A DNA stretch of 64,000 nucleotides, from the IMG/VR virus record IMGVR_UViG_3300025289_000025, positions 1 to 64,000 of that record. One strand, 5' to 3'. Source of the DNA: a virus. The position numbers and the translations under genes were made by a program. The notes beneath the pieces were generated by a model. That model was not told the DNA's origin and did no database searches. It saw only the letters and a list, made by a program, of their open reading frames with translations. This document shows positions 1-64,000 of this stretch, piece by piece (position 1 is the first letter of the stretch; each line of letters opens with the position of its first letter).

Positions 1-1
1 T

Positions 2-1405
2 GGAGATCCTGTTCCTCTTTGGAGTAAACAAAGGGAAATCATAAAAGCATTAGTAGATCATAGAAAAGTATCAGTCAAGTCTGGACATGGTGTCGGGAAG
101 ACCATGCTGTCTGCAGGAATTACTTTATATTTGGCTTATGTATGGCATGCAACAGGAATGACTACAGCACCTTCATTCAGGCAAGTCAGACGCGCCTTGT
201 GGGGAGAGATTCATTATCAATATTCTCGCGCTCGTACTCCTTTGGGTGGAAAGATGAATCAAGTTAGTTTGGATTTGGGTCCTAAGTGGTTCGTCGAAGG
301 ATTTGCTACAGATAAACCAATGGATAATATCACGGGTATTCACGAAGAGAACATTTTTGTTATTGTGGACGAAGCTGGGGGAGTAGCCCATAGTGTATTT
401 GAATCGTTAGACGCTCTTTTAACTTCTGAAAGCACATTTGTTCTTTATATAGGCAACCCCACTGATCCTACTAGTCCTTTTGCGGATACTTTTAAACCAG
501 GATCTGGATTTAAAACATTTACTCTTAGTTGTTATGATTGTCCCAATATTCGTCATGATATGATAATTTATCCTAAACTTACGGTTAAGAAATGGGTGGA
601 CGAAAAAGAAAAGAAATGGGGGAGAGATTCCAATCTCTTTCGAATTAGAGTTTTGGGGGAGTTTCCTCAAGAAAGTAAAGATACTCTCATTCCTATTCGA
701 TATATTGAGAAGGCATTAGAAAAAGGCAGGGAAAATTTATTACCGGCAGATTGGATTTATGCTTTTGGTTTGGACGTTGCTCGTCAAGGTTCTGATAGCA
801 CCACTTACGGAATACGTTATAAATCGGGGCTTTTCAAAATACATGAGGCTACCCAAAAGAAAAGGGAAACAGAAACGGCGGGTAAAATGATAGATATTTA
901 TAATGAATTTATCCCTGAATTTAAGTATAGGAATTTGAATGATTTGGAAAAGAGATTTCAGAAGGAAGGTAAAGAAGAGAAGGAAAAATCAGAGGAGGAA
1001 ATTTTCTTCCCCCCGATTAACGTAGATGACATCGGGGTTGGTGGTGGGGTTGTAGATATTTTGCTAGAAGAAGAATTCCCCACTAACGGAGTGAACGTGG
1101 CGGAACAGCCCGACCCTTCCGATCCAGATGAGGCAAAATTATTTCTTAATAAGCGTGCCCAATATTATTGGAATTTGAAAAAATTGTTTGAAAATGGCCT
1201 TGTGGCTATAGACGATGAAGAATTAGCCCATGAACTATCCAAAATAAAAATAGAATTTTTACGGAGTGGGAAGATTAAAATAGCAGATAAGGATACGATT
1301 AAGAAAGATTTGGGGGGTCGTAGTCCGGATAAGGCTGAGTGTATGATGTTGGCTTTTTCTATGGACTATGCAGATGTGGAGAGGGAGTTGGTAAGATTTT
1401 TATGA
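2..1405 (+). CDS. terL: Terminase large subunit (5' truncated by window edge)
   Basis: Frame is open from base 2 and reads ...KVSVKSGHGVGKT (Walker A) just upstream of the ORF-track start; Walker B VIVDEA, coupling motif IGNPT, nuclease motifs GLDVAR and RSPDKAE. Confidence 0.95.
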   Translation, partial: GDPVPLWSKQREIIKALVDHRKVSVKSGHGVGKTMLSAGITLYLAYVWHATGMTTAPSFRQVRRALWGEIHYQYSRARTPLGGKMNQVSLDLGPKWFVEGFATDKPMDNITGIHEENIFVIVDEAGGVAHSVFESLDALLTSESTFVLYIGNPTDPTSPFADTFKPGSGFKTFTLSCYDCPNIRHDMIIYPKLTVKKWVDEKEKKWGRDSNLFRIRVLGEFPQESKDTLIPIRYIEKALEKGRENLLPADWIYAFGLDVARQGSDSTTYGIRYKSGLFKIHEATQKKRETETAGKMIDIYNEFIPEFKYRNLNDLEKRFQKEGKEEKEKSEEEIFFPPINVDDIGVGGGVVDILLEEEFPTNGVNVAEQPDPSDPDEAKLFLNKRAQYYWNLKKLFENGLVAIDDEELAHELSKIKIEFLRSGKIKIADKDTIKKDLGGRSPDKAECMMLAFSMDYADVERELVRFL

Positions 1406-1415
1406 TGGAGGACAC

Positions 1416-1571
1416 ATGTTTAATGAAATGATGGCGGAGTCTATTGCTAAAGCAACTTTTTGGATTTTGATAATTTTTGCGGTGGGAATTACTGCTAGGT
1501 TTTTGATAAGAGATTATATAAATTTTCTTTTGGAGGATGTTGGTAAAAAGCCTTCGTCAGAGGACGAATGA
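1416..1571 (+). CDS. Small membrane protein (51 aa, not in ORF track)
   Basis: GGAGG SD, ATG at 1416, hydrophobic stretch ATFWILIIFAVGITARFLI, stop overlaps next ATG (ATGA). Confidence 0.55.
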   Translation: MFNEMMAESIAKATFWILIIFAVGITARFLIRDYINFLLEDVGKKPSSEDE

Positions 1572-2089
1572 TGCCCCCTTCGAATAGTAGAGAATATGCT
1601 AGGAATACCGACGTAGGCCCTGAAGATCAAATAATAATCCCCAAGGGGGATCAAATGGATAGGGAGATCGCTAACCTTAGAGAATGGATGAGGGATTTAG
1701 ATACTAAAGTAGATGCCCTCATAACTGAAGGGTGTAGTCATAGGGGAAATGATTTAGCCAAATTATCTCGAATAGAAGCAGCAACTGATGGATTTCGAAT
1801 CGAAGCGGGGGCTATTAAAGATTCTATTTATCAATTATCCTTGTCTTTTGAACAACATAAAACTAAGGTGGTAGAGTCTACTAATTTTACTAATAATAAA
1901 ATAAGTAATTTAAAATTGGGTATTTTAGCCCAATGTACTCTTTTGTTATTAGTGATATTAGGTTTTTTATTTAAGGAGTTTGTGATTCCAGCTACTAAAA
2001 ATATTTCCTCCCCATCATTAATAACAGATAAGGATCATATAAATATTGACCAAGAGACTTGGGATAAATTGATAAAAAATAAAAAATAG
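1568..2089 (+). CDS. Coiled-coil protein with C-terminal transmembrane helix (possible holin-like)
   Basis: Helical/coiled-coil N-part and hydrophobic GILAQCTLLLLVILGFLF segment. Confidence 0.55.
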   Translation: MMPPSNSREYARNTDVGPEDQIIIPKGDQMDREIANLREWMRDLDTKVDALITEGCSHRGNDLAKLSRIEAATDGFRIEAGAIKDSIYQLSLSFEQHKTKVVESTNFTNNKISNLKLGILAQCTLLLLVILGFLFKEFVIPATKNISSPSLITDKDHINIDQETWDKLIKNKK

Positions 2090-2152
2090 TAGTGAATATC
2101 TTTGATACATACTATAGTTAAACTCAAGCGTTTTATTGTATAGGGGAGAAGG

Positions 2153-4261
2153 ATGACAACGCGATTGGAATTACTTCGGAAAAGCCCAATCACTAAGAAC
2201 GCCATTGATGCCGTTTTCCTTCGTAATAAGCAAATGTTGGGGGTAACTGAAGATGATGTAATGCGAGAGCCTTATAAGAAATCGGATTTAGTTTATATTT
2301 GTATTTCTACCACTGCTAAGGCCATTTCTCAAGTTCCTTTGATAGTGGTTCGGAACTTTGGTCTTAGTGGGGAGTATAAACCCCTTCCGGATACTGATCC
2401 TTGGTCTCAGTTATTTATTAGACCCAATTATATTACTGATAGATATTCTTTTGTGGAGTCTATTATTACTTATCTATTGCACGATGGAGAAGTTTTCATT
2501 GTTCCTTATCCCCCCGGTTTGGGTCCCCCCGGCTCCCTTTGGGTGGTGAGAAATAAGTTTATCAGGCCGATGAAAGATCCCAAAACGAATCTTTTGTTAG
2601 GGTGGCTTTATAATCAATCAGGGCAATTCACCGAAGGTGGACTATCCTCCACTGCTGAAGGAATTCCTTTGCATGTAGATGAGGTTGCTAGGGTATATTT
2701 ATTCAACCCCTACGACCCGTTGAAAGGAATATCTCCTTTAGAAGCAGGAAAAATGAGTATAGTAGTTGATTATAAAGCATCTTTTTATACATCTGTATTC
2801 TTTGATGAAGGGGCTTCCCCTGGCGGGGTAATTTCTACTGAGCAAAAATTAGGAGATAAACAATTCAATCGTACTAGAGAACAATTCGAGTCTCGTCATC
2901 AAGGGTTTAAGAAAGCCCATCGTATTGCAGTATTGGAGCAAGGATTAAAGTATACTCAAACAGGTTTGAATCAAAGAGATATGGAATTTGGGGATTTAAG
3001 AAAACAAACAGCGGAAAGAATCTATCAGATTTTTGGTATGAAAAAGGCCATTGTTTCGGTTATGGAAGATGTGAATTACGCCACAGCACAGGCTGAGCGC
3101 AAGGAGTGGTGGGAAGGTACTAACCTTCCCTTAATGTCATTAACTACTTCGGCGTTGAATTTTATTCTGTTTCGTCAGAATTCCGATCTTCGGTTGATAT
3201 TTGATACCACCACCGTAGCAGCTTTGAAAGAAGCGTTGAAGGAAAAGGTAGAGACGGGATATAAACTTTGGCAAATGGGGTTCGCTGCCAATGAGATCAA
3301 TCAGCGACTCGATATGGGATTTGGTAATAAGCCTTGGCGTAACGTTGCGTTTGTCGCAGTTAATTTGCAACCGGTGGACCGTGCCCTCAATCCGCCAAAG
3401 CCAACCGTGCCAGAGTTGCCGCCACCCCCTGTATCACCCCCTGCGCTTCCCCCGCCAAAGCCTCCGAAGGCGTTGACGGAAGGGGGAGAGGAGAAATTAT
3501 CGGATAAAGACGAAGCTAGAGGAGAGCAAAGTTGGAATAATTTTATTCAAAAGACTGCCCCTTTGGAAGAGAAGTTCGAAAAGAAGGTGACAAGAGTATT
3601 TATGGATATGAGGAGTAGGTCTTTGGAGAGTTTGTATAAAAATACCAAGGCTCCCAAGGATTTGGATGATGAGCTTTTTTCAGAGGATTCTAAAAATATT
3701 TCTAAATTTACTGATCCCCTTTACGGGGATGCTATAATAGTGGGTTTTACTACTATGTTAGACGATATTGGTTCTTCCATTGTATTTAGTTTATCTGACC
3801 CCGAAGCATTAGCATTTTTAGCAACGAAAAATATTCAAATTAAGGGAATTATTCAAACTATTAAAGATCAGATACGGGTAGAATTAATGGAGGCGTATGA
3901 AAAAGGAGAAACGATTGATGAGATAGCGGCTCGCATTAGAAATGTTTTCAATATGTCTAATAGCAGAGCTAAAATCATTGCTCGTACTGAAATTCTCGGG
4001 GCAGCTGGAGAAGGCAGAAGTTTAGCGATAAACCGATCTGGATATAGAGAGAAAAGATGGTTTACTGCAATGGACGAAAGAGTACGGATGGCTCATAGAG
4101 CAATGCACGGAAAAACAGTTAAGGTGGGAAATATGTGGGTTTTGCCTGATGGGAGTTCTTTAAGATATCCAGGAGATCCCCAAGGACCAGCAAGACAAGT
4201 TGTGCAGTGTCGTTGCATTGAAACCGTAGTTTTTGAAAGTCATTTCCTTTTGGAAACTTGA
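2153..4261 (+). CDS. HK97-family portal fused to MuF/SPP1-gp7-like head morphogenesis domain
   Basis: Portal motifs (YICISTTAKAISQVP, GISPL, FFDEGASPGG, VLEQGLKY), Pro-rich linker, then MuF motifs (RAKIIARTE, KRWFTAMDERVRMAH, RYPGDP, QCRC). Confidence 0.92.
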   Translation: MTTRLELLRKSPITKNAIDAVFLRNKQMLGVTEDDVMREPYKKSDLVYICISTTAKAISQVPLIVVRNFGLSGEYKPLPDTDPWSQLFIRPNYITDRYSFVESIITYLLHDGEVFIVPYPPGLGPPGSLWVVRNKFIRPMKDPKTNLLLGWLYNQSGQFTEGGLSSTAEGIPLHVDEVARVYLFNPYDPLKGISPLEAGKMSIVVDYKASFYTSVFFDEGASPGGVISTEQKLGDKQFNRTREQFESRHQGFKKAHRIAVLEQGLKYTQTGLNQRDMEFGDLRKQTAERIYQIFGMKKAIVSVMEDVNYATAQAERKEWWEGTNLPLMSLTTSALNFILFRQNSDLRLIFDTTTVAALKEALKEKVETGYKLWQMGFAANEINQRLDMGFGNKPWRNVAFVAVNLQPVDRALNPPKPTVPELPPPPVSPPALPPPKPPKALTEGGEEKLSDKDEARGEQSWNNFIQKTAPLEEKFEKKVTRVFMDMRSRSLESLYKNTKAPKDLDDELFSEDSKNISKFTDPLYGDAIIVGFTTMLDDIGSSIVFSLSDPEALAFLATKNIQIKGIIQTIKDQIRVELMEAYEKGETIDEIAARIRNVFNMSNSRAKIIARTEILGAAGEGRSLAINRSGYREKRWFTAMDERVRMAHRAMHGKTVKVGNMWVLPDGSSLRYPGDPQGPARQVVQCRCIETVVFESHFLLET

Positions 4262-4280
4262 TAATTAGAAGGAGGTTACA

Positions 4281-5810
4281 ATGGCTGCCAAATTAGTAGG
4301 TCAGGACGGAACCCCCGTAAAGTATCAAGGAAAAGAAGTTTTCAGTTCCGATTACTCGGGGGTGGTTAAATCTGTAGATATGATGAAACGAACCCTCGTT
4401 ATGACAGGGACAGATGAGACCAAGGATAGAGACGGTGATATTATCCGGTTGTCCGGTTGGAATATGGATAACTACAAGAAGAACCCCGTTTTCCTTTGGG
4501 CCCACAATTATGGGTCAGTCCCTCTTGCTAGGGCCGAAAAGGTTACAAAAAAGAAAGAACCCCCTAGGATGGAGTTTTTGCTTCAGTTCCCCACAAAGGG
4601 GATTTACCCCTTCGCTGATATGATTTTGGAATTGTACGAGGAAAAGATAATTAACGCTTCTTCAGTGGGATTTATTCCTATGAAGTGGAATCCTATTGAA
4701 GAGGATAAGAACGATGATAATCGTAGAAATCCATATGGAAGAGAGTATATTGGTCAGGAACTTTTGGAACTTTCAGGATGCGCAGTTCCGTCTAATCCTA
4801 GTGCGGTTCAGAATGCTTTGAAGGGAAAGAATTTTGGATTTAAAGATGATGATCTTTTGAAATATCTTACGGGGGCAACGCTAATCCCTCGTCCAGAGAA
4901 GGAAGATGATATCATTGATGAATTAGATAAATCAGAAACGGAGATCGTTGACGAGACTACTATTCAAGTTCAAGTGGCAGAGAATTTGAATAAGTCTGAA
5001 GATGACGTGACTCTCACTATTGCCCCAGAAGTTGTAGAAGAGGATACCAAAATTTCTCCCCCAGTAGAGGAAGTCGTAGAAGATCCTCCAGAGGGGGAAA
5101 AAGAGATGACGATGGATATGTGTGGGTCGGGGGATCTTCCCATCAACCCCGATTCATCTTGGGATGGGAAAGCGGCTATTGCTAGAATGAAAGAGCTTTG
5201 TGGGGGTCCAGATAAGGATAAGATGAATTGGGAGAAATATGGCAAGGGATTTGTAATGAGGGATGGGGCTAACAAGGAAAGTTTTGGGTCTTATAAACTT
5301 CCCTTTGCAGATGTAAAGGATGGAAAACTCACTGCGGTTTGGGGTGGAGTTATGCGAGCTATGAGTGCTGTTCATGGTGCTCGTGGCGGAATGAATGCTT
5401 CTGATGTAGATAAGAAGAAAGCCCATAATTTCTTGGCGGGGTACTATAAGAAATTTGATAAACCCGTTCCAGAAATGACTTCTGTTTTCGATGTAGAAGA
5501 ATTAATGGTAGATTTTTCTGAGGAAATCCGTAAGATTAAGGAAGAGTTATTTATTAGCAACCAGACTTTAGAGTCAATGGTTGCAGAGATAAAGGGTATC
5601 CAGGACTCTTTGGCGAAAGCCCTTGAAGAGATCCAGAGGAAACCCAAGTCTGGAAATGGAACGTCGGATTTTATTTTGAAAGAGGCTTTCAATCAGGGGA
5701 GGGGAAAGATAGAAAATCCTCCCACAGAGAAGTACAGCAAGGAATCGTTGAACAGTTTGAGATTAGCTTTAGTTGAAGTAGCGAAGGCGATGAAAAACAT
5801 AAAACTTTAA
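4281..5810 (+). CDS. HK97-type prohead protease with acidic linker, extra domain and coiled-coil C-terminus
   Basis: DRDGDII, NPVFLWAH, SSVGF, ELLELSGCAVPSNPSA motifs; lies between portal and capsid. Confidence 0.9.
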   Translation: MAAKLVGQDGTPVKYQGKEVFSSDYSGVVKSVDMMKRTLVMTGTDETKDRDGDIIRLSGWNMDNYKKNPVFLWAHNYGSVPLARAEKVTKKKEPPRMEFLLQFPTKGIYPFADMILELYEEKIINASSVGFIPMKWNPIEEDKNDDNRRNPYGREYIGQELLELSGCAVPSNPSAVQNALKGKNFGFKDDDLLKYLTGATLIPRPEKEDDIIDELDKSETEIVDETTIQVQVAENLNKSEDDVTLTIAPEVVEEDTKISPPVEEVVEDPPEGEKEMTMDMCGSGDLPINPDSSWDGKAAIARMKELCGGPDKDKMNWEKYGKGFVMRDGANKESFGSYKLPFADVKDGKLTAVWGGVMRAMSAVHGARGGMNASDVDKKKAHNFLAGYYKKFDKPVPEMTSVFDVEELMVDFSEEIRKIKEELFISNQTLESMVAEIKGIQDSLAKALEEIQRKPKSGNGTSDFILKEAFNQGRGKIENPPTEKYSKESLNSLRLALVEVAKAMKNIKL

Positions 5811-5820
5811 GGAGGCAGTT

Positions 5821-7167
5821 ATGGTTAAGAAGTTCGTTAAGTCAGCTACTGGCGTTTTGGTTCTCGCAACCCCAGAGCAGGAAGCGGATGCGAGTATCGA
5901 GAAATTTGAGGTGGAGGATCGCACCAACGTCAACCCGCCTGATCCCATCGTGGAACTAACTGGGATTGTTCGTGAGATGGCCACCAGTCTTAGTGATATC
6001 AAGGAGAAGGCTGATCAGCAGGGCGATGCGTTGGAAGCCTACAGGAAGGCGGTGGATCGTGGGTTTCTTCCCCCGAATCCGAAGACAGGTCCCACAGTAG
6101 ATTCGGCCTCGGATGAACTGAAGAGTATCATGGGGCATTATGAACTTGCCTTCCAGGGCAAAGAACTCATGTCTCGAACGGTCCACCCGAACCATGTCAT
6201 TGATGAGCCTACTAGGTTGGAGATGGCAAAGTTTTATGCTCTTTTCCTTCGTCACACTCTTCAGCAGGATTGGAGAGCAAAAGATCAGTTTTGGAAGTAT
6301 TTTGGTCCCCAGATGAAGACAGCAGTCGGGGATTCCGGAAATACTTTCCCCCTCCCGGATATTGTGGATTCAGAAATCCTTGCGTTTGCCCGTGAGGTTT
6401 CTGTAGTTCTGCAGTACTCCCGGATTTGGCCTATGTCCTCGGATAAGCAGTCCTTCCCGTCTGAGACTGCATCTGCATCAGTTGCTTGGGGGAATACCAC
6501 CTCACAGTCCGAGCCGGGAATTACAGAAGTTGAGCTGGATGCCAACGAGCTTTCGGCATACAGTGTTGTGAAGAATGCCACCTTGATGGATGCCCGCTCG
6601 GACATCGTTTCTTGGCTGACGGCGGCTCTGGCAGAGGCGGCGGGACAGGAACTGGATAATCAGGCATTTAACGGTTCTGGCTCTCCGTTCTTCGGTATTC
6701 TGGATGCGACGGGTGCCGGGTATTCTGTTACGCTTGGTGGGTCTTCCTTCTCTGACGTCACCTTCACGGACTTCTCCAGTATGATTGCCAAGCTGGACGG
6801 TCTGCGGAAGCAGGGTGCCCGGTTCTGGATGCATGGACAGGGACTCCATCTGGTTCGGACGTTGAAGGATGACCAGAATCGCCCGATCTTCTACGATACT
6901 GTTGGTCAGCCCACTTCAGGGACCATTTTGGGGTTCCCGTACTCGGAAGTCATGAAGATGCCTTCCACTACGGGGGCTTCCACGGCTTTCTTGGCCTTCG
7001 GTAATCTTCGGTATCTTGGGGTTGGACGTAGGCTTGAAGTATCCACCCTTTCCGCAGATCCGTATGGCCTGTGGACTACCAACCGGATGCGGTATAAGTT
7101 GTACCAGCGTTGGGGCATGAAGATCGGACTTCGGAATGGCCTTGTCCGGATGCTGACCTCTTCGTAA
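5821..7167 (+). CDS. Major capsid protein, HK97 fold
   Basis: Delta-like N-terminus, ELDNQAFNGSG, LKDDQNRPIF, ILGFP, AFGNL; strong AAGGAGG SD; biased high-expression codon usage. Confidence 0.93.
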   Translation: MVKKFVKSATGVLVLATPEQEADASIEKFEVEDRTNVNPPDPIVELTGIVREMATSLSDIKEKADQQGDALEAYRKAVDRGFLPPNPKTGPTVDSASDELKSIMGHYELAFQGKELMSRTVHPNHVIDEPTRLEMAKFYALFLRHTLQQDWRAKDQFWKYFGPQMKTAVGDSGNTFPLPDIVDSEILAFAREVSVVLQYSRIWPMSSDKQSFPSETASASVAWGNTTSQSEPGITEVELDANELSAYSVVKNATLMDARSDIVSWLTAALAEAAGQELDNQAFNGSGSPFFGILDATGAGYSVTLGGSSFSDVTFTDFSSMIAKLDGLRKQGARFWMHGQGLHLVRTLKDDQNRPIFYDTVGQPTSGTILGFPYSEVMKMPSTTGASTAFLAFGNLRYLGVGRRLEVSTLSADPYGLWTTNRMRYKLYQRWGMKIGLRNGLVRMLTSS

Positions 7168-7191
7168 GTCGTAGTAAGGTACGTTGGTTAC

Positions 7192-7217
7192 AGGGGGGCG
7201 GGGCTTCCCGCCCCCCT
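7192..7217 (+). terminator. GC-rich hairpin after the capsid gene (attenuator or stabiliser; weak U-tract)
   Basis: AGGGGGGCGGG-GCTT-CCCGCCCCCCT, a perfect 11-bp stem. Confidence 0.6.
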
Positions 7218-7224
7218 TACGGTT

Positions 7225-7363
7225 GGAGGGCGATTCAAGCGGGGGTAAAACATCTGGGTTCCTCCGTTCCCAGATGTGGGGTTATTGGAATATGGATTCA
7301 GGTGCCCTCCGTGAATCTAAAATAATCCCACCCCCACCCACAGGGGAAATTGCAGGAGGGCGA
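7225..7363 (+). promoter_or_regulatory. Multi-branch structured RNA leader upstream of the enzyme cluster
   Basis: Stems ACATCTGGG/CCCAGATGT, GGGGTTATT/AATAATCCC and GGATTCA/TGAATCT; both loops carry CCTCCG; GGAGGGCGA occurs at 7225 and 7355. Confidence 0.45.
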
Positions 7364-7364
7364 C

Positions 7365-7526
7365 ATGATACAAAATCCTACTCCCAAATCCACCAAGTAC
7401 GTTTGCGGAAAATGCAAGACTATATTTTCTCCTTGGGGAGAGGGTATGTATGCCAAATGTCCTAAGTGCGGAAGTAGAGATATCAAGGAAATGGTACAAA
7501 CCAAAACGGAGGTAATTCAGAAATGA
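7365..7526 (+). CDS. Zn-ribbon microprotein (53 aa, not in ORF track)
   Basis: GGAGG SD; MIQNPTPKSTKYVCGKCKTIFSPWGEGMYAKCPKCGSRDIKE...; ATGA overlap with next gene. Confidence 0.75.
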   Translation: MIQNPTPKSTKYVCGKCKTIFSPWGEGMYAKCPKCGSRDIKEMVQTKTEVIQK

Positions 7527-7825
7527 AGGCTTCCTTCAAGTGTGAGAATTGTTTAGCAGAGACTATTATTTCTGGGGAAGGCCCTCGTCATTTAGGTTGT
7601 CAGTCTTGTGGTTGCGGGGATATTAAATTCGATGCTGATGTTATAGTGTCCCCTATTTCTAGTAAAGACCCGGGAGATGTCTTTCCCCCAGTTTTTGTGA
7701 AGAAAGGAGAGAGTTTTTTGGGTAGTCATTCCTCGGGATGTTCTTGGAAATTAACTTTTCCTGTCGTTGTCCCTGCTGTAGTCCCTGTACTGAAAATTAG
7801 AAAACCCCTTACTCCCAAGGGCTAA
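7523..7825 (+). CDS. Zn-ribbon protein
   Basis: CENC...CQSCGC; GGAGG SD. Confidence 0.7.
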   Translation: MKASFKCENCLAETIISGEGPRHLGCQSCGCGDIKFDADVIVSPISSKDPGDVFPPVFVKKGESFLGSHSSGCSWKLTFPVVVPAVVPVLKIRKPLTPKG

Positions 7826-7835
7826 GGGGAGGGAA

Positions 7836-10800
7836 ATGCCGGATTTTACAATAATTTGTAGTAAGTGCAAAAAAACAAAAACCTTTAAGCATCCTACTAG
7901 GGCTACTTTAACTTGCCAATCTTGTGGTAATAAGAGTGGTTTTGTTTCCCACCCAGAAGATTTTGAGTATAATGCCTTAATCCTCCGTTGCCAGAAATGT
8001 GATGAATCTTTTTTAGTTAAATTTGGTTTGGATTCTTTATTGCGTTGCCCCTCTTCTAAATGTGGTGGTTTTCTTTTGGATTCTATCGAATTTGTTTCTA
8101 TATCTACTATACAGGATCAAATGGAGAATAAAAAATCAAATGTAGTTATGGATAATTTTCCTAAAAACTCTTCTTTTTTAAAACGCAACAAAATTATTTA
8201 TAAAACGTCTGATGAAGGTATGAGAATAGCTATTCCTTATTATTATGGTGGAAGTAGAATTCAACGGGCAATAGAAAGTTGGATTTATCCGGAAACCGTT
8301 TTTGTTTTAACAGATCTGGGGATCATCCCACCTGGGAATGGTATATGTAGCCAAATATTCACGGAAAAAAATTCTAAAACAGAAGGATTGAATAATAGAA
8401 CGCAGCCTTATTTAATAGATATTCTTTCTAGATTAATTAAACTTTTTCCTTATGAGAAGTATTACGGTTATTTTAATTCTGATGTTATCCTTCCCCCAGG
8501 ATCTATTATAAAAAGTTTGATTCCTTCTGAAGGAAAAAAGATATCTTTTCATCATAGAATGGATCATAAAGGATCTGCTCAAGATTCTATTTATAAATTG
8601 GAGAAGAAGAACCAAGTATTTTGTGGTAAAGATGGTTTTATAGGAGAAGCGCAAGTAATAAGAGATATAGTAGCAAATGTAAAAGATATGGTTTTGGGGG
8701 GGGCTTCTTGGGATGATGGTTTAGCTGTTTGGTGTTTCCAGAAATATGGCAGAGATAAAGTTGACCTTCGCTATGGGGAAATTTACCATGTTTTGCATCC
8801 TCAAGTTTGGAATGCTGATGATAAGGAATCTACGTTCAATCGTAAACAATTACAATCTATGGGTATATCTGATACCAAAAGGCAATCTTTTAATTGGTTT
8901 AAACAGTCAGAAGGTAGTATCGAAGATTCTTTAGAAGAAAAACATAAATCTTTAGGATTAATACAACCCGGTAGAATTGGTGATATAATAATCGTTCTTC
9001 CCATAGCTAAGTGGTTTCACGATTTGGGTTATAGAGTAATTTGGCCAGTAGTATCAGAATATATAAATTTGTTCGATTACGTAAATTATGTCGATGTTGT
9101 TGATTTGGGTTCTGGTTTAGGGGGTTCTTATAAAAAGTCTAAAGAGGTACTGAAAAATAAGGGTGTTTCTCAGATACTAGATTTAGGTATAGGATTTGGA
9201 AAAGATGAATCTGAGTGGGTTAATTCTGGTATGTCTTTTGATGAGTGGAAATATAAAGAAGCTTGCGTTCCTTTCGAGGAGCGATTTAATTTGGTTATAA
9301 ATAGAAATTTTCAAAAAGAATTGGATTTGGAAAAATCTTTATGTATATTGGGGGAATTCGTATTAACGCACTCCGTTGGATCTAAAGGAAGAATAAATTT
9401 TGGTAAAATAAATTCTATAGAAATTATGGCTAAGACTGGTTTCACTGTTTTTGATTGGATACGGGTGGTAGAGAAAGCAAAAGAAGTTTACTGTGTAGAT
9501 AGTTGTATAGCACATTTGGTTAATCAATTGGGTTTGGCAGTGGGTCGTAGAACGTTTTCTCCCTTGAAGGATTACCATGGCAGATCTCTTGCTATGGCTG
9601 TTCCTAAGATCAATTGGGAAGGTGAGAGGGTATCTACTGTAATTAGAAAGTCCCCCATCGTACCGGACAAATCAAGTGGGCTATTGTTGGCATCTTTACC
9701 GGGGCTTCATACGGGGAACTGGCCTTTGTATCCGTTAGGGATAGGTTATCTTCATTCTTCTTTGAGCAGAGATAGGGATGTTCGGTCTATACATTTTCAA
9801 AAACAATCCCATATGGAGAGTATTTTTCCTAAATTAATAAAAAAATTACTACCCGATATTGTGGGTTTCACTTGCACTACTTTTAATAGGGGAAATGTCA
9901 GGAGGGGAATTAAAACGGTGAGAAGTATTTCGCCCAAAACTAAAATAATTTTAGGGGGAGTTCATCCTACTTTTCTTCCCCATCAGATGATAGAAAATTA
10001 TGGTGCCGATTATGTGGTAATGGGGGAAGGAGAAAATACTCTTAGAGATTTATGTCATATAATTGATAATGGAAAATTACCCTCTGATCTTAGGGGGGTG
10101 GCATATAAAAATGAATCTGGAAATATTTTTGTAAATGATCCCGTAAGTCCCATAGATAATCTTGATTGTCTTCCTCACCCTGATTTTAGTTATGCAGAAC
10201 AAATGATAAAAAATAGTGGGATGGGAAGTATTATTACTTCTAGGGGTTGCCCAGCTAAATGCGGATATTGTTCTACCAGTCATTATTGGGGCCAAAAAGT
10301 TAGGGCACACTCCGTAGATTGGGTTTTGAATGAAATAGAAAGGCAGATTGAACTTTATGGAATAAATAAATTACTTTTCCACGACGATTCTTTTAATTTG
10401 TCTCCATCCAGAGTTCAAGAAATTTGTAAAGGAATGATAGAAAGGAAGTTTGATTTAGTTTGGGCAGCTCAAGGCAGAGTCCACCCCGTTTCTAGGGAAA
10501 TGTTAGATATTATGGTGGAGGCGGGGTGTCGTCATATTTGTTGGGGGGTAGAGTCTGGGTCTAAAACTATGCTTCAATCTATGAGTAAAAAAATTAGTTT
10601 AGAACAAATTAAAAGGACTTATGAATTATGTTCTAAATATGAGGGAGTATTAACTACTGGTGCTTTTACTATGGTGGGGTATCCAGGGGAGAGTTCTCAA
10701 ACTATTAAAGAAACATGTGAATTTTTAAATACGGTTCCTATGACGGATTCCCCCAGCACCGCTATTTTATATGTACTCCCCGGAACAGAGGTTTACAAAC

Positions 10801-11012
10801 AATTGGGAAATAAAATAAATGATGATTATTGGGTAAATACGGAGGATGTTTTTTATAATACCACTGAAAATAATATAAATATTCTTCAGGGTTGGGCTAA
10901 TAAAGTAAATTCAAGTGGGAAGAAAATCCCTGCTGATTCTACTAAACATTTTTGGAACAACATATTATTTGGTAGTATTGCAGAACCTATACCACCTAGT
11001 ATAGATATTTAA
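7836..11012 (+). CDS. Fusion: Zn ribbons + GT-A-like + GT9 (heptosyltransferase-like) + B12-binding radical SAM
   Basis: N-terminal CxxC pairs; YGYFNSDVIL; QPGRIGDIIIVLP...VDSCIAHL; YPLGIGYL, LGGVHPT, GEGE; TSRGCPAKCGYC; FHDDSF, GVESGS, MVGYPGE. Confidence 0.85.
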   Translation: MPDFTIICSKCKKTKTFKHPTRATLTCQSCGNKSGFVSHPEDFEYNALILRCQKCDESFLVKFGLDSLLRCPSSKCGGFLLDSIEFVSISTIQDQMENKKSNVVMDNFPKNSSFLKRNKIIYKTSDEGMRIAIPYYYGGSRIQRAIESWIYPETVFVLTDLGIIPPGNGICSQIFTEKNSKTEGLNNRTQPYLIDILSRLIKLFPYEKYYGYFNSDVILPPGSIIKSLIPSEGKKISFHHRMDHKGSAQDSIYKLEKKNQVFCGKDGFIGEAQVIRDIVANVKDMVLGGASWDDGLAVWCFQKYGRDKVDLRYGEIYHVLHPQVWNADDKESTFNRKQLQSMGISDTKRQSFNWFKQSEGSIEDSLEEKHKSLGLIQPGRIGDIIIVLPIAKWFHDLGYRVIWPVVSEYINLFDYVNYVDVVDLGSGLGGSYKKSKEVLKNKGVSQILDLGIGFGKDESEWVNSGMSFDEWKYKEACVPFEERFNLVINRNFQKELDLEKSLCILGEFVLTHSVGSKGRINFGKINSIEIMAKTGFTVFDWIRVVEKAKEVYCVDSCIAHLVNQLGLAVGRRTFSPLKDYHGRSLAMAVPKINWEGERVSTVIRKSPIVPDKSSGLLLASLPGLHTGNWPLYPLGIGYLHSSLSRDRDVRSIHFQKQSHMESIFPKLIKKLLPDIVGFTCTTFNRGNVRRGIKTVRSISPKTKIILGGVHPTFLPHQMIENYGADYVVMGEGENTLRDLCHIIDNGKLPSDLRGVAYKNESGNIFVNDPVSPIDNLDCLPHPDFSYAEQMIKNSGMGSIITSRGCPAKCGYCSTSHYWGQKVRAHSVDWVLNEIERQIELYGINKLLFHDDSFNLSPSRVQEICKGMIERKFDLVWAAQGRVHPVSREMLDIMVEAGCRHICWGVESGSKTMLQSMSKKISLEQIKRTYELCSKYEGVLTTGAFTMVGYPGESSQTIKETCEFLNTVPMTDSPSTAILYVLPGTEVYKQLGNKINDDYWVNTEDVFYNTTENNINILQGWANKVNSSGKKIPADSTKHFWNNILFGSIAEPIPPSIDI

Positions 11013-11022
11013 AGGAGATAAA

Positions 11023-11892
11023 TTGACTATTCATTTTTTTACCATAGTATTAAATGGAATGCCCTTTATAAAGTACCATATAAAGGTTCTGAAAAATCTC
11101 CCCTTCGATTGGCATTGGCATATTATAGAAGGAATTGCGGATTTAAAATACGATACTTCTTGGTCTTTAAAAACGGGGGGTATGATTACGGAAAAACTTC
11201 ATAGGAATGGATTAAGTAATGATGGAACAACCGAATATATAGATACTCTGAAAAAGGATTTTCCTAATAATATTTCTGTATATAGAAAAGATTTGGGTAA
11301 TTTTTGGGATGGAAAAGTAGAAATGGTAAATGCTCCTATTCCTTATCTCCCTGATCAGTGCCTTCTTTGGCAAATAGATGTAGATGAGCTTTGGGATTTA
11401 GATGGAATTTCTAAAATGGTGGATATGTTTAAAAATAATCCAAATAAAATGTCAGCTTTTGTATATTGCCATTATTTTGTAGGACCCACTAAATTTGTGG
11501 TTTCTATGAATACTTGGGCCACTTTACCGGAAGATTGGTTGAGAATATTTAGGTTTAATAAAGGAATGTATTGGAGCAAGCATGAACCGCCCACATTGGT
11601 AGATAAAGATGGTATTGATTGCGGAAGAAAAAGTTTTATAAGTAGGGATGATACTCTAGTAAAGGGAATAACTTTTCAACACTTTGCCTATGTAATTCCC
11701 CAACAAGTTTTATTCAAGGAAATATATTATGGATATAGGGATGCTTGTAGTTATTGGAGAAATTTGCAAAAAAGTAGGGGTGCGAGGATAGATGTCAGTA
11801 TGTATCTTCCTTGGGCAAATAACGCCATTATAGAAAATTGGGATGAAAAGAAACGTGGGAAGTTATTATATCCGGGAGAGTGCATAGAATGA
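11023..11892 (+). CDS. GT-A fold (GT2-like) glycosyltransferase
   Basis: HFFTIVLNG, IIEG, SNDGTTEYI, WQIDVDELW (DxD), FQHFAY. Confidence 0.75.
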   Translation: MTIHFFTIVLNGMPFIKYHIKVLKNLPFDWHWHIIEGIADLKYDTSWSLKTGGMITEKLHRNGLSNDGTTEYIDTLKKDFPNNISVYRKDLGNFWDGKVEMVNAPIPYLPDQCLLWQIDVDELWDLDGISKMVDMFKNNPNKMSAFVYCHYFVGPTKFVVSMNTWATLPEDWLRIFRFNKGMYWSKHEPPTLVDKDGIDCGRKSFISRDDTLVKGITFQHFAYVIPQQVLFKEIYYGYRDACSYWRNLQKSRGARIDVSMYLPWANNAIIENWDEKKRGKLLYPGECIE

Positions 11893-12689
11893 ATAATATA
11901 GACATTTTGCAGAAGGATTGGCATATAAAATGGTACCGGGATATATTAGAAGGTGGACCAGAAAAGTGGGATGGTTTTGTCAACCCTGATAGTATTTGGA
12001 GTTGGATGCATACTTATTGTATAGATCATATTAAAGAATTTTTTCAAAATATTCCCCCATCTACCATTATTACTTTGGGGGACGGATATTGTGGTAGAGA
12101 AGCAATTCATATAAAAAGAATAAATTCTAATCACAAAGTCCACGCTTCGGATTGGCAACCGTGTTTGATAGAAGTATCCCATAAATTGGGACTAGTAGAT
12201 GAATTTTCTAATCAAGATATAGGAAATTTAACTTTTGAAGACGATTCATTTGATTTTGTTTTTATAAAAGAATCCCTTCACCATATGTCCATGCCGTATA
12301 AAGGATTGTATGAAATGTTTAGGGTGGCAAAAAGGGGGGTTATTTTAATAGAACCTAGTGGGGATAATGATCCAAAATATCATTTTAATAAATATGAAAT
12401 CGTAGGTAACTATGTATTTGGTTTTTCTTCACATGAGTTAATTAAAATCGGGTTATCATACGGAATTAAAAACTTTGTTTGGACTTATTCCTCCGTTCAT
12501 TTTGGACGACATGATATTGATAATATTAATTTAGGAAAAATAGATGAAGAGAAAAAACGATTAATAGAATTAGATGATAAAATTCCTATAAAAGATAAGC
12601 CATTGATGATATTTTTCTTTTTGAAAGATAAAGAATTATTAAATCATTTTACTGATAAGGATAAATTTAGTAAATTCGAATTTATATAA
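11880..12689 (+). CDS. Class I SAM-dependent methyltransferase
   Basis: ITLGDGYCG, LTFEDDSFDFVF, ESLHH, EMFRVAKRGVILIEP. Confidence 0.85.
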   Translation: MHRMNNIDILQKDWHIKWYRDILEGGPEKWDGFVNPDSIWSWMHTYCIDHIKEFFQNIPPSTIITLGDGYCGREAIHIKRINSNHKVHASDWQPCLIEVSHKLGLVDEFSNQDIGNLTFEDDSFDFVFIKESLHHMSMPYKGLYEMFRVAKRGVILIEPSGDNDPKYHFNKYEIVGNYVFGFSSHELIKIGLSYGIKNFVWTYSSVHFGRHDIDNINLGKIDEEKKRLIELDDKIPIKDKPLMIFFFLKDKELLNHFTDKDKFSKFEFI

Positions 12690-12712
12690 ATATGGGGAAG
12701 GTGTTTAGTAAA

Positions 12713-12817
12713 ATGCATATAAAAAAGGCTTTGGGCAGATGCCATTCCGAAGAGACCAAACAAAAAATGAGATTAGCTAGATTGAAATATTATTCGTTTA
12801 AAGGAGAGAATAAATGA
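12713..12817 (+). pseudogene. NUMOD3 homing-endonuclease remnant (34 aa)
   Basis: MHIKKALGRCHSEETKQKMRLARL...; no catalytic domain. Confidence 0.55.
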
Positions 12818-13383
12818 TTCCTCATTATTCAGATTTTAAAGATAGGATCGAATCTGTGGAGGGTCTTCTTCTTCCTGGAGAAGACGAGTTTTTATTTAAT
12901 ATGGCGGCCCAAATGCCAGAGGATGGCGCTATAGTCGAAATGGGGAGTTATTTGGGGAAATCTTCGGTGTCTTTAGGATTTCCCTGTTTAGGAACTAAAA
13001 GAAAATTATATTGTATTGATCTTTGGGGGACAGAATCTTGGTTTACTAGTTGGAAAGAAACTATAAATAAATTTGGACTTTCTGAAAATGTAATTCCGTT
13101 GAGAGGATTTGCTGGAGATGTTTTACGAAATTGGGAAAAGTTGACTGGAGGAGTAAAAATAGATATGGTATTTAATGATACTTCTCATTGTCTTCCTAGT
13201 ATTTTGAACGAATTTATTTTGGTTTATCCTTGGGTAAAGAACGAAGGTATAGTGGCTTTTCATGATTATACTCAGGCATCTTACCCCGACGTAGCTAAAA
13301 CTTGGGATGTAGTGAAAACAATGTTATTGAATCATAAAGCCATGGTATCTATCGTATTGGGAAGAAAGGTGGAAATCAAGTGA
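12814..13383 (+). CDS. Class I methyltransferase (Methyltransf_24-like)
   Basis: IVEMGSYLGKS, LYCIDLW, IDMVFNDTSH, GIVAFHDY. Confidence 0.85.
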   Translation: MIPHYSDFKDRIESVEGLLLPGEDEFLFNMAAQMPEDGAIVEMGSYLGKSSVSLGFPCLGTKRKLYCIDLWGTESWFTSWKETINKFGLSENVIPLRGFAGDVLRNWEKLTGGVKIDMVFNDTSHCLPSILNEFILVYPWVKNEGIVAFHDYTQASYPDVAKTWDVVKTMLLNHKAMVSIVLGRKVEIK

Positions 13384-14063
13384 ATTTAATGATGGTAGAT
13401 TCCCTCTCCGTTTTTGGTAAAATCTTGAGAGAGATTATTAAAGAAACTAAGCCAAGGAAGATTATTGAAACAGGGACTTATTTGGGAGAGGGGACTACCA
13501 CAGTAATAGCATCTGCTGTAAGAGATTTTAATATTGATTTAGAAAAATTTTATTCTATAGAAGTTAACCCCCAATATTTTAGGTCTGCATATATTCATCT
13601 TAGAAATTTAGGGCTTTTGGAATTTGTAACTCTGGAGAATGGTTTATCTATTTATAGAAAACAGCTGCCAAATAGAGATAAAATAAGGGAGATGTTTTTA
13701 GATACTATTTGGCCTGACTATGTGTATATAGATCATAATAAAGATATTAGGGTAAATAAATATTTTGAAGAAACTAATTTTGGTGATGTTCCTGAGGGGT
13801 TGTTAATAACGTGTTTAGAAAAGTTGGAACAAACCCCTGATTTAGTATTGTTGGATAGTGGTGGTCACGTGGGGGAGCTAGAGTTTGATACTTTGATTCC
13901 TATGTTGAAGGGGCCTTGTATTATAGCACTTGACGATATTTATCATGTAAAGCATTATAATTCTCTTGTAAAAATAAAGGAAGATAAGCGATTCAAAATA
14001 ATGGAATTATCTAAAGAGAAGTTCGGATTTTGCATCACTAAGTTCATTCCGGAGGGAAATTGA
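13380..14063 (+). CDS. Methyltransferase-fold protein
   Basis: IIETGTYLGEGTT, FYSIE, LVLLDSGG, IALDD. Confidence 0.7.
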   Translation: MNLMMVDSLSVFGKILREIIKETKPRKIIETGTYLGEGTTTVIASAVRDFNIDLEKFYSIEVNPQYFRSAYIHLRNLGLLEFVTLENGLSIYRKQLPNRDKIREMFLDTIWPDYVYIDHNKDIRVNKYFEETNFGDVPEGLLITCLEKLEQTPDLVLLDSGGHVGELEFDTLIPMLKGPCIIALDDIYHVKHYNSLVKIKEDKRFKIMELSKEKFGFCITKFIPEGN

Positions 14064-14729
14064 GAAAATTAATTCCCCTCAAGTATAGTATTATTTACAA
14101 AACGACTAATAATATAAATGGTAAAATTTATATTGGTAGAAGTGGGAAAAGAGATTCTAAATATTTGGGATCTGGTAAATTTTTCCTTCGTTCTTTAAAA
14201 AAAATATGGCAAACAAAATTTTAAAAGGGTAGTGATAGATAAATCCGATAATAAAAATGAACTTTGCTTAAAAGAAATATTTTGGATTAAATTCTATGAT
14301 GCTAGAAATCCAAATGTTGGGTATAATATTGGTCTTGGGGGGGAAGGTACGGGGTCGGGGGAAGATCATCCTTTTTACAGGTTGTTTGGGGAAAAACACC
14401 ATCGTTATGGTAAACGGTATTGCCATAGTGAAGAGACTATACGTAAAATGAGTTTAGACCGTCGGGGGGAAAATAATAATAATTACGGTAAAATTACCCC
14501 CGAAGAGACTAAACAAAAAATAAGAAAATCATTGGTAGGAAAAAAACTTTCTGACGAACATAAACGAAAGATAAGGGAGTCGGCATCTGGGGAAAATTAT
14601 GGTATGCGAGGAAAGCATCATAGTGAAGAGACCAAGCAAAAAATGAGAAAACCAAAATCAGAAGAATCTAAAAGAAAAATGAAGGAAGCTTGGGTAAAAA
14701 GAAAAGAAAAGAAAGGATTGGTAGAATGA
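14060..14729 (+). pseudogene. GIY-YIG homing endonuclease with NUMOD3 repeats, frameshifted in an A8 run (14197-14204)
   Basis: From TTG 14060: IIYKTTNNINGKIYIG...YLGSG; deleting one A gives LKKYGKQNFKRVVID, joining ORF 14232-14729 (GYN, HSEETKQKM repeats). Confidence 0.8.
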
Positions 14730-15733
14730 ATATTTTAAAACTTTTTTGGGGAACTGTTACCAACGATCAAAATATCGGGAATTTATTCGGCTATCGCGTT
14801 CATAATGAAATGTTAAAAAAATATATTAAAATGAGGGACGATGTTATATTGGTGGGTTCTGTAGAGGAAGCAGAGGCTTGTTTATATATTTCTACACCAG
14901 AGATATTCGATCATCGACCAAATAAACCGACTTTTCTTTTTACGATGTTCGAGGCCCTATCGTTGCATCCGTTGTATGCCGAGAAAATACAAAAGGCAGA
15001 TTTTATACTAGTGCCCAGTACTTTTGTGAAGGGTGTTTTTTCCCCCCATTTTCCAGAAAATAAAATTTGGGTAGTTCCCCATGGGGTAGAAGAAGATTTC
15101 AGATTTGTTCTTAGAAAAAAGAATCCAAAAAAGTTTCGGTATTTATGGATAGGTGCACCGAATCCAAGGAAAGGCTATCAAGAACTTATCTATGTTTGGG
15201 GGAAATTAGGTCTTTCTAATAATCCAGAAATAGAGTTATATATTAAGACAACGCGTGTCCCTAATGTCACAATACAGAGAAAGGGAAACGTGATTTTAGA
15301 CAGTAGAATCGCCACTAGAGAGGAAATGATCAAAATTTATCAAGATGCTCATTGTTTTGTTTGGCCTACTCGGGGTGAGGGGTGGGGCCTTCCTTTGGCA
15401 GAGGCCATGGCTACTGGGTTGCCTTGTATAGCAACTGGTTTTAGCGGAGTGCTGGACTTTTTCGATTCAAAAGTAGGCTACCCCTTAAAATATAGTTTGG
15501 GTTTGATGGATATGACTTCCCCTATTTTTGGAAATATGGGTAAGGTAGAAGCGGCCTTACCCGATGTTAAAGATTTAATAGAAAATATGATTTATGTTAA
15601 AAATAATTATAAGCATGCCTTGCAAAAAGGCAGATTAGCAAGCGCGAGGATAAAGGCAAGATTCACTTGGGAAAACTCCGCTGAAAATCTAGTTAATGCT
15701 ATTAGAGAAGGATTATCAATAAGAGGTAATTAA
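14726..15733 (+). CDS. GT4 (GT-B) glycosyltransferase
   Basis: LVPS, VVPHGV, RKG, FVWPTRGEGWGLPLAEAMATGLPCI, FTW; likely start ATG 14726 overlapping upstream TGA. Confidence 0.92.
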   Translation: MNILKLFWGTVTNDQNIGNLFGYRVHNEMLKKYIKMRDDVILVGSVEEAEACLYISTPEIFDHRPNKPTFLFTMFEALSLHPLYAEKIQKADFILVPSTFVKGVFSPHFPENKIWVVPHGVEEDFRFVLRKKNPKKFRYLWIGAPNPRKGYQELIYVWGKLGLSNNPEIELYIKTTRVPNVTIQRKGNVILDSRIATREEMIKIYQDAHCFVWPTRGEGWGLPLAEAMATGLPCIATGFSGVLDFFDSKVGYPLKYSLGLMDMTSPIFGNMGKVEAALPDVKDLIENMIYVKNNYKHALQKGRLASARIKARFTWENSAENLVNAIREGLSIRGN

Positions 15734-15734
15734 T

Positions 15735-16307
15735 ATGGCCTATTGCACGAAAGCAGAAGTAAAGTTATATTTAGATATTAGGGAAACTGAGGTTGAAAAG
15801 GATGCTTTGATAGAAGCTTTGATTATTTCTTCCCAGGCTTTTATTGATGAGTATTGTAATAGAGTTTTTGAGCAAGCAGCGGTAACTGAATACCACGATG
15901 GAGGATCTAACCGGATATTTCTTGATAGATACCCTATAGCATCTTCCCCTGCTGTTCAGATTTGGGATAGTTGGGATAGGGCTTACGCAAGCACCGATTT
16001 AATTGATACGGATGATTACTTTGTCGATTCTGAGAATGGTATTATCAAATTTGACTATGACGTTGGTGGATCTCCCGGAGCGGTGAAGATTGTATATACA
16101 GGGGGATTTACTGTTATTCCGACTCCTATTTCTCAAGCTTGTATTGAGTTGGTTGCTAGGAAGATCAAGGAGGGGCCTAGTGGAGGATTGGGGGTTCCCA
16201 GTAGGGCACTCCCCGGTGGCGGAAATGTAACATATGTGATTGATGCTCTCTTTCCCCAAACCAAGGTTGCTTTGGATGCTTATCGAAAGATGGGGAGTTT
16301 GGGATGA
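15735..16307 (+). CDS. Head-tail adaptor (gp6/gp15-like)
   Basis: MAYCTKAEVKLYL, FIDEYCNRVF, VYTGGF..IP..I.QAC, LDAYR. Confidence 0.85.
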   Translation: MAYCTKAEVKLYLDIRETEVEKDALIEALIISSQAFIDEYCNRVFEQAAVTEYHDGGSNRIFLDRYPIASSPAVQIWDSWDRAYASTDLIDTDDYFVDSENGIIKFDYDVGGSPGAVKIVYTGGFTVIPTPISQACIELVARKIKEGPSGGLGVPSRALPGGGNVTYVIDALFPQTKVALDAYRKMGSLG

Positions 16308-16816
16308 CTTCTTTTGAATTAAAATGGGAGCCTTCTTTAAGTGGGAGTATTTCTAAACTTCCCCCACTTATTCAATCTAATGTACTTCGTGCTCTTCATG
16401 ATGGGGCTTTGTTAATGGAATCTGTTTCCCAAATGAAATATCTGTCTGGCCCTAGACCAGATATATTGGCAGTAAAAACGGGGTTACTGAGAAAAAGAGT
16501 TTTGGGGATCATGTCCGGTACTGGGGGAGACCCAACTGTATTTGGTTCTATTACTCTTGGCGTATCTGGTATAAAGTATGCGGCTATTCATGAATTAGGG
16601 GGAACTATTCACCATCCAGGATCGCAAGCTAGGAATTTTCCTTATATGGTTTTCTTTTGGAAGAAGCGGGGGTTTTGGGCTAGATTTAGGAAAACAGGCC
16701 CCCACGATATACCAATTCCGCAGAGAGCTTATTTACAACCGGCTTTTGAGGCATCCCTTCCTCGTGTAAAATTGTTAATTCAGGCCGCAGTTGACAGAGC
16801 CTATAGGGATTCATAA
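16304..16816 (+). CDS. Neck/tail completion protein (HK97 gp10 / Mu gpG-like)
   Basis: VKTGLLR, KYAAIHELGG, IPQRAYLQPA. Confidence 0.8.
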   Translation: MTSFELKWEPSLSGSISKLPPLIQSNVLRALHDGALLMESVSQMKYLSGPRPDILAVKTGLLRKRVLGIMSGTGGDPTVFGSITLGVSGIKYAAIHELGGTIHHPGSQARNFPYMVFFWKKRGFWARFRKTGPHDIPIPQRAYLQPAFEASLPRVKLLIQAAVDRAYRDS

Positions 16817-16877
16817 TGTCAAAAAGAAACCAACTACCCCGTATTAAACAACGGAGTTTGTAACTAGGAGAAATATG

Positions 16878-17963
16878 TTAAACAACCACACATCCACCCG
16901 TTACCATCGGCACGTTGACAAGTGCCCTGGCTCTAATATTTTGAGCCGCGATTGTATCTGCTGGCCCAGCGAGGCCGCATTTAACGCAAACAAAATCGTC
17001 CCTTGTCTTCCTATTCGCTTTGTCGATATGTCCACAAACAGGGCACTCCCGAGAAGTATTTCGGGGATCGACAAGATACAAGGGGATTCCCGAGAGAACT
17101 GCTTTGTAAGTAATGAAAGCCCTCAGTTGAGAGAACCCCCAATTAGACAATCGCGCTCGCTGGTGCCTTCTGGCCGTTGCCCGCTTTCGGATACCGCTAA
17201 GATCCTCTATGGCGATAGCCGATTCGGTGCGTTTGGCATCTGCAACGATTGCCTTCGAAATGCAATGATTCACGTCTTTTTGAAATCTAGCTTGTTGCCC
17301 GGAAATCTTCTTGAGTTTTCTTTTCGCAGAAGAGGTTTGCTTCTTTTGAAGATTGCACCTCCTATGTTCAAATTTACACCGATTTATATTAATTTCCCCC
17401 CCGCTATAAGTCTTCCCTTGAGAATCTACTGCGATATTGACTATACCAAGATCTACTCCAAGAACATCAGTGGTCTTGATCAACTCAGGATCATCAATAT
17501 TACAAACGACGGCGAGATAGAACTTTCCATTAATTCTTATCAAGTCAATTTCGCCCTTTCGGAAGGGAAACAAACTTCTTTGACGCTCCCCCATAACAAA
17601 GGGAATCTTTTGTCGGCCCCCCAAAACCCAAATAGAAACAACGTCATTTTTGGTAAATCGAATAATAGCAGAATCGTAGGGTTGTGCAGAGTCTTTTCGA
17701 AATTTTCGTTGAATCTTTCGTCCCAATTTGTAGGCATCTGCAACTTTAGCGATGGAGCGAATAACCATCTCCGAAGTGATAGGAAAACATTTCCTTGTAT
17801 CATAATACGCAAGTTTGTGAATATTGTATTGGCCAAAAATCTTTGCTTCCCAAGCTCTCTCAGAGAGATAATTGCAGGCATCGTTAGCCATCTCAAGAGT
17901 AGCCTTCAAGAGAGACAATTGCTCTTCTGTAGGCTTCAATTTCAGATTTACAACCAGCTTCAT
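16878..17963 (-). CDS. tnpB: TnpB RNA-guided endonuclease
   Basis: RuvC residues GVDLG / IEDL / ADTIAAQNI and Zn finger CPVC...CVKC all intact. Confidence 0.95.
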   Translation of the reverse strand: MKLVVNLKLKPTEEQLSLLKATLEMANDACNYLSERAWEAKIFGQYNIHKLAYYDTRKCFPITSEMVIRSIAKVADAYKLGRKIQRKFRKDSAQPYDSAIIRFTKNDVVSIWVLGGRQKIPFVMGERQRSLFPFRKGEIDLIRINGKFYLAVVCNIDDPELIKTTDVLGVDLGIVNIAVDSQGKTYSGGEININRCKFEHRRCNLQKKQTSSAKRKLKKISGQQARFQKDVNHCISKAIVADAKRTESAIAIEDLSGIRKRATARRHQRARLSNWGFSQLRAFITYKAVLSGIPLYLVDPRNTSRECPVCGHIDKANRKTRDDFVCVKCGLAGPADTIAAQNIRARALVNVPMVTGGCVVV

Positions 17964-17970
17964 ATATTCA

Positions 17971-17999
17971 AGTATAGAAGTTTTTGTACAATTAGTCTA
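17971..17999 (-). promoter_or_regulatory. Sigma70-type promoter for near-leaderless tnpB
   Basis: TAGACT-N17-TATACT, 7 nt upstream of the ATG. Confidence 0.6.
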
Positions 18000-18062
18000 C
18001 TATTAAATTGGCGCTCTTCCTCGGCTTGAGTATTTGGGGATATTTGTACTAAGGAAGGTGTT

Positions 18063-18503
18063 ATGAGCACTAGAAACGACATATTGGAAGGGTTGAAGGA
18101 TTGTTTGAAAAATATTTCTACGGAGAGGAATTTCAAAACATCTCCTAGAGATGTAGTTAGAAAATTTGTTTTCTTTGATCAAGTCCATACTTTCCCATAT
18201 CTGATGGTGTTAGGGGGAGATGAGCCTTTTGAAGACGAATTGGGAAATAAAACATTAAGTCGTATGCGAGCGAGGGTGGTGGGGTACGCCAAGAGCGCGG
18301 AGAAGCCCGAGGAAGCTCAATGTAATCTGATCGAAGATGTTCTGATTTGTTTAGATAGCGACGAATACAATTTTCAAAAGAAATATATGCGAATTTTAGG
18401 GATCGAAACGGATGAGGGGGTATTGCATATAGCGGGGGATGGTATCTCAATGTTCATTGCAAATCTAGAATTGGTCTTTGTATGGGAGAGGGCGAATCCA
18501 TAA
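18063..18503 (+). CDS. Tail terminator-like protein
   Basis: Position in the neck-tail block; MSTRNDIL...FPYLMV pattern and size. Confidence 0.7.
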   Translation: MSTRNDILEGLKDCLKNISTERNFKTSPRDVVRKFVFFDQVHTFPYLMVLGGDEPFEDELGNKTLSRMRARVVGYAKSAEKPEEAQCNLIEDVLICLDSDEYNFQKKYMRILGIETDEGVLHIAGDGISMFIANLELVFVWERANP

Positions 18504-18526
18504 CATAAAACGGAGGAGGGAAACTT

Positions 18527-19291
18527 TTGAATCCTAATTTAAAGCCATGGCCTGATGACGTTCGTTTAGGTATTGCATGCCCACTTTCGTGGCCCTATGT
18601 CAATAGCCATACGCATATTTCTATGTTAGCCATGGATCGCCCTGACTTTGTTTTATTGGAAGCATCTAGGGGAGGGGATATAGCTGAGAAGAGAGAATCT
18701 CAAGCAGCAGAGGGTCTACGTTTAGGCTGTACCCATATTTTGCTTATGGATGCAGATATGGTCTACCCCCAATCTACGATCAACGATTTATTTCAAGTTC
18801 TTCGGGATCATAGCGCTGATATGGTGGGGGGACTTTGTTATCGGGGATATGAGCCATATGATCCTTTGATATGGGGATTGGAAAAAGAGGATTTACTTAA
18901 ACCCTTTGAGGATTATAAATTCGGAGATATAGTAAACGCAGGGGCCACGGGTGCTGCTTGTCTTTTGATCAAGCGGGAGGTCTTTGAAAAACTGGAACGA
19001 CCATGGTTTCGAATCCAGACGGAAGAGAAAACGGCGGATGGAAAGATAGTGGTGATTAGAAGGGGGGAAGACACTTATTTTACTAGAAATGCAACGGCGG
19101 CGGGATTCAAACTTTTGGTTAACACCGCTTATGATATTGGCCATCTTCGGGAGTTTGCAATAGATAGGCATTTTTGGATTACTTTTGGAATACTCAATGC
19201 CATGGGAAGTTGGAAAGCTGCTTTTAATCTTTTTAAGAGACTGAAAGATAAGGAGTGGGTCGAACGGGAATTAGGAGAAGTGGATAAATAA
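18527..19291 (+). CDS. GT2-like (GT-A) glycosyltransferase inside the tail operon
   Basis: THILLMDADMVYP (DxD), GAACLLIKREVFEKL, GEDTYF, IGH. Confidence 0.85.
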   Translation: MNPNLKPWPDDVRLGIACPLSWPYVNSHTHISMLAMDRPDFVLLEASRGGDIAEKRESQAAEGLRLGCTHILLMDADMVYPQSTINDLFQVLRDHSADMVGGLCYRGYEPYDPLIWGLEKEDLLKPFEDYKFGDIVNAGATGAACLLIKREVFEKLERPWFRIQTEEKTADGKIVVIRRGEDTYFTRNATAAGFKLLVNTAYDIGHLREFAIDRHFWITFGILNAMGSWKAAFNLFKRLKDKEWVERELGEVDK

Positions 19292-19316
19292 CCAGTAGTA
19301 AGAAAGGAGAATTGCT

Positions 19317-19730
19317 ATGGGCGATGTATTAATGGGGCGGTATGCTTCCATTAAAAAGGGAAGCGTGTTGGTAGAGAATTTGGGTAAATGGACCATGGAT
19401 ATCAAGATGGACGAGATCGACACATCTGTCTTCGGGTCCGTTTGGGGAAAGAAAATTCCAGGGATGCAGGCTTGGACGGCTTCCATCGAGGGTTTCTATG
19501 ACCCTGCCGATACGACTGGCCAGAAGGCTCTGCATGATGCGGCGTTGGCGGCTACCAAGCTGACCGACATTCGGCTTTATATCGACTCGACCAGTTATTG
19601 GACCCCGGACGTTACGGGGGAGACTGGCGCCGGGGCTTACATCTCCTCTATCAACGTGGTTCATGATAAGGCGGGGGTGGCCTCTATCACTATGAACGTG
19701 ATTGGGTATGGCAAGATTGCCTTGGTTTAA
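19317..19730 (+). CDS. Major tail tube protein
   Basis: WTMDIKMDEIDTSVFG..W...IPG...WTASIEGFYD; high-expression codon bias; precedes the chaperone. Confidence 0.85.
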   Translation: MGDVLMGRYASIKKGSVLVENLGKWTMDIKMDEIDTSVFGSVWGKKIPGMQAWTASIEGFYDPADTTGQKALHDAALAATKLTDIRLYIDSTSYWTPDVTGETGAGAYISSINVVHDKAGVASITMNVIGYGKIALV

Positions 19731-19758
19731 CGGAGAATAAAAATAGGGGGGTGTTCCA

Positions 19759-20166
19759 ATGGCTTTAAAGCTGAAGCGTTTTCAAGAAGGAAAATGGTTT
19801 GATTATCCGGGAGCGGAGGGGGTCCGATTTCTGATTCGACCCCTTCCGCTTTCGGAAGGTTTGGCAATTCGTTCTAGAATTCGGGAACGGGTTCCCACAG
19901 AAATTGATTTGCAGCAAGGGAAAAACAAGGGGAAAATTACTACTCTCTTGGAAGATATAGATACGGGGAAGTACACATGGGAGATTTTCAATTTCATTCT
20001 TCAAGATATTGAGGGGATTGATTTAGAAGACGCCCCTAGTGCCTCCTTGGACGAAAAGAAGAAGGCCATCTTTGATGATATAGCCCTTCGAGAGTTTATT
20101 TCAGAACAGTCAGAGTTAGTTCGTCAAGATGGTGAACGAAAACTGGATTCAGAAATAAAAAACTGA
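19759..20166 (+). CDS. Tail assembly chaperone (gpG-like)
   Basis: Lies between tube and tape measure; ends in slippery A AAA AAC TGA. Confidence 0.8.
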   Translation: MALKLKRFQEGKWFDYPGAEGVRFLIRPLPLSEGLAIRSRIRERVPTEIDLQQGKNKGKITTLLEDIDTGKYTWEIFNFILQDIEGIDLEDAPSASLDEKKKAIFDDIALREFISEQSELVRQDGERKLDSEIKN

Positions 20167-20516
20167 CCCTGCTCGCTGAATGGATTAAAGGAAAGCGGGA
20201 GACTAAATTCTATTGCGATGTTTGTATAGCGCATTATGAATTTAGAAGTGAGCGGGCAGGTAAGGAAATTTCTCCCCCGTGTTTAGAGTGTTTTCCGGGG
20301 GTGGACCCTGAGAATTCTGAGGCATGGGAAGTATTTCAACTAGCAAGTTCTGATCCTTGGGGGATAGGTCCAACGGGGGTGATAGAAGTTTGTAGGGTTT
20401 TAGAAGTGGGGGATATTCAAGAGTGTTTGTTTAAGGTTCTTAGGATGGCTTCAGTTTTAGTAGCCGAATCCTCCACCAAAACCCCCTCCTCTAAGGAGGA
20501 ACCCAGAGTTGGCTGA
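20157..20516 (+). CDS. -1 frameshift extension of the tail chaperone (gpGT)
   Basis: AAAAAAC at 20157-20163; the -1 frame is open (KLTLLAEWIK...CDVC...CLEC...VDPENSEAWEVF) through to 20516. Confidence 0.8.
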   Translation, partial: KKLTLLAEWIKGKRETKFYCDVCIAHYEFRSERAGKEISPPCLECFPGVDPENSEAWEVFQLASSDPWGIGPTGVIEVCRVLEVGDIQECLFKVLRMASVLVAESSTKTPSSKEEPRVG

Positions 20517-23500
20517 CAAAGATCTAACTTATAGGTTAGTAATTAAAGATGATGGAACTCCCACTCTTAGAAGAGTAGCTGCCGAGGCAGAGAGTACGGG
20601 GGCTGCAGTTACTTCTGCCCAAGCTAAAGAAGTAGCCAACAGACTTCGTGAAGAATCCCGTTTAGTAGAAGATCAAATTACAAATGCCCGAAAAGTAGAA
20701 AAAGTTGCCAAAGAAGCAGCCGATACTCAATCCCAAAATTTAAAGTCTGCTCAAAGTGAATTAAGAACGGCTAATGCTCAAGCATTATCCGATGAAAAAG
20801 TAGCTGTCAAATTAAAAGAAACTGCAGAAAAGGCTGTTGGGGACGAAATTAAGAAAACGACTATGGCGCAATCCCAAGCAGCTAGTGAGGTAGCAAAAAA
20901 TTCTAGGGAAATAGCCAACGTCGCCGCAACTAGAGTAAATTTAGAAAAACGATTATCTGCCTCTGTTCAAGAAGAGTTAAAAAGTGCTAAAAATGTTCGA
21001 TCCTCCCATCAAGAAAAATATAGGGATTTAAAGAAAGAAGAGGCCGCAGCTAGAGATGCCTCTGCTACTATAGTTGCTGGGGACAGAGCTGTTGAGAAAG
21101 CAAAAAAGGACGCATCTAAAGCATCTAAAGATGCAGCTAAATATACCAAACAACACGTAGAAGAAGTATCTAAATTACAGAGGACAATGGAACGCATTCA
21201 ACGCACTATTGCTGCTTTCGTAGGTGTTTGGGTTTTTCAGAAGATTGCTAGTGGCTTTTCTCAAATGATAGATATGGGAATAGAATATAATGCTACTTTA
21301 GAACAATCTAAATTGGGAATGTCGGCTATCTTCACTGCTCAGGGGCAGTTTGTAGATTCTAGTGGAAAGGCTTTAACGGGGACCGAGGCATTGAATGCTG
21401 CAATGGAAATGTCCTCTGATATAACTAAAAAATTACAATTAGATAATCTTCAAACTGCAGCTACATACCAACAATTGGTTAAGGCATACCAACAAACAGT
21501 GGCCCCTGGTTTAGCTGTGGGATTTGGCCCCAACCAAATTAGGCAGTATACATTAGCTATGGTTCAAGCTGCTAGTGCTATGGGTTTGAATTTAGATATG
21601 TTGGCTGAAGAAACTAGGTCTATGTTGAGGGGGACAATTACTCCTAGAAATACTTTAATTGCTACTGCTTTGGGCCTTAGAAATGAAGATATTCGTAAAT
21701 ATAAAAATGATGCCGAAGGATTATATGCATTTATTATGGGTAGACTTAGTGCATTTGGAGTAGCAGGGGATCTTGCTCAAAAAACTTGGATGGGCGTTAC
21801 ATCTAACGTTAAAGATGCTATTAGTATGGTTTTGGGGGAATCTTTTAGACCAATGTTTGAATATTTAAAGGCAGAAATGATTAATATTCAAAATAATTTG
21901 GTTAAGCAGACAGAAGGGGGCCTAAAAGTAGATGAAAGTGTTGTAGCAAGTTTTAGAGAAGTTAATGATTTATTGGTAAATATATTAAAACTGTCCAAAG
22001 AAATTGTTCTTGCTTTTACTCCACTACAATCTGCTTTAACCCCCGTAGCTGATATTATTAATTTTGCGATGGAAAAAATGACTAAAATGATAAATATTTA
22101 TTATGAATATAAAAAGATAACTGATGATTTATTGTCTAGAATAGGCAGTAAAATTAAATCTGGTTTCGTTGAAAAAGGAGTTCCTAAAGAACTTGGTGGG
22201 TCTATTGATATGCCTTTTGGAGACGTAAGCTATAATTTAAAATATATAGCTAATAAAACTGGTCCTGGTAGAGAAGAAGCAGAAATAGAGGAAAAAATAG
22301 CCAAGATTAATCTTCAAATTGCTACACAAAATAAGGAATATGAAAAACAAATATATTTGGTAGATTCTCTCACCCAAGCAGAAATCGTAAAGGCATCTGC
22401 AGAGGGAAAGTCTAGTGTAGAATTGGAAAATGCTCTTAAACGTCAAGGAGAGCAAAGAAAAAAGCATATATTAATTCAACAAGATATGGAAAAGTTGGGT
22501 TGGGTGGGGGAAATATTGAGTGCCGAAGCAGCTATAGCGGGGATGAGTGGGAATCTTAAAACTCAACTTCAATTGGAAAGAGAATCCCTGGATATTACCA
22601 TATTGAAAAATAGGGTTGGATTAGGGGCCAGAGATGATACACAAATAGAAGCGGAAAATTATGCCAGGATGAAATTTAATCTTGAAGCTATGCAAAAATT
22701 AAATGTAGATCGTCTTGCTAAGGAATCTGCGATTATTTCTGCCCAATCTTCCATAGCAGATTTAACTGATAATTATGAACAGCAGGCATACTTGATACAA
22801 GAAGCATATCTTATTAAAGCAGAGGAATTAAAGGTAACGGGTAAGTTAAACACAGCAGAGGAAAAAAGGGTTGATTTATTAAATAGTATTTTCACTAGAT
22901 ATAAAGCTGAGGACGTAATAGCTACGGGATTGTTAAAGCATAAGCAGGATGCTTTGGAATTAGAATCCCGTTTGGCTGTAGCTGTTGGTGATACTGCCGC
23001 TGGATTGGAGTTGAAGATTAAAAAGGCGGAATTGATTACTAAGGAATACCAAAGAATATTGGATAGGGCTATGGAAGATAAGGAAGGAAATGCAATTAAG
23101 ATTCTTCAATTAGAGGAAATATTGAGTATCCTTGGTAAGGTAAACGAAGCGGAAGCAAAGAGAAGGGCATTAGAATTAGGATTTACTCAAAAGAAGGAAA
23201 CATTTACTTTTCAATCTAATATAGCAGAACTGACCGGAGATTGGAATGCATCTAAAGTGATTGAGGGGGAGTTGCTAAAATTAGAAAAGGATAGGGCTAT
23301 AGCGATTGGAGGACTTTCTGACGAAGGCAAAAAGTATGCAGAACAAGCTTACCAAGGGAAGATGGCGGAGATAGAAGCTCAACGAACACTCAATACGGCA
23401 AAATTGGAAGAAATAGGAATGACCAAATATGCTTCTAAATTGCATCAAGATTTAGCAGATCAATATACCAATTTGATTCCCAGTGCTATAGATACTACCA

Positions 23501-24090
23501 TAGGAGCTTTTGGTAACTTTATAGATAATATTGGGGAGGGAACCAAATCCCTTGGAGATGCCTTCCGTGCATTCTTTGATGATTTGAGAAAGAGTTTCCT
23601 TCGGCTTTGGATTGATATAGCAATGACAGCTTTGAAGATGCAAATAATGAAATCTATGGGATTTGGGGCAGGGCTAGGCATGAATTTAGTCGCCGCTGCT
23701 GTAGGGGGTGCTGCGGGAGGTGCCGGTTCTGCTACGGCATCTTGGGGGGGTAGCTACACTCTTGCTGGGGCTAGCGCGGGGGCTGGGGGGGTATATACAT
23801 TCCCTCGGGCGGGGGGAGGCCCTGTTTCTGCTGGAGGAGCTTATTGGGTAGGGGAGAGAGGCCCAGAGGTATTTAGACCTAGCGCATCTGGAAGCATCTC
23901 ACCAAATACGGGATCGGGCGGTCCTTCAAAGGTAACAGTTCAGATTATAAATGAAAGTGGGGGGGATAAATTGGAAGCTACTAAATCTGATATTCAATTT
24001 AAGCCTGATGAGTATATTATTTCTGTGGTATTGGACGCCGCTCAAAGGAATAAAATGGGCATGAGGGATGCCTTTGGTGGGGGTAGGTAA
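20509..24090 (+). CDS. Tape measure protein
   Basis: 1193 aa, Ala/Lys/Glu-rich helical; C-terminal RAGGGPV...VGERGPEVF. Confidence 0.92.
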   Translation: MADKDLTYRLVIKDDGTPTLRRVAAEAESTGAAVTSAQAKEVANRLREESRLVEDQITNARKVEKVAKEAADTQSQNLKSAQSELRTANAQALSDEKVAVKLKETAEKAVGDEIKKTTMAQSQAASEVAKNSREIANVAATRVNLEKRLSASVQEELKSAKNVRSSHQEKYRDLKKEEAAARDASATIVAGDRAVEKAKKDASKASKDAAKYTKQHVEEVSKLQRTMERIQRTIAAFVGVWVFQKIASGFSQMIDMGIEYNATLEQSKLGMSAIFTAQGQFVDSSGKALTGTEALNAAMEMSSDITKKLQLDNLQTAATYQQLVKAYQQTVAPGLAVGFGPNQIRQYTLAMVQAASAMGLNLDMLAEETRSMLRGTITPRNTLIATALGLRNEDIRKYKNDAEGLYAFIMGRLSAFGVAGDLAQKTWMGVTSNVKDAISMVLGESFRPMFEYLKAEMINIQNNLVKQTEGGLKVDESVVASFREVNDLLVNILKLSKEIVLAFTPLQSALTPVADIINFAMEKMTKMINIYYEYKKITDDLLSRIGSKIKSGFVEKGVPKELGGSIDMPFGDVSYNLKYIANKTGPGREEAEIEEKIAKINLQIATQNKEYEKQIYLVDSLTQAEIVKASAEGKSSVELENALKRQGEQRKKHILIQQDMEKLGWVGEILSAEAAIAGMSGNLKTQLQLERESLDITILKNRVGLGARDDTQIEAENYARMKFNLEAMQKLNVDRLAKESAIISAQSSIADLTDNYEQQAYLIQEAYLIKAEELKVTGKLNTAEEKRVDLLNSIFTRYKAEDVIATGLLKHKQDALELESRLAVAVGDTAAGLELKIKKAELITKEYQRILDRAMEDKEGNAIKILQLEEILSILGKVNEAEAKRRALELGFTQKKETFTFQSNIAELTGDWNASKVIEGELLKLEKDRAIAIGGLSDEGKKYAEQAYQGKMAEIEAQRTLNTAKLEEIGMTKYASKLHQDLADQYTNLIPSAIDTTIGAFGNFIDNIGEGTKSLGDAFRAFFDDLRKSFLRLWIDIAMTALKMQIMKSMGFGAGLGMNLVAAAVGGAAGGAGSATASWGGSYTLAGASAGAGGVYTFPRAGGGPVSAGGAYWVGERGPEVFRPSASGSISPNTGSGGPSKVTVQIINESGGDKLEATKSDIQFKPDEYIISVVLDAAQRNKMGMRDAFGGGR

Positions 24091-24437
24091 TGGCAACTTG
24101 GCCAGATATTGGTCTTCCTTCTAAGATCGAAGAAGAATTATACAAACCCCAAGTTGAAACAGAGTTTGAAGCAAATTATTCCGCTGCTCGTGCCATTAGT
24201 TCTAGGGCCATACGCCGTTGGGGATTAAATTGGAAATCTATGTCTCAAACAGATTTAGATGCTCTGCAGGCTTTTTTCATAGCAAATATAGGGCTTTCTT
24301 TCGTTTGGACGAATCCAAGAAATTCCATCAATTATAATAATTGCAGATTTATTGGAAATAGTATTAAAGCTAGTAGCATAGGAATTAGTGGGGGAATTTA
24401 CTATTGGGAAGTATCTTGTATTATCATGGAGTTATAA
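24090..24437 (+). CDS. Distal tail protein (lambda gpM-like)
   Basis: TEFE..Y, RRWGLNW, FF....G.SFVWTNP; follows tape measure. Confidence 0.75.
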   Translation: MATWPDIGLPSKIEEELYKPQVETEFEANYSAARAISSRAIRRWGLNWKSMSQTDLDALQAFFIANIGLSFVWTNPRNSINYNNCRFIGNSIKASSIGISGGIYYWEVSCIIMEL

Positions 24438-25424
24438 TTGGCTCTTACTATCTCATCGGTAGCATTAGAGGAGAAGAATAAACTTTCTTCTGATGGTGTT
24501 TGGTATTTAGCTTTAAAAATTACTATCCCAGGTTTAGTTGATCCTATTCGATTAATTCGTAACAATGAAAATATAGAATGGCCTACTGGAAGTGGTATTA
24601 ATTGGATAGCCTTCCCTTTTGAATTGGATGAAATAGGAGAGGAAAGCAAGGGAGAAGTTCCCCAAGTTGAATTAAAAGTTTCAAATATATCTAGAGTGAT
24701 GGAACAATATTTACAAGATTATGATGCTTATATTAAACGTTATGGTTTTTCCCCCGTAGAAGTAAATATTTACGTTATCAATTCCAAAAATTTGGCTAGT
24801 GCGACCCCAGAAGTAGAATATTTGTTTGAATTAAAACAGCCCAAGACAAACTATCGGTGGGCAACGTTTGTTCTTGGTGCTTCTAATCCATTTAATAAAA
24901 GATTTCCCCAAAATAGAATATTGAAAAATCATTGTAGATTTAAGTTCAATACCCCAACGGGGTTGACACTATCTGGAAATCCTTATGTAGCAACCACTAT
25001 CGCCATGACTGTGCCAAATAATGGAGTTTTAGTAGACTCAACTGGTGGATTCCTCGTAGCCGGTTTTACTTCCGGTCAATGGGTGTTCATATCTGGTTTT
25101 TCAAATCCGTATAATAATTTATGGTTCAAGATACTTACTATTGATGCTAGTAATATGGAGTTGGGCCAACCAGGAGGCGTAGATTCTCTTAGGCCTGTAT
25201 CGGCTGTTGCGGAATCTGCCGGACCGACGATAAGCGTGCAGGGATACTCTGGTTCGCTTTCAAACGAAACAGTTAACCAATTATGTTATTACCAAGGTGG
25301 TACGAACGAATATCCATATATGACTTGTAATAAAACACTATCAGATTGTAGGTTGCGAAATAATTCTAGTAGATTTGGTGGATTTCCTGGAGTCGGATTA
25401 GGAGGAATTAGGCTTGGAATATAA
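24438..25424 (+). CDS. Minor tail protein L-like with inserted beta domain
   Basis: WIAFPFELD, NHCRFKF...CYY...CNKTLSDC..R.N..RFGGFPG cysteine pattern. Confidence 0.8.
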   Translation: MALTISSVALEEKNKLSSDGVWYLALKITIPGLVDPIRLIRNNENIEWPTGSGINWIAFPFELDEIGEESKGEVPQVELKVSNISRVMEQYLQDYDAYIKRYGFSPVEVNIYVINSKNLASATPEVEYLFELKQPKTNYRWATFVLGASNPFNKRFPQNRILKNHCRFKFNTPTGLTLSGNPYVATTIAMTVPNNGVLVDSTGGFLVAGFTSGQWVFISGFSNPYNNLWFKILTIDASNMELGQPGGVDSLRPVSAVAESAGPTISVQGYSGSLSNETVNQLCYYQGGTNEYPYMTCNKTLSDCRLRNNSSRFGGFPGVGLGGIRLGI

Positions 25425-25833
25425 TATGGTAGAACTATCAAAATTTAGAGATCTGGTAGGAATTCCTTTTGTAGATGGAGGCAGAGATCCCAAGATAGGG
25501 TTGGATTGCTGGGGGCTTTGTATGGCAGTTCATCGTAAGTTGGGAAGAGAGTTTCCGGATTTTCCTATAGCTTGTAATGCTAGTCTTGCTATAGCTTCTA
25601 CAGTATCTGACGAGATAAAATCTAGATGGAAACCAGTGAAATACCCGTCTCAGGGAGATTTGATAGGATTTTCCCTAGATCCAGAACTTCCCGAGGGAGT
25701 GCAGCATTTGGGGGTATATCTTGGAAATGGGGTAGTAATTCATACCCTTCGCAAAAGAAATTCCCATTTGATTAGGCTATCTGATTCTTTTTACGCTAAG
25801 AAAATCAGGGGGTTTTACTCTTGGATAAGTTGA
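25414..25833 (+). CDS. NlpC/P60 tail-associated protein (gpK-like)
   Basis: GIPFVDGGRD..GLDCWGL, HLGVYLG, IH. Confidence 0.88.
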   Translation: MEYNMVELSKFRDLVGIPFVDGGRDPKIGLDCWGLCMAVHRKLGREFPDFPIACNASLAIASTVSDEIKSRWKPVKYPSQGDLIGFSLDPELPEGVQHLGVYLGNGVVIHTLRKRNSHLIRLSDSFYAKKIRGFYSWIS

Positions 25834-27965
25834 CTTTAACATTTGTAAAGAATCCTTTTGACCCCCTAAACTCTCGTGAGATTATGTTGATAGAAGAGGG
25901 ACTTTCCATTCGGGAAATGGTAAAAGAGTATTATCCAGTAATTTATGAGGGATATGATATAGCTGTATCTTTGGACGGTAATATAATTTCCGATGAAAAT
26001 AAATTGGATTTAATTCCAAAGGTGGGAACTTCTGTAGCTATATGTGCTGTTCCTAGGGGGGGTGATGGGAAGAATCCATTAGCTATTGTGGCTATGATTG
26101 CTTTAATGGTAGTAGCAATAGTTACGGTGCAACCGGAGTTAGCTGGATATGCCACATCTTTGGGTATGGTGGGAGCAACAGCAGGTTCATTATCTACTGG
26201 TGGATTACTTATGGTAGGTATAGGTACCGCAGCTTTTATGACCGTAGGAGGAATGCTAATAAACTCAGTTTTCCCCGCTTCTATGCCAGATTTGTCAATG
26301 GGTGATATTAATTCTTCCGCAACATATAGTTGGATTCCTGGGGCTAATGCTTTATATGAGGGAGGTGCACTCCCTGAAATGTTTGGGACTCATAGAGTTG
26401 TCCCCCCACTTATTTCTCATTTTATTGAAATTGTTGGAAATAAACAATATTTAAATTTATTATTCGCCGTAGCAGGTCATCAGGTAGATAGTATTTCTGA
26501 TGTTCGAATAAATGAAATAGACTCTAATAATTTCGTGGGAATTTTAATAGAAACTAGATTAGGAACGATTTTTCAAGGCGTTATCCCTTTTTTCGGGGAT
26601 TCTCGTTATGATCACTCTGTAAGCGTAAGGTTACAAGACCCCGTTACAATTAATATTACTGGTTGTTCTGGTGATGGAAATACCATGACTATTACAGCTG
26701 CGAATCATGGATTTTTTAATGGACAATTTGTCGATATAGTTGACGTTGGAGGAATTGATAATATTAATAATTTTACTTTTCAAATTAGTAATGTAACTAA
26801 TGATACTTTTGATATATTTTGGGAAGATAATGGTTATCTATCAATGACCGGTTCTTATTCTGGTGGCGGAACGGCTACTAATGGCTGGATTGTTCGGACT
26901 ACTGATGGAAATGTGGTTGAAGGTTTGGGAGTAGGAATTGTTTTTCCTGCAGGATTATTTTATGCTAATGATGGGGGTGGATTATCTCCTCAAACAATTA
27001 GGTTATTTATAGAATACAGGGTAAGTGGTGCCGGCAATGCTTGGAATAGATTACAAACTGCAGAATATGCCACCACTGTAATTGATACTGGTGCAAGATG
27101 GTCTGCCGGACGTTGGGATACTGTAGAGGGCATGATAGGTCTTCAATGGTTTGAAATAGAGGCTGGATCAAATGTTATAACAGACCATTATGACGGAGAG
27201 CCGTATCCATTTGATGTATGGGCAGAATATGGGGAAGGAACGCATTTTATAGGAGAATGGCGGTGGATAATTTTCGGCAATTTTATAAATGTTGTTAGTT
27301 TAATCTATCAAAATTATGTGGAAATAACGGGGGGCCAAATAGAACCCCTACGAAAAATGTTTTTTAAGGATCTACTAGATGCAAATTCATATGATGTTAG
27401 GATGCGTCTAGCAGTCGCCTCTCCGTCTGGTTCTAGATATGGTAATGATATTATGTTCGAATCAATACAAGAGATAACATACGATGCTTTTAAATATCCA
27501 GGTACGGCTTTATTAGCAATTCGTGCTCTTGCTACTGATCAGCTTTCTGGCGGAATGCCTAAGATTGATTGTTTGGTGACTAGGAGCACTGTTCCTGTAT
27601 GGACTGGGGCGGCATATGTTTTGAAATCGGCCTCAAACCCTGCTTGGGTATCTTATCATTCGCTTCATAGGGCAATGCCGATAGAGGAGCCTCCTGTTGG
27701 AGCATGGGTCACCGTAAGCATGGTTGCCGGATTGGAGGGATCCAATAGTCTGCTCGACTCTGCTTCCCAGTTTCTTATTCGTTTGCCGAATTTGGTTGCC
27801 GGGCATTCCATCCAAGTGTCGGGTTTCACGAATTCAGTGAATAACGACACTTTCTTTGTGCTAAGCGTAAGCGCAGGGACCATCACGGTAGATTATCCTC
27901 CTTATGGAATAGTAGATGAGGCTGCGGGGAATGACATAACAATAATTGATTTGGGAGTTATTTAG
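25821..27965 (+). CDS. Tail tip protein, gpI-like plus N-terminal half of gpJ-like
   Basis: VPRGGDG followed by hydrophobic segment; LPEMFG.HRV.PP.I, YLNLL, YPGTALLAI, TDQLSG, SNPAW. Confidence 0.8.
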   Translation: MDKLTLTFVKNPFDPLNSREIMLIEEGLSIREMVKEYYPVIYEGYDIAVSLDGNIISDENKLDLIPKVGTSVAICAVPRGGDGKNPLAIVAMIALMVVAIVTVQPELAGYATSLGMVGATAGSLSTGGLLMVGIGTAAFMTVGGMLINSVFPASMPDLSMGDINSSATYSWIPGANALYEGGALPEMFGTHRVVPPLISHFIEIVGNKQYLNLLFAVAGHQVDSISDVRINEIDSNNFVGILIETRLGTIFQGVIPFFGDSRYDHSVSVRLQDPVTINITGCSGDGNTMTITAANHGFFNGQFVDIVDVGGIDNINNFTFQISNVTNDTFDIFWEDNGYLSMTGSYSGGGTATNGWIVRTTDGNVVEGLGVGIVFPAGLFYANDGGGLSPQTIRLFIEYRVSGAGNAWNRLQTAEYATTVIDTGARWSAGRWDTVEGMIGLQWFEIEAGSNVITDHYDGEPYPFDVWAEYGEGTHFIGEWRWIIFGNFINVVSLIYQNYVEITGGQIEPLRKMFFKDLLDANSYDVRMRLAVASPSGSRYGNDIMFESIQEITYDAFKYPGTALLAIRALATDQLSGGMPKIDCLVTRSTVPVWTGAAYVLKSASNPAWVSYHSLHRAMPIEEPPVGAWVTVSMVAGLEGSNSLLDSASQFLIRLPNLVAGHSIQVSGFTNSVNNDTFFVLSVSAGTITVDYPPYGIVDEAAGNDITIIDLGVI

Positions 27966-28001
27966 CATGACTATTAAAGATATAAGGCGGGTTTCATCAT
28001 A

Positions 28002-29690
28002 ATGGCAATCACGGGGTATAAGAGTGAAGGTGTTCCAGCATCTAGAATTGATCTGGCTGCGTTTCAAGCATGGGCAGATTGGTGTATTGATATTTCAGAG
28101 GGAGCAGCACCTACTCCAATTCCTTTAGAATCTCATATTTATTTTGATACTGCATTCTCTCTTCGTAAAGCATTGGATATGGTTTCCTTGAATGGAAGGG
28201 GGACTATCGTTCAATTAGGTTCCAAGTTTACGGTGATTATTGATAAAGTAGAAGAAATAGCTGTTCAGAGATTTTTATTTACTATGGGAAATATCAAAAA
28301 AGATTCTTTTGCGGAAGAATTTTTACCGATGGGCGATAGGGCAAATGCTGTAGCTATAACTTATTTTGATAGAGAAATGGATTATATTCGTCAAACAGTA
28401 GAAGTTTATTCCGACGATTTTGATACTTCTGATAAAGAAATTAATAAAACGTCAATAATTCTTTATGGTTGTACGAGCAGATACCAAGCAACAGACCATG
28501 GTTCATTTTTAATAAAGTGTAACCGTTATGTCACGGTGACAGTCTCTTTCGATGCAGATGTAGATGCCATCGCTTGTCGTCCAGGGGATATAATAGATGT
28601 TGCTCATGACGTTCCCAATTGGGGTCAAAGTGGTAGGGTAGTATCCGCCACTGTAAATACAATTACTCTGGATAAAGAAGTAGCAATTGATTCTTCTTTT
28701 CAATATATGGTAGGTATAAAACATATTGACGATGATTCTAGAGAAGAGATTGAAGTTGATGCTGCTACGATGGGAACAGGAAATTACTCTGTATTACAAA
28801 TTCTAACAAATTGGGTCAAAACCCCCGCATCTAACGCTTTATATTATTTTGGGAAAATTGATCAATTAACTAAGGCTGTTAGAATATTGAGGATTTCTAG
28901 ATCATCTGATCAACGTAGGAAACTTTCTGGAGTAGAATACGTCCCAGAGGTTTATACAAGATCAGGATCTGTAGTTACTCCTGTTCTTCCGGCAGCGCAA
29001 TCTCAAGCATGTGTTGGATTGTCTGCTACAGAAATATGGAGTGGAGGAACAATTTCTTCAGTTTCTCTTTTATGGAGAGGTTTCGCATTAACTTGGTATG
29101 TATATAGAAGTAGTGGCGTTTCTTGGATTTTATTAGGAACTACCAATGGATTGAATTACACCGACTCTGGTTTATCTTATGGTATGAATTACACTTTCTC
29201 CGTTTCTCCTACGGCGAATCCAAATGATGCTAATGCAGATCAAGTAACCGTAAATGTTTCTGGAGCTAACGTAAAAATTGAAGTTGTAGATTCCATAGGA
29301 ATGGTAGATGGTACTATTAAAGTTCAGAATTATAATAGAAGAATAATGGAATTACTGGAAGCTGACGATTATGGGAAGGGGGGTACGCATAAGAGGAGAC
29401 TTTCAGAATCTATAGGAATTACTGATGCTATTATTAAAGTTCAGAATTATAATAGAAGAATTTCTGAATCCCCTGGTGTATTGGATTCCTCAGTATCTGG
29501 ATTCGTTCTATTTATCGTTACTAGTGATATAGCAGGAGTAACGGATTCGCTAGCAATTAAAATAATACAAGGTAGAATAATAAGTGAATCATTGGGTATA
29601 CCAGATTCCTTGGTTTCTGGGCTGGTTCCGTCTACTGTCGTAGGAGATTCTATAGGAGTATCAGATTCTTTAGCAATCGTAATAATTTAG
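28002..29690 (+). CDS. C-terminal half of gpJ-like tail tip protein with Fn3-like domain and SxSIGxxD repeats
   Basis: IDLAAFQAWADWC, FTMGNI, LYGCTS, CRPGDII.V.H, GQSGRV; terminal repeats. Confidence 0.8.
   Translation: MAITGYKSEGVPASRIDLAAFQAWADWCIDISEGAAPTPIPLESHIYFDTAFSLRKALDMVSLNGRGTIVQLGSKFTVIIDKVEEIAVQRFLFTMGNIKKDSFAEEFLPMGDRANAVAITYFDREMDYIRQTVEVYSDDFDTSDKEINKTSIILYGCTSRYQATDHGSFLIKCNRYVTVTVSFDADVDAIACRPGDIIDVAHDVPNWGQSGRVVSATVNTITLDKEVAIDSSFQYMVGIKHIDDDSREEIEVDAATMGTGNYSVLQILTNWVKTPASNALYYFGKIDQLTKAVRILRISRSSDQRRKLSGVEYVPEVYTRSGSVVTPVLPAAQSQACVGLSATEIWSGGTISSVSLLWRGFALTWYVYRSSGVSWILLGTTNGLNYTDSGLSYGMNYTFSVSPTANPNDANADQVTVNVSGANVKIEVVDSIGMVDGTIKVQNYNRRIMELLEADDYGKGGTHKRRLSESIGITDAIIKVQNYNRRISESPGVLDSSVSGFVLFIVTSDIAGVTDSLAIKIIQGRIISESLGIPDSLVSGLVPSTVVGDSIGVSDSLAIVII
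29315..29461 (+). repeat. Exact 30-bp direct repeat (29315-29344 and 29432-29461)
   Basis: TATTAAAGTTCAGAATTATAATAGAAGAAT twice, 117 bp apart, in frame (IKVQNYNRRI). Confidence 0.9.
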
Positions 29691-29796
29691 GATAGAAATA
29701 TTAGTGATCTCTTGTTGCTGAAGAATAAATTTCAGTGATGACCCCGGAGGTTTCTATGACCCTGTCCCTTAATGCCGCCCGTGGGGGGTAAGGTAG

Positions 29797-32700
29797 ATGG
29801 CTACCGAGCGTATCTATCCTGCAAGTGATGTAACAACCAACTGGAATGGATGGTCTGCCCCTCCGCATTGGTCGCGTGTAGACGATGCTTATGGATCGGA
29901 AACGGAGGCGGATGGAGGGCTTGCCGGGGACAACAACTCCGTAGAAGAATTCACCATGGCGAATGTATCCGTCATGGGGGCATCAGATACCGCAACCGGG
30001 ATAGGTATTTATATATGGTCGAAAAGCGAAAGCAGCACAGAGTCGATAGATGTTCAATATTCCATCGACAACGGGTCTAACTGGTCCTCCGTTGTAAACG
30101 TAGTAGTTAATCAAACGAGTTACGCCTATGGAATAGCGTCGTGGTCCGGCCTGTCTCTGACTCAATCGCAGATCAACGCGATGAACATACGGCTTACATG
30201 CCCGAATGAGAATGTCGATTGGGTCTATACCTCCGCAGTTTCGGTTCTGGTGACTTATACGGCGGGCGGAACTAATTTTACCAGAGAATTAGCAAATAGT
30301 TTGGGGATCTCTGATGTTCTATATAGACAGTTAGTACGGAGATATGAAAATATAGAATCCATCGGAGTTCCAGACTCTATCCTTTGTTCCCTGTCCTTTA
30401 TTCGTCCGATTGGGGATAGTTTTGGATTAGTAGACTCCAGAGATATTGTAAAGTCAATGATTCGTAGGCCCACGGAAGTGTTGGAATTGGGAGATTACGA
30501 AAGAATTATTAGACAAATAGTCAGATACATATCTGATAGTGAGAATATCTCAGATTCTTCTATTCTTGTTCATCTTATCAATCGTTATCTTTCTGATTCA
30601 TTAGGTTTGGCAGATTCTAATAATCGTTATATCACCCTTCGTAAATATCTTACTGATACTGTTGGAATAACGGATGCTGAAATAGTTATTAATTCCATCG
30701 TTCGTTATCTTTCTGATATTTTGGGATTATCTGATATACAAAGTAAAATGATTGGCAAGATAGTTGCAGAATCAACTGGTATTATGGATACTTTGAGTAA
30801 GATTGGTAATATGGTTAGAGTTCTATCTGAATCAGAGGGAATGACAGATTCAATAAACCGTATTCTTCAGAAAGTTGCCCAACTATCTGATTCTATTGGA
30901 ATAGTAGATTATCAATTAATAATTAAATCCCTATCTCGAATTATTTCTGAAAATGAAGAAATAGGCGATTCTTCCCTTCGGTATTTAAACATGATTCGTG
31001 ACTCTTTTGATTCTATGGGGATTTCCGATCATTCTATTACAGTAATTGCATTAATTAGGACCCTATCAGAATCTTTGGGAATAACTGATTCAGAAGTTTG
31101 GGCACTCCTTCGTAGTAGGGTTATTTCTGATACCACTAGTGCATTTGATTTTCAAGCAAAAACTATTGGTAAGGTTCTTTCAGATATTTTGGGGGTTTCT
31201 GATTCTATAGCAAGGGCCTCTTTAGCAAGCAGATATATTTCAGATATTCTTGGATTATCTGATGTTGTTTCTAGGATATTGGTAAAACGGCTGACTCAAC
31301 CAGATGTTATTGGGTTAGTAGATGTATTTTATGAAACAGAAATAAATCTATTTGTTGCAATAGTGGCAGAGGCGATTGGTATTACTGACGCCCAAGTTAA
31401 ATCCTCTACTTTGGGAAGAATAGTTTCTGATGCTTTTAATCTTTATGATGTATCTTTCCGAACGGTTTTGTATAGTCGTGCTTTCTTGGAAATAGAGGGA
31501 ATTAGTGATTATAGCTCTAGATTAATGGAGGCGGTGCGTTATTTATCTGATTCTGGAGGAACGTCTGATTATTTGAATAGAGTAATGGGGCACATTCGGT
31601 TGGAGTCTGATTCTATAGCAATGACAGATAATTTAACACATATTAAGTCCCTTTTAAAAAATATATCTGATTCTATTGGACTTACTGATTCCCAATCAAA
31701 TATTATTCATTTGGTCCGTGCGGTTTATGATTCTTTGACTATAAACGATACGTTGGATCGTCATATATCTTTTGTTCGTTCCTATTCAGAATCGATTGAA
31801 ATTTTAGACATTTTCTATGGTATAGAAGTTAATTTGCTAGTTTCTGAAATTTCAGATGTTATTGGATTAGTAGACGATAAATCTCAAGCCTTCATTAAAA
31901 CTATATTGATTAGTAATTTATTAGGAATTTCTGATTCTAACATTAAATCTTTTTTAAAACAAATTTCCGATACAATGGGATTGTCAGATACCATTCAACG
32001 TCATTTGACGATTCAACGAATTCTTTTTGATACTGAGGGTCTTTCGGATACTCTGATCAAATCAATTGCTAAGACTCTATCGGAAGCATTGGGAATAATT
32101 GATTCGACTGTTCGTTATCGTACTCTTCAGAAAATTCTTTCTGAATCTCTGGATTTGTCAGATTCTCAGTATAGGATAATTGTAAAAATATTTTCCTTAT
32201 ATGAAAATTTAGGGTTGACAGATGCAAGAGTAAAATTATTGGCTAAGACGATTGGGGAATCCTTAAATTTAAATGATTACCAGTTACGATCCTTAAGTTT
32301 CATTAGAGCTATGATGGAAGGATTAGAATTATCCGATTCCTATGTAAGAGCATTGAAGGTAAAAAGAGAGTCATTGGAAGAAGTTGGTCTTGTAGATATA
32401 AATATTCAATATCTTGCATTAATTGTATCTAGAATTCTGTCTGAGCCTGTTGGAATTACGGATTCCTACCAAGCCATATTTTATGTTGCTAGGATCATAG
32501 CCGAATCCTTAGATTTGTCTGACGAGCAACTTAGGATTTTGGATGTTAACAGAATAGTATCAGAATCTTTATCTTTTGTAGACATAGCTCCTAGAACGGT
32601 TAATTTGACTAGAATGTCCGTAGACTCTGTTGCCTTAGCCGATTCTCTATTATCTTTGGTTATGAAATTACGTTATTTATCAGAATCCTTCGAATTGACG

Positions 32701-33228
32701 GATTCTCAATATTATCAGTTGGAAATGATAAGGGAATTGGCAGAAACGGAGGGGATTTCTGATTTCCTTCTTAGATCTATTTCTGTTAATAGATTTGTGG
32801 CAGATTCTACTGGAGTTACAGATAGTTTGAGAAGAGTTCTTGAAATACTTCGTAGTCAAACGGATTCTGTTGGAATTACGGATACTGCGGAGTGGAAAAA
32901 GATTCTTGTTTTGATATTAACGGAATCTATTTCTCTAAATGATTCTGAATTTAGAACGATGCTTTATTGGATTCATCAGTATGACGTAGTAGGACTCGCT
33001 GATGGTCAATTCCGGTCAGTTAGTTATCAAAGATTTTTATCTGATTTGCTTAATGTACTAGATAGGTTAGGATTAGACCAAGTAATAGCAAAAATAATTC
33101 GTGAAAAGTTGTATGTTTCACTTGCAGTTTATAAACGGTTCTTGATGGAGATTGATGCTCTTAATCCCCAAGTAAGTATAAACGTTCAGGATAGGAGAGT
33201 TGAATTAAATATCCTCAGAATGAAGTAA
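29797..33228 (+). CDS. Long repeat structural protein (about 50 copies of a ~19-aa S[DE]SxGxxD repeat)
   Basis: About 155-aa non-repetitive N-domain, then regular repeats such as RYLSDSLGLAD, RVLSESEGMTD, KILSESLDLSD. Confidence 0.8.
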   Translation: MATERIYPASDVTTNWNGWSAPPHWSRVDDAYGSETEADGGLAGDNNSVEEFTMANVSVMGASDTATGIGIYIWSKSESSTESIDVQYSIDNGSNWSSVVNVVVNQTSYAYGIASWSGLSLTQSQINAMNIRLTCPNENVDWVYTSAVSVLVTYTAGGTNFTRELANSLGISDVLYRQLVRRYENIESIGVPDSILCSLSFIRPIGDSFGLVDSRDIVKSMIRRPTEVLELGDYERIIRQIVRYISDSENISDSSILVHLINRYLSDSLGLADSNNRYITLRKYLTDTVGITDAEIVINSIVRYLSDILGLSDIQSKMIGKIVAESTGIMDTLSKIGNMVRVLSESEGMTDSINRILQKVAQLSDSIGIVDYQLIIKSLSRIISENEEIGDSSLRYLNMIRDSFDSMGISDHSITVIALIRTLSESLGITDSEVWALLRSRVISDTTSAFDFQAKTIGKVLSDILGVSDSIARASLASRYISDILGLSDVVSRILVKRLTQPDVIGLVDVFYETEINLFVAIVAEAIGITDAQVKSSTLGRIVSDAFNLYDVSFRTVLYSRAFLEIEGISDYSSRLMEAVRYLSDSGGTSDYLNRVMGHIRLESDSIAMTDNLTHIKSLLKNISDSIGLTDSQSNIIHLVRAVYDSLTINDTLDRHISFVRSYSESIEILDIFYGIEVNLLVSEISDVIGLVDDKSQAFIKTILISNLLGISDSNIKSFLKQISDTMGLSDTIQRHLTIQRILFDTEGLSDTLIKSIAKTLSEALGIIDSTVRYRTLQKILSESLDLSDSQYRIIVKIFSLYENLGLTDARVKLLAKTIGESLNLNDYQLRSLSFIRAMMEGLELSDSYVRALKVKRESLEEVGLVDINIQYLALIVSRILSEPVGITDSYQAIFYVARIIAESLDLSDEQLRILDVNRIVSESLSFVDIAPRTVNLTRMSVDSVALADSLLSLVMKLRYLSESFELTDSQYYQLEMIRELAETEGISDFLLRSISVNRFVADSTGVTDSLRRVLEILRSQTDSVGITDTAEWKKILVLILTESISLNDSEFRTMLYWIHQYDVVGLADGQFRSVSYQRFLSDLLNVLDRLGLDQVIAKIIREKLYVSLAVYKRFLMEIDALNPQVSINVQDRRVELNILRMK

Positions 33229-33238
33229 GGAGGGAAAT

Positions 33239-33526
33239 ATGAGCATAAAAGAGTTTACAAATGGGGATACAGTTTGGCTTCAAGCTACCTTTAGAACAAA
33301 CTCAAAAGTTTTATTTGATCCTACTTCTACTTGGGGAAATATTTGGGATTCCTCCTCTAATCATATAGGTATATCTGCTTTCACCAAAAGTGTCACAGGA
33401 GTTTACGTTTATGGTTGGCAAACAGATCCTAGCAGTCATGCCAATGGGGATGTTGTATTTGATGCTTACGGATATTACGGAGGGAAGATATATGTCCATC
33501 GTGGAACCCTTTTCCGTTTGGTGTAA
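33239..33526 (+). CDS. Small beta-rich (Ig-like) putative virion protein
   Basis: GDTVWLQATF...LFDPT...TGVYVYGW; GGAGG SD. Confidence 0.6.
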   Translation: MSIKEFTNGDTVWLQATFRTNSKVLFDPTSTWGNIWDSSSNHIGISAFTKSVTGVYVYGWQTDPSSHANGDVVFDAYGYYGGKIYVHRGTLFRLV

Positions 33527-33588
33527 TTTTTCATAGAAAGGGAGAACCATAAACGATATAATAAAAAGGATTCTAACTGGGAACCAAA

Positions 33589-34179
33589 ATGTTCCGAACA
33601 CCCCATGTAGAGAAGGAGGAAGGGAAAATGAATGAGCAATTAAGAAGGGATTTAGATGCAAAACTGGCGGCGTTTCTCAAAGAAACTGAAGGAGATCTTC
33701 CCATTGAGAAAATGGGAATTCTCGGGTGTGTTCGTCACCGTTTGTATGGCCCTGATGGTACACTGAAGCAGGAAGGTCATAAGTTTAACCTAGTAAACTC
33801 TATTGGGGATAAGTATCTCTCTGTCTATTTGTCGGGGGCAGGGGTGTTGCCGGGATCTATGTGGGCAGAGCTTGGTGTTAATACCACCGCTCCGGTGAAG
33901 GCTGGAACTGGTTTGGGGACTTTAATTGCTACTTCGTCCCTAGCAACTTCCGCTTCCTATCCGCAGAATGTCAACTCATTCGGTACGGGTTCCGGTGAGT
34001 GGACAATTTGGCGGTTCTCTTGGGGCGCGGGCGTAGCAACCAACGGGTCTATCGGAGAAGTGGGAATGCGGACTCAGGCTGGTTCCTTTGTAGCCCATGC
34101 GTTGGTGGCTCCGAACGTGAACAAGGCTGCTGGCGATACGCTGCAGATCGACTGGGGCTGGAAATTTTTAGGGGCATAA
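33589..34179 (+). CDS. Putative abundant fibre/structural protein
   Basis: NLVNSIG, F..G.ATNGSIGEVG, VNKAAGDTLQIDW pattern; codon bias like capsid and tube; true start may be ATG 33628. Confidence 0.6.
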   Translation: MFRTPHVEKEEGKMNEQLRRDLDAKLAAFLKETEGDLPIEKMGILGCVRHRLYGPDGTLKQEGHKFNLVNSIGDKYLSVYLSGAGVLPGSMWAELGVNTTAPVKAGTGLGTLIATSSLATSASYPQNVNSFGTGSGEWTIWRFSWGAGVATNGSIGEVGMRTQAGSFVAHALVAPNVNKAAGDTLQIDWGWKFLGA

Positions 34180-34232
34180 TACCCAATAGAATCAGGTACT
34201 TAGGCGTGCTACAAAGTTCTTTCCTTCTTGTT

Positions 34233-34264
34233 CATGGGGCATCTCCGAAAGGGGGTGCCTCATG
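34233..34264 (+). promoter_or_regulatory. GAAA-tetraloop hairpin sequestering the SD and start codon of the HNH gene
   Basis: CATGGGGCATCTCC-GAAA-GGGGGTGCCTCATG; the ATG at 34262 is inside the stem. Confidence 0.65.
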
Positions 34265-34942
34265 ATTCTTGTTCCCCCTAGAACAACCGATATGACTGGG
34301 ACCCAATTCTTTCGTTTGACTGTATTAGGTCTTTCTAGAATTGATAAAGACAAACGGGGGACTACTTCTTTTTGGGAATGCCTCTGCGAATGCGGAAATT
34401 ATCATATTGTTGCTAAAGATAAACTCAAACTAACAAAAAGTTGTGGATGTTTGAAAAGGGAGATTATCAAAGCCGGGGCAAATTTCAAACATGGTTTTTG
34501 TAAGGATGGTCAGATAACTCCGGAATATAGTTGTTGGTCAGGAATGAAGGATCGTTGCTATTGTGAAACCAATCGCAAGTATCCTCGTTACGGTGGAAGA
34601 GGAATTACCATTTGCGATGAATGGAGATATAATTTTGAGGCTTTTCTTGCATATATGGGACCCTGTAATGGGAAAATAATTGATAGAATTGAAGCAGACG
34701 GTAACTATGAACCGGGTAATTGCCGTTGGGTAACTCCTGCAATATCCAATAGAAATTATTCAACTAGAAATCGTAATTATACCCATAATGGCGAAACAAA
34801 GTGTTTGAAGGATTGGGCAGCTCATTTTGGCATAAACTATGCTACCCTCTGGCAACGAATTAAAGATGGCCTAAGTTTTGAGGAAGCCATAGCCCATCGC
34901 CTTAGAGAAAAAATTGTCGTTAGTCAGGTTATTTCTATTTAA
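34262..34942 (+). CDS. HNH-type homing endonuclease
   Basis: GTQFFRLTV, WECLCECG, TKSCGC, YGGRGITICDEW, IDRI..DGNYEPGNCRW. Confidence 0.88.
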   Translation: MILVPPRTTDMTGTQFFRLTVLGLSRIDKDKRGTTSFWECLCECGNYHIVAKDKLKLTKSCGCLKREIIKAGANFKHGFCKDGQITPEYSCWSGMKDRCYCETNRKYPRYGGRGITICDEWRYNFEAFLAYMGPCNGKIIDRIEADGNYEPGNCRWVTPAISNRNYSTRNRNYTHNGETKCLKDWAAHFGINYATLWQRIKDGLSFEEAIAHRLREKIVVSQVISI

Positions 34943-37914
34943 ACGTATTTCCCTTCTCTCAAAGACATTTGATGTTTAAGAATTCCACCAACAATTTGAG
35001 AAGCTATTTCAGAATTAGGGAATCTAGTTTTAACATCTCGTAATTGAATTCCATCTAGAATAAAAGTAAATATCATATCTTGCCCCAATCCTAGTAAAGC
35101 GTTAGCAGTTGAATATAATTCAATCGCATCTAACATAATAGGATCAGCGGGATTTGGTAAAAATTTAGTTTCAAATATATGCTTAGCCCTCATAGCCCAC
35201 TCCCGACAGAAATCATCTGGAGGAGTCCCAGGGGGAAAACGATTCATTCTATCTTTTATGATATGAATACAATCCCTCATGAATAGGAATTTCATCAAAT
35301 CCCGATCAGGGCATTCTTTGTAATCTCGAAGAAGCAAATCAATATTTCTGAGGAATCTTTCATTTCTGATTTTATCTGTTAAATACCCGTCATGACCAAT
35401 CCAAAAGTCTGGCATAATAATTCCCAAACCAAATCCCTTGTTCAATTCTAATTCGGGATGTTCATGAATCAAGCCAAAGAATTTGGCCCCCGTATTGTTT
35501 CTAAATAAGCGTGTAGGTAGGTCGGGCTTAAAAGGATTGGGGGGGTCTACGGACAAATGATGTTGTTGTATGCCATATCCGTTAAAGGGGTTCGCCCGAA
35601 GATATTTATTAACGTTTTCTGGATTGAGTAGAACTTCATCAGAGTCAATCCAAAGTATCCAATCTCCCTTTGCATCTTTGATGCTTAGGTTTCTGGCGGC
35701 TCCGAATCCTTCCTTGAGAGGGTCAATTCCTTTTAAAATCTTGGCCCCATATTTTTGAGCAATTTCTTTGGTGCTATCATTAGTTTTCGGATCTACTGCA
35801 ATAATGATTTCGTCGGCTATTTTAGAAACAGATTTCAAACATCTATGAAGCATATCTTCTGCATTATATGCTATCATACAAACTGAGAGAGTTTCCTTTG
35901 GAGCTTGCCATACCATCTTTCTTTCAAAATTAACACGGTTAGTCGGAATGCTAGAATCCTTAGTATATGAGATAAAGTGGTGCCCAATAACTTCTCCAGA
36001 ATTGATTCTTCCCGTAGATCTAAAGAAAACTTTGATATCTTTTTTCTCACTAAACATATCCAAAATGTCGTTCATTTCGTAATGGCGAACGTGGCATCTA
36101 TGGGGGAAGGTATAGTATGATAAATATTCCCAAGGTCCATATGGAACTGTCAAGTAAATAGTTCCCCCTTCTTTGCATAAAGTTTCTAATTGATCAATAA
36201 GATGATAGGGGTCAATAACATGTTCTAATACTTCATTGCAAAATACTAAGTCAAAAGTCCCCCCGCCTATTTCTAATATTTTTTCTATAGGATGAGAGGT
36301 CATTTCATCTGTAGATATGAATTTAATATTTTTATGCTCAGAATATTTTTCTTTGCATTTGTTAGCAGTATCAATAGTTTTTCTAGTTATATCTAGCCCC
36401 AAAAATTGACTATCTGGGAAAAGATTTGCCATTCTAATGGTTTGATGCCCAATCCAGCAGCCGTAATCAAGGACTTTTTCATACGGACCAGAAGTTTCCA
36501 AAAACTCTTTCATAATCAACCATCGTGGCTCACTTCCGCTAGTTTCAAAGTGACTAACTTTGGCCCCTTCATGCTTTGTTCCCTCTATAGGAGCATCTAC
36601 TTTTTTATATTGTTCTCTATATGTTTCAGGAGATTCCATAAAAGAGAAATTATCATGGATATATTTAACATCATTCTTTACCAAATTGAGATTATGGCAT
36701 TCTCTTTCAAAATGTACGGCAACCCCATTTTCTTTTGCTTCTATAATATTACACATTTCAATATCAGAATTTTTAAAGAAATGCTTATACAATCTAGCGG
36801 GGTTACTTGATTTTTTTCTCATAATTTTATCAGATATATTTAACAATCGATCTGCTACAGGCCCCCAAATCAATGTTTTCCCGTGTTCCATACCCGCTAT
36901 GGACATGTTTTTAGTAATAGAGGGCTTATTTAAAAGTTCTTCAATAACTTTAATAAATTCATTTTGGCAAGCCTCCGTAGAAGCTAGTCCAAAATCAGTA
37001 GTATTGATAAATTTAGTGGCACCAGGATGAAGAGTTTCTACCAATGCGGCGGTTGGAGTCGTAATGAAAGGAAGTCCGCAAGCTTGGGCTTCGATAGCAC
37101 TAATGCAAGAAATCTCATCAAACTCTGTGGGGTAAACGTAAGCCCAAGAACGAGAATATAAATCATATAATTGAGCTTTTGTTAAAGATCCCAGTAATTG
37201 AACGTTGGGAAGTGCTTTGCACCTTTCCCAAAGATGTTCGTAATATGCTCTTATCCCCGGAACGGTATTGTCATAGTGGGCTACCATAAGTTTTACAGAG
37301 ATTTCTTTCTTGAGAAATTTTTCCATAATTCCATTTTCTTTGACAAGATTTTCCAGACCTCGTTCTGGTCTAGCACAGTAGACCATTTGCCCTAAACTTC
37401 TGACGGAATTGAGTCCGTCAGGAATCAAGGAAACGTCTATCCCATTTCTGATCACTTCAATTGCTTCTTCGGGGATTTCATAAATTTCTTTATATTGATT
37501 CTTTTGAAATTGAGACATAAGAAGAACGCGATCAACTTGAGTTAAAATTCCCCTCATATTTGGGGCAGTTCTTTTGAGAGCGAGGTCATGGCACCATAAA
37601 TAACAAGTTTTAGCATTATGGGGGGTTTGAAGAATACCAAAATCTCTGGATACGATGAGCATATCTATATCTGAATGAGACATTAATTCTTGACCTTGTT
37701 GTAGGGGGATGTACATTACCCCCCTGATTCCCATTGGAGCATCGCAAGGACTCAGAACTACCACCCTATTTCTTCCGCCAAAAGCATCTTTTTTAGAAGC
37801 AAAGGATTCTGCTAATTGAATAGCGGCGGTTTCTGATCCCCCTAATGAGCTTTTGGCCAAGGTGTTGCCATCGTGTTTCATTCCGGGGGAAACAATGATA
37901 ATATTCATCAGCAA
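34939..37914 (-). CDS. Fusion: GT4 + SAM methyltransferase + GT2
   Basis: SLGGSETA, WCHD, RPERGL, YPTEFDEISCISAIEAQACG; VLDYGC.IG, NEVLEHV, HVRHY; LSVCMIAYN, WILWIDSDE, IHE, HDGY. Confidence 0.9.
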   Translation of the reverse strand: MLMNIIIVSPGMKHDGNTLAKSSLGGSETAAIQLAESFASKKDAFGGRNRVVVLSPCDAPMGIRGVMYIPLQQGQELMSHSDIDMLIVSRDFGILQTPHNAKTCYLWCHDLALKRTAPNMRGILTQVDRVLLMSQFQKNQYKEIYEIPEEAIEVIRNGIDVSLIPDGLNSVRSLGQMVYCARPERGLENLVKENGIMEKFLKKEISVKLMVAHYDNTVPGIRAYYEHLWERCKALPNVQLLGSLTKAQLYDLYSRSWAYVYPTEFDEISCISAIEAQACGLPFITTPTAALVETLHPGATKFINTTDFGLASTEACQNEFIKVIEELLNKPSITKNMSIAGMEHGKTLIWGPVADRLLNISDKIMRKKSSNPARLYKHFFKNSDIEMCNIIEAKENGVAVHFERECHNLNLVKNDVKYIHDNFSFMESPETYREQYKKVDAPIEGTKHEGAKVSHFETSGSEPRWLIMKEFLETSGPYEKVLDYGCWIGHQTIRMANLFPDSQFLGLDITRKTIDTANKCKEKYSEHKNIKFISTDEMTSHPIEKILEIGGGTFDLVFCNEVLEHVIDPYHLIDQLETLCKEGGTIYLTVPYGPWEYLSYYTFPHRCHVRHYEMNDILDMFSEKKDIKVFFRSTGRINSGEVIGHHFISYTKDSSIPTNRVNFERKMVWQAPKETLSVCMIAYNAEDMLHRCLKSVSKIADEIIIAVDPKTNDSTKEIAQKYGAKILKGIDPLKEGFGAARNLSIKDAKGDWILWIDSDEVLLNPENVNKYLRANPFNGYGIQQHHLSVDPPNPFKPDLPTRLFRNNTGAKFFGLIHEHPELELNKGFGLGIIMPDFWIGHDGYLTDKIRNERFLRNIDLLLRDYKECPDRDLMKFLFMRDCIHIIKDRMNRFPPGTPPDDFCREWAMRAKHIFETKFLPNPADPIMLDAIELYSTANALLGLGQDMIFTFILDGIQLRDVKTRFPNSEIASQIVGGILKHQMSLREGKYV

Positions 37915-38144
37915 TCTCCTATGATAGTACGAATATTCTTTTTATTTGTTCGAATAATCTCAATAAGAGCATCTATTATGAAATATGGACTAGCAACCAT
38001 TGGTTTGGCGGTATCTTGGGGAACTGCCGAATGTATAGGGCATTTATACCATCTGGTTCGGGGACAAGTACATTTTATTTTACTCTCATTGCAAACACAA
38101 GAAAGATTTCTACAAATTGAGCACTCGCTATCAGGAGTTTTCAT
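37908..38144 (-). CDS. Cys-rich hypothetical protein
   Basis: CSIC..CVC..CTC...CPIH; coupled to neighbours. Confidence 0.5.
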   Translation of the reverse strand: MKTPDSECSICRNLSCVCNESKIKCTCPRTRWYKCPIHSAVPQDTAKPMVASPYFIIDALIEIIRTNKKNIRTIIGDC

Positions 38145-38287
38145 TTTGTCTCTTTCTTACTATCTTGGTATGCCTTTCTTGTTCCCTGCCAATACATTGA
38201 TCCATCCGCTCGTCTAGTTCTATGAGAGCCTCCAGGAAAATCTTTAGCTGCTTGTTTACGAAGTCTTTTTGCAACTGTTCTTCTCAT
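38141..38287 (-). CDS. Small basic hypothetical protein (not in ORF track)
   Basis: MRRTVAKRLRKQAAK...; ATGA overlap with next gene. Confidence 0.45.
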   Translation of the reverse strand: MRRTVAKRLRKQAAKDFPGGSHRTRRADGSMYWQGTRKAYQDSKKETK

Positions 38288-38434
38288 TTTTATCCCTTTC
38301 ATTTATTAGATGTTTCCCACTACAACCTCGTAATTTATAAACATCTGGATCTATTTCTATACAAATTGGTTTATAGTCGATACAGCCTAGAATAATCTTA
38401 CAATAACAATTATCTCCATAGCATATATATTCCA

Positions 38435-39157
38435 TTATTTTACCCTGGCCATTCCTTCAGGAACATCTTCATGGCAAGTATTGCATTGAATATATGGTGT
38501 ATGAATAATCTCTAAAGAATCGTCCCATACTGTTCCCAAAATCCCCCTAGAGTAGGCATCTTGGCAACAACGTGTTATATCTCCATTACTCATAACCATT
38601 ACTTGCCCATTTTTAAGCCATGGGCAAAGGACTCTAGATCTGTAATCTTCTGGAGTCCAGTTTATCAGTCCCCCCCAATTATTCGGTCTTATGATAGCAT
38701 CTCGGGAATACCCAAATTGGACTTTAGGATATTCTAAACGCAATTTATTAAATAGTCCTACTGTTTTCATAGCTATAAACGCATCATGATCCGTAACATC
38801 TATTGCATCTATTCCCGCATCAAGAATTTTACGGATTAATTCTTCGTCTGCCAAAATTCCATTTGTATTGGTACGGAGGCAGAGATACCGAGGCATTATG
38901 GTTCGACAACGTTTAACCATTTCAATATATCGGGGGTGTAGAAAAGGCTCCCCCACCCCAAATAAATTGAGTTCTCTTTGGGTTCCTTTTTTAACAAATA
39001 TTTCAAGTAATTTGAGAGTTTGTTCAAAGGTGGGCCATTCCATCAATCCAACTGGCCTATGCTCCCCTTGACCAGAACAGGGACAATATGGACAAGATAG
39101 GTTACAAATTGAAGAAACTTCTAAATTTTTGATACATCCTATTTTTTGATAAATCAA
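38435..39157 (-). CDS. Radical SAM enzyme with SPASM/twitch domain
   Basis: EVSSICNLSCPYC, GEPFLHP, TNTNG; CPW...NGDITRCC.D...LG...CNTC. Confidence 0.88.
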   Translation of the reverse strand: MIYQKIGCIKNLEVSSICNLSCPYCPCSGQGEHRPVGLMEWPTFEQTLKLLEIFVKKGTQRELNLFGVGEPFLHPRYIEMVKRCRTIMPRYLCLRTNTNGILADEELIRKILDAGIDAIDVTDHDAFIAMKTVGLFNKLRLEYPKVQFGYSRDAIIRPNNWGGLINWTPEDYRSRVLCPWLKNGQVMVMSNGDITRCCQDAYSRGILGTVWDDSLEIIHTPYIQCNTCHEDVPEGMARVK

Positions 39158-39846
39158 AGTAGTCCTAACGAATCTTCAGTATTGTTTGCAGCATAATTTT
39201 CTTTACTAATCAAAATTCCGGCTTTCTCCATTCGGATTTTGAGTGCTCTCTCTGTCACCCCCAATTCATTTGCCATTGCTTCTGGAGACATTTTCTTTTT
39301 TATATAATATGCAGCAGCTTCCCTCAAATTTTTAAATCCTTTTTCAGTTAAAATTTTATTCCATTTTTCTTTAACGTCTGTTTTGGTAAAACCATCTTCA
39401 TCTCGGTGGGAGGGTCTTTTCCCCTTTATTAATTCCCTCATCGGAAGACTTCTATCCCCATCCATTCTTATTCTTAGATACTCTATGGTTCTAGTAGTTA
39501 CCCCCAACTCCATTGCCATTTCCGTATTTGTATATTTTTTCTTATATGTTTCCATTAAATCATCTATATCTTTAAACCCTTTAATTTGAGCAACAGAACC
39601 CCATTTATTCCAAAAGGAAGTGGGCATATCGTATGGGACGGTCAAATATGGTCTTAGAGATGCATAAACTGTGTTGGACTCCACTTCTATATCTTTTAAC
39701 AACAACCATTGGTGGAGCGTTCGAAACGTACCCCCTTTGGTAATCCAGTCATTTACGAAGATGGATATGCCTTCGTGCCCTTCTTTTAAAATTAATTCTT
39801 CAAATTTGCGAATGAATGGACGATGTTTAGATTTTATTCTAGACAT
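39154..39846 (-). CDS. Tandem HTH DNA-binding protein (possible transcription regulator)
   Basis: Two W...KGFK...MAxELGVTxR repeats. Confidence 0.65.
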   Translation of the reverse strand: MSRIKSKHRPFIRKFEELILKEGHEGISIFVNDWITKGGTFRTLHQWLLLKDIEVESNTVYASLRPYLTVPYDMPTSFWNKWGSVAQIKGFKDIDDLMETYKKKYTNTEMAMELGVTTRTIEYLRIRMDGDRSLPMRELIKGKRPSHRDEDGFTKTDVKEKWNKILTEKGFKNLREAAAYYIKKKMSPEAMANELGVTERALKIRMEKAGILISKENYAANNTEDSLGLL

Positions 39847-41758
39847 GGATTATACTTTCTCCCCCTTCTTTTATTACCAATATTCTACAATCGAAACGAT
39901 CTCTAAGTAAAGCATCATGATCGGTAACTAAAACTGCTTTTCCGTCATTTTCTGCTAAATAAGTAAATGTATCGAAGTTCGACTCTTTGCCCAAGTCATC
40001 GAGGGAATCATTCGGTTCATCGAAAGCGATGAAAGAAAAGTCTACGGAACACCCTTCTTTTATAAATTGAGAAAGTGCTCGGGAGATAGACAACCTAATT
40101 TTCTGTCTTTCTCCACCACTATACATTTCATAGGAAACTTCATCTCCGTTACTATCTACAATAGCAATATGAAATTCATCTTTAATGGTTCCTGATCTAG
40201 TTTCCCTTTCTGTGGCCATAATAATATTTAATTCGGAACTGTACTCTGATAGGTGGTGCTGGGCCAGGGATTCCAATTGGGATATCATAGAATCAAACAA
40301 CATCATTCGAATCTTCTTGAACCCGTCTACCCAGAAATCAAAATATTTCTTTTTATCAAGTAAACCATTTTTAGTTTCATTCATTCCACGGATCTTTGAC
40401 CCTAATTCCCTTATTTGCTTTTTCCTATTTTCCTCCATTTCTAGATAAGGATTAATTTCTTCAGATTTTTTTAGCATATCATTTTTCAAATTAGTTATTG
40501 TAATTACTGAAGCGGATATAGTAGATTCCCCATCAGCTTGGGCATGGGATAATTCTACTTTCAAATCTCGTATGGAATCTTTAATCGTATCCAATTCCCT
40601 AATTTTTTTATCAATTTCATCTACCAATGATTTACTAACTTTTAGTTGATCTCTTAAACTTCTTTCCTTATCGGGAATAGTATCCCACTCTGATTTTATT
40701 CCCATTGCCTCTAATCCTAATTGATTTATTCGGGATTGGAGATATGACCCTGTAATGGTTTGGGCACAAAATGGACAAGGGCCTTCTCCCTGTTTTGTAA
40801 GAGTTTGAATTTCATTATTTATTTCATTCATATCTATTTTCAAATTATCTCTACGAAATACAAGAGCATTTAAATCTGACTGAATATTGTTAGTTCTATC
40901 GGATGCCTCTTGTTTAGTGCCGGTTTCTTTTATCAAAATATTTTTACTATTTTCAAAATGGGCTATCTTCAATTTAATTTTATTTGTTTTTTCGTCTATT
41001 CTAAGTTGAATGCTATTTAATTCATTCTCTTCTTCAACTAAACTTTCTTTCCAAGATGAAATACTGGCCACTCTTTCGGATTCAAAAGTATCTATATTGA
41101 TTTTGTATGAGGTAGATCGGACCCCAGTTAACTCTCCTTCTTTATTTCCAATAGATTTATCTAATTCAAGCACCAAGGACTGTAATGATTTTGCCGATTC
41201 CCCCGCCTTCAGACTACTGGACACATATTTGTCTAGACCCCTAACATCTGTTAAAATTTTGGCACGTTCTGCAGGTTTTAGATCTGGGAAATTATTGAAA
41301 TCCCTTCCGAACATTACAGCGCATTGAAAAGAAATGAAATTTATTTGTAATACTTTTTCTAATTCATTTTGCTTAACTTGGTATGTTGCATTTTTAAATA
41401 ATTCTGTTTCTTCTTTCCAAATTTTCAAATTGGGTGTTTTCTTTCGTTCAATAGTTCTCTCTGTTTTATACATAACGGAATCTGCTGTAAATACAGTTTG
41501 AATCAGGGCTTGTTTTTCTTTTTTATGTATAATTTCATCCTTATACCGATTTTTTCGGCAAAGTTCCCCAAACCACCCATAACAAAAACTTTCTAGTAAC
41601 GTCGATTTTCCACTTCCATTTGATTGACTCTTCTCGTCATCCAAATTCCTTCCGTCTATTTGGATGGTTTTTCCTTCATAATTGGCCATGGAAAATTCGA
41701 ATGTTTTACGGAAAGACATGAATCCTTTTCCACTTATAGATATTAATCGAATTAGCAT
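39839..41758 (-). CDS. sbcC: SbcC/Rad50-like ATPase (T4 gp46-like)
   Basis: NGSGKS, CPFC zinc hook in coiled coil, YSGGE, FDEP, TDH. Confidence 0.93.
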   Translation of the reverse strand: MLIRLISISGKGFMSFRKTFEFSMANYEGKTIQIDGRNLDDEKSQSNGSGKSTLLESFCYGWFGELCRKNRYKDEIIHKKEKQALIQTVFTADSVMYKTERTIERKKTPNLKIWKEETELFKNATYQVKQNELEKVLQINFISFQCAVMFGRDFNNFPDLKPAERAKILTDVRGLDKYVSSSLKAGESAKSLQSLVLELDKSIGNKEGELTGVRSTSYKINIDTFESERVASISSWKESLVEEENELNSIQLRIDEKTNKIKLKIAHFENSKNILIKETGTKQEASDRTNNIQSDLNALVFRRDNLKIDMNEINNEIQTLTKQGEGPCPFCAQTITGSYLQSRINQLGLEAMGIKSEWDTIPDKERSLRDQLKVSKSLVDEIDKKIRELDTIKDSIRDLKVELSHAQADGESTISASVITITNLKNDMLKKSEEINPYLEMEENRKKQIRELGSKIRGMNETKNGLLDKKKYFDFWVDGFKKIRMMLFDSMISQLESLAQHHLSEYSSELNIIMATERETRSGTIKDEFHIAIVDSNGDEVSYEMYSGGERQKIRLSISRALSQFIKEGCSVDFSFIAFDEPNDSLDDLGKESNFDTFTYLAENDGKAVLVTDHDALLRDRFDCRILVIKEGGESIIHV

Positions 41759-41759
41759 A

Positions 41760-42020
41760 TCATCTCCGTCTTTTTGGGTTTGCAGAGGGAATCAAACTCC
41801 ATAAAAACTTTTGCGAATGAACTTTACAAGAAAAAACAATCATTTCACTTTCCATTTTTTTCCTCACTTCATTTTCATATTCATCAATACGTTTTGACAT
41901 TAAAATTATGGATGTAATTTCCTTTTTGTGGTTTTCATTTACTTTCACTTTTTTGAAAGGCACTGGGGATACTTCAACAATGATTTCCCTTTTTCTCTTT
42001 ATTAAAAGAGGCCGTCTCAT
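41760..42020 (-). CDS. Hypothetical protein
   Basis: Fills the gap between sbcD and sbcC with coupled start and stop. Confidence 0.5.
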   Translation of the reverse strand: MRRPLLIKRKREIIVEVSPVPFKKVKVNENHKKEITSIILMSKRIDEYENEVRKKMESEMIVFSCKVHSQKFLWSLIPSANPKRRR

Positions 42021-43102
42021 TTGAATAATTCAATGCCCACCCGGATAAGATCCACTTGGTTTAGCCCAGATCCTTCAATGTTATTTTGAACATATAAATT
42101 TATGATAGAATCATCATCCTCTACCATTTCAGGAGGAATTTGAGATTGATGATGACGAATAATATTTACTTGGAAGGAAATTCCCCTAGCACCCGCACCT
42201 TGTAATTTAAATCGAATATCATTTTTGATTTCTGGACCCCATTGGGAGGTTGGAACATCCCCGACCACTCTGATATAATTGCCTTCCAAGTTGGTTGCTT
42301 TATCCCACTGGTCAGGAAACGATCTAACATCCAATGATTTGAACTCTGGGTATTTAAGTTTAATTGGGGCAAGTTTTTTGGTTTTAGAATTGAGTAACCA
42401 AATAAATCGGTTCTGCCCTTCGTCAGAAAATCGTATTTGATAAGGGCTTCCAACATATTGGACTTGCCCAATTGCCTGGCACTTATGAACATGGCCCGAG
42501 ATGTAGAGTGTTTTGGGGTTGAAAAAATATGAATCCATTCTTCCGGGTATTTCTCTTCCAGTTTCATAAGTTACTCCGGGGATTTCTTGATGAAAAAATA
42601 CTATGTCGGGATTTTGAGAATTTATTCCTTTCAAATCTGTTAGGAAATCTTCAAATTTTCTTTCATAAGGAATAAATCCAATTTTTACTCCGTCTATTCT
42701 AGTAATCATTTGAGTTAACGTTATCAAACAAAGATCAAATAATTTAGCAATTGGATATTTGGGCAAGTTGAAATCGTGATTACCGAGTAACGCTGTATGT
42801 AGAACTTCTCCTTTTTCTATTTCTGATAACATTTTGTTACATTCAATAAGTAAGTGGGAGGGAACTTTATCTTTAAGCTCAAATAAATCTCCGAGGGAAT
42901 AAACCCATTTAATTTCAGGATGACTTCGTAAAATATCTATGATTTGTTGAAGAATATTTAGTCCTTCTACTAAACGAGAATTTAGTCCTGTTTTTTTATC
43001 AACTTGTTCGAACTCTTTACGTTCATGAAGATGAAGATCAGAAAATATGAGCGAGTCTGGTTGAATGTCGAATGGGGAATGTGGTCTAAGTAGTTTTCTC
43101 AA
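42017..43102 (-). CDS. sbcD: SbcD/Mre11-like nuclease (T4 gp47-like)
   Basis: FSDLH, LGDLF, GNHD, FHQ, SGHVH, YVGSP. Confidence 0.92.
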   Translation of the reverse strand: MRKLLRPHSPFDIQPDSLIFSDLHLHERKEFEQVDKKTGLNSRLVEGLNILQQIIDILRSHPEIKWVYSLGDLFELKDKVPSHLLIECNKMLSEIEKGEVLHTALLGNHDFNLPKYPIAKLFDLCLITLTQMITRIDGVKIGFIPYERKFEDFLTDLKGINSQNPDIVFFHQEIPGVTYETGREIPGRMDSYFFNPKTLYISGHVHKCQAIGQVQYVGSPYQIRFSDEGQNRFIWLLNSKTKKLAPIKLKYPEFKSLDVRSFPDQWDKATNLEGNYIRVVGDVPTSQWGPEIKNDIRFKLQGAGARGISFQVNIIRHHQSQIPPEMVEDDDSIINLYVQNNIEGSGLNQVDLIRVGIELFK

Positions 43103-43641
43103 TTTCTGACCCTCTGTTTAATTTTTGGATTCAAAAATTGAAATCCATATCTTGCTAAGACGTATGCATCGCATAAATTATCATCATCGAAATCTACCCC
43201 AAATTTCTTGTGCACTGATAAAAGCATAAGGTCTTTTTTTGAATTTCCTTTTCCAGTTACAAATTTTTTTAATACAGTTGGAGGAACGATGATAAAAGGA
43301 TAATTCGCCATAAATAAATCTCGTTTTATTATTCCTGCAAGCTCTCCTAATTGAAATATACTGATTGTTTTGGTGATACCAAAAGCAGGACCTTCTATCA
43401 TTATTAGATCAGGTTTAATCTTACCGACGGATAATCCAATACTAATTGCTATTTTTGTTAATCTTGGTGTATTTTCCTCTTTGGAAGAAGATGTTATGAG
43501 TCGTTGTTCTACTATTCTCCAATTATTATCTACGGCTACCAATCCAGTTGCACATAATGATAAATCTAGCCCCATCACTATACTCATGGGTTTTTCATCC
43601 TCTCTGACTTCCAAAGAATTCAACCAAAACAACTTCACCAT
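43099..43641 (-). CDS. ruvC: RuvC-like Holliday junction resolvase
   Basis: MGLDLSL.ATG, IEG, LGELAG, PTVLKKFVTGKG, DNLCDA; real start probably MSIVMG. Confidence 0.85.
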   Translation of the reverse strand: MVKLFWLNSLEVREDEKPMSIVMGLDLSLCATGLVAVDNNWRIVEQRLITSSSKEENTPRLTKIAISIGLSVGKIKPDLIMIEGPAFGITKTISIFQLGELAGIIKRDLFMANYPFIIVPPTVLKKFVTGKGNSKKDLMLLSVHKKFGVDFDDDNLCDAYVLARYGFQFLNPKIKQRVRN

Positions 43642-44083
43642 CCAATGATTTAGCCGTTAGTTCTTTTCCGGGGAAATATTTCAATTTAATTATAGACCAA
43701 AATAATCCCCGTATAGATTTCAAAGCCTCCGTTTTCCATCTTACTTCTTCTTCTCTTCTTTTTGATTCTGTTACGGTATGACTAGTTATATCTAATTTTA
43801 TCGTATTAATTTGATCTACTATTATATCTGATATGGAAAACATCAGTTTTTTCCAACCAGATAATTGCAATAAAATTATTTCTTGAGGTTGAACGGGGGT
43901 TCCTTTATATTTCCAATTTGGTAATTGTAAAAGTATGGCTGATCCGAATAGCTCTTTAGTCAAATGGGTTAAAAATAATTCCCATCGTTTTTCTTCAACG
44001 TTAGGACTTAAATTGACGACCTTATTTTCATTCATATTAATTCCTACTTTTTGGTGAACGTTCTGTTCTAAACTGAGAATCAA
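43595..44083 (-). CDS. Hypothetical protein
   Basis: ORF in operon orientation between recA and ruvC. Confidence 0.55.
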   Translation of the reverse strand: MILSLEQNVHQKVGINMNENKVVNLSPNVEEKRWELFLTHLTKELFGSAILLQLPNWKYKGTPVQPQEIILLQLSGWKKLMFSISDIIVDQINTIKLDITSHTVTESKRREEEVRWKTEALKSIRGLFWSIIKLKYFPGKELTAKSLDGEVVLVEFFGSQRG

Positions 44084-45080
44084 TTTCTTCCCACATATTT
44101 ATAACAGCTTCTTTGAGTTGAGATTGAAGATTATTCTCTTCTATATGTTTAATAGATTTTTCAAGACTAATGAATTCCTCCGTTACGGCCCAATATTTTT
44201 TGTTACCAGACATTTCTTTAATGTACACTAAATTTCCCCATAGATCGTCAAGCCCATAATCAAAAATTATGAATATATCGGCTTCTCTATATGGGGCGTC
44301 TATAGAACTTTTTATTACCGTTACTTTGGATTTTACTCCAATTACTTTTTCAACCTCTACTGCTCCTATTTTTACTTTTTTCTTGATTTTAGATCCTAAT
44401 GTAGGTGTTACTTCTAAACGTAGAGATGCTAAAAATGGGATAGCATTTCCACCACCAGTTTTAGTTCTTTTTTGCCCAGGTAATGCATCTTGGATATCTT
44501 GTACTTGATTTGTTAGTACGACCAAACGATTTTTCTTGGATATTTCTGCTTTTGCCTTTCGGCATAATTGATGGAATTCTTTCGCTCTTGAACTACCTCT
44601 TTTATCCCCCTTTTCATCTTCTAATGAAGACATTAAAACAGCAACGCTATCTATGGCTGTCAAACTAACTCCCCCATTTTCAGATTCAGGGGTTTCCATA
44701 ATTAAATTTTCTACTTCTTTAACAGTAGTAGGATTTGATAAATCTTCTTTATTAATTTTGATCCCCATATATTTTAACCAATCTGGAGTCATTCGACGTT
44801 CGGCATCTCCTATTTTGGTTATACCACCAGTATTTTGGACATAGGCTACCATCTCTCCAAGAACGGAGGTTTTTCCACTAGAAGGGGGTCCAGAAATTTC
44901 CATAAGTATACCGGAGGGAACTCCTCCCCCACGTATGCGTCTACCACTGATCGCCAAATCTAGTAACGTGGACCCCGTAGAAACCATGCGACTTTTATCT
45001 ATAAGTACTTCTTCCTCTTCTTCATGTATAGCCACTAACCCTTTTGCTACATCTTGTATTTTGCGTTTAATCAATGGCAT
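44037..45080 (-). CDS. recA: RecA/UvsX-like recombinase
   Basis: STGS..LD.A, GPPSSGKT, DAE, IDSVA, TNQ, GGNA..F.AS.R. Confidence 0.93.
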   Translation of the reverse strand: MPLIKRKIQDVAKGLVAIHEEEEEVLIDKSRMVSTGSTLLDLAISGRRIRGGGVPSGILMEISGPPSSGKTSVLGEMVAYVQNTGGITKIGDAERRMTPDWLKYMGIKINKEDLSNPTTVKEVENLIMETPESENGGVSLTAIDSVAVLMSSLEDEKGDKRGSSRAKEFHQLCRKAKAEISKKNRLVVLTNQVQDIQDALPGQKRTKTGGGNAIPFLASLRLEVTPTLGSKIKKKVKIGAVEVEKVIGVKSKVTVIKSSIDAPYREADIFIIFDYGLDDLWGNLVYIKEMSGNKKYWAVTEEFISLEKSIKHIEENNLQSQLKEAVINMWEEIDSQFRTERSPKSRN

Positions 45081-45933
45081 TCTGATCTCCTTTTAATAAA
45101 ACTCTCCATTTGTTGTATAAATCCCTCTTTAAAAAACTAGAAAATCCATAATCCATGCATATTCCCTCAAATATATTGAAATCTAATTTATCTGGTACTA
45201 AATCTACCGAAGTGGATCTTTTATGAGGAAGTTTCACTAAGGAATAATTAAAAGTAGGATCAAAAGCATGTATATCTTGATATTTTTTTGAACTAACTCC
45301 TAATTCTGATTTTAAATATTTTATAGCAGTTTTCTCGCCAACTCCAACTACTCCTTTTATATTATCAGATGAACACCCTGCGACCGATTTAACGTAGTAC
45401 CACATATTAGGGTCTATCCCTTTTTCTTCTATGAAATCATCTTTAGAGTAAATTTTCTTTTCTCTTGGATTATAAATAGATACTTTTGAATTTAATAATT
45501 GGTATAAATCTTCGTCCGACGTTACAATATAAGTATGATCAAATTCCCAAGCATGGTCATTAGCTATATGAGCAATAATATCGTCTGCTTCTAATCCAGT
45601 TTGAATAAAATTATTTTGAAATCCTAATTTAGGAAGAATCTTTGTACGAATTTCCGTAAATTGGGGTTTACCAGAACGAATTATATCTTCCATCTCGGGA
45701 TCTTCAATTTGAGGGCGTTTTTTATAATCAGGGTAAACATCTCTACGATATGATTTTCTAGAATCCCAAGCAAATGTAAATCGAGGTTGTTCAAAATCCT
45801 CCGATAACTTTAAAATTTCTCTCATGAAACCAAATATAACTCCAGTGGAATGTTCCTCATAAGAGAGTCCCATCATTGATAGCATGGCTCTGTATGCTAT
45901 GAAATTAGAATCAATTATTAAAAGATTGCTCAA
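45067..45933 (-). CDS. 5'-3' exonuclease / flap endonuclease
   Basis: LIIDS, AWD, YPDYK, EADD, SDEDLYQL, SDNIKGV.GVGEKTA. Confidence 0.92.
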   Translation of the reverse strand: MSNLLIIDSNFIAYRAMLSMMGLSYEEHSTGVIFGFMREILKLSEDFEQPRFTFAWDSRKSYRRDVYPDYKKRPQIEDPEMEDIIRSGKPQFTEIRTKILPKLGFQNNFIQTGLEADDIIAHIANDHAWEFDHTYIVTSDEDLYQLLNSKVSIYNPREKKIYSKDDFIEEKGIDPNMWYYVKSVAGCSSDNIKGVVGVGEKTAIKYLKSELGVSSKKYQDIHAFDPTFNYSLVKLPHKRSTSVDLVPDKLDFNIFEGICMDYGFSSFLKRDLYNKWRVLLKGDQNAID

Positions 45934-46217
45934 ATTTTTTCCTTAATTTTTAACTTAGGATGGTGACGATAATGACGTAACGGGTCTTTGATAGATCTTC
46001 CAGTTTTATCTGTAAGTAGAACTTTGTATTGAGATAATTCCGGCATAAGATCATCTGGATAAAAAGTTTCTTTCATTTCTTCTAAAAGTTTGACCATTTT
46101 CTTTTGCCAATTATATGGCATTGAAATTAATCCTACTCTAGGAAGAACTAAGTATGATGCATAAGTTAATCCAAACCATTCGTGCATAGGATCTTCTTTG
46201 ATAACTTCTTTTTTCAT
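45930..46217 (-). CDS. Hypothetical phage protein
   Basis: WFGLTYASYLVLPR..L.SMP..WQ. Confidence 0.6.
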   Translation of the reverse strand: MKKEVIKEDPMHEWFGLTYASYLVLPRVGLISMPYNWQKKMVKLLEEMKETFYPDDLMPELSQYKVLLTDKTGRSIKDPLRHYRHHPKLKIKEKI

Positions 46218-46341
46218 TTTATAGTCCTTGGGAAGTGGGATATAAGCCTCAAGAGAGGCAGTCCCTTATCCGGCTGGTAGCTCCCACTCCCCAAGTCTGG
46301 ATGACGCAGTTTGAATATGGTATAGGGCACCCCATCATCCA

Positions 46342-46599
46342 TTATTTAACAACCCATTTTCTAACTTCTTCCATTTCAAATAATTCTTCTCGTAAACAAT
46401 TTTGACATTTCCTAATATGGGTGGTTTGTTTCATAATAAGGGGAAGTAGTTTTTCTCTAATAGGAGTTTCAGTAGGAGGAAAGGAACTACCATTTACTAA
46501 TTTGCGCCCATCCCCCCATTTTTGATGTAACTCAAAAACTTTCCAAGAATATTGAAGGCCGTGATTTTCACAATTATCTAATTTCTGTTTTACTATCAT
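46342..46599 (-). CDS. Hypothetical protein
   Basis: GGAGG SD; CxxH/CxxC. Confidence 0.55.
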   Translation of the reverse strand: MIVKQKLDNCENHGLQYSWKVFELHQKWGDGRKLVNGSSFPPTETPIREKLLPLIMKQTTHIRKCQNCLREELFEMEEVRKWVVK

Positions 46600-46616
46600 T
46601 TTCCCTCCTAATTAAT

Positions 46617-46726
46617 TTGGTGGTTAGGGGTGCCATCGTCCCAAGACATTCGCTTGGTCAGCACGGTTACCATCCGTGTCCGTACCGGAAAATCTAACCA
46701 GACATACGGAACACCCCCCCAACCAA
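46617..46726 (-). ncRNA. Cloverleaf-like structured intergenic RNA (unassigned)
   Basis: Closing stem GGTTGGGGGGGTG/CACCCCTAACC enclosing CCGTA..TACGG, CACGG-ATGGTAA-CCGTG and CCAAG-CGAATGT-CTTGG. Confidence 0.4.
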
Positions 46727-46776
46727 TGCACCAGTTTCAGCCCCCTACACAAGGCTTAACGCTCCCTGGAGCAATC

Positions 46777-46853
46777 AAAAAGGGGACGGACAGTTGGGAA
46801 GAAGTGATAGGCTATCCCGAACCAATACACCCCGACCGTCTGTGACCGTCCCC
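46777..46853 (-). terminator. Long-loop stem followed by U-tract after the ssb gene
   Basis: GGGGACGG-TC-ACAG ... CTGT-CCGTCCCC-TTTTT on the minus strand. Confidence 0.5.
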
Positions 46854-46860
46854 ATATGTA

Positions 46861-48069
46861 TTACCCTCTTGGTCTTAAACCACGTCTGGGTCCTGCAGTG
46901 GCAGGAGCCGCAGTGGTTGCTACCGGAGCCGCTGCTGCAGGAGCCGCAGGTCTAGGAGTTGGTCTAGGAGTTGCCGGGGCTGCAGGAGTAGGACGAGTAG
47001 CAGAGGGTGCAGAAGTCTCTGCGCCAGCCGCATCAATCTTATCCTTCTCAGCCGAGCAGTCATCCCAAATGGGGCAAGTAGCGCACTCGTTATACTTTTC
47101 ACAATCTGCCCCAAATACTCCCCCAACAGGACAGATCTGGGCACCAGCCGTTACTGGAGTAGCGGCGGGGCGTTGACGGGGGGTGGGGGTTGGATTAACA
47201 GCCGGGGCAGGTATCGGAGGTTCCGCAGCAGGAGCAGGAGTTGCTCTGGTACGAAGTCGGGATTCTGCGGGAGCCGCTGTCGGTTGGGGTGCTGGGGATT
47301 CCTCTGTTGGGGGAGCTACATCCCCTCCCCCTCCTTGAAAAGCCAGATTAATTTCATCATAAGAAGAATAGTTGACGCAATCGTCCAAAATGAAAGCCGC
47401 ATCCAAAACTTCATCAGGAATTTGGTAATTTCTGTCCACAAACTTATGGGCTAGAAATTCCGAATTCCTCTTGGTTCCCTTACGAGTAAAGGAGATGGAT
47501 TTCCCTGTATCTGGGTCTGAGAATGCCACGTACATATCAGTGGATTTTCCAGCCCCCCGAACGGGGGTCTTAGCCAAAGGTGCAATATGCTTCTCCATAA
47601 ACCAGTGGGCGGCATCGAAGATCTGAACCCCCTTGTTCTCTTCCTTATCATTATCGTAGCACAGGATATTGTAGATACTCCGACGTTTGGGGGTGAGTTC
47701 CTTTACCAGATCCTCATCATAATCCTCCTGCCGGCGAACCTCTTCACGATATTCGCAAATGGGGCAGGACTTATTATAATTGCGAGCGGGGCAAACATAA
47801 GCATCTTGATTTACCCCTACCTGATAATGAACCCAAAGAATCAATACATAATTGGGTTCCCCAGGCTTGGTATTAGGATCATGGTCTCCAGCAAGGAAGG
47901 GAATAATATCGATAAGATGTTCCCCCTCCCCACATTTCCAAAGTTTGCTAACGTATTCATCTTTGAAAATGTTTTTAAACTGCCCAGAGTCATCCCGCTT
48001 TTCGTATGACTCTTGGGTTTTCTTTGCCAGAGATTCTTTCATCGCCGCACGTCTGTCAAGCGTGGCCAT
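46861..48069 (-). CDS. gp32-like single-stranded DNA-binding protein with Pro/Ala-rich tail and Cys motif
   Basis: IDIIPF, HY.VG...VCP......CPICE, YNI, GVQIF, FSDPDTGKSISF. Confidence 0.8.
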   Translation of the reverse strand: MATLDRRAAMKESLAKKTQESYEKRDDSGQFKNIFKDEYVSKLWKCGEGEHLIDIIPFLAGDHDPNTKPGEPNYVLILWVHYQVGVNQDAYVCPARNYNKSCPICEYREEVRRQEDYDEDLVKELTPKRRSIYNILCYDNDKEENKGVQIFDAAHWFMEKHIAPLAKTPVRGAGKSTDMYVAFSDPDTGKSISFTRKGTKRNSEFLAHKFVDRNYQIPDEVLDAAFILDDCVNYSSYDEINLAFQGGGGDVAPPTEESPAPQPTAAPAESRLRTRATPAPAAEPPIPAPAVNPTPTPRQRPAATPVTAGAQICPVGGVFGADCEKYNECATCPIWDDCSAEKDKIDAAGAETSAPSATRPTPAAPATPRPTPRPAAPAAAAPVATTAAPATAGPRRGLRPRG

Positions 48070-48152
48070 TTCTTTTTCCTCCTTCTTTTATTTTATTAAA
48101 TTAGTAACTGCTGCCTTTAGGTGGCAGAGGAAACTCCCTCCTTTCGATTAAC

Positions 48153-48181
48153 TTGACTTATATACTCGCCGAACTTATAAT
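48153..48181 (+). promoter_or_regulatory. Consensus sigma70 promoter for tnpA-tnpB
   Basis: TTGACT-N17-TATAAT, 7 nt before ATG 48189. Confidence 0.75.
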
Positions 48182-48188
48182 AATTTAC

Positions 48189-48584
48189 ATGGCAAGATAT
48201 GTTCGAAATGTTAAGGCAATTTTTAATCTTAAATTGCATTTGATATGGTGCACCAAATACCGCCGCCCTGTGCTTGTAGAGGATATTGAAAAGAGGCTTA
48301 GGATATTGCTTTATACCAAGACAAAAGAATTGGAAATGGTAATTTACTCTTTGGATATAAATCCAGATTATGTCCATATATTTATAGAATTTGACCCTCG
48401 TCAAGGGATTGCTGAAATTGTAAATCGACTGAAGGGTTTCACTAGTCGAATATTGCGTCGGGAGTTTTCTTCGTTGCGTTCTCGATTGCCTACTCTTTGG
48501 AGTCGTAGTTATTATGCTGGAACTGTAGGGCAAGTTTTGGGAGTAACAATACGAATGTATATAGACTCGCAAAAGGGAAAGTAG
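48189..48584 (+). CDS. tnpA: IS200-family Y1 transposase TnpA (HUH motif altered to YVH)
   Basis: HLIWCTKYRR, PDYVHI, LKG.TSR, LWSRSYY, YIDSQK. Confidence 0.9.
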   Translation: MARYVRNVKAIFNLKLHLIWCTKYRRPVLVEDIEKRLRILLYTKTKELEMVIYSLDINPDYVHIFIEFDPRQGIAEIVNRLKGFTSRILRREFSSLRSRLPTLWSRSYYAGTVGQVLGVTIRMYIDSQKGK

Positions 48585-49712
48585 ATGTTCAAAGCTTTCA
48601 AATATCGACTTGAACCAAATGTGAATCAAACTAGGGAACTTGAAACATCCCTTGAAACCCACAGAAGACTTTACAATGCCTGTTTGAGGTGGCGAAAGGA
48701 ATCTTATGAAACAAATAAACATGGCGTTAATTATGTGGAACAATCGGCCCAATTTACCCTTGATCGAAAGATAAACCCATACTATGCTAGAATCAATTTT
48801 TCCTCTGCTCAAGCAACAATGCGCAATTTGGATAAGGCTTTCAAAGCGTTCTTTCGCCGTGTTAAATCTGGCGGAAAGCCGGGCTACCCGAGATTCAAAG
48901 CAAGAAATCAATTTCATTCGATAACGTTTCCATCTGGTGGCGGAGATGGTGCCCGGATAATAGGTAATAAACTGAGGCTTCAACATATTGGACTGGTACG
49001 AATCAATTTGCATCGCCTCATTGAAGGTACAGTTAAAACTATTAATATTAAAAGAGAATTGGATAAATGGTATGTGACGGCGGTTTGCAAATTCCCCCTG
49101 GTGCCTCAAATAATTACATGTAAGCCTATTATTGGTATTGACGTTGGGTTGGAAAGTTTCTTGACTACTAGTGATGGAGAGCATATCTATCCTCTTCAAC
49201 CGATGAAGCCAAATCTTGGCAAACTTCGAATCTCCCAACGCAGTTTGAGTAGAAAGAAAAAAGGATCGAATAGTAGAGAAAAACAACGAAGGATTGTTTC
49301 CAAATTGTACTTGAAAATATCGAATGTACGAAAGGATGCTCATCATAAAATTGCGGTGAATTTGATCAATCGCTACGGAGCTTTTGTGGTGGAGAGCTTG
49401 AACGTCCAAGGGATGGTCAAGAACCACCGATTGGCACGAGCGGTGTTGGATGCTGGCTGGGCTAGCTTCCTTATGATATTGAAGAACAAGGCTGAAAGCG
49501 CCGGTCTTCGATACGAAGAGGTGAGTGCGCGTTATACTTCGCAGATATGTCCTGAGTGCGGCAAGGTTAAAAAGAAAACCTTGAGTGAGCGGAGGCATGA
49601 TTGTGATTGTGGGTATAGTGCGCACAGAGATCATGCGGCGGCGCGAGTAATTCTCGCCCGTGGTATACAGGCTGGGACGCAGCCTGAAGGACTTAATGTT
49701 AGTGTTAGCTAA
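48585..49712 (+). CDS. tnpB: TnpB RNA-guided endonuclease
   Basis: AFKYRL.P, GYPRFK, GIDVG, VESL, TSQICPECG, CDCG, RDHAAA. Confidence 0.95.
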   Translation: MFKAFKYRLEPNVNQTRELETSLETHRRLYNACLRWRKESYETNKHGVNYVEQSAQFTLDRKINPYYARINFSSAQATMRNLDKAFKAFFRRVKSGGKPGYPRFKARNQFHSITFPSGGGDGARIIGNKLRLQHIGLVRINLHRLIEGTVKTINIKRELDKWYVTAVCKFPLVPQIITCKPIIGIDVGLESFLTTSDGEHIYPLQPMKPNLGKLRISQRSLSRKKKGSNSREKQRRIVSKLYLKISNVRKDAHHKIAVNLINRYGAFVVESLNVQGMVKNHRLARAVLDAGWASFLMILKNKAESAGLRYEEVSARYTSQICPECGKVKKKTLSERRHDCDCGYSAHRDHAAARVILARGIQAGTQPEGLNVSVS

Positions 49713-49731
49713 CATGTTCTTAGAAGCCGCC

Positions 49732-49950
49732 TCATTTATGTGGCGGAGCGTCACTTTTGCCCTCCGGTCCCTTTTGGGGGTTATCCTTGAACACGTCAAG
49801 GAGTTTTTTGGTGTGACTAATTTTAGTGTCCCACCAACTGTTCATACACGCTGTGGCTATTACCCTAACCACCATATATATAGCCATTAGTGATAAGGGT
49901 ATTCCAACTACAGCTATTAATATTTGTTCCCACAGTTTTAAATCATTCAT
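49732..49950 (-). CDS. Small membrane protein whose last codons come from the IS right end
   Basis: Hydrophobic N-half; stop codon lies inside the IS. Confidence 0.55.
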   Translation of the reverse strand: MNDLKLWEQILIAVVGIPLSLMAIYMVVRVIATACMNSWWDTKISHTKKLLDVFKDNPQKGPEGKSDAPPHK

Positions 49951-50447
49951 TCGGTCCTCTTTCTGGCCTTGAGGAGAGATCGTTGGTGGGCGGTGGCGTC
50001 ATCTGCTAATTTTCCTACCTCTGTGGTATCCAACCGAACTTGAGAAAAGTAACCAGAGATGTACAGAGCCACCAATCTCTCCAACATGGACCGGCGTTGA
50101 TCTAGTGCTTCTTTTGCGGCGGAATAAATATTCACCGCATATTGTGCATCTGATATTTCTTTCTCGGCTTTATTCACCTCCTCGTTGGATTCTAAAGCTG
50201 CATTTATGGAACCCTCCGTTACTTTATCTATTTTATACTCCGCAGGGCGAGCACGTACATCCATATTTATATTAGATTTAATTACCATTGCCCTCCTTTT
50301 TGCTTCGTCTCTGACTCGGATGGCTTCTGAGTATTCTATTGACCACTTTAGGAAACGTCTTGGCTGGTCGAGGCATGCAATATCGAGGTTGTCTTTATCA
50401 ATTTCTAAGTCTTTTTCAATTTCTGAAATTTCTAATTCGTCGCTCAT
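49947..50447 (-). CDS. UvsY-like helical recombination mediator (putative)
   Basis: DLEID..NLD...QP, K.TE..I, ALDQRRSMLERLV pattern; near ssb. Confidence 0.6.
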   Translation of the reverse strand: MSDELEISEIEKDLEIDKDNLDIACLDQPRRFLKWSIEYSEAIRVRDEAKRRAMVIKSNINMDVRARPAEYKIDKVTEGSINAALESNEEVNKAEKEISDAQYAVNIYSAAKEALDQRRSMLERLVALYISGYFSQVRLDTTEVGKLADDATAHQRSLLKARKRTE

Positions 50448-50450
50448 TTC

Positions 50451-50642
50451 TTATTTCCCCCCTAACATTTTATCGAACACATTTTTATAAATTTCTTTAA
50501 TTCCCTCCGCTGCTAGAGTATTTTGTAGTAAAGAAGCAGCGGATTGGAGCACCGCTATCTTTTCTGCTATATCAAAACCATTTAGCTCTTTGATGCCTGT
50601 AAGCACTTTCGCAACTCCTTCATTTATTTTATTAACGTCCAT
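50451..50642 (-). CDS. Hypothetical protein
   Basis: SD and operon fit. Confidence 0.55.
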   Translation of the reverse strand: MDVNKINEGVAKVLTGIKELNGFDIAEKIAVLQSAASLLQNTLAAEGIKEIYKNVFDKMLGGK

Positions 50643-50651
50643 ATTTTCCCC

Positions 50652-51581
50652 TTATATTAGAGTAGACATGTAACAACTTGCAATTAATCCGGCTTTTCCA
50701 GAATCATAAAAATTGTTTGAGAATTCAGCCATCAATCTAACTACTCTCTCTCCATTCTTATGGTCCCCATTTAAAAGTACGGAGGCAAGATACCCAAGAA
50801 CCGCTCTGCGAACTGATTCAGCTTCCTGATCCACTCCCTTCAACATTATGGATAATTCTTTCCAACGATTTTCGCCCTTCTCTTTAGCCATAATTTTGCG
50901 GCACAAGTCAATAATGACAGTCTCACTAGGTAAATTTTCATTGATAGCTTCAAGTTGTTTCTCTTCCTCTTGGATATCAATGATTTGATCCAAAATGACC
51001 AATGCTTTTCTAGCACACCCTTCTGCGGAGAATAGAATGTCACTTTTCACCTTTTCCGATAATTGAACGTTCTCTGAGGTTAAAATCCAATTTATCAAGG
51101 AAATCATATCGTGTTTTCGTAGAGTTGAAACGTTATATGTGGTGGATCTAGTTTTAATTGTTTTCAACAATTTCTCTGGTTCTGTAGTACAAAGAATGAA
51201 ATAGACTCCCTTTGGGGGTTCTTCTAGAATTTCTAACATTGCATTCTGAAAATCGGCGGTAGATTTGTGACATTCGTTCAGAATGATTACTCTTATGTCC
51301 CCATACAATGGCTCAAACTGGCAACTAGCTATAATTTCTCTAGCAGTATCAATCCCCCGCATATCAGATATATTATATTGAGCTAAATCCATTTCAGAAC
51401 ATTTCAACATGTTAGCGATTATTCTTGCGAGGGTTGTTTTTCCGCATCCACTTGGACCAGATAGTAAAATGGTATGTGGTTTATCTTCTCTTGATAAAAT
51501 TGATTTTAGGCTTTCCTTAATATTTTCATTTCCAAAAAACTCCTCTAGATTTTTTGGGCGATACGACAATTGCAAAGGCAT
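50652..51581 (-). CDS. Clamp loader AAA+ subunit (DnaX/RFC-like)
   Basis: YRPKNLEEFFG, GPSGCGKTTLAR, NECH, QNAMLEILEEPP, TIKTR. Confidence 0.9.
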   Translation of the reverse strand: MPLQLSYRPKNLEEFFGNENIKESLKSILSREDKPHTILLSGPSGCGKTTLARIIANMLKCSEMDLAQYNISDMRGIDTAREIIASCQFEPLYGDIRVIILNECHKSTADFQNAMLEILEEPPKGVYFILCTTEPEKLLKTIKTRSTTYNVSTLRKHDMISLINWILTSENVQLSEKVKSDILFSAEGCARKALVILDQIIDIQEEEKQLEAINENLPSETVIIDLCRKIMAKEKGENRWKELSIMLKGVDQEAESVRRAVLGYLASVLLNGDHKNGERVVRLMAEFSNNFYDSGKAGLIASCYMSTLI

Positions 51582-51596
51582 AGGTTCTCTCCTTAC

Positions 51597-51626
51597 CTTA
51601 TACTACAGGATTTCCTACATTTTCAA
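51597..51626 (-). promoter_or_regulatory. Possible sigma70 promoter upstream of the clamp loader
   Basis: TTGAAA-N18-TATAAG. Confidence 0.35.
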
Positions 51627-51638
51627 CTTTTAACTCCC

Positions 51639-54600
51639 TCATACTAAAAAATCCCAGGATTGGTTAATTTTTCCTATTTTTATATCAGATATTAATGGGA
51701 CAATGATCCAAGGATTGTTCGCTAAAACATCTTTAGTCATCACTTTTTTAGTGGTTTCTATTACATGATCTATTTCGTTTGGGTTAGTATCTATAATTAT
51801 AGAATCATGGATTTGTCCTATTAATTTAGATTTCCATTTTTCTTCTTTTGATATTTCATTTATTTTAATTATTGATTCTAAAAGTACGTGGAATGCTGTG
51901 CCTTGAATTACGGAATTTATAATTTCATTTTTGGTTAAAAATCCCCTTCGTCGGAAGCCATGCATCATTTCAACATATCCGTTTTGTTGGTATGATTTTA
52001 TTAGTCCATCTTGAAATTTTTTAATCCCACGATATTTTAGCCAAAATTCTCGCTCTGCTTTTTGAACTCTCATTATAGGTAGATCATGGTATCCTCTGCT
52101 AATTAAATCTGCATGAATATTTTTATAATAACTGCCGTAAAAGAGGGCAAAAACCATGGCGTTCTTGGCATCGAATCTCATTATTTTTGCATCGAATCCC
52201 TTTAGTTGTAAAAAATCTGCCCACTCTTGATGAATATCCGCTCCATCTATACGTTCTTTCATTAATACAGGGTCTTTGGAATAGCAAGCTAAAATGCCGA
52301 CTTCATGCCCCCCATAATCAGCCTCAGCTAATAGGTTTCCTGGAGAGGGAATTATTCCATTTCTTACCATAGTCATAGATTCTTTATCTCTTTTGGGAAT
52401 GTTTTGCATATTGGGGGAGTCCATAGAACTTCTGCCTGTTCTTACTAAATGTAAATTAGAATTAGGATGTAATTTTTTATTGACTTGTAAACCTAAAATT
52501 CCATCAATATAAGTAGTCTTCAATTTATCCAATTTTCTTTTTTTAACCAAATCTTTTGCGAAGGGTATATCCAAACTTTCCACAACGTCTTTATCTACGG
52601 AGTCCCCACCACCCTCCGTTTTTTTGATGGATTTTACTCCTAAGAATTCAAACAAAAGTTTTTTCATATCATCAGAAGAAGTTAATTTTATTTCTCTTCC
52701 TGTTTTAGATTTAAATAATTTTGCTTCTGGAGAGCGAAGTAATTGTTTTTCTAGGAAATCTAGTCTTTTTTCTAATTTTATTTGGGTATCTTGATAATAT
52801 TCTACGTTTACTGAGATCCCTTCCATTTCCATATCAGAAAAAGCAAGAACTCCTTTATGAAATAAATCGTAGGCTTTAGAAGCGGCGAGGGATTCCTTAT
52901 TCCCCTTATCCATGAAATCCCATTGCCGTTCCGCCAATCTCATCGTGAAATAAGCATCTAATCCGTTATATTTCAATAGCTCATTTAATGGGCACTTCTG
53001 CATAGTATTAAATTTAGTTCCCGGAAGGGCCTTTTTGAATTTAGAAATATCCCCTCCGTATTCATACCCCCAATTTATAAACGTTTGAAAATCTAGCCCT
53101 GTAAATCCTGCTCGTTCATCTACGATATGAGAACAAACCATTGTATCCCAATACCATCCTTTTGGCTCTTCTCCAATTATGATTTTACTCCACGGATGCT
53201 CCATCTGAATATTCTGGGCTACTTTTAATATTTCTGGGTCGGAGAGTACCCCTCGCCATGCCTTATTCAACGCTTCTAACTGTCCTGATTGCCACGCTCC
53301 GGGGTAGGAGTAGGGCCAGGCATAGGCTATGTCCTCCCCGTAGATAGCGACAGCCGTAGACACAATAGAGTGGCCGGGATAGTAGGGACGGAGGCCAGTA
53401 GTTTCATAATCAAATGCTATCGTTGGTTTTTGTTCTTTAATCGTTTTGAGAATATCTAAAATTTCATCTGTATTGGTTAGACATTTTATCTTTTGGGAAT
53501 AATCAATTTCTTCTATTTCTGGTAAATTTGAAGTTATTTGTTCCATTGCCCATTGGAGGTCTAATTTGAAAATGTTCTCTGCGTCAGGATTTCTGATAAC
53601 GAAAGAGGGATGGTATAGTGGGATAACCCAAGCCTTCGTTTGAACATCAGGAATGCAAAGTTTTCTCCATCTCCCAATAGATAAATTTGTTGAAATAGGT
53701 TGAGTCCTATTCATGAAAAACGCCTCTACTGCTTTTGCGCCAAAAAGTAGTATATACTTCGGTTGAAATTGTTGTATCGCTGCTCGCCAGTTAGGTTCGC
53801 AAGCTTTGATTTCCCGTGTAGTCGGAGTTCGGTTGCTCCCCTTCTCGTTGGTTGGCCGGCAATTATGATGAATTACTCTATTTGCTATAAAACTATTGTC
53901 CTCTTCTACTTCTATGCAAGTTAAAGACATTCTTTTTCCTATAGGAATTTTTTCTATAGAAACTATTTCTACTTCGGTGAATTGATATTCTTGATTATGA
54001 TTCTTTATTAATCTTTCTATTGGGGAAATAGGATTTTTAGAGGAAACTCGGAGTAATTCATAATTATAATTTTTAGCTAGTATGTTTTTTTTCGTTTGAT
54101 CATTTTTAACTGATTTTTGTCCGTTCCTATCCGGATTATCTACTTCCACTAGCAAATTATACTTTGGCAAAAAGAAATCATAATTTAATGTTTCAATGGC
54201 AAATTGAGAAATGAATTGTATTTTTTTATCGGATAAATAATTTGCTAAAGACCCCTCTCCAAATCCTATTGTGATAGGAGATATACTAGATAATTTATTT
54301 TCAGATTCTTTAATTTTGGCCCATTTTATTCTGCCTTTTAGCTTAGCTTCCTTAGTTACTTTCCCCCCCGTCATCTTCCCCCAAACGCCCAGTTTAGCCG
54401 ATCTTCTTACTTTTTCATGGGCTTTCTCCCTAAGTTTTTCTCCATATTTATCCTCTAAGTATTTACTTTCGCAGATTAAAGAACAAATATTTTCCCCATA
54501 AGAATTAGTTTTAAAAAAAATACCCCCACAAATTATACATTTTTCTCCTATGGCTATTATTCTATCTCCTTTATTTAATTGACGTGCATAAACCCAATTT

Positions 54601-55163
54601 TCTTTATTGTCTATTTTAGATAAAAATCTATGTGAAGAGGTAACAACAAATTCTTTCAAACTTCTATTTTTATAAGGAGAATTGATCCTCCCCACTTTAA
54701 TTTTGTAAACTTCTTCAGTAATTCTTTTAAGGTGCTTGGGAAGATCTTGAATTCTAGATATTACCTTTCTAAATCTTCCTTTATGGGTTAATACTAAATC
54801 CCCCACCTTAACTTTAGATACAGGTTTATACCCATCTATAGTAAATATAGGAACTTGATGATAAACAAAACACGCTACGGCATTAGTTTTTCTGAAATCT
54901 CTATCTAGATCGTACCCCATAATCCTAAAGCATTTTCTAAGAAAATGGCCAGTTTCTCCTATAAATTGATTGTTCAGTTGATCTTCTCGCTCACCACTAG
55001 CTTCCCCCAATATGAAGGTTTTAAGTTTTCCTTCACCAGTGGGGGGAATATTTGGGGATAGGGTACGATTTTTCAGCCCACATGCGTCACAACCTACGGC
55101 CCCTCGGGGGGTTTTTGGTTGGGCTGCTTTAGCAGGAGTTGGTATATCAAAGAACCCTCGCAT
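51639..55163 (-). CDS. polA: Family A DNA polymerase with N-terminal family-4 uracil-DNA glycosylase domain, intein-containing
   Basis: UDG: CDAC.L, GEA.G..ED, F.G..G, HPS; 3'-5' exo: FDYETTG, YNGLD; pol: TGR.S...PNMQNIP, ADY...E, K...F...YG, IQGTA, IHDS. Confidence 0.93.
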   Translation of the reverse strand: MRGFFDIPTPAKAAQPKTPRGAVGCDACGLKNRTLSPNIPPTGEGKLKTFILGEASGEREDQLNNQFIGETGHFLRKCFRIMGYDLDRDFRKTNAVACFVYHQVPIFTIDGYKPVSKVKVGDLVLTHKGRFRKVISRIQDLPKHLKRITEEVYKIKVGRINSPYKNRSLKEFVVTSSHRFLSKIDNKENWVYARQLNKGDRIIAIGEKCIICGGIFFKTNSYGENICSLICESKYLEDKYGEKLREKAHEKVRRSAKLGVWGKMTGGKVTKEAKLKGRIKWAKIKESENKLSSISPITIGFGEGSLANYLSDKKIQFISQFAIETLNYDFFLPKYNLLVEVDNPDRNGQKSVKNDQTKKNILAKNYNYELLRVSSKNPISPIERLIKNHNQEYQFTEVEIVSIEKIPIGKRMSLTCIEVEEDNSFIANRVIHHNCRPTNEKGSNRTPTTREIKACEPNWRAAIQQFQPKYILLFGAKAVEAFFMNRTQPISTNLSIGRWRKLCIPDVQTKAWVIPLYHPSFVIRNPDAENIFKLDLQWAMEQITSNLPEIEEIDYSQKIKCLTNTDEILDILKTIKEQKPTIAFDYETTGLRPYYPGHSIVSTAVAIYGEDIAYAWPYSYPGAWQSGQLEALNKAWRGVLSDPEILKVAQNIQMEHPWSKIIIGEEPKGWYWDTMVCSHIVDERAGFTGLDFQTFINWGYEYGGDISKFKKALPGTKFNTMQKCPLNELLKYNGLDAYFTMRLAERQWDFMDKGNKESLAASKAYDLFHKGVLAFSDMEMEGISVNVEYYQDTQIKLEKRLDFLEKQLLRSPEAKLFKSKTGREIKLTSSDDMKKLLFEFLGVKSIKKTEGGGDSVDKDVVESLDIPFAKDLVKKRKLDKLKTTYIDGILGLQVNKKLHPNSNLHLVRTGRSSMDSPNMQNIPKRDKESMTMVRNGIIPSPGNLLAEADYGGHEVGILACYSKDPVLMKERIDGADIHQEWADFLQLKGFDAKIMRFDAKNAMVFALFYGSYYKNIHADLISRGYHDLPIMRVQKAEREFWLKYRGIKKFQDGLIKSYQQNGYVEMMHGFRRRGFLTKNEIINSVIQGTAFHVLLESIIKINEISKEEKWKSKLIGQIHDSIIIDTNPNEIDHVIETTKKVMTKDVLANNPWIIVPLISDIKIGKINQSWDFLV
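53862..54872 (-). mobile_element. Intein (337 aa) with PD-(D/E)xK / Vsr-like endonuclease in the UDG domain
   Basis: TNAVA|CFVYHQVPIFTIDG ... VTSSHRF ... SFIANRVIHHN|CRP; internal YDFFLPKYNLLVEVD. Confidence 0.9.
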
Positions 55164-55369
55164 TTATATTTTTTCCAACCCCACTTCCACATGTCCCACT
55201 ACGAATCGGGGTTTGGTATCTCCTAGACTAGTCACATCTATCATGGCTATAGTTATATTCTCAACTCTTACTTCAGTTTGGTCTATAAATAATCCTACCA
55301 TTTGTGATATTATTCTTTGCATATTATTTTCCATCTTTTTTTTTCAATCCTAATTTGATTAATGTCCAT
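55164..55369 (-). pseudogene. Small gene apparently frameshifted in an A9 run
   Basis: MDINQIRIEKK then frame change to MENNMQRIISQMVGLFIDQTEVRV... Confidence 0.4.
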
Positions 55370-55370
55370 A

Positions 55371-55598
55371 TTAATGCTCCCTCCAGCACATAGGATCGAA
55401 GCCCTTTTTCTTGGCAATTTCATCAGCTATCCATTCGAATTGAGGAAACTTTTCAATAAAGAATCTTGTCATTTCCCCAGTACAAAAAGCACAATCCCCT
55501 CCGTCAGCCAACCAAAATAAATTTAATATGAATCTAGCAGTCTCTTCATCCATTAATCTTTCCCTTCCCAAGGATCTTGGGGGTGCGCCCCGTGGCAT
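55371..55598 (-). CDS. Hypothetical protein
   Basis: ADGGDCAFC; likely start MDEETAR. Confidence 0.5.
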   Translation of the reverse strand: MPRGAPPRSLGRERLMDEETARFILNLFWLADGGDCAFCTGEMTRFFIEKFPQFEWIADEIAKKKGFDPMCWREH

Positions 55599-55786
55599 TT
55601 TACCATTATGGTAGGTGGTTTCTCCCTTTTCCCTGCAGAATATTCTGGATCTTTGAAATCCAACACTGGAATTTTACCCGCATAATAACTTTTGCAGCGA
55701 GGACAAACTGATTTTGACTCATCAGAAGGAGTAAGAATAATACTTGTCTTAATCTTTTTGTCTTTCTTTTTCATTTTTATTTGCAA
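55553..55786 (-). CDS. Hypothetical protein
   Basis: CPRC; operon fit. Confidence 0.45.
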   Translation of the reverse strand: MQIKMKKKDKKIKTSIILTPSDESKSVCPRCKSYYAGKIPVLDFKDPEYSAGKREKPPTIMVKCHGAHPQDPWEGKD

Positions 55787-56025
55787 CTTTTTGGTTGAGG
55801 ACTACCATGAGCATAATCACTCTTATCATACACTTGAATCACCGATGTGGGGGCCTTAGCAGGTAAGATATTTCCCATTGACCATTTAAGTGGATAGGCT
55901 ACTACAAATTCAAGTCCATCTATACACACTGTTTTTACTATTATTCCAGGAGAAAATTGAACTTCAGAAAGAATAATAATTCCTATAAAAATTGCCCCAA
56001 CTAATTTACTAAAATAATTTCTCAT
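55777..56025 (-). CDS. Small secreted or membrane hypothetical protein
   Basis: N-terminal hydrophobic helix; VCIDG.EF...Q...P..C. Confidence 0.55.
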   Translation of the reverse strand: MRNYFSKLVGAIFIGIIILSEVQFSPGIIVKTVCIDGLEFVVAYPLKWSMGNILPAKAPTSVIQVYDKSDYAHGSPQPKSCK

Positions 56026-56033
56026 ACAATCTC

Positions 56034-57098
56034 CTATTTTCCTACTGATGCAACCATAATATGACTAAATTTCTCCGAAGAGAACAACAATGATTTCTTA
56101 ACTCCGCTCATACGGAATTGACGGGTGATTCCTAAAATTTTTTTGAAAAAGTCAGGTTGTACTTTAAGTTCAATTCCTTCTTCAAAATGACCTTTTTTCC
56201 AATCAACTCCGTCAACAATTTCCCCTGCTTCTTTCCCCGCCCGAATTTCTAAAACTCCCTTGGAATAGGAAAGAGAAACTTTTGATAAAGCATCCCATCC
56301 ATCTCCACTAGCACCAGCCAGGATTTTAGCCCTTTCCAACGGAGCCTCCAATCCCTTGGGAAACTCAAGAGGATCAGCAGTCATATCAAATTTCATAACT
56401 TCGAACAGTCCCACAATCTTCTTGGAAGGGTAATCCCCTGCTAGTACCCTTGAACTATAGATAGCTCCCCTTTCGTTAGAGAAATGAGCCCATGCCTTTG
56501 ATAAAGCAATAATTTCAAAGTTCTCTTCTAATTTCATAAGCCCTTCCACCGTTTTGGTTGGGAGGGTAAATGCGCTAGTGACTGCTTCCAACATGGTATA
56601 GATGGACACCCGGTAATTGTCTGTAGAAACTGCTTTATTTTCGAAGAAATGAACCCCTGCCAAAGGTCCCAAAGCTGGCCCCGTCCCTGCGCTGAATGAA
56701 CAAAGTTCCATTCCCACTTGGAAGTCTTTGGGGAGATAGAACCATTCCAATCCATCTGTTTGAACAGCCCAAGCCCTCTCTAGAGAACTGGTAATCTGTT
56801 CTTTTTGAAGAGGGTTCATTTTGAGAGTAGTCTTCCCCCCCTTAACTTGAAATTTACCGTCGTCATTCATCTTGATATCAATTTCTTCGGCTTCCATTTT
56901 GGATAAAACCTTGTACAATTCTTCTGCTCTAACAGCTGTTCTGATTCCCGTTTCAAGGGGGAAGGAGCAACTGATATCCTCCTTGTACGACCGGACCCAG
57001 TTTTCATCGAATAGAATAAAATCTGATCCGATGGCACTGGATTTGTCAATCCCCATCATTACAGATTTGATAGCATTTAACAGATCAACTTTTTTCAT
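56034..57098 (-). CDS. DNA sliding clamp (beta-clamp-like)
   Basis: 354 aa; LLNAIK.V, L.GVHF, STDNYR, SRVLAGDYP; near polymerase and clamp loader. Confidence 0.8.
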   Translation of the reverse strand: MKKVDLLNAIKSVMMGIDKSSAIGSDFILFDENWVRSYKEDISCSFPLETGIRTAVRAEELYKVLSKMEAEEIDIKMNDDGKFQVKGGKTTLKMNPLQKEQITSSLERAWAVQTDGLEWFYLPKDFQVGMELCSFSAGTGPALGPLAGVHFFENKAVSTDNYRVSIYTMLEAVTSAFTLPTKTVEGLMKLEENFEIIALSKAWAHFSNERGAIYSSRVLAGDYPSKKIVGLFEVMKFDMTADPLEFPKGLEAPLERAKILAGASGDGWDALSKVSLSYSKGVLEIRAGKEAGEIVDGVDWKKGHFEEGIELKVQPDFFKKILGITRQFRMSGVKKSLLFSSEKFSHIMVASVGK

Positions 57099-57403
57099 TT
57101 TTCCCTCCCCATAAAAGTTTTATTCCAGGCATCTTTTAACTTTTTAACATTTAATATCATAGGAGTAGCAAATGGTGTTTTTGTTCCTTCTAAATATATA
57201 GGTGGTTGAGTTACCCCTGAATAAACTCGGATCCAAATTTTTCCGAAAAATAAAATAGATAATCTTTCTTTCCAATCTGCTTTCCAACAAGATATACAAA
57301 TTTGTCCGTCATTCCAAATGGGAAGTGGGGAACATTCTTTATCTGTCATTTCTGCTGGTTTTTGTAAATCTTTTGTTTTCTCAGAAAAATCTATAGGTTT
57401 CAT
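57095..57403 (-). CDS. Hypothetical phage protein
   Basis: MKPIDF.E....L.KP....EC.PLP....ISCW...W.ERL..LF.GKIW; start at ATG 57403. Confidence 0.6.
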   Translation of the reverse strand: MKPIDFSEKTKDLQKPAEMTDKECSPLPIWNDGQICISCWKADWKERLSILFFGKIWIRVYSGVTQPPIYLEGTKTPFATPMILNVKKLKDAWNKTFMGREK

Positions 57404-58206
57404 ATTTCCTCCATTTTGATATAAGAAAAAATTTCCCTTTTTTCCAAAGGGCAAAGTTTGTCCTTAAATGCCTCAAGATTTTTGTTATCTAGAGATCCCC
57501 CATCATTAACCAATTTATTTTGGTTCAATATGATAGGATCTGTATAGAAAATATATCTCAAATATTCGTTTAAAAATTTGATATTTCGGGAGAAATTGAA
57601 CCGGAAATAAATTTGGGAGTACCCCAAATCCCATATATTTACCCCCAAAATATAATTATTTTTATCTACCAAAATTTTTCTATTATTACCATGAAAAAGG
57701 TAATTTAGCATAACTTCATCATCATGTATTTCTTGATCTTCCCCCTTGGTACCAACCCATTCCAGAAATAACTTTTTCAAATCCTCCTCATGATCAGAGG
57801 TTGCTTCAATATATCGTAGGGGGGCATTCCCATATCGGCCAGGGAATTTGCGAATATTTTTCCTAAAGATAGACCAACGACCCCCTTCCATTTTCAAAAA
57901 GTTTTTGGGATCATAGATATACTCAAAGGATAAAAATTCCTTCTTATAATCTGAGGACATTTCCCAATTATGAAAACAAGCCCAAATTTTGTTCATGGGA
58001 ATAATCCAATCTGAAGGAGGGCTTTTAACTAACTCCCCCGTTAGTGAATTTATTGGCGGCCCTATGAACCACTCGTGTTGTTTCCAATATACATAATCTC
58101 CACAAGTTTGCTCTTCAATTCCAGATCGTTCAAAATATTCTTGACTGCATGGAAAAGTTGGAGTAATTTTATATTTCTCAAGCAATTTTAAGTAATTACT
58201 TTTCAC
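57400..58206 (-). CDS. DUF2156 / MprF-C-terminal-like (tRNA-dependent aminoacyl transferase fold) protein
   Basis: EYIYDPKNFLKMEGGRWSIFRKNIRKF and VNDGG....NL..FK.KL.P resemble DUF2156 motifs. Confidence 0.6.
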   Translation of the reverse strand: MKSNYLKLLEKYKITPTFPCSQEYFERSGIEEQTCGDYVYWKQHEWFIGPPINSLTGELVKSPPSDWIIPMNKIWACFHNWEMSSDYKKEFLSFEYIYDPKNFLKMEGGRWSIFRKNIRKFPGRYGNAPLRYIEATSDHEEDLKKLFLEWVGTKGEDQEIHDDEVMLNYLFHGNNRKILVDKNNYILGVNIWDLGYSQIYFRFNFSRNIKFLNEYLRYIFYTDPIILNQNKLVNDGGSLDNKNLEAFKDKLCPLEKREIFSYIKMEEI

Positions 58207-58394
58207 CGACTTTTCCTTTCAACAGCCTCAACGATATTCTCCACCGCTTCTTTTTGCCTATCCGTTACATGACTATTTTCTTCTACAGTATTTGCAATCC
58301 CCGACAGCGTTTCTTCGGCCCAATCGTAATCTGGGTCTGATAAATAATCATTTATTTCTTCTATGAAATTTTCCCAACTACATTCTTGACACAT
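58203..58394 (-). CDS. Hypothetical protein
   Basis: SD and operon fit. Confidence 0.55.
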   Translation of the reverse strand: MCQECSWENFIEEINDYLSDPDYDWAEETLSGIANTVEENSHVTDRQKEAVENIVEAVERKSR

Positions 58395-58618
58395 TTATGG
58401 TTATCCTCCTCTGCTCGTATAATTCCTATATCAACCCCTTCTTCAAGGATGAATATTTTTACTTTTCCTTTCATTCCTATAGGCAAATTATCTTCTGCTA
58501 GTTTTCTAATTTTTTCAGAATTTTCTGGTTTAATTTTGTAAGGAATCTTGATAATCATTAGATCGTTTTCTCTAACTTCTAGCGTTTGAACACTTTTAAC
58601 AAACTCAATTTCGTTCAT
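58361..58618 (-). CDS. Hypothetical protein
   Basis: Operon fit. Confidence 0.5.
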   Translation of the reverse strand: MNEIEFVKSVQTLEVRENDLMIIKIPYKIKPENSEKIRKLAEDNLPIGMKGKVKIFILEEGVDIGIIRAEEDNHKCVKNVVGKIS

Positions 58619-58827
58619 ATTTTTTCCTCTACAGTTTTAAACGAGGCGGACCATCCACATCCAGACCAATGTTTGCAGGGACCATTTACTTTGCAATAGG
58701 GGCATGGGCCATCTAACTTTCCCCATAGTCGATTTATCTCTTTAAGTATTGACTTCAATTCCTCTGGTTCGCATATCCCACATAGGGCAAAGGGAGGTAC
58801 TTCGTGGGTACAATTAGAAAGTCTCAT
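58615..58827 (-). CDS. Cys-rich hypothetical protein
   Basis: C.H....C..C, CPYC...C.H. Confidence 0.45.
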   Translation of the reverse strand: MRLSNCTHEVPPFALCGICEPEELKSILKEINRLWGKLDGPCPYCKVNGPCKHWSGCGWSASFKTVEEKI

Positions 58828-59257
58828 TTTTTCCCACCGTCTTCAGCGCGGCGCGGCAGATGGCGAGAGGGGCGGACGGTTCATCCCATCCCTGCTTACC
58901 ATCAACGACAGTACATGACTTTTTGTCGATCCCGGTTCCCCTCTCTTCGCCTATCGCGTCTCTCATAACACAAATCCACGACGCTCCGTCATACCATTCA
59001 TTACCAATAACGCTTACTTTCCATTGGTTTTGTCTGAAATGCTCCATGACCTGCCACGCAGCGGAAATGGAGGTGGAATACATCGGAGGCCCAGCTTTCT
59101 TTGGGAAACACTTGCCCATTTCATGCTCACACTTCATGTCATTCATCATCTCGCCTATATGAAAGCGACTCCATCCGTCGCATGGCACAGACCCCATGAT
59201 CTTCTCCGCCACCAGCGCGTCCATCTCGCGTCCTGTGAGCATATCGTCGGGATTCAT
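58814..59257 (-). CDS. Phage ABA-sandwich (BC1872-like) protein
   Basis: GREMDALVAEKIMG, YSTSISAAWQVME, APLAICRAAL; visibly GC-richer than neighbours. Confidence 0.8.
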   Translation of the reverse strand: MNPDDMLTGREMDALVAEKIMGSVPCDGWSRFHIGEMMNDMKCEHEMGKCFPKKAGPPMYSTSISAAWQVMEHFRQNQWKVSVIGNEWYDGASWICVMRDAIGEERGTGIDKKSCTVVDGKQGWDEPSAPLAICRAALKTVGKNETF

Positions 59258-59368
59258 TTATTTCCCCCTCCCTCGGCTTCGCGTTTCTTTCTTTCCTCAT
59301 CCCCAGGAAAATCCTTCGTCCAATCAAGTCCCCCCTTATCCAATAATCCCTTTGGAGAAACCCCCGAC

Positions 59369-60199
59369 TTAGATGATTTTCCTCCTTTTGAGGATTGGCT
59401 CAGCAACCGTTCGACTAACTTTTTGGATATACTCCCCGTTTTCCGACTTTTTCCGCCCATGCATAACCTCCCCTAAATCAGCTATTGTCCCGCAGTCGTC
59501 ATAAATGCACCCCGCAATAACCCCTGATATATTATTATGCAATCCCTCAATTATAAAGTATTGCAGTTCTTCTGGAAAATAAATGTCTACCTTCTCATTG
59601 AAATTAAATAGTGCCAAGAAATCACCAGTCCTCATTCCCATGGGGGAAAGAGAATCTGGAAGAACATCTTCTGGTTCTGTTAGGCCGAGGCCCTCCATTT
59701 CCATTTTTCTTTCGAGTTGGATTAGAGATCCGACATAGATATCTCGTTGGAGTATTTTTAGTTCCCCCCCTTTAGTTACAAATTCAATATGCGATAAATT
59801 CTCGTCCAAGAGATCCAACGAAGATTTGCTAAAGGAAATTTTCCATTTCATTTTATCAGGACTATAAAATTTATAAAACAATTCTTCAACTTCTTGAAAA
59901 GTTTGATTGGGGATTCGGCATCTCTTGCTACGTATGAATTCCTCCCCTTTTTGAAGGAAAGTTATATTACTTCCGTCCGCAGTAAAATTTGGGGAATCAT
60001 AATCGCTCAAGAAAAATCTAATGGGGTCTTTGAATTCATTAACCGATGTTTCAAACCGAAGTAGTATAGTCTTATCGGAGTTCATAATATAAATGATATT
60101 TTCCCAACAGAATACAGCGTTTTTTTGAGTACCCCCCTGTTCCAAAGCAACTCCGTAAGTGAATACCCTTTCAACCTCTAATTCATTTCGAAGTCCCAA
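59369..60199 (-). CDS. Hypothetical protein
   Basis: 276-aa ORF with SD in operon orientation. Confidence 0.7.
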   Translation of the reverse strand: MGLRNELEVERVFTYGVALEQGGTQKNAVFCWENIIYIMNSDKTILLRFETSVNEFKDPIRFFLSDYDSPNFTADGSNITFLQKGEEFIRSKRCRIPNQTFQEVEELFYKFYSPDKMKWKISFSKSSLDLLDENLSHIEFVTKGGELKILQRDIYVGSLIQLERKMEMEGLGLTEPEDVLPDSLSPMGMRTGDFLALFNFNEKVDIYFPEELQYFIIEGLHNNISGVIAGCIYDDCGTIADLGEVMHGRKKSENGEYIQKVSRTVAEPILKRRKII

Positions 60200-60200
60200 T

Positions 60201-60440
60201 TCAATTCCCCCTTGGAAATAGAGTCATAGGAACTGTAGATCCCTTGGATATCTCAAATGTTTTTCTATCTGCAATTTCCTTCCCCTTGGTAAATACGGTT
60301 ATCCATACAGTAAAGAATAGTATACAAACTTGAATGGCCAATTGCAATAATAATATAATTGTTAATACAAAAGATTTCCCCAATTTAACCCCCCGTTGGA
60401 CTAAATCTTTTCCTTCTTTTTTAAGATTCATTTGTAACAT
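60201..60440 (-). CDS. Small membrane protein
   Basis: Long hydrophobic segment. Confidence 0.5.
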   Translation of the reverse strand: MLQMNLKKEGKDLVQRGVKLGKSFVLTIILLLQLAIQVCILFFTVWITVFTKGKEIADRKTFEISKGSTVPMTLFPRGN

Positions 60441-60497
60441 CCTGTAGATTGAATAATCCTTGTGTGTCCGATTGGAAATGACCTCTCTATTTTTAGT

Positions 60498-60701
60498 TCA
60501 TTTTTCAATTTTTTTCTCCCTCATTTTTCTATGATATTCTATTTTAGCTTCTGACATTTTTTGTCTAGTTTCTTTGCTCATAGGATGTTCTTGATAATAT
60601 TTTATTTTGAATTCCGATAATTTGGTCTTTCTTTCTTTGCTCCAAGGTTCGTGCATCATTCTATTTATTTTATTAACTATTACATATATCCCAGAAGCCA
60701 T
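60498..60701 (-). pseudogene. Internally deleted GIY-YIG/NUMOD3 endonuclease
   Basis: MASGIYVIVNKIN joined directly to MSKETRQKMSEAK; YIG and catalytic core missing. Confidence 0.65.
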
Positions 60702-60706
60702 TATTT

Positions 60707-61378
60707 TTATTCCTTTATTTCCAATAGATTAAAAAACCCCTCTGCTCCCGATTGAAAATGGCCTTTCATATATTTATTCCCTTGTAAAAACCACTCTAAC
60801 CCCCTTCTTTTTACGGAGTTGGAGAAAGTATAAAAGCATTCATCTGATTTTTTATGTTTATTTAATAGTCCAATGAAACAAAATTTATTTATGCAATGAT
60901 TTGCAGTCGTCCTGTCAAACTTAAATTCAATTGCTGATTGATCTGGCCCAAATTCTCTTCTAATGAAATCTACAATATCTGGAACTTTTATTTTAGTTAA
61001 TTTATTTTCAGAATATATTTTGATAAAATATCGCCACATATACCAACTGAGGCGATCATTAGGATTCACCCCATGATTTTCCACGTAGTCTAAATCAACT
61101 CTCCCCTCCCCATCCATAACTGTTTTTTTGTTGGCCTCTATACAACTTTTAGAATATGCAGTAGAGTCAGGATATTTGGGTTTCTTTGTTCTTTTCTTTT
61201 TTTCCGCAGTTACTTCAAAAGCTAAACGAGAAAATTTAATTGAAACTTCTACTAATCCCATATTGGATTTGGCATGGATGGTAAATTCCTTAACATCATC
61301 AAGCATTTCGTTGGTTTCTGCATTAACCACTTTAACATCTTTGACCAATCCTGTAGGACTAACAATTTTCAGTTTCAT
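60707..61378 (-). CDS. Hypothetical protein, possible winged-helix C-terminus
   Basis: 223-aa ORF. Confidence 0.6.
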   Translation of the reverse strand: MKLKIVSPTGLVKDVKVVNAETNEMLDDVKEFTIHAKSNMGLVEVSIKFSRLAFEVTAEKKKRTKKPKYPDSTAYSKSCIEANKKTVMDGEGRVDLDYVENHGVNPNDRLSWYMWRYFIKIYSENKLTKIKVPDIVDFIRREFGPDQSAIEFKFDRTTANHCINKFCFIGLLNKHKKSDECFYTFSNSVKRRGLEWFLQGNKYMKGHFQSGAEGFFNLLEIKE

Positions 61379-61542
61379 TTGGAACCTTTCTTTTTCTTGG
61401 TAGGAATAATTAGAGGAGGTTTATATTCATCTATTAAAGATTGCAAAACTTCTTGTGGGCAACCGCCATTATATTTACAATTGCAAGTAGATGCCCTTAA
61501 ATAATCTTTAGCAGCCTTGATCAATTTTTTTGTATAATCCAT

Positions 61543-61923
61543 TTATTCGCCTTCCGTTAATTCGGCATCTATGGCTGTTTTTTCCACCCACTTATATTTA
61601 CAAGAACAACTACGATGGAGATGCCCTTTTTCTCCGTAGGGGCATTTTAAATTTTCATTTGGTATATAATACGGATATTTTGTTTCTAAATCCCAACGTA
61701 TTCCTAAGCAAAAATAGGTATATATAGGGCTAGAATGACATATAGGGCATTTAGAGTTTTCACAAAAAGGTTGAATAGTTTGCGAAGGAAGGGGGTTAGG
61801 CCATTCTATGGGATTAGTTAGAATACTCCCACATCTTTTACAATGGGTTCCCCCTATTAATATCCCCCTTTTAGGATTGGTAGCAACAGGCTTATGAATT
61901 CCCCAAAAACAACGTAAATTCAT
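61543..61923 (-). CDS. Cys-rich hypothetical protein
   Basis: LRCFWGIH...CKRCG; CPIC; HLHRSC.C.Y.W. Confidence 0.55.
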   Translation of the reverse strand: MNLRCFWGIHKPVATNPKRGILIGGTHCKRCGSILTNPIEWPNPLPSQTIQPFCENSKCPICHSSPIYTYFCLGIRWDLETKYPYYIPNENLKCPYGEKGHLHRSCSCKYKWVEKTAIDAELTEGE

Positions 61924-62303
61924 ATCCTCGCCTCTGTAAATACTTTATTCCATAATATCGTTATAGGTATTTTCAATTTCCGTACTCCATATTGTTCTGG
62001 AAATCGGATAGCAAATTCCAACTCCCCCGATTCTTTGACTAATACAAATAAAATCATATCGGCCTCTGTTCCCTTATCAAAGTGGAATCTCCCTCTTCTT
62101 CTCTTCCATTTTCCCTTAACACTTTCTGAATGTATCCATTCTTGGCACGATTTTATTTCTATCTTTGCATCTCCCACCGTAACGTCGTATCCAGCTTTAT
62201 AATCTGGTTTAATCGGAGGATCTTTGAAAAAGTCCCCCAAATATTTGAGTACTCTTTCGTCAGATTCGCTCCAGTGTCTTGAAAAGAATCCTTTATTTTT
62301 CAC
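61920..62303 (-). CDS. PD-(D/E)xK nuclease-like protein
   Basis: GYDVTVGDAKIEIKSC. Confidence 0.55.
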   Translation of the reverse strand: MKNKGFFSRHWSESDERVLKYLGDFFKDPPIKPDYKAGYDVTVGDAKIEIKSCQEWIHSESVKGKWKRRRGRFHFDKGTEADMILFVLVKESGELEFAIRFPEQYGVRKLKIPITILWNKVFTEARI

Positions 62304-64000
62304 CGGACCAAATTTTCTAACATTTCTAAGCGGAAGTCAGAACTTTCAATATATCTCCAAACTATATTTCCTTCTCGATCTCTTCCATAAGGTTCAATTC
62401 CCTGGGCCCAATCCACCTGATATGCTTGATGTCCCCCAAGATTCCACGAATTCTTTACTTCTTGCATTAAGGTTTCTGATAACCACCCCCCACGTTCCTC
62501 TACGAAAGCGTTATATTTCCCCCACGTTACTGGGTGGGGTCCGTTATCCCGAACAAACCTAGCAGCAATCATGTTGTTCCCGTAGGAGAACCCTCCACCC
62601 AGGGGTAAGTAAACATCTGATACGGAGCAGCAGATTTCATCATTATTGATCGGGGAATTCCCGAAATCGAAGGTGGAAGTTGAAAATCCCTCGGATTTCA
62701 TCATTTTCATAAATTCTCCTAAAATCAAAGAACCCAACCACTGACTATCTGACATTAGCAAAAACATTCTACGAAAATCTATTCCTTCCATTTCCATTTG
62801 GCGTTCAACTCCAGGGGCAGAAGCGGAGTAGCTATATGTATCAAAAGTGATATGTTTAATCCCTGCTTCCCTGACTCCCTGTATCCATTTTTGAACATAA
62901 TAAGGATCATCGTTCACAAAGACCATGAATGGCTCGATCCTTGCGACAACCCTAACCCCTGCATCCGTAAGGGCTTTTACAGCAAGCATGCGTTTCTCAA
63001 AAGACGGGGCGCCAGGTTCCAACTTTTTATTTAGAATACCATCTGAAGATATCGCCGTCATATGAACAGCAGCACCACCTTTATTATCTGCTAGTGCCCT
63101 AACGTAATCTTCTCTTCCGATTAACGCAGACTTAGTGTTCACCATTATGGGATATGCAATATCAGATAAATATTGCATAAAATTCAAACTGATTCCTTTT
63201 TGAGCTTCGATAGGAAGAAAATCTTCAAATCGAATTCCTAGACGGATGGGAATTTGTAGACTGATTGCTTTATTTAATTCTGGGCCATCTATTTTCTTTC
63301 CCCTATATGGCATTAATTTATCCATCTCTGCTCGAAAGTATTCTGGACGGCAGTGGCGTATTCCAATTTCCTTGGGGTTATCAAAGAATGAAGTATAAAG
63401 AGAACTGCGAAAAGAGTCCGCAAAACAATTATGTACAAGAATTCCCTCTGCAAAATAATTATTATTAGGTTGACACTCAAAATTATAGACTATTTTTTTA
63501 CCACTAGTTTTTGCTCTAGATATAGATTCAATTCTACTCCATTCCCATTTAGAAACACTATTAGATTTAGAATAATATGGGGATATCATCATATCATGCA
63601 TATTTAATTTATTTGCTTCTATCCAACCCCTAGTAGTAAATATTGTATGCTCTGGGGTTAACTTTAGAATATTATTTTTAGTTTTGATAACTATTAAGTC
63701 TTCGGTAGCTCTGCTCATTATTTTTTGAACGATTGATTTTTCTTCTATCAATAAACTATTATAAGTATTTAGAGAAACAACCTCATCTCCCTCTTTAATT
63801 TTTTCTATATTCTTTTTTATACCATTCCACATTTGTATTTTGGTTTTAGGAGGTAAACAATATTTGCATGCGTAGCTGCAATTATGAACTAATTGGGAAG
63901 ATGCAAAGAAATTGCTATTTCTATCTACAGTTAAATCAAATACAGCAGTAGGTTTACTAATTTTCCGTAGACTTTTTATTTTCTTAAATCTAGTTTGCAT
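62300..64000 (-). CDS. Radical SAM enzyme (SplB/Rv2578c-like) interrupted by two inteins; N-terminus at or beyond window edge
   Basis: Spliced motif CSYACKYCFA; VNTKS, LEPGAPS...R, L..AG..V.AR.EP. Confidence 0.85.
   Translation of the reverse strand: MQTRFKKIKSLRKISKPTAVFDLTVDRNSNFFASSQLVHNCSYACKYCLPPKTKIQMWNGIKKNIEKIKEGDEVVSLNTYNSLLIEEKSIVQKIMSRATEDLIVIKTKNNILKLTPEHTIFTTRGWIEANKLNMHDMMISPYYSKSNSVSKWEWSRIESISRAKTSGKKIVYNFECQPNNNYFAEGILVHNCFADSFRSSLYTSFFDNPKEIGIRHCRPEYFRAEMDKLMPYRGKKIDGPELNKAISLQIPIRLGIRFEDFLPIEAQKGISLNFMQYLSDIAYPIMVNTKSALIGREDYVRALADNKGGAAVHMTAISSDGILNKKLEPGAPSFEKRMLAVKALTDAGVRVVARIEPFMVFVNDDPYYVQKWIQGVREAGIKHITFDTYSYSASAPGVERQMEMEGIDFRRMFLLMSDSQWLGSLILGEFMKMMKSEGFSTSTFDFGNSPINNDEICCSVSDVYLPLGGGFSYGNNMIAARFVRDNGPHPVTWGKYNAFVEERGGWLSETLMQEVKNSWNLGGHQAYQVDWAQGIEPYGRDREGNIVWRYIESSDFRLEMLENLVR
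63428..63859 (-). mobile_element. Mini-intein (144 aa, no endonuclease)
   Basis: KY|CLPPKTKI ... LTPEH ... VYNFE...NNYFAEGILVHN|CFA. Confidence 0.92.
63881..64000 (-). mobile_element. C-terminal block of another intein
   Basis: KIKSL...VFDLTVDRNSNFFASSQLVHN|CSY. Confidence 0.9.

Follow-up and report, generated by a model that had tools for sequence, protein, structure and literature searches.

The MoaA enzyme of Pyrococcus abyssi is a radical SAM enzyme that carries an intein inside its CxxxCxxC motif. Redox control of this single contiguous intein by a native disulfide between extein Cys-3 and intein Cys1 has been demonstrated by Callahan et al. 2011, as summarized in two reviews (PMC3922620, PMC10663303). 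Fractured genes, in which a split intein is accompanied by a free-standing homing endonuclease, were described by Dassa et al. 2009 (PMC2677866) and include gp41-1, NrdJ-1, IMPDH-1 and others, while the coexistence of split and contiguous inteins within one protein is known from the DnaE of Trichodesmium (Liu & Yang 2003). In DnaB, sites a and c lie 2 residues apart and serve as alternative sites (PMC4760082). Neighbouring inteins have also been reported to influence each other's homing, as at the haloarchaeal MCM-a and MCM-d sites (PMC10643990); an inter-site distance was not found in the searched passages of the PNAS Nexus paper on neighbouring inteins. SplB is listed with 48 inteins in Table 1 of Novikova et al. 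2016 (PMC4760082), and the intein-containing actinobacterial proteins of the Rv2578c/SplB family (NF038136) are encoded by cellular genes, each with one contiguous intein.

The locus described here combines features of several of these systems. Its most probable origin is a phage radical SAM gene, SplB/PA0069-like, in whose CxxxCxxC motif two of the three invariant cysteine codons were each invaded by a separate selfish element. In the window (the whole 64,000-nucleotide stretch analysed, positions 1 to 64,000 of IMG/VR record IMGVR_UViG_3300025289_000025), the minus strand reads LVHN/CSYACKY/CLPP and, further on, ILVHN/CFADSF, with slashes marking the splice junctions, just as the preliminary description had read them. 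Both junctions belong to an open reading frame (ORF) of 566 codons (62300..64000, minus strand; stop codon at 62300-62302). Residues 1-40 (MQTRF...SSQLVHN; 63881..64000) form the C-half of a split intein, IntC1, which has its own ATG and ends in Asn40 directly before Cys+1. Residues 41-47, CSYACKY (63860..63880), hold motif Cys1 and Cys2 and lie between two inteins, as C-extein to the split one and as N-extein to its neighbour, a contiguous mini-intein of 144 residues at site c (residues 48-191, CLPPK...ILVHN; 63428..63859), which starts with Cys1, has TPEH as its block B and ends in HN. The remaining 375 residues (192-566, CFADSF...; 62303..63427) begin at motif Cys3 and make up the C-extein with the SplB/PA0069-like radical SAM core. 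The spacing of 7 residues between the two splice junctions, and the identity of the two +1 cysteines as motif Cys1 and Cys3, are both borne out by this division of the ORF.

The stop-to-stop frame opens at the Met at 64000, with GGGAG 10 nt 5' of the IntC1 ATG. Since TAA TAA stands immediately 5' of this ATG, the window encodes only the C-terminal half of intein 1, and a contiguous intein extending past the window is ruled out by these stop codons. The preliminary description had spoken of two inteins: this holds for the second, which is whole, while the first proved to be the C-half of a split intein whose frame starts at 64000. The missing parts lie upstream of this ORF and past the window (coordinates continue those used so far): IntN1 (92 residues, 65138..65413) and the N-extein (91 residues, 65414..65686), as well as HEG1, a free-standing homing endonuclease ORF of 381 codons on the minus strand (contig 63990..65135), of which only the final 11 nt (63990..64000) fall inside the window. 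Gene 1 as a whole therefore consists of three overlapping ORFs on the same strand, encoding the N-extein (91) with IntN (92), the endonuclease (381), and IntC (40), CSYACKY, the mini-intein (144) and the C-extein (375); a TAATG joins the IntN ORF to HEG1, and HEG1 overlaps the IntC ORF by 11 nt. With IntN1 and HEG1 located beyond the window, maturation would take one trans- and one cis-splicing event and two polypeptides, in line with the earlier claim that two splicing events are required.

This layout follows that of the fractured genes reported by Dassa et al. 2009 (PMC2677866), with the N-extein and IntN, the endonuclease ORF, and IntC with the C-extein in the same order on one strand. Also common to both are the split at the usual endonuclease insertion point, complementary charges of the halves, a Vsr-like endonuclease (a predicted one here) and phage origin, and the 3' end of the endonuclease gene overlaps the next start by 6-69 bp there and by 11 and 16 nt in the two genes found here. 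The differences lie in the host and in the company of the intein. The eight host types named in that paper are DNA synthesis and repair enzymes, none of them radical SAM, a term found there solely where the thiyl radical of RNR is discussed, although its supplement may list more hosts and insertion sites; here a radical SAM enzyme is the host, the IntC polypeptide has a second, contiguous intein 7 residues downstream, and two paralogs of one genome are fractured, with opposite polarities. The arrangement resembles Trichodesmium DnaE in having split and contiguous inteins within one protein. What sets it apart from other multi-intein proteins is that sites 7 residues apart are occupied simultaneously, within a motif that binds metal, and that this occurs in two arrangements which mirror each other; an inter-intein distance as short as 7 residues was not found stated in the literature, InBase and supplementary tables aside.

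The assignment of intein 1 rests on matches to both of its halves. IntN1 matches positions 1-89 of the 137 in the PT-HINT profile and 7-93 of the 155 in Pfam Intein_splicing, as well as the N-parts of three solved inteins, and IntC1 matches only positions 114-155 of the 155 in Intein_splicing. IntN thus ends one ORF and IntC opens another, each matching only its own half of the HINT profiles; between the two, in the same orientation, lies HEG1, which runs into the start of the downstream ORF. Net charge, calculated over each complete half and not for the interface strands, is complementary, -6 for IntN1 and +6 for IntC1, and the catalytic Cys1, TxxH, HN and Cys+1 are all found in both inteins of gene 1. 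Intein 1 is accordingly predicted to be a naturally split, trans-splicing intein in a fractured gene. The two inteins do not appear to be recent duplicates of each other: IntC1 and the tail of the mini-intein are 33% identical over 36 residues, and block F has Asp in the former and Asn in the latter.

By itself, HEG1 gave a sub-threshold match to DUF559 (16.5 bits versus 20.6) and only noise in a single-sequence search of the PDB. A profile of five nuclease domains, on the other hand, matched PDB 3R3P (I-Bth0305I) with an E value of 1.8e-9 over positions 4-95 of 98, this being the entry named in the I-Bth0305I paper. Pfam DUF559 and MTES_1575 matched four of the five nuclease-domain members and Vsr matched two of them. 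These profile matches indicate that HEG1 is a putative Vsr-like (EDxHD) homing endonuclease, its C-terminal nuclease domain being a homolog of Vsr and of I-Bth0305I. A scan of IMG/VR with HEG1 returned four weak loci, three of which are inteins that contain a nuclease of this kind nested within them.

Since the source is a metagenome-derived virus record, one might suspect an assembly or gene-calling artefact, with intein 1 in truth contiguous and its stop codons and endonuclease ORF contributed by a chimeric contig. The probability of this is negligible, as matching contigs from independent runs contradict it. The 566-residue protein is identical on 32 contigs and the IntN ORF on 41, and contigs from four runs agree across the locus or its junctions without any differences: contigs of 48 kb and 49 kb from two runs cover the whole 3.4-kb locus, and shorter contigs from two other runs cover the endonuclease ORF together with the start of IntC and the junctions between the ORFs. 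Most runs with the locus may be its own source or share one sampling campaign; run X20, among those with matching contigs, is not flagged as a possible source. No RNA run was among those listed with the locus. Among the run contigs, which drop rare variants, none joins across the endonuclease or the intein. The fractured layout also recurs elsewhere: homologous IntC pieces open ORFs in the protein P0064 and in six other IMG/VR loci (L096, L102, L103, L104, L106 and L107), and separate proteins consisting of an N-extein and IntN number 15.

The host protein of the 566-residue product has 504 homologs. The preliminary description had placed the junctions in a radical SAM CxxxCxxC motif, and intein-free homologs do carry this motif here: in 97 of the best 120 of the 504 homologs, to which the classification applies, C...C.YC followed by [FY]A[DN]xF occupies the junction spot with no intein. 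Given that the motif stands at exactly this position, both junctions fall on motif Cys1 and Cys3. The corresponding C92, C96 and C99 are invariant among 48 aligned intein-free homologs and appear in the exteins of the 566-residue product as C41, C45 and C192. Matches to the NCBIfam families PA0069 (E 2.7e-13; 50.8 bits versus a cut-off of 360) and Rv2578c (E 2.8e-11; 44.7 bits versus a cut-off of 430) fall far short of both cut-offs, which makes the enzyme a relative, rather than a member, of the two equivalog families. Pfam PF04055 gives 26.0 bits for the intein-free homolog P0004 (positions 6-164 of 166) and 22.3 bits for the window product, versus a gathering threshold of 29.5, and precomputed PF04055 matches are present for most homologs. 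No relative of solved structure turned up with a profile built from the intein-free family, tblastn with residues 3-375 of the C-extein found no match in 50,697 GenBank phage records, and among GTDB species genomes only five MAG contigs matched.

The actinobacterial NF038136 proteins belong to the same broad superfamily branch as the phage enzyme. With the NF038136 profile mapped on the genome, the intein Cys1 is at position 76, right after positions 69-75, which align with CSYACKY; from these coordinates we infer that their intein occupies site c. The best score of this profile in the genome search, 37.9 bits, is far below the cut-off of 700, so the phage enzyme is not a member of that family, and it differs from it in being encoded by a phage and in combining a split with a whole intein. 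In the papers found on radical SAM and SplB inteins, neither a split form, nor a form at sites a, b or z, nor double occupancy was found for the actinobacterial family; the supplement of Novikova et al. 2016 may list further insertion sites.

In the enzyme family as a whole, there are four insertion sites (a, b, c and z) within 22 residues. The preliminary description had proposed a survey of homologs for single and double occupancy, and both were found. Some relatives have just one of the sites (a, b, c or z) occupied; P0063, for one, has a contiguous site-c intein, and P0015 has an intact motif. A second phage lineage (L098, L099, L105 and L108) displays the mirror image of the present gene, with a whole intein at Cys1 and a split one at Cys3. 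The intein lineages of both sites thus occur in both states: that of site a is split in the present gene and whole in L098, and for that of site c it is the other way round. The tight packing noted at the outset is therefore real and present in two of the surveyed lineages. The great majority of relatives have no intein at all, including 74 of the 78 IMG/VR loci that could be classified (out of 80; L010 and L071 are unclassified). A word-based search with residues 1-47 retrieved only the window's own cluster and P0035, among three candidates, and says little on rarity.

Several matches identify the mini-intein at site c. Residues 59-191 match positions 5-155 of the 155 in Pfam Intein_splicing (E 6.5e-19; 68.7 bits versus a cut-off of 35.8), and among PDB sequences it matches the Spl DnaX mini-intein (E 6.2e-8). 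It has the features of a class 1 intein (Cys1 in CLPPK, TPEH, and ILVHN before the +1 Cys), no endonuclease domain, and a precise insertion, its removal restoring the ungapped C...C.YC[FY]A[DN]xF of the homologs. The block F aspartate is missing, with Asn in its place in VYNFEC. As Asn was seen in all 18 of the site-c inteins examined, this is probably a lineage trait and not decay; Asp is present in all four IntC pieces of sites a, b or z. The related phage L082 carries an orthologous site-c intein with 70% protein identity, and relative to a phage gene without the site-a element the mini-intein has a dN/dS of ~0.16, a rough value because dS is saturated (>1.3). The site-c mini-intein is the older of the two elements. 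Nucleotide identity between L082 and the window is 69-81% by segment, too diverged to reveal co-conversion tracts at site a.

These properties of the mini-intein bear on an adaptive explanation, in which the inteins would be retained to delay the point at which an oxygen-labile Fe-S enzyme is assembled: in an oxidising environment, a disulfide between extein Cys-3 (the second ligand) and Cys1 of the mini-intein, or between other nearby cysteines, would block splicing until the cell is reducing. The N-junction C-K-Y/C does juxtapose extein Cys-3 and intein Cys1 as CxxC, the same geometry as in P. abyssi MoaA and likewise in an oxygen-sensitive host enzyme. The mini-intein has moreover been kept between diverged phages under purifying selection, and double occupancy is found in two lineages. 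Yet redox control, demonstrated for MoaA, would be a prediction here, and any site-c intein in a CxxxCxxC necessarily follows a Cys at -3, which is why the CxxC is not evidence of selection. Most homologs are intein-free, both in the classified IMG/VR loci and among the best 120, which means that the enzyme does not need a gate, and the homing endonuclease gene accounts for spread without any benefit to the host. We consider this explanation unlikely. Its stronger form, in which the phage retains the two elements as a natural two-input maturation switch, with a trans and a cis splice that both depend on redox state through the crowded cysteines, appears quite unlikely; if it were true, the mirrored split and whole arrangement in the second lineage would be convergent. 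Invasion by two separate selfish elements remains the reading we prefer, and a secondary regulatory effect would be compatible with selfish packing.

The same contig carries a second, paralogous radical SAM gene 6 kb away, likewise fractured and located past the window, with the N-extein2 and IntN2 at 71823..72230, HEG2 at 70853..71833 and IntC2 with C-extein2 at 69687..70868; the overlap of the HEG2 and IntC2 ORFs is 16 nt. The N-extein of the paralog ends in GCSAGCNWM, which gives CX3CX3C after splicing where relatives have CX3CX2C. Its split intein has net charges (whole halves) of +4 for IntN2 and -6 for IntC2, the opposite of the polarity in gene 1. To judge from net charge only, this opposite polarity should prevent cross-reaction between the two trans-splicing pairs. 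The third intein in the window, of 337 residues (53862..54872, minus strand; junctions NAVA/CFVYHQ and VIHHN/CRPTNE), sits in the UDG-like domain of a UDG-exonuclease-PolA fusion (ORF 51639..55163), at a cysteine which we take to be an Fe-S ligand, and contains a nested Vsr-like nuclease domain alignable with HEG1 and HEG2. In all, the contig carries five inteins, one of them, with Ser1 and Thr+1, in an NAD-dependent epimerase/dehydratase that has no Fe-S context. The earlier statement that all three inteins lie at Fe-S cysteines is thus valid for the window but does not extend to the contig.

Two HINT domains only 7 residues apart might also interfere with each other, so that one or both reactions fail and the gene is a decaying pseudogene, its function supplied by the paralog or the host. 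The genome is unusually rich in mobile elements, and the CX3CX3C of the paralog, set against CX3CX2C in relatives, makes at least one copy odd-looking. In gene 1, however, none of the 70 columns that are invariant among the 48 intein-free homologs has been lost (the heptapeptide accounts for 2 of them, the N- and C-exteins for the other 68), the catalytic residues of the inteins are complete, and extein dN/dS relative to the gene without the site-a element is ~0.08, again only a rough figure owing to the saturation of dS (>1.3). The identical sequence in many assemblies and the recurrence of the 7-residue spacing in the second lineage, with other elements, point the same way, and a dead gene seems to us very unlikely.

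Why selfish elements should land at these sites may be explained by general properties of inteins and homing endonucleases. The +1 residue of an intein must be Cys, Ser or Thr, and homing endonucleases favour invariant DNA. A stretch of 8 residues with three invariant Cys codons would hence offer ideal landing sites, and we infer that the tight packing arose as a side effect of homing by the elements and does not serve the host as a device. If class 1 intein chemistry applies, the cis step would excise the mini-intein and join CKY to CFADSF, and in the trans step the acidic IntN (-6) and the basic IntC (+6) would associate, with ligation of the N-extein end DALY to CSYACKY; that the cis step comes first is a guess. 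The product would be an enzyme of 473 residues, compared with 461-481 in intein-free homologs, and its [4Fe-4S] site could form only once both splicing events are done.

With this locus, the fractured-gene arrangement of 2009 now includes a radical SAM host, as well as a polypeptide for which both trans- and cis-splicing would be needed. Intein registries aside, CSYACKY may be unusually short for a natural extein flanked by two inteins, and it is placed in a metal-binding loop. Two natural split inteins of opposite polarity and a mini-intein with a 7-residue N-extein are candidate orthogonal parts for multi-fragment protein ligation. Because the intein lineages of sites a and c each occur in whole and in split form, they offer direct comparative material on how endonuclease invasion may break mini-inteins, and the locus would provide a clean system for the mutual constraint that neighbouring inteins place on homing and on splicing order.

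The 566-aa open reading frame (ORF; 62300..64000, minus strand) encodes two ...VHN|C junctions and an intervening seven-residue piece, exactly as in the preliminary description: residues 1-40 read MQTRF...SSQLVHN, 41-47 CSYACKY, 48-191 CLPPK...ILVHN and 192-566 CFADSF.... That observation is confirmed, and the interpretation placed on the two-intein arrangement is partly supported. The Pfam model Intein_splicing spans residues 59-191 (profile 5-155 of 155, E 6.5e-19), and a weak match to Radical_SAM (22.3 bits, cut-off 29.5) lies downstream of this mini-intein. The match of the first 40 residues (IntC1) is confined to the final quarter of this profile (114-155 of 155). Reading the contig beyond the window (bases 1-64,000 of an IMG/VR virus record of 90,296 bases, CheckV completeness about 97%) showed that the frame is closed directly upstream of the Met, TAA TAA preceding the ATG in the same frame and GGGAG lying 10 nt upstream. 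A 183-aa ORF (65135..65686, minus strand) encodes an N-extein of 91 residues that aligns with homologue N-termini and ends ...CPMPLNADVYDALY, followed by 92 residues (IntN1) that begin CIAKGQ. IntN1 matches the N-halves of HINT profiles only (PT-HINT 1-89/137, Intein_splicing 7-93/155), as well as the N-parts of three solved inteins, NrdJ-1 included. Since the frame is closed and both pieces match half-profiles, the first intein is naturally split (92 + 40 aa): the junction proposed at its cysteine stands, while the intein is not whole and has a gene between its halves.

This gene, HEG1 (381 aa; 63990..65135, minus strand), overlaps the start of IntC1 by 11 nt at its 3' end, and its own start overlaps the stop of the 183-aa ORF in TAATG. 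Its product contains repeated NPMK-type motifs and a C-terminal domain. Searched alone, it gave a weak PHROG match to homing endonucleases (E 4.4e-5), a sub-threshold Pfam match to DUF559 (16.5 bits) and no match in a single-sequence PDB search. A profile of five nuclease domains (HEG1; HEG2, its counterpart in a second fractured radical SAM gene; the nuclease nested in the UDG intein; and those of two IMG/VR inteins) matched PDB 3R3P (E 1.8e-9); this code is given in the paper on I-Bth0305I (PMC3239194), the study that defines the EDxHD family of Vsr-like homing endonucleases. An NPMK-repeat, Vsr-like build like that of HEG1 is also seen in a nuclease nested in an intein (HPN|CFIDKQ ... VVVHN|C) of a phage head-morphogenesis-like protein (L087-L089, about 1489-3639). 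Just upstream of gene 1, the radical SAM gene carrying both inteins, there is a free-standing gene for a 251-aa GIY-YIG + NUMOD3 homing endonuclease (contig 65978..66733, L001 5978-6733); in the related phage L082, a GIY-YIG ORF lies on the opposite side of the gene 1 orthologue.

The layout of gene 1 is that of the fractured genes described by Dassa et al. (2009, PMC2677866), in which a free-standing Vsr-like or GIY-YIG endonuclease lies between the halves of a split intein, the endonuclease and downstream ORFs overlap by 6-69 bp, the intein halves are charge-complementary and a phage origin is indicated. Unlike gene 1, however, the hosts named there are DNA synthesis and repair proteins, with no radical SAM enzyme among them. 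Gene 1 is thus a fractured gene in which the split intein is stacked, within an Fe-S motif, on a contiguous one, an arrangement undescribed in the literature that we found on radical SAM or SplB inteins.

A search with residues 3-375 of the C-extein retrieved 504 proteins (E <= 1e-3); classification by motif covered the best 120. Full-length proteins without an intein, reading C...C.YC and then [FY]A[DN]xF, accounted for 97 of them. At the third Cys of the motif (site c), three had a contiguous intein, three an IntC that opens the protein and ten an IntC fused to an endonuclease-like N-part. Single proteins had IntC at the first Cys (site a, P0064), the second Cys (site b, P0035) and the upstream invariant Cys of CPMPLN (site z, P0014); one, the window's own cluster, had junctions at both first and third Cys, and three fragments lacked the region of the motif. 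Among 48 aligned intein-free homologues, C78, C92, C96 and C99 are invariant; CxxxCxxC is therefore present in intein-free proteins at this place (C92, C96 and C99 in 48/48), and the +1 cysteines of gene 1 are Cys1 and Cys3 of the cluster motif. The gene 1 exteins retain all 70 invariant columns of this alignment: C92 and C96 in CSYACKY, and the remaining 68 in the N- and C-exteins.

The survey of homologues proposed earlier thus revealed both single occupancy, at sites a, b, c and z, and double occupancy. Among 15 proteins composed of N-extein and IntN, six are broken at the first Cys (the window's own included), seven at the third and two at the Cys of CPMPLN. Classification was possible for 78 of the 80 best IMG/VR loci of the family: 74 are intein-free and four have a site-c mini-intein. 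Scanning IMG/VR for V-H-N-C-x3-C-x-Y-C yielded 16 stretches. Six are loci where an IntC at site a opens an ORF and the motif after it is intact; one belongs to a different radical-SAM-like gene, five are noise, and the other four, on contigs L098, L099, L105 and L108, show double occupancy of another kind. In L098 (2837-5673), the N-extein encoded by a 331-aa ORF is followed at the first Cys by a contiguous mini-intein, then by the seven residues CPFACIY and, at the third Cys, by the IntN half of a split intein; the 615-aa ORF that comes next joins an endonuclease-like domain, in frame, to IntC and the C-extein. L098 therefore mirrors gene 1: site a is whole and site c split in the former, whereas site a is split and site c whole in the latter. 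Over 82 residues, IntN1 and the site-a intein of L098 share 50% identity, and the IntN pieces of site-c split inteins begin CLPP..., as does the window's mini-intein, so that the same intein lineages exist whole and split. Among themselves, the site-a, -b and -z IntC pieces are 50-64% alike over 36 aa; to the site-c group they are 33-39% alike.

The ten fusions (P0005, P0007, P0010, P0018, P0023, P0031, P0032, P0039, P0047 and P0048) have Zn-ribbon, ITNTHL and NPMW motifs in their endonuclease-like N-parts, and in L103 (3-797) IntN reads on into endonuclease-like sequence. As intermediates, these forms may link split inteins to those that contain an endonuclease, gene-calling errors being a possible alternative. 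At the site-a split locus L096 (11092-12840), only about 160 nt separate the IntN and IntC ORFs, which leaves no room for an endonuclease gene; this split intein seems to have lost its endonuclease. The corresponding gaps in L102 and L104 are about 800 nt. P0035 (split at site b, IntC before CLYCYV) and the intein-free P0126 (474 aa) share one 90%-identity cluster, a presence/absence pair suited to the study of homing.

Both gene 1 inteins contain Cys1, TxxH, the terminal HN and Cys+1. Block F of the mini-intein has Asn where Asp is usual; since this Asn is common to all 18 site-c inteins examined (Asp being found in 4/4 IntC pieces from sites a, b and z), we take it as a lineage trait. L082, a 73.6-kb IMG/VR contig, has the gene order of the window's phage, and its gene 1 orthologue (P0002, 615 aa) carries the site-c intein only. 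Comparison with P0002 gave a dN/dS of about 0.08 in the two exteins and 0.16 in the mini-intein, rough values because dS is saturated. The identical 566-aa protein occurs on 32 contigs and the 183-aa ORF on 41, the longest being 126,844 bases for both. In 20 run records from 17 studies of groundwater, sediment and soil, 97% or more of the words sampled from the locus were present; 19 of the 20 may be its source, and they may stem from a single campaign. Two runs provide contigs (48 kb and 49 kb) on which the entire 3.4 kb is free of differences, and in two others, one of them unflagged as source, shorter contigs bridge the start of IntC, the ORF junctions and the endonuclease ORF, likewise without a difference. 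In groundwater run X14, a diverged second contig covers part of the mini-intein (L001 3489-3551; six differences, then unlike sequence), and a related strain co-occurs there with the window's phage.

Gene 2, a paralogous radical SAM gene 6 kb further on, is fractured in like manner, with its junction at the third Cys: N-extein2 and IntN2 (135 aa; contig 71823..72230, L001 11823-12230) are separated by the 326-aa endonuclease-like HEG2 ORF from IntC2 and C-extein2 (393 aa; contig 69687..70868, L001 9687-10868). Its L082 orthologue is intact (395 aa, GCSFPCHFCFC). N-extein2 ends GCSAGCNWM before Cys1 of the intein and C-extein2 begins CFCREME, so that splicing would yield CX3CX3C; the L082 orthologue and the other intein-free relatives (P0142, P0146 and P0147) have CX3CX2C, one residue fewer. 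Net charges are -6 for IntN1 and +6 for IntC1, and +4 for IntN2 and -6 for IntC2. With these opposite polarities cognate halves attract and non-cognate halves repel, which would limit cross-splicing between the two genes; both polarities are known among fractured genes, but in different loci (Dassa 2009, PMC2677866).

The contig has five inteins in all, two in gene 1, one in gene 2 and one each in a UDG-like domain and an epimerase/dehydratase. The 1174-aa fusion of UDG-like, 3'-5' exonuclease and family A polymerase domains (window 51639-55163, minus) contains a 337-aa intein before CRPTNE (53862-54872, minus). Its nested nuclease aligns with HEG1 and HEG2 and may be degenerate, reading VEVDN-PDRNG versus E.DG...H in the others. 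The NAD-dependent epimerase/dehydratase (GDP-mannose dehydratase-like; contig 67423..69690, L001 7423-9690) is interrupted by a LAGLIDADG-type intein of 444 aa, which begins with Ser1, is followed by Thr+1 and lies outside any Fe-S context; the L082 orthologue of this gene is intact (311 aa).

The gene 1 family is distantly related to radical SAM proteins of the PA0069/Rv2578c 'DNA repair photolyase' type (50.8 bits, cut-off 360). A profile of its intein-free members matched no solved relative, and a tblastn search of 50,697 GenBank phage records with C-extein residues 3-375 found no member of the family; the family is almost confined to uncultured viral contigs. NCBIfam contains an 'intein-containing Rv2578c family' model. 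Compared with the window's genome, its profile places intein Cys1 of both the mini-intein and IntN1 at position 76, directly after positions 69-75, which align with CSYACKY; the actinobacterial intein would therefore also lie at the third Cys. SplB (COG1533) is listed with 48 inteins in Actinobacteria (Novikova et al. 2016, PMC4760082, Table 1).

Gene 1 comprises three overlapping same-strand ORFs, and two polypeptides carry parts of the enzyme. The ORFs would be co-transcribed. Cis-splicing of the mini-intein would begin with an acyl shift at Tyr47-Cys48, proceed by transfer to Cys192 and end with cyclisation of Asn191; IntN1 and IntC1 would associate electrostatically and splice in trans, through Cys92 of the 183-aa product, then Cys41 and then Asn40. 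Our guess is that the intramolecular step comes first. The predicted product of 91 + 7 + 375 = 473 aa is in the range of intein-free homologues (461-481 aa), and its Fe-S cluster would assemble only after both steps. Such a dependence might be seen as adaptive redox gating of an oxygen-sensitive enzyme, as had been suggested. The MoaA intein of Pyrococcus abyssi lies in the CxxxCxxC motif of its host. It is controlled by a native Cys-3:Cys1 disulfide, according to reviews (PMC3922620, PMC10663303). Nevertheless, we regard gating by the gene 1 inteins as improbable: an invariant Cys codon would supply a +1 nucleophile and, for the endonuclease, a conserved target, so that four insertion sites within 22 residues need no host benefit. 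Site c is 21 bp from site a, and the I-Bth0305I footprint is about 60 bp (PMC3239194). Neighbouring haloarchaeal MCM inteins affect homing (PMC10643990), and by analogy the neighbours at sites a and c probably do so as well. What gene 1 adds to the known fractured genes is a contiguous intein stacked on a split one within an Fe-S motif, an arrangement that is recurrent and has a mirrored twin in a second lineage.
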